Source of the DNA: Promethearchaeota archaeon
GTDB taxonomy: Archaea > Asgardarchaeota > Lokiarchaeia > Sigyniarchaeales > SOKP01
Direction: 5' to 3'
Assembly: GCA_019057865.1 (NCBI GenBank)
Contig: JAHLWP010000072.1
Coordinates: 1-10,709 of the forward strand
DNA: 10,709 nt
Part shown: positions 1-10,709 of the stretch, one piece after another
Numbering within the stretch: the stretch's first letter is position 1
Layout: the number at the start of each line of letters is the position of its first letter
Made by a program: the position numbers and the translations under genes
The notes under the pieces: model-generated
What the model was told of the DNA's origin: nothing
Database searches by the model: none
What the model saw: the letters and a program-made list of their open reading frames with translations, nothing else

Positions 1-98
1 CTCATATTATTTAGGAATTGAATTTCTAATTTAAATTAATCCTAGAAAAATTAAGTCTTTCAAGTCATGAGGGAGTACTATTGCACTATTGGTTATGT

Positions 99-254
99 TT
101 ATTTTTCGTTTTTATTAGTGTTTAATGTCTCATCATGAAATCCTGCGAATTCCAACAGGAGATTTACACATTCAGAATAAGTTTTACATCCTTTTTTTTC
201 CATATATCCCTTTAGTCTTTCTTTTACTATATTATTAAGGTCAATTGTAGCCAT
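99..254 (-). CDS. Small ribbon-helix-helix (CopG/archaeal antitoxin-like) DNA-binding protein, 51 aa; not in ORF track
   Basis: Manual translation: MATIDLNNIVKERLKGYMEKKGCKTYSECVNLLLEFAGFHDETLNTNKNEK* (ATG 254, TAA 101-99). Pattern M-x-T-I-x-L (beta strand), VKERL (helix 1), G-x-x-T-Y-S-E-x-V-x-x-LL (helix 2) fits RHH proteins as recalled. Confidence 0.7.
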   Translation of the reverse strand: MATIDLNNIVKERLKGYMEKKGCKTYSECVNLLLEFAGFHDETLNTNKNEK

Positions 255-431
255 ATTAGTTCAAGATAGTTAGAAAAATGTAATTAAATTATAATTGTTT
301 TAAGTGTTTTTTAATAATTTCGCTTATATTTTACAAATTTATCGAATTATTATGATCATTTGAAAATATATGTCGTTAAATAACACTTATATAGCATTAT
401 GATGATATATACCTAGTCAAAATAAAATAGG

Positions 432-2225
432 ATGAGAAGTTTATACATTTTTGGCGAAAATAAAATGAAGACAGAAATAAAAGCAACAGTAGGTTTGATT
501 TTTATAGGGATTATCTTAGTAGGATCGCCAATTATCAACACCAAATTTGATAAGTATCAATCTGAAAATTATGAAAAATTGGATATTAAAACTAGATACG
601 ACTTAAAAGGAGCGGGATCTTGGAAAGCTAATGGAACAGTTATATGTAATGCTAGTGATAGTCAAAATCTACCTAAGATTTGCAGTGATGGAACTGGGGG
701 AGCGATTATCACATGGCATGATAATAGAAACGGAGCTAATTTAGATGTTTACGCACAGATGATTGATTCAAACGGGAATGTAAATTGGACTACTAATGGC
801 GTAGCGATAGGTGCAGCAAGTGGCGATCAATCCTACCCTGAAATTTGCAGTGATGGAGAAGGAGGAGCGATAATCGTGTTCAATGATTATCGAGGGGGAG
901 CTACCTCAGATATATATGCTCAAAGGATTGATTCAAACGGAAATGTACAATGGATTCCTAATGGCGTTGCAATATGCACAGCTAGTTATTATCAACTTTT
1001 ACCTCAAATTTGCAGTGATGGAGAAGGAGGAGCGATAATCATATGGAACGATTTTAGAGGTGGAAGTTACTCAGATATTTATGCTCAAAGGATTGATTCA
1101 AACGGGAATGTACAATGGACTCCTAATGGCGTAGCGATTTGTATACAAAGTTATAATCAGCTTCAAACTAAAATTTGCAGTGACGGAGCTGGGGGTGCGG
1201 TTATCATGTGGAGGGATTATAGAAACGGAAATAATTTTGATATTTACGCTCAGAAGATTGATTCTAATGGAAATACACAATGGAATGCCAATGGTGTAGC
1301 AATATGTACAGCAAGTAGTGACCAATATTACCCTAAAATTTGCTCTGATGGGGCAGGAGGTGCGATTATTACGTGGTATGATAATGGTATTAGAGCCTTC
1401 TGGGATATTTATGCTCAAAGAATTGATTCAAACGGGAATGTACAATGGACTACAGATGGCGTAGCGATATGTACCGCAGAAAATGAACAACTTGTCTCTC
1501 AACTTTGCAATGATGGAGCAGGGGGAGCAATCATTACTTGGTATGATTATAGGAGTGGAATTTACTCAGATATTTATGCTCAAAGGATTAATTCAAATGG
1601 GAATGTGCAATGGGCTATGGATGGCGTTGCGATTTGTACAGCGGAAAATGAACAACTTGCCCCTCAAATTTGCAGTGATGGAGCAGGAGGAGCTATAATC
1701 ATATGGAATGATTTTAGAAGTGTATCTTATTCAGATATTTATGCCCAGCAGATTAACTCAACCGGGAATGTACAATGGACTGTCGATGGTATAGAGATAT
1801 GTACAGCAGATAATGAACAAATAAACCCTCAAATTTGTAGGGATGGACTTGGGTCTGCAATTATCACATGGGAAGATTATAGAAATGAATTGGATGTTGA
1901 TATTTACGCACAAATGATAATTGAATTCCCTGATGAAACACCTCCAAAAGTTTTTAATATTAATCCTGGTCTTATAATTATAGTTGTCTTAAGCATTCTT
2001 GGAGGAGCAGGAATTGCAGCTTCTGTTTATTTAATATACACAAAAAGAAAAGGAATTATTAGAGTAATTACGGGAGAAGGGAAGGAAATTCAAAAAATAC
2101 CAGTAAAACCGAAAATGACTGAAAAAGCACAGTTATTATTATCTTTCTGCCCATTCTGTGGGATTAAATTAAGGGTAATAGGAAAATATTGTACGAACTG
2201 TGGAAAGAAAATGATTCCTGAATGA
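432..2225 (+). CDS. Membrane-anchored surface repeat protein: signal/TM segment, 8 x 55-aa repeats (probable beta-propeller), C-terminal TM helix, cytoplasmic zinc ribbon
   Basis: 597-aa ORF; the true start may be the ATG at 465 (MKTEIK). N-terminal hydrophobic VGLIFIGIILVG. Repeat consensus WxxNGVAICxxxxxQxxPxICSDGxGGAIIxWxDxRxxxxxDIYAQRIDSNGNVQ. TM LIIIVVLSILGGAGIAASVYLIY (~1971-2039) followed by TKRK. CPFC-x10-CTNC at 2148-2201. Confidence 0.9.
   Translation: MRSLYIFGENKMKTEIKATVGLIFIGIILVGSPIINTKFDKYQSENYEKLDIKTRYDLKGAGSWKANGTVICNASDSQNLPKICSDGTGGAIITWHDNRNGANLDVYAQMIDSNGNVNWTTNGVAIGAASGDQSYPEICSDGEGGAIIVFNDYRGGATSDIYAQRIDSNGNVQWIPNGVAICTASYYQLLPQICSDGEGGAIIIWNDFRGGSYSDIYAQRIDSNGNVQWTPNGVAICIQSYNQLQTKICSDGAGGAVIMWRDYRNGNNFDIYAQKIDSNGNTQWNANGVAICTASSDQYYPKICSDGAGGAIITWYDNGIRAFWDIYAQRIDSNGNVQWTTDGVAICTAENEQLVSQLCNDGAGGAIITWYDYRSGIYSDIYAQRINSNGNVQWAMDGVAICTAENEQLAPQICSDGAGGAIIIWNDFRSVSYSDIYAQQINSTGNVQWTVDGIEICTADNEQINPQICRDGLGSAIITWEDYRNELDVDIYAQMIIEFPDETPPKVFNINPGLIIIVVLSILGGAGIAASVYLIYTKRKGIIRVITGEGKEIQKIPVKPKMTEKAQLLLSFCPFCGIKLRVIGKYCTNCGKKMIPE
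621..1919 (+). repeat. Intragenic tandem repeat, 8 units with an exact 165-bp period (unit starts 621, 786, 951, 1116, 1281, 1446, 1611, 1776)
   Basis: A TGG (Trp) codon occurs at every unit start and there are no indels between units; the last unit diverges after ~48 codons. Long shared nucleotide blocks, e.g. 841-875 is identical to 1006-1040 (35 nt). Confidence 0.95.
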
Positions 2226-2227
2226 AA

Positions 2228-2268
2228 TTTTTTTTAATAAATGCGAAATTTTAATTGAAAAAAAAAAA
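2228..2268. terminator. Probable convergent oligo-T terminators (T8 on + at 2228-2235; A11 at 2258-2268, i.e. T11 on -)
   Basis: T tracts lie just downstream of two convergent genes; oligo-T termination is established in archaea. Confidence 0.5.
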
Positions 2269-2306
2269 TTGTATTTTAAGATGAATTTTTTATAGTTATT
2301 TTATCC

Positions 2307-2627
2307 TTAAGGTGCTTTTAGGCCTACTAAAGGCATGGCTTCAACTACATCATAAGCAATATGAAGTTCAAATCGATATCCTTCGACAGGTGCCAACATT
2401 AACAGACGATTATATGATAAATCCATAGCTTCTTTAACTTTTCCTGGTTGAACAGAGGAAATGACAATACCATGCATACCCTCTTGTTCAGACCATATTG
2501 CACTACGTACAACCGGTTTAGCTACAGATTTATCGTCAGGATATTTTTTCATTACTTCAAGATATAATTTTCCTACCTGCTCGGATTTCCCATGAGGCCA
2601 CCAACTTTCTATTAAAATATATACCAA
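2307..2627 (-). CDS. Hypothetical ~106-aa protein, possibly a ferredoxin-like/dimeric alpha-beta barrel (GYD/DUF3303-like)
   Basis: The ORF track gives 2307-2636, but the GTG at 2636 lies inside an AGGTGA SD motif, so the TTG at 2627 (MVYILIESWWP...) is the likelier start. Alternating strand/helix pattern ending in xxEAMxLVG; the fold is inference. Confidence 0.75.
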   Translation of the reverse strand: MVYILIESWWPHGKSEQVGKLYLEVMKKYPDDKSVAKPVVRSAIWSEQEGMHGIVISSVQPGKVKEAMDLSYNRLLMLAPVEGYRFELHIAYDVVEAMPLVGLKAP

Positions 2628-2847
2628 ACTTATCACCTTCTTTTAATTATTTAAAATATTGGGTTTCAGTAGTGTATAAAAAATAGTAAATTGTGAATTT
2701 AATTTTTACTATCTAAAAAAAATTATGGTCATTCAAGTATTATTATAAAAAAGGTTATTTTCGATAAGATATTAGTATTCATATTAATACTATTTAAGAT
2801 CATAATTCTAGGGCATCTTAGAATAATTAAACACAACACCACTTATA

Positions 2848-3039
2848 ATGGAAATATTTAAAGAGATTAGGCAACGAGAGGAAGAGAATCCTATCCCCAT
2901 TCCTTATTGCGAAAACTGTGGAAAAAACATCGTGAATAGTAAATGGAATAAACACTATCACCATATCAATATATGCCAAGAACCAGTAAAGCGATTTTTC
3001 TGTTCCCGTCAATGTAAATTAAGTTGGATTTTTAGATAA
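2848..3039 (+). CDS. Small FCS/TRASH-like treble-clef zinc-finger protein, 63 aa
   Basis: YCENCGKNI...FFCSRQCK: CxxC followed by an FCSxxC motif. Confidence 0.75.
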   Translation: MEIFKEIRQREEENPIPIPYCENCGKNIVNSKWNKHYHHINICQEPVKRFFCSRQCKLSWIFR

Positions 3040-3110
3040 GGGGAGAGGACAAGGAATAAGGAATATAACCAAAAGAAATAAAAAGTAGTAAAACCTTAAG
3101 TTTCTTATTT

Positions 3111-3551
3111 CTATTTTTTAAATCCTTCAGCATCTAATCGCTCATTACACAACTCATCGCATCGTTCTATATAGGAATTGTTTCTACCGACAAAGAAAAA
3201 CTCCACTTTTTCATATTTCTCGCAGAGCCGATACACCTCGCTACAGAGTTTCGACAGGTGCGGCTTATTGATTTTCCATTTTTTATTGATTTGCTGTACG
3301 GCAAGGTTGCTGTCGGAGTACATTTGTAGGTGCCCCCTATGGAACTTTTCAGCCGTCTTTAGCGCGTTGATAATTGCTTGATATTCCGCAGTGTTGTTGG
3401 TCGCAGTTCGGATGTAATCGCATCCTTCATGGATAATCTCATCATTATGAACAAATAGGAAAGCACAGGCAGTCGGACCAGGATTACCACGAGCAGCGCC
3501 ATCGGTATAAATGTTAAGGATATCTCCTTTTTTAATTGTATTTTTACTCAT
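3111..3551 (-). CDS. rnhA: Ribonuclease HI (type 1 RNase H, archaeal/short type)
   Basis: Motifs IYTDGAARGNPGP, TNNTAEYQAII, YSDSNLAVQQI..KWKI and CDELCN. Acidic catalytic set D17, E56, D80, D132 is present. Confidence 0.93.
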   Translation of the reverse strand: MSKNTIKKGDILNIYTDGAARGNPGPTACAFLFVHNDEIIHEGCDYIRTATNNTAEYQAIINALKTAEKFHRGHLQMYSDSNLAVQQINKKWKINKPHLSKLCSEVYRLCEKYEKVEFFFVGRNNSYIERCDELCNERLDAEGFKK

Positions 3552-3612
3552 ATGAAAGATAAATCAATTTTTTAATTTAAATTTATAAACCTATAAAGAC
3601 TTATACAAAAGA

Positions 3613-3627
3613 TATCAGATTCTGATA
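3613..3627. promoter_or_regulatory. Perfect 7-1-7 palindrome TATCAGA-T-TCTGATA between divergent rnhA and ABC genes; candidate operator
   Basis: Inverted repeat read directly, ~60 bp upstream of the rnhA start and just beyond a TATA-like TTTATAAA (3582-3589). Function is inferred. Confidence 0.35.
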
Positions 3628-3903
3628 ATAGATTTTCTTACATTTATGGAAAAATCTTTATATATTATATTTATATATTTTCCAACTATCCATTCTTGAT
3701 TCCAATTCATTACTCATATGAATCAATAATTTTTTTTAGTTATTATAAATGCTGATTCTTTAACATAAATATCAACTTAATGTCAAATATATATTATATT
3801 TAAAAGTCCAGATTTTTTCTAATTTCTACATTAACTTTTTCCACTAATCTTTTATGATTTAAGAAATTCTTAATATCAAACGAACCATTAAAAATTTGCA
3901 TAT

Positions 3904-5679
3904 ATGAACTCAAAACAAAGGGCCTATAAGAGCTATCTAACTTGGCTCTTACATCACCTAATTAAACAGAAGTTTTTAATGATATTCGTGATTTTAGGAA
4001 TTATTCTCGTTACATTAACAAGGACTTTAATTCCTCTTATTCTAGGAGACATTATTGATAAAACTATTATGATTAGCGATATTAAAGAGATAATGCCGTT
4101 AATTCTCACAGTGCTTTTTCTTTATATCACTAATATAGTATTGGATTATGGCTCTATGATGGCAGGACATTTTTTAGGCTTGAAGACGGAACAAAATATG
4201 CGAACAGAATTTTTTGATGTAATCCAATCAAAGCCTTTAAAATACCATGATAGTGCTAGAACAGGTGATTTACAAGCACTTGCTACTAATGATCTACGAA
4301 TTGTAAACACTATGGTCTCTCACGGTGCTTTCTTTATTTATCCATTCATTCAGGTGGCGATAGTGGCTTATATATTATTTGGCGTTCTTGATTTAAGGCT
4401 AGCTTTATTTTTTTTTCCATTCCTCATTTTTTACATTTATTTTATTCTTTATTATCGAAAGAAACTTGCCCCTTTTGTTGCTGCACGCATGGAAAAGCAT
4501 TCAAAAATCGTGATTATACTTCAAGATAATATAAGTGGTACTGCAGTGATAAAGACCTTTACAACTGAAAAGTCAGAAAAGAAAAAATTTCTTTCAGCAG
4601 TACGTGCTTTTAGAGATAATTGGATTGGAGAAAATGAAGTTCAGTCCAAGTATTACCCACTTTTAACTCTTTATATTGCTATAAGTATACTTTTTCTTAT
4701 AAGTTGTAATTTTGTCTACTTTGATATGCTAACAATCGGTGAATTAGTTGCTGCGAATTTACTCTTAACGACTCTTGTTGATCCAACGAATTTAATCTTC
4801 TGGGCAACTAATGATATGATGAGTGGTTTTGCTGCATGTTCACGACTGTTTAAAGCACTATCCAAAGGTGAAAGTGAGAAAAGTAATAATTTAGTTAAGA
4901 GTTGGCCTAAGAATTTTAAAGGGAAAATAGAATTTAAAGATGTGTCTTTCTCTTATGAAGATAAAGGAAAAATAAGTATACCCGTTTTTAAAAAGCTTAA
5001 TTTCTCAATTGAACCGCAACAAACAATTGCTTTAGTCGGACCGACAGGATGCGGAAAAACTACTCTTGCTAAATTAATTTTATCTCTATATAAACCAAAA
5101 GAGGGTAAAATTCTCTTGGATAATGTAAACATACAAGATTATCCTCTTGAAGTATTAAGGAAACATGTAGGTTATATTGAACAGGATATTTATCTTTTTC
5201 CACGATCTATTAAAGAAAATATTGCATTTGGTAAACCTGATGCTGCAGAACAAGATATTATTAAAGTTGCTAAATTAGCACAAGTGGATGAGTTTGTACA
5301 AAACTTTCCTAACGGTTATGAAACCATAGTTGGTGAAAGAGGCACACGATTATCTGGAGGAGAAAGACAAAGAATTGCAATAGCTCGTGCTCTTTTAACA
5401 GAACCGGATATTGTAATTCTTGACGATTCAGTTTCAGCAGTAGATAGTGAAACCGAAGAAAAAATTGGACGTGCTATTGAAAATGTCTTAAAAAATAGAA
5501 CTACAATTATAATAACTCATCGTTTAAATACCATTAGGACTTCTGACAAGATTTTAGTCCTTAAAGATGGAACAATCACAGCAGAAGGTAACCATCAAGA
5601 GTTAATACAGAGATCAGAAGATTATAGGCGAATATATGGGAAACATCTTGAATTACCAGAAATTAAAATTGAGGATTAG
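3904..5679 (+). CDS. ABC exporter half-transporter (TMD+NBD), subunit A of a heterodimer (MdlA/TM287-like), non-canonical Walker B
   Basis: Multiple TM segments, Walker A GPTGCGKT, signature LSGGERQR, Walker B IVILDD (Asp replaces the catalytic Glu), H-loop ITHR. Confidence 0.95.
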   Translation: MNSKQRAYKSYLTWLLHHLIKQKFLMIFVILGIILVTLTRTLIPLILGDIIDKTIMISDIKEIMPLILTVLFLYITNIVLDYGSMMAGHFLGLKTEQNMRTEFFDVIQSKPLKYHDSARTGDLQALATNDLRIVNTMVSHGAFFIYPFIQVAIVAYILFGVLDLRLALFFFPFLIFYIYFILYYRKKLAPFVAARMEKHSKIVIILQDNISGTAVIKTFTTEKSEKKKFLSAVRAFRDNWIGENEVQSKYYPLLTLYIAISILFLISCNFVYFDMLTIGELVAANLLLTTLVDPTNLIFWATNDMMSGFAACSRLFKALSKGESEKSNNLVKSWPKNFKGKIEFKDVSFSYEDKGKISIPVFKKLNFSIEPQQTIALVGPTGCGKTTLAKLILSLYKPKEGKILLDNVNIQDYPLEVLRKHVGYIEQDIYLFPRSIKENIAFGKPDAAEQDIIKVAKLAQVDEFVQNFPNGYETIVGERGTRLSGGERQRIAIARALLTEPDIVILDDSVSAVDSETEEKIGRAIENVLKNRTTIIITHRLNTIRTSDKILVLKDGTITAEGNHQELIQRSEDYRRIYGKHLELPEIKIED

Positions 5680-5694
5680 TAAGGGGGTATTACT

Positions 5695-7494
5695 TTGGGA
5701 CTTTATTCTGGCTTGATTAAGCAGCAGAGAAAGCAGCATTATTCTGATCGAGAGTTATTCGTTCGATACACGAAAAGATTGGCTCCTTATAAAAGGAGTA
5801 TATTTTTAATTACTTTATTTATTCTCATCTCTACTATTGCAGAAATTACTAGTCCCTTAATAGTAGGATTTGGGGTTGATGAATTATCTTCTATAAACAG
5901 TGACTTTTTATTAATAATAATTCTTGCCTTGACTTACGTTTTTCTATCTGCCATTGATTGGTTAATGTTTTTTTTACGTAGAAGAGAATACGGAAATTTT
6001 GTCCCTCATTTCTTAGAAAATCTCCGAATGGATATTTATGATAAATTGCAAATGCAAGACATGACTTTTTTTGACAAGTATCAGAGTGGCGCTTTAAACA
6101 CGAGAGTTTCAAATGATGCTTTAGATTTTGGAGATACGACCCCTTTAATATCAGAGACAGCTGGTAATTTTCTCATTAGTATATTAACATTTGCTATTTT
6201 AGCATTCTTAAATTTAAATCTTGCCCTTATAGCTTTAATTGCTGTACCATTCGTATTTTTATTGATGATTTCTCTTAGAAAGCTAGCAAGAATAGTCAGT
6301 AGAGCTTATCGAAAGGCAATAGAGAATGTTAATAATGCAATGGTAGAATCCATAGAAGGTATTCATGTTTCTAAAAGTTATGGTCAAGAAGCAACAATCT
6401 CAAATCAATTTAACGAGATTAACAAGGATTATTTCAAATCAACTTTTAAATTGACAGCAGTAACACATCTATGGAGACATTTATTAAACATAATTGCATC
6501 AATTACCTTATTAGTGATTTTATATTTTGGTGGACAGCTTGTTATAGAAGATAATTTAACCACTGGAACAATTTTTATATTTATACTTTATCTCCAACGA
6601 TTTTTTAGACCGATAATGGTTCTCTCTACATTTTTTCCTCAACTTAGCTCTGGAATGGCTGCTTATGAACGTATTCTTGAAATACTTGATTCTGAACCAA
6701 ACGTAAAACAAAATGTTGGAGCAATAGAAGTAGGAGAATTGGAAGGAGAGATTTTTTTTGAAAATGTTAGCTTTTACTACAGAGATGATGAATGGGTTTT
6801 TAAAGAATTTAATCTTAGAGTAGGAAAAGGAGAAAAACTAGCGATTGTTGGACACACAGGAGCAGGAAAAACCTCATTAGTATCACTTTTAGCGCGTTTT
6901 TATGAATTTCAAGGAGGATCAATTAAAATCGATGGAATTGATATTAGAAATATAACGTTGGATTCATTTAGAAGAAATATTGGGATAGTTCAACAGGAAG
7001 TATTTTTATTTTCAGGTACGTTAGAAAAAAATATTCGTTATGGAAAACGCGACGCTTCTGAAGAAGAACTATGGAACGCGATTAGAACGGTTCATGCTGA
7101 AGAACTTATCAAATATTTACCCAAAGGTATAGAAACACGAGTAGGTGAAAGAGGAAAGGGATTATCTACAGGGCAAAAGCAAATCATTAGTTTTGCTCGA
7201 GCGATCTTGAGTAATCCAAAAATTCTTATCCTTGATGAAGCAACTTCAAGTGTAGATGCCTATACTGAGACAATAATTCAAGAAGCTCTTCAAGAATTAT
7301 TAACTAATCGTACATCAATAATAATTGCTCATAGGTTATCAACTGTTGTTAATGCGGATAGAATCATTGTAATGGATCATGGAAAAATCATTGAAGAAGG
7401 AACTCATGATTCTTTACTTGCCAAAGGTGGAAAATATGCTCTACTTTATAAGCAATATTTTGAGCATCAAAGTCTTGATTGGCACACGAGTTAA
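5695..7494 (+). CDS. ABC exporter half-transporter (TMD+NBD), subunit B of a heterodimer (MdlB/TM288-like)
   Basis: TTG start 15 bp after the subunit A stop, with a G-rich SD. Walker A GHTGAGKT, degenerate signature LSTGQ, Walker B ILILDE, H-loop IAHR. Confidence 0.95.
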   Translation: MGLYSGLIKQQRKQHYSDRELFVRYTKRLAPYKRSIFLITLFILISTIAEITSPLIVGFGVDELSSINSDFLLIIILALTYVFLSAIDWLMFFLRRREYGNFVPHFLENLRMDIYDKLQMQDMTFFDKYQSGALNTRVSNDALDFGDTTPLISETAGNFLISILTFAILAFLNLNLALIALIAVPFVFLLMISLRKLARIVSRAYRKAIENVNNAMVESIEGIHVSKSYGQEATISNQFNEINKDYFKSTFKLTAVTHLWRHLLNIIASITLLVILYFGGQLVIEDNLTTGTIFIFILYLQRFFRPIMVLSTFFPQLSSGMAAYERILEILDSEPNVKQNVGAIEVGELEGEIFFENVSFYYRDDEWVFKEFNLRVGKGEKLAIVGHTGAGKTSLVSLLARFYEFQGGSIKIDGIDIRNITLDSFRRNIGIVQQEVFLFSGTLEKNIRYGKRDASEEELWNAIRTVHAEELIKYLPKGIETRVGERGKGLSTGQKQIISFARAILSNPKILILDEATSSVDAYTETIIQEALQELLTNRTSIIIAHRLSTVVNADRIIVMDHGKIIEEGTHDSLLAKGGKYALLYKQYFEHQSLDWHTS

Positions 7495-7571
7495 AGCAAA
7501 TTAAAAATTAATTAATTATTATAATTTATTCCAAATTTAATATTTAATTAACTATTGATGCAAATTTTAAT

Positions 7572-7790
7572 CTATTTATAATAGAGGTGCGGCTTATCGA
7601 TTTTCCATTTTTTATTGATTTGCTGTACGGCTAGGTTGCTGTCGGAATACACTTGTAGGTGCCCCTTATGGAACATTTCAGCCGTCTTTAGCGCGTTGAT
7701 AATTGCTTGATAATCAGCGGTTTTTGATATAAGGTTAGAACCTTCAAGTTTTAAGGATTTTATAAATGAAATTTCTTTGTTTATTTTCAT
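7572..7790 (-). other. 72-aa chimeric ORF: unrelated N-terminus fused in frame to the rnhA middle fragment
   Basis: MKINKEISFIKSLKLEGSNLISK + TADYQAIINALKTAEMFHKGHLQVYSDSNLAVQQINKKWKIDKPHL + YYK*. Lacks the D17 and D132 equivalents and has E56 replaced by D. Expression unknown. Confidence 0.4.
7585..7712 (-). pseudogene. rnhA: Internal rnhA fragment (codons 57-99); direct repeat of 3256-3383
   Basis: Manual alignment: 122/128 identical, no gaps, offset 4329 bp. Weaker similarity continues to ~7724 (TADY vs TAEY). Confidence 0.95.
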
Positions 7791-7856
7791 AATTTTTATA
7801 TACTAGTTTGTATAATTTATTGCACGAACCAACTTTAATAAAAATAGGTGAAATTT

Positions 7857-9398
7857 ATGAAAAATACCAAAATGAAAATAATTTCATTTTCTATAGTTAT
7901 AATCTTAGTAATTTGTATTTTTATGACTCCTGCAGTTTCTTTTCCTTTAAAAAAAGGTAAAAGTGAAATAGAAGACTGGACTTTAGTTCATGATGGAAGA
8001 GGTGTAAAATCTTATCCTGAATTAAGAGAGTATGTTTGGGAAACTGAGAGACCACCCTATGGTCCTTATGATCGAATAGGGTTGCATAGAGTAGTAAAAG
8101 AAGGCATTAGACCACAAGGAGTTGTGTTTATTCTACCAGGAACATGGAGTACTGGTGAACAACTATGTTCAAATCCCCCCGAGGATTGGTGGACCGCAGA
8201 CGAGGATCACTCTTTTGCATTATTTTTGGCAAATAGAAATTTCGATGTTTATGCAATAGATTATAGAACTCACTTTGTGCCAATTAATTTTACTCCAGCT
8301 CAAATTACATTTATGGCAGAATGGGGTTGGGATGCCTGGATAGGTGATATAAAGAAATCTGTAGAATTAGCGAAAGAAGTCTCTGGAGTCAAAAAACTAT
8401 TTATTGCTGGTGATAGTTTCGGAGGTAGTGCTGCGATGAATTATGCCTCATTATATTGGCAAGAAGATTTAAAAGGAATATTATTAAGAGACGGTGGAAC
8501 TGGAGCAAAATATCCAGGTCTTGTGGATAATGAATATAATTTGCCAGCAATGATAGCTTGGATGATGGCAACAGGTAATTGGTACTGGGAAGTTGGGACT
8601 GCACCGGGATCAATTTTCATACTGAAATTTGCTGATAGATATCCTGATGCTCCTGCAATCAACCCCTATACAGGAGATCCTCTCGAACCTGAAATTAATC
8701 CTAATACTGGAGAGCCATGGACAAATATTGCTGAATGGGCGGCATTTATGATATATATGGCATGGGGACCTGGTGTTGTTAGTAATATCTATGGTGGTTA
8801 TGGAGATCCTAGTGTAATGATTCACATTGATGCTACATTTGATAGATATTGGCCTATGAGATTAAGGTTTGAAAGTGAAGCTATAAGTGATTGGGACAAC
8901 TGTCCATATGTTACATATGATTTTGACGATCATTATCATGAAATAGACGTTCCGTTGCTTGCTTTTACAAGTCAATTATTTGGGCTCAACTATTGGGGTC
9001 CTTTTATCCATTGGATTGCAAATCCTGATTTTAAAGGACACTATTTATGGGGGTATGGCCATTTAGATGTTTATTCAGGTGAATATTCGAAAGATGATGT
9101 AAGTCAGCCAACATATGATTGGCTTATTAATCATATAATGTTAGAAGGATACGGTAGAATCAAATTTGAAAATAAGTGGTATAAAGGGAAAGCTACGATT
9201 TTTATCAATGGAACTTTGATAGACTTTAAAATTAATGATGAACGCTTTTCATGGGATATAGTTGATCACTATTCTTATAGGCAACTTGAAATTTTTAAAG
9301 GTCTGAGTGATTTTGGTTTAATGAAAATACTTATTACTAAAATGGGAGTTGCAATAGCGATTGGACGTAAAGTCCACTTTATTGGATGCAAAATGTAA
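7857..9398 (+). CDS. Secreted/membrane-anchored alpha/beta-fold serine hydrolase (lipase/esterase-like) with a C-terminal beta-rich extension
   Basis: The ORF track start, GTG 7848, overlaps an AGGTGA SD, so ATG 7857 is likelier. Basic plus hydrophobic N-terminus, oxyanion-like LPGTW, DVYAIDYR, nucleophile elbow GDSFG (8409-8423), GYGHLD as the likely catalytic His. Confidence 0.88.
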   Translation: MKNTKMKIISFSIVIILVICIFMTPAVSFPLKKGKSEIEDWTLVHDGRGVKSYPELREYVWETERPPYGPYDRIGLHRVVKEGIRPQGVVFILPGTWSTGEQLCSNPPEDWWTADEDHSFALFLANRNFDVYAIDYRTHFVPINFTPAQITFMAEWGWDAWIGDIKKSVELAKEVSGVKKLFIAGDSFGGSAAMNYASLYWQEDLKGILLRDGGTGAKYPGLVDNEYNLPAMIAWMMATGNWYWEVGTAPGSIFILKFADRYPDAPAINPYTGDPLEPEINPNTGEPWTNIAEWAAFMIYMAWGPGVVSNIYGGYGDPSVMIHIDATFDRYWPMRLRFESEAISDWDNCPYVTYDFDDHYHEIDVPLLAFTSQLFGLNYWGPFIHWIANPDFKGHYLWGYGHLDVYSGEYSKDDVSQPTYDWLINHIMLEGYGRIKFENKWYKGKATIFINGTLIDFKINDERFSWDIVDHYSYRQLEIFKGLSDFGLMKILITKMGVAIAIGRKVHFIGCKM

Positions 9399-9426
9399 GA
9401 AACTTAAAAAACAAATTCATAATCAA

Positions 9427-9446
9427 TTTTTTTTATTTTTTATTTT
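9427..9446 (+). terminator. Oligo-T tract downstream of the hydrolase
   Basis: T8-A-T6-A-T4 located ~30 bp after the stop codon. Confidence 0.45.
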
Positions 9447-9493
9447 GTTAATTTCTAATTTAGTCAAATATTCACCACATAACATATTTGCTT

Positions 9494-9580
9494 TTAAAAT
9501 CCTTCCGCATCTAACCGTTCATTACATAATTTATCGCATCGTTTTATATAAGGATTACTTCTGCCGACATGGAAAAACTC
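9494..9580 (-). pseudogene. rnhA: 3'-terminal rnhA fragment (codons 117-144 plus stop); not in ORF track
   Basis: Translates EFFHVGRSNPYIKRCDKLCNERLDAEGF*, versus intact EFFFVGRNNSYIERCDELCNERLDAEGFKK*. 9497-9580 vs 3120-3203 is 70/84 nt identical with no gaps. An in-frame TGA lies immediately upstream. Confidence 0.93.
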
Positions 9581-9581
9581 T

Positions 9582-9781
9582 CACCAGTTCATTTATTATC
9601 TTATTGTGATTAGGAGAGTGTGATTTCTTTTCTAGATCTCTAAAAAGAATGTCTTCTTCTTTGCCATGATGAGTTCTATCAGCGTACATTCTGATGAAAT
9701 CAACAACAATATCAATAAAAAGAGGATTTGCTTTATTGTATTTTTTTATTTTTTCAATTTCTTTTTTAATACTAGCATACG
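9582..9781 (-). pseudogene. Hemerythrin (HHE cation-binding) domain gene fragment; not in ORF track
   Basis: Minus-strand frame reads IKKEIEKIKKYNKANPLFIDIVVDFIRMYADRTHHGKEEDILFRDLEKKSHSPNHNKIINELV, containing the hemerythrin HHxxEExxLF motif. It lacks the N-terminal His helix and breaks off before the expected downstream His ligands. Family recognised from memory, not from a search. Confidence 0.8.
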
Positions 9782-9961
9782 ATTATTGCATACATTATCA
9801 TACCATTTCTTATCTTTACGAAGTTCCTTAATAATATTCATACACATAAATTCCTTGTAATCACTGTATTTCTCTGGTAATTCCATCTCCAATAATGGCA
9901 TTCTTTTTATAACCTTTCTTTTTGGTCTATCCTTTTCACATACGCTACATTTTACTTCCAT
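9746..9961 (-). CDS. Small basic Cys-rich hypothetical protein, 71 aa (CxxC...C...C), possibly Zn-binding
   Basis: AGGTGA SD ~5 nt upstream of ATG 9961; CSVC, C40 and C58. The 3' end overlaps the hemerythrin remnant. Confidence 0.6.
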   Translation of the reverse strand: MEVKCSVCEKDRPKRKVIKRMPLLEMELPEKYSDYKEFMCMNIIKELRKDKKWYDNVCNNRMLVLKKKLKK

Positions 9962-10419
9962 TTTTTCACCTTTTTTTAAAATATTCTAACGTCCATTCTG
10001 TATTAGGACACGCTTTTCTTAACACGAATTTCAAATTATTAATAAACATTTTACAGTAATTAAAAAAAAAGGTAAATACAAACATTTAAACTTTTTAGTT
10101 AAGAATTATTTTTAGATAAAATCTCTTATATTTATTTAGAAATATTCGAAAAAAAAAGTAGCCTAAGAAAGTATAATAAACATAATATAACACATAGGAA
10201 AAAAGCCCTATCTCCCTAAAATTTTAAACTCTTTCACTTTTTTCTCTTAAAATACCTCAATTTAACCCTATACACTAAAAATAACCAAGATATTTTCTAA
10301 CAGAATATTGAAGTGTATTATTCATAATACCAAGGTTTATTAAATTTAAAAATATATCTTACATGCTTGAACAGAGATATTTCAAAGTTTCAAGTATAAA
10401 ATTAAAATTTGGTGAAAGT

Positions 10420-10560
10420 ATGTCTAATAGAAATTATGGCAATAGAACGATGCACAAAGCCACATGTGCCGACTGTGGAAACGAGTGCGAAGTTCCATTT
10501 AAGCCTACGGAAGGCAGACCTGTTTATTGTCGAGAGTGTTATAAAAAGCATAGAAGATAA
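10420..10560 (+). CDS. CxxC-x17-CxxC domain small zinc-binding protein, 46 aa
   Basis: MSNRNYGNRTMHKATCADCGNECEVPFKPTEGRPVYCRECYKKHRR matches the well-known archaeal family motif MHxxxCxxCGxxCEVPFxPxxxRPVYCxxC. A GGTGA SD at 10411-10415 favours ATG 10420 over 10363. Confidence 0.9.
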   Translation: MSNRNYGNRTMHKATCADCGNECEVPFKPTEGRPVYCRECYKKHRR

Positions 10561-10576
10561 TTAATTCTATTTTTTC

Positions 10577-10603
10577 TAAGTTTTGGTTACAACCAAAAAC
10601 TTA
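10577..10603 (+). terminator. Inverted repeat TAAGTTTTGGTT-AC-AACCAAAAACTTA downstream of the CxxC-x17-CxxC gene; possible 3' stem-loop/terminator
   Basis: Perfect 8-bp arms TTTTGGTT/AACCAAAA (10581-10598), extendable with one bulge, flanked by T tracts. Confidence 0.45.
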
Positions 10604-10630
10604 TTTTCTAGCTTATCGAGTAATGATTTA

Positions 10631-10653
10631 TTTTTTTTTTTTTTTTTTTTTTT
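10631..10653 (+). repeat. T23 homopolymer
   Basis: 23 consecutive T; could be a terminator tract, or its length may be a sequencing/assembly artefact. Confidence 0.7.
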
Positions 10654-10709
10654 AAGGCCCTAGGTCTATAAAAATAAACCTACACAAAATAATTAAAGAA
10701 CCCGTTTCA

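Follow-up and report, generated by a model that had tools for sequence, protein, structure and literature searches.

The routes by which Asgard archaea acquire and reshuffle accessory genes are poorly understood. The locus described here raises a question of this kind: why does the sequence of one small gene, rnhA, recur between blocks of unrelated genes? The analysed stretch of DNA (the window, 10,709 nt) is the entire contig C20 of a Promethearchaeota archaeon. An initial annotation had described three rnhA sequences in it, all on the minus strand, and had proposed that foreign genes were captured at this locus by homology to rnhA. The three sequences were confirmed, at nearly the coordinates given there.

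The intact copy (3111..3551, minus strand) is a type-1 RNase H gene (rnhA-like, 146 aa), recognised from the ORF list, by Pfam and by a PDB match. Its product scores 57 bits with PF13456 (RVT_3; cut-off 21.6) and 54.1 bits with PF00075 (RNase_H; cut-off 25.8), and its best solved relative is the RNase HI of Halobacterium (PDB 4e19, also 4nyn; E 5.5e-19). The motif columns TDGA, AEYQ, SDS and RCDEL align with the Halobacterium enzyme 4e19, and the same four acidic columns (D, E, D, D), which we take to hold the catalytic residues, are kept across the full rnhA copies. By the family thresholds and the four acidic residues, the product is, judging from its sequence, a member of the RNase HI family. 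The dN/dS values of the intact gene against the other full copies are 0.07-0.26; the copies are under purifying selection, which keeps the gene functional. They are mosaics of two allele types and are 83-91% identical within and between the genomes G000, G012 and G056. About 35 nt located 5' of the start codon (3552..3586, minus strand), probably the promoter, are common to the other full copies. Indeed, the window segment 3106-3586 matches positions 496-16 of contig C6 at 87%, and genus-wide the matches of full copies begin at the same point (query 66-68). The repeated unit consists of the rnhA ORF with about 35 nt upstream and 5-8 nt downstream, and it encodes RNase HI only.

The second sequence is an internal fragment (7585..7724, minus strand) comprising gene nt 157-296, which was detected as a self-match and as a genome match. 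It aligns ungapped with 3256-3395 over 140 nt (93% identity; E 2.7e-54 in a search of the 4.26-Mb genome), lacks the regions of the first and the last presumed catalytic Asp, and forms with 3256-3395 a pair of direct repeats flanking two ABC transporter genes. Fused to the fragment is a leader not derived from rnhA (7725..7790, minus strand), and together they make up a 72-aa ORF (7572-7790). The 5' junction of the fragment at nt 157 is common to the relative G056 (L037 14699), where the fragment reaches nt 354. Leader and junction occur twice in G056, once beside its fragment and once as an 81-nt direct repeat across a hydrolase gene; the rnhA-derived direct repeats that flank this gene there measure 81 nt at 82.7% and 40 nt at 95% identity. 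The G056 copy is too decayed for a comparison testing whether the internal fragment is chimeric. The third sequence is a 3' fragment (9484..9592, minus strand; approximately nt 337-441 plus 8 nt past the stop), and its allele is nearer to the copy on contig C6. It matches the local copy at 83% over 89 nt (9492-9580 versus 3115-3203; E 1.5e-19), while the match of 9484-9592 to the C6 copy is longer and better (89.9% over 109 nt).

Splitting of one rnhA gene by an insertion was considered and rejected: the pieces do not abut, they stand in the wrong order and they belong to different alleles. As the initial annotation had pointed out, the two fragments cover separate parts of the gene, and in the reading direction the 3' piece precedes the other. 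Its further conclusion that at least two events are needed also stands, since the 3' fragment is nearer to the C6 copy (89.5%, against 79% to the local copy) and the internal fragment matches the local copy at 92.9%. No clear microhomology was seen at 7584/7585 when the junctions, a minority of them with known parental sequences, were read.

The largest cargo block (3688..7583, plus strand) contains an ABC exporter pair with its flanks (3904-5679 and 5695-7494; ABC_membrane and ABC_tran Pfam domains in both genes). It is followed by a gene for a 516-aa protein (7848..9398, plus strand) with a weak alpha/beta-hydrolase match (Hydrolase_4, 24.2 bits, under the 27-bit cut-off). In G056 the DNA of the hydrolase gene is 88% identical and is likewise accompanied by the internal rnhA fragment; in G012, the closest relative, the gene was not detected. 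On the other side, downstream of the intact rnhA, lies a small Zn-ribbon gene module (2738..3093, plus strand; ORF 2848-3039; DUF7576, 23.9 bits, under the 27-bit cut-off). In relatives this module is located upstream of an rnhA 3' fragment, and it abuts nt 266 in G012, G056, G050 and G018. The plus-strand genes converge on the three rnhA pieces with gaps of 71, 90 and 93 nt (stops at 3039, 7494 and 9398), in agreement with the 70-95 bp noted earlier. Convergence did not hold up as a rule: the downstream neighbours of rnhA were convergent in 33 cases, co-directional in 40, a contig end in 26 and far away in three.

Joined directly to the 3' fragment is a truncated piece of a hemerythrin-like gene (9583..9770, minus strand), assigned to its family by motif in the translation. 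This stretch has 82-88% matches in many genomes of the genus, inside an ORF of 178-185 aa beside a homologue of orf71. The conserved island flank (9746..10560) comprises orf71 (9746-9961, minus strand) and a treble-clef zinc-finger gene (10363-10560, plus strand; zf_Tbcl_2, E 1.2e-20). This pair is found with 82-98% protein identity in many relatives and is followed there by an rnhA remnant and/or a Zn-ribbon gene.

The array extends beyond the window. Overlaps of 55 nt at its ends join the contig to two others with two more rnhA copies in the same orientation. Window positions 1..55 are an exact 55-mer common to the start of C6, and bases 1-5 correspond to the start codon of another intact rnhA on C6, again in the same orientation; the other end of C6 and the end of C42 also have one 55-mer in common. 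These scaffold joins each depend on one shared 55-mer, and contamination of the MAG is 5.15%; the independent support for the window assembly comes from relatives and metagenome contigs. Nine of the 23 listed sequencing runs contain at least half of the sampled words, and two contain 0.97 of them. Read in the direction of rnhA, the order is 3' fragment, hydrolase, internal fragment, ABC pair, intact rnhA, Zn-ribbon gene, intact rnhA. The genome harbours two intact rnhA genes, one copy without a start and four fragments; five of these seven pieces lie within approximately 35 kb in one orientation. The remaining two are 3' fragments elsewhere, on contigs C56 and C59. Scatter of fragments with no link to cargo had been named as an observation speaking against capture at rnhA, and in this part the prediction is weakened. 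Two rnhA fragments sit among unrelated defence or toxin-antitoxin genes.

Is this arrangement peculiar to one genome? Matches to rnhA DNA were found in 37 of 54 genomes of the genus, and two or more pieces were present at 11 of 107 deduplicated loci from the genus and from metagenome contigs. Neighbouring pieces had the same orientation in 18 of 19 pairs, a count that overstates the number of events because G000, G012 and G056 contribute orthologous, and hence non-independent, arrays. The intact gene was followed by a 3' fragment five times, and the reverse order was seen once. The layout of an intact gene, cargo and a displaced 3' fragment was found with at least six different cargos: an FMN reductase and a 628-aa protein (both on C68 of G012), an ABC-2 pair (L059/L144), a 979-aa protein (L132), a 149-aa protein (L137) and two small ORFs (L158). 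Direct repeats of the rnhA end flank the insert at L051, L059/L144, L132, L137 and L158. Thus, the claim that rnhA remnants bound variable cargo was borne out, since they bracket other cargo in other genomes, as homology-anchored insertion predicts. In G018 and G067, short 5' stubs of rnhA (about 35 nt) precede full copies by 1.6-3 kb. They were set aside as evidence, being too short, AT-rich and represented by two independent cases only.

The locus also varies between near-identical populations, as had been expected for relatives. Three independent metagenome contigs carry other cargo or none at the same junctions. L184 is 98.99% identical over 4054 nt, including the ABC pair and up to nt 147 of rnhA, and continues with other cargo and another rnhA. 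In L117 the intact rnhA and the Zn-ribbon gene stand beside the hemerythrin piece, with neither hydrolase nor ABC pair, and in L176 the Zn-ribbon module is missing. This filled/empty variation was seen at the contig level only, and among the contigs compared there was no intermediate and no pair of empty and filled sites with exact junctions. The ABC block is 96.5% identical to C70 of G056, against 79-90% for the backbone, and it has no close match in the closest relative G012; it is a foreign insert that was exchanged recently. The tract of high identity ends on both sides before rnhA, and none running into rnhA was seen. The FMN reductase is 97.8% identical to its counterpart in G056.

Taken together, we lean towards the view that the rnhA pieces are scars of repeated homology-anchored insertions with later deletions, and not one split gene or the sites of a dedicated recombinase. 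Directly observed are repeats that all point one way, cargo that differs from case to case, an ABC pair that was exchanged recently and the absence of an integrase nearby; from these we infer the anchoring step and the illegitimate joins. The setting is a variable island of this Asgard genus in which selection maintains a small accessory RNase HI gene in working order. According to the model, DNA from related lineages would arrive bearing an rnhA copy beside other genes, the incoming rnhA would pair with the resident one as an anchor, and the non-homologous end would be joined illegitimately inside or beside the resident gene. The product would be an intact hybrid rnhA, then new cargo and, pointing the same way, the displaced end of the former gene, and single-crossover integration of a circular piece would give an identical product. 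Repeated rounds, unequal crossing-over between the direct repeats and later deletions could then lead to the order in the window.

The features expected of a homologous anchor, similar rnhA copies and cargo directly beside rnhA pieces, were found. Most fragment 5' ends lie beyond nt 235, as expected if the 5' part must act as the anchor. Against simple insertion, the fragments in the window are located upstream of intact copies, which needs a further copy past the contig end or a rearrangement. An array built by insertions alone was not upheld: the order also needs deletions, for example one truncating the hemerythrin-like gene. The proposal of anchored capture thus survives in part, with separate events, the lack of an integrase and variable cargo in its favour, and with scattered fragments, islands free of rnhA, the convergence counts and the need for deletions against it.

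Foremost among the alternatives, the island might rearrange by duplication and illegitimate deletion whatever its content, so that rnhA would be a passenger and its pieces pseudogene debris with no causal role. Other island genes are paralogous or fragmented too (three FMN reductases, two MBL/beta-CASP genes, two Zn-ribbon paralogues and the hemerythrin piece), the genome has other fragment families, and gene order is shuffled among G000, G056 and G063 at junctions without rnhA. Moreover, the islands of G005, G044, G041 and G063 are equally variable without rnhA. What makes a mere passenger rather unlikely in our opinion is that tandem duplication predicts duplicated cargo, whereas the fragments here separate genes that are not related to each other, and that random breakage would not time after time leave the displaced 3' end of a gene behind its intact form. 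The near-uniform orientation is unexpected as well. Further, among the 212 repeat families of the genome rnhA shares the fourth rank by number of members; the three families outnumbering it reach 1.6-2.4 kb (unannotated).

Alternatively, the fragments could be old attachment-site repeats left by decayed site-specific integrations into the 3' part of rnhA, by integrase elements or by a recombinase acting in trans. An intact gene, an insert and a displaced 3' end in direct orientation are the classic signature of such events, and the last 50-60 nt of rnhA are common to all 3' fragments. Nevertheless, no recombinase was detected nearby, which agrees with the initial annotation. None of the 10 window ORFs scanned with Pfam has a recombinase domain (the 20 others are mostly short frames within longer genes), and none was found among 40 neighbouring ORFs scanned in the same way, the scans covering about half of the scaffold ORFs. 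Tyrosine recombinase matches (PF00589, the type covered by the family-level search, with serine recombinases and DDE transposases outside it) were located on C87, C82, C79 and C27 only, and none on the five rnhA contigs. The 21 commonest neighbour families, judged by eye and not by Pfam, include no integrase. The inserts (0.4-3.3 kb) are mostly too small to have carried one.

The breakpoints also speak against a fixed site. The fragments are 50 to 430 nt long, and their 5' ends vary from nt 13 to about nt 390 (nt 13, 111, 235, 256, 266, 293-296, 316 and 337); no constant crossover core or fixed repeat boundary was found among them. Partial clusters exist at nt 256-266 and, in four contexts, at nt 293-296, and such recurrence would suit a preferred site. 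Nt 266 was dismissed as a site-specific boundary, as it is mostly one inherited junction with the region upstream of the Zn-ribbon gene, common to G012, G056, G050 and G018. A recombination-prone hairpin at nt 293-296 was likewise rejected: a stem is predicted there (z -0.93), and 32 of 200 shuffled sequences fold equally well. The last 100 nt of six copies and fragments contain no attC-like structure (z -1.5 to +1.6). Carriage of rnhA by viruses was dropped, as no relative was found among viral contigs. Altogether, we regard site-specific integration as improbable.

It is still harder to believe that strains or species assembled together were fused at rnhA repeats into a chimeric contig. Such an artefact would fit the contamination of the MAG and the fact that in many assemblies rnhA terminates a contig or lies on a short one. 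Furthermore, the junctions 7584/7585 and 9580/9586 are present in this assembly alone, and an exact 26-nt search for the former in metagenome contigs returned nothing. However, the longest exact match among the rnhA pieces in the window is 27 nt, below the 55-nt overlaps, the passage from the ABC pair into the intact rnhA is confirmed by the independent contig L184, the hydrolase/internal-fragment junction is common to G056, and arrays recur in unrelated assemblies. Least credible of all is the origin of the fragments as 5'-truncated copies made by reverse transcription of rnhA mRNA, which the Pfam name RVT_3 and the common 3' end and variable 5' ends of the 3' fragments could suggest, since full copies include the approximately 35 nt upstream of the start where the promoter would lie, internal and 5' fragments exist too, the copies form local same-strand arrays and are not dispersed, and no reverse transcriptase was found in the 40 ORFs scanned.

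How do the rnhA arrays, which we prefer to explain by homology-anchored insertion, relate to known systems? In tandem genomic islands at tRNA and tmRNA genes, displaced 3' gene fragments are attachment-site repeats. Like the rnhA arrays, these islands show an intact target, an insert and a displaced 3' end in direct orientation, and successive inserts create arrays; they need an integrase and a fixed crossover core, whereas for rnhA neither an integrase nor a constant boundary was found. Work on such islands is cited in PMC8813620 as its reference 34. Translocatable units and pseudo-compound arrays of IS26 have their own transposase and inverted ends. They resemble the present case in that direct copies of one short gene separate cargo and new units join an existing copy. 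In contrast to IS26, the rnhA repeat is a true RNase HI gene without inverted ends; no inverted repeat is listed at the ends of the unit, and it encodes no transposase. Integron cassette arrays are similar in that small cargo units stand in a row at one platform, but the rnhA arrays have no IntI, no attC-like hairpin and mixed cargo orientation.

The best reading is that the rnhA arrays are a variant of the "C-terminal displacement" of Rhs and T6SS loci. For Rhs and for the orphan immunity arrays of the Vibrio cholerae T6SS, homology-facilitated illegitimate recombination was proposed (PMC5361080). As described there, the conserved part of a resident gene is the anchor without a dedicated recombinase, incoming DNA adds a new gene end and extra genes, and old 3' ends are pushed downstream and accumulate in direct orientation, all as in the rnhA arrays. 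The two differ in what arrives. In the toxin loci the new 3' end codes for another toxin, and the gene added with it is the immunity partner of that toxin (PMC5361080), while the rnhA arrays receive an ordinary rnhA allele as the 3' end, together with unrelated genes (transporters, a hydrolase, reductases). Moreover, the rnhA arrays occur in an Asgard archaeon, and their anchor measures only 441 nt. In tandem paralogue clusters, according to PMC2568036, the unit that evolves reaches from the 3' end of one gene across the spacer to the 5' end of the next; recombination within repeated genes creates units not matching ORFs, as it may with rnhA, although that case is a tandem paralogue family and the rnhA arrays have unrelated cargo between the repeats. 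The published mobile elements examined rely on integrases, transposases or tRNA sites, and no report of rnhA as an insertion anchor in archaea was found in the literature searched, whose supplements could hold such data.

In summary, across many species and sediment populations foreign genes appear to have landed repeatedly at a short gene under selection that has no recombinase of its own close by. Based on these observations, one may speculate, tentatively, that a 441-nt RNase HI gene serves as a portable homology handle and thereby as a recombinase-free platform for gene capture and exchange between species of this Asgard genus. If this is true, any rnhA copy could gain, lose or transmit adjoining cargo (transporters, hydrolases, reductases and defence genes) via the host recombination machinery, and the locus would be equivalent in function to integrons or IS26 arrays, with an ordinary housekeeping-type gene at its core. 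This would be a cheap route of gene flow relying solely on host recombination, and it would account for assemblies breaking at rnhA. Displaced rnhA ends would then be a marker of recently gained genes in these genomes, and the end-displacement model of bacterial toxin loci would extend to archaea and to non-toxin cargo.

The window corresponds to the whole of contig C20, which is AT-rich (G+C approximately 30%) and belongs to a 4.26-Mb assembly of 87 contigs. Its ORF at 3111-3551 on the minus strand encodes a genuine type-1 RNase H of 146 aa. The Pfam models RNase_H and RVT_3 each exceed the cut-off, and the best solved relatives are the Halobacterium RNase HI (4e19, E 5.5e-19), the metagenomic RNase H1 3u3g and the RNase H domain of Rv2228c. 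The initial annotation had placed two fragments of this rnhA gene beside the intact one, and by self-comparison and genome comparison both are real. The internal fragment (7585-7724, minus strand) corresponds to nt 157-296 of the 441-nt gene with 93% identity (E 2.7e-54), and the 3' fragment (9492-9580, minus strand) to the 3' end of the local copy with 83% identity (E 1.5e-19), while its match to the rnhA copy on contig C6 of the same genome is longer (9484-9592, 89.9%). The ORF map also showed that the order of the pieces and their spacing to the convergent genes had been described correctly. The 3' fragment is directly joined with a hemerythrin-like gene that is truncated (9583-9770, minus strand). 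The internal fragment is fused to a 63-nt foreign leader, resulting in an ORF of 72 aa (7572-7790, minus strand). This ORF has a start and a stop and lacks the regions of the first and the last catalytic Asp; it is probably non-functional, since its counterpart in the relative genome G056 is decayed (57% protein identity).

A whole-genome search revealed an intact rnhA copy on C6 (51-488, 89%) and a copy on C42 (55850-56277, 89%), in which the first 12 nt are replaced. The frame of the latter (55850-56290) is open from residue 5 through the stop, but, due to the replacement, no start codon (ATG, GTG or TTG) follows the stop codon located upstream, and thus this copy would be either dead or initiated at an unusual codon. 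In addition, 3' fragments were found on C56 (from nt 295, containing an in-frame stop) and C59 (from nt 266). Together with the copies in relatives described below, they confirm and extend the earlier observation that rnhA is repeated between gene units. The C42 copy is neighboured by DNA methylase, radical-SAM and HEPN/NYN genes, and the C56 and C59 fragments follow an AAA_15/AAA_21 ATPase pair and a nucleotidyltransferase-HepT pair, respectively. Two genes from the C6 copy lies a gene for a Ras-family small GTPase (1391-1933 of this locus, L001; Pfam Ras, E 3.6e-46), and related GTPase genes are found near rnhA in five loci. In addition to the rnhA ORF, the repeated unit includes approximately 35 nt before and 5-8 nt after it. 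Since the differences between the full copies are mostly silent (dN/dS 0.07-0.26), these copies are, on the evidence of their substitutions, maintained by selection.

The window and C6 begin with 55 nt that are reverse complements of each other, and window bases 1-5 correspond to the start codon of the rnhA gene on C6. The terminal 55 nt of C6 are related to an end of C42 in the same manner. Joined by these single 55-mer links, the three contigs carry three full-length rnhA copies and two fragments within approximately 35 kb, all on one strand. At the right end of the window, close to which more than 20 consecutive T residues occur (10623-10655), no 55-mer is shared with any other contig. A further rnhA copy may lie just off this end, because relatives carry an rnhA remnant just beyond the treble-clef gene, approximately 110 nt past the corresponding point.

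Three independent metagenome contigs of the same population differ from the window at these junctions. The first, L184, matches the window from 7457 down to 3405 (98.99% over 4054 nt) and, at the level of sequence, confirms the assembly from the ABC exporter pair into the intact rnhA. The match ends at rnhA nt 147 and is followed by a gene for a 432-aa protein and then by another rnhA 5' part. The 432-aa protein is a homologue of the 597-aa repeat protein of the window (432-2225, plus strand). The latter consists of an N-terminal hydrophobic stretch and seven tandem repeats of 165 nt (55 aa; 63-72% identity), matches no Pfam family above the cut-off, and has paralogous repeat genes on contigs C3 and C17. 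In the second contig, L117, the end of the small flank gene orf71 is present together with a hemerythrin piece whose truncation differs, a gene for a 166-aa protein, an rnhA gene that is intact and 92% identical to the window copy, and the Zn-ribbon gene; both the hydrolase gene and the ABC pair are absent. In L176, an rnhA 3' end directly abuts the sequence corresponding to window 2726-2247 (97%), and the Zn-ribbon module is missing. An exact search for one of the two junctions known from this assembly alone gave no match.

Judged by identity to the relatives, movement of the cargo is recent. Between the window genome and G056, identity is 96.5% for the ABC block (3688-7583), intergenic DNA included, and 97.8% for one FMN reductase gene, against 79-90% for the backbone (two 15-kb samples). 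The same backbone samples are 88-95% identical to G012. In this closer relative, the genome of which is 99% complete, we found only a 273-nt stretch at 70% when searching for the ABC genes, and no hydrolase gene. In relatives, the locus is a variable island. One flank consists of the C6-type genes (MBL-fold, MEDS and FMN reductase), the other of the hemerythrin-like gene, orf71 and the treble-clef zinc-finger gene. The content between the flanks differs among the relatives and amounts to 4.5 to 12 kb. Most window genes are present in G056, in changed order and with four rnhA pieces. The internal fragment there has the nt 157 junction and the hydrolase neighbour as in the window, but extends to nt 354; the hydrolase gene lies between two direct repeats derived from this fragment (81 nt at 82.7% and 40 nt at 95%). 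After the ABC pair, G056 has another rnhA fragment (nt 266-345), and after this the Zn-ribbon gene. The Zn-ribbon module is located downstream of intact rnhA in the window and upstream of an rnhA 3' fragment beginning at nt 266 in four relatives (G012, G056, G050 and G018). These placements would look like the expected halves of an arrangement "intact, Zn-ribbon, 3' fragment".

In the genus, rnhA DNA matches are present in 37 of 54 genomes, many of them fragments, and a protein-level match in 16 of 41 relatives. At 68% protein identity or above, rnhA was found in Asgard MAGs only; the next relatives are bacterial (approximately 40% or lower), and none was found on viral contigs. Among 107 loci (117 pooled, near-duplicates dropped), 11 contain at least two separate rnhA pieces, a number which exceeds that of independent events, since rnhA matches were the means of gathering the loci and the arrays are in part orthologous. 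Neighbouring pieces are co-oriented in 18 of 19 cases, the sole exception being a 21-residue match (E 0.003). The order intact rnhA then 3' fragment occurs five times and the reverse once. The cargo between the intact gene and the displaced 3' fragment is an FMN reductase followed by a 628-aa protein in G012 (contig C68), an ABC-2 ATPase with permease in L059/L144, a 979-aa protein in L132, a 149-aa protein in L137 and two small ORFs in L158. An ORF of approximately 300 aa, by eye resembling a luciferase-like oxidoreductase (L018 3262-4352, on G012 contig C18; also L024 and L031), stops precisely at the point from which an rnhA 3' fragment, comprising the gene from about residue 82, extends. 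This junction is retained in three species (G012, G018 and G001), and the scar is therefore older than their split. Further, AT-rich stubs of approximately 35 nt that match the rnhA start region (L021 4207-4238, L022 3630-3664, L050 4816-4852) are located on the same strand 1.6-3 kb upstream of full copies in G018 and G067 (only two independent cases).

Tyrosine recombinase matches exist in the genome on C87, C82, C79 and C27, and none on the rnhA-bearing contigs C20, C6, C42, C56 and C59; a scan of 40 neighbouring ORFs revealed no recombinase or transposase domain. The fragment boundaries vary (nt 13, 111, 235, 256, 266, 293-296, 316, 337 and others), most lying beyond nt 235, and nt 293-296 was found in four contexts. 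Folding at nt 293-296 and at the rnhA 3' end was no better than in shuffled controls.

Homology-facilitated illegitimate recombination with rnhA as the anchor most likely explains the pattern, because the junctions are variable, the cargo is foreign, no integrase was found nearby, and the product is recurrent, with an intact gene separated by unrelated cargo from a co-oriented displaced end. One end of the incoming DNA would pair with the resident rnhA, while the other would be joined illegitimately a short distance away. Alternatively, single-crossover integration of a circular piece carrying part of rnhA would give the identical product. If, as work in bacteria indicates, the anchor must measure at least a hundred bases, the shortness of the displaced 3' ends would follow. 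The window fits this model: a resident copy lacking its 5' part (leader plus nt 157-441, the form present in G056) could have received DNA with the ABC pair and an rnhA 5' part with its promoter, so that nt 157-296 remained on one side and a hybrid, intact rnhA lay on the other. The intact copy differs from all other copies from approximately nt 303, and looks mosaic. A later deletion would best account for the junction of the 3' fragment with the hemerythrin piece; the corresponding position in G056 is still occupied by a full-length hemerythrin-like ORF together with an FMN reductase gene and an rnhA piece (nt 315-380). Since the window fragments are located upstream of intact copies, an extra copy past the right contig end, or a rearrangement, would be required.

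On the other hand, rnhA could be purely passive, a gene duplicated many times and carried along in an island that is itself unstable, a reading we consider less likely. The islands of G005, G044, G041 and G063 lack rnhA and vary nevertheless, so island variability is independent of rnhA. The proposal of rnhA-anchored cargo insertion is supported in part: the foreign cargo and the lack of a nearby integrase speak for it, the variable islands without rnhA against it. In the genome self-comparison, rnhA is joint fourth by member number among 212 repeat families. The three families which outnumber it have up to 24 members, the longest of 1.6-2.4 kb, largely at contig ends. Of a fifth family (8 members, up to 2 kb), one member (C56 3902-5501) is located at a distance of 2.4 kb from the rnhA fragment of C56; the 409-aa ORF of this member has no Pfam match.

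The closest published model we found for homology-anchored insertion at rnhA is that for the T6SS immunity arrays of Vibrio cholerae and Rhs C-terminal displacement (PMC5361080). Our literature searches found no report of an RNase H gene as such an anchor. The arrays described here would thus be the first case we could find of end displacement by homology-anchored insertion with an RNase H anchor, unrelated cargo and an archaeal host.
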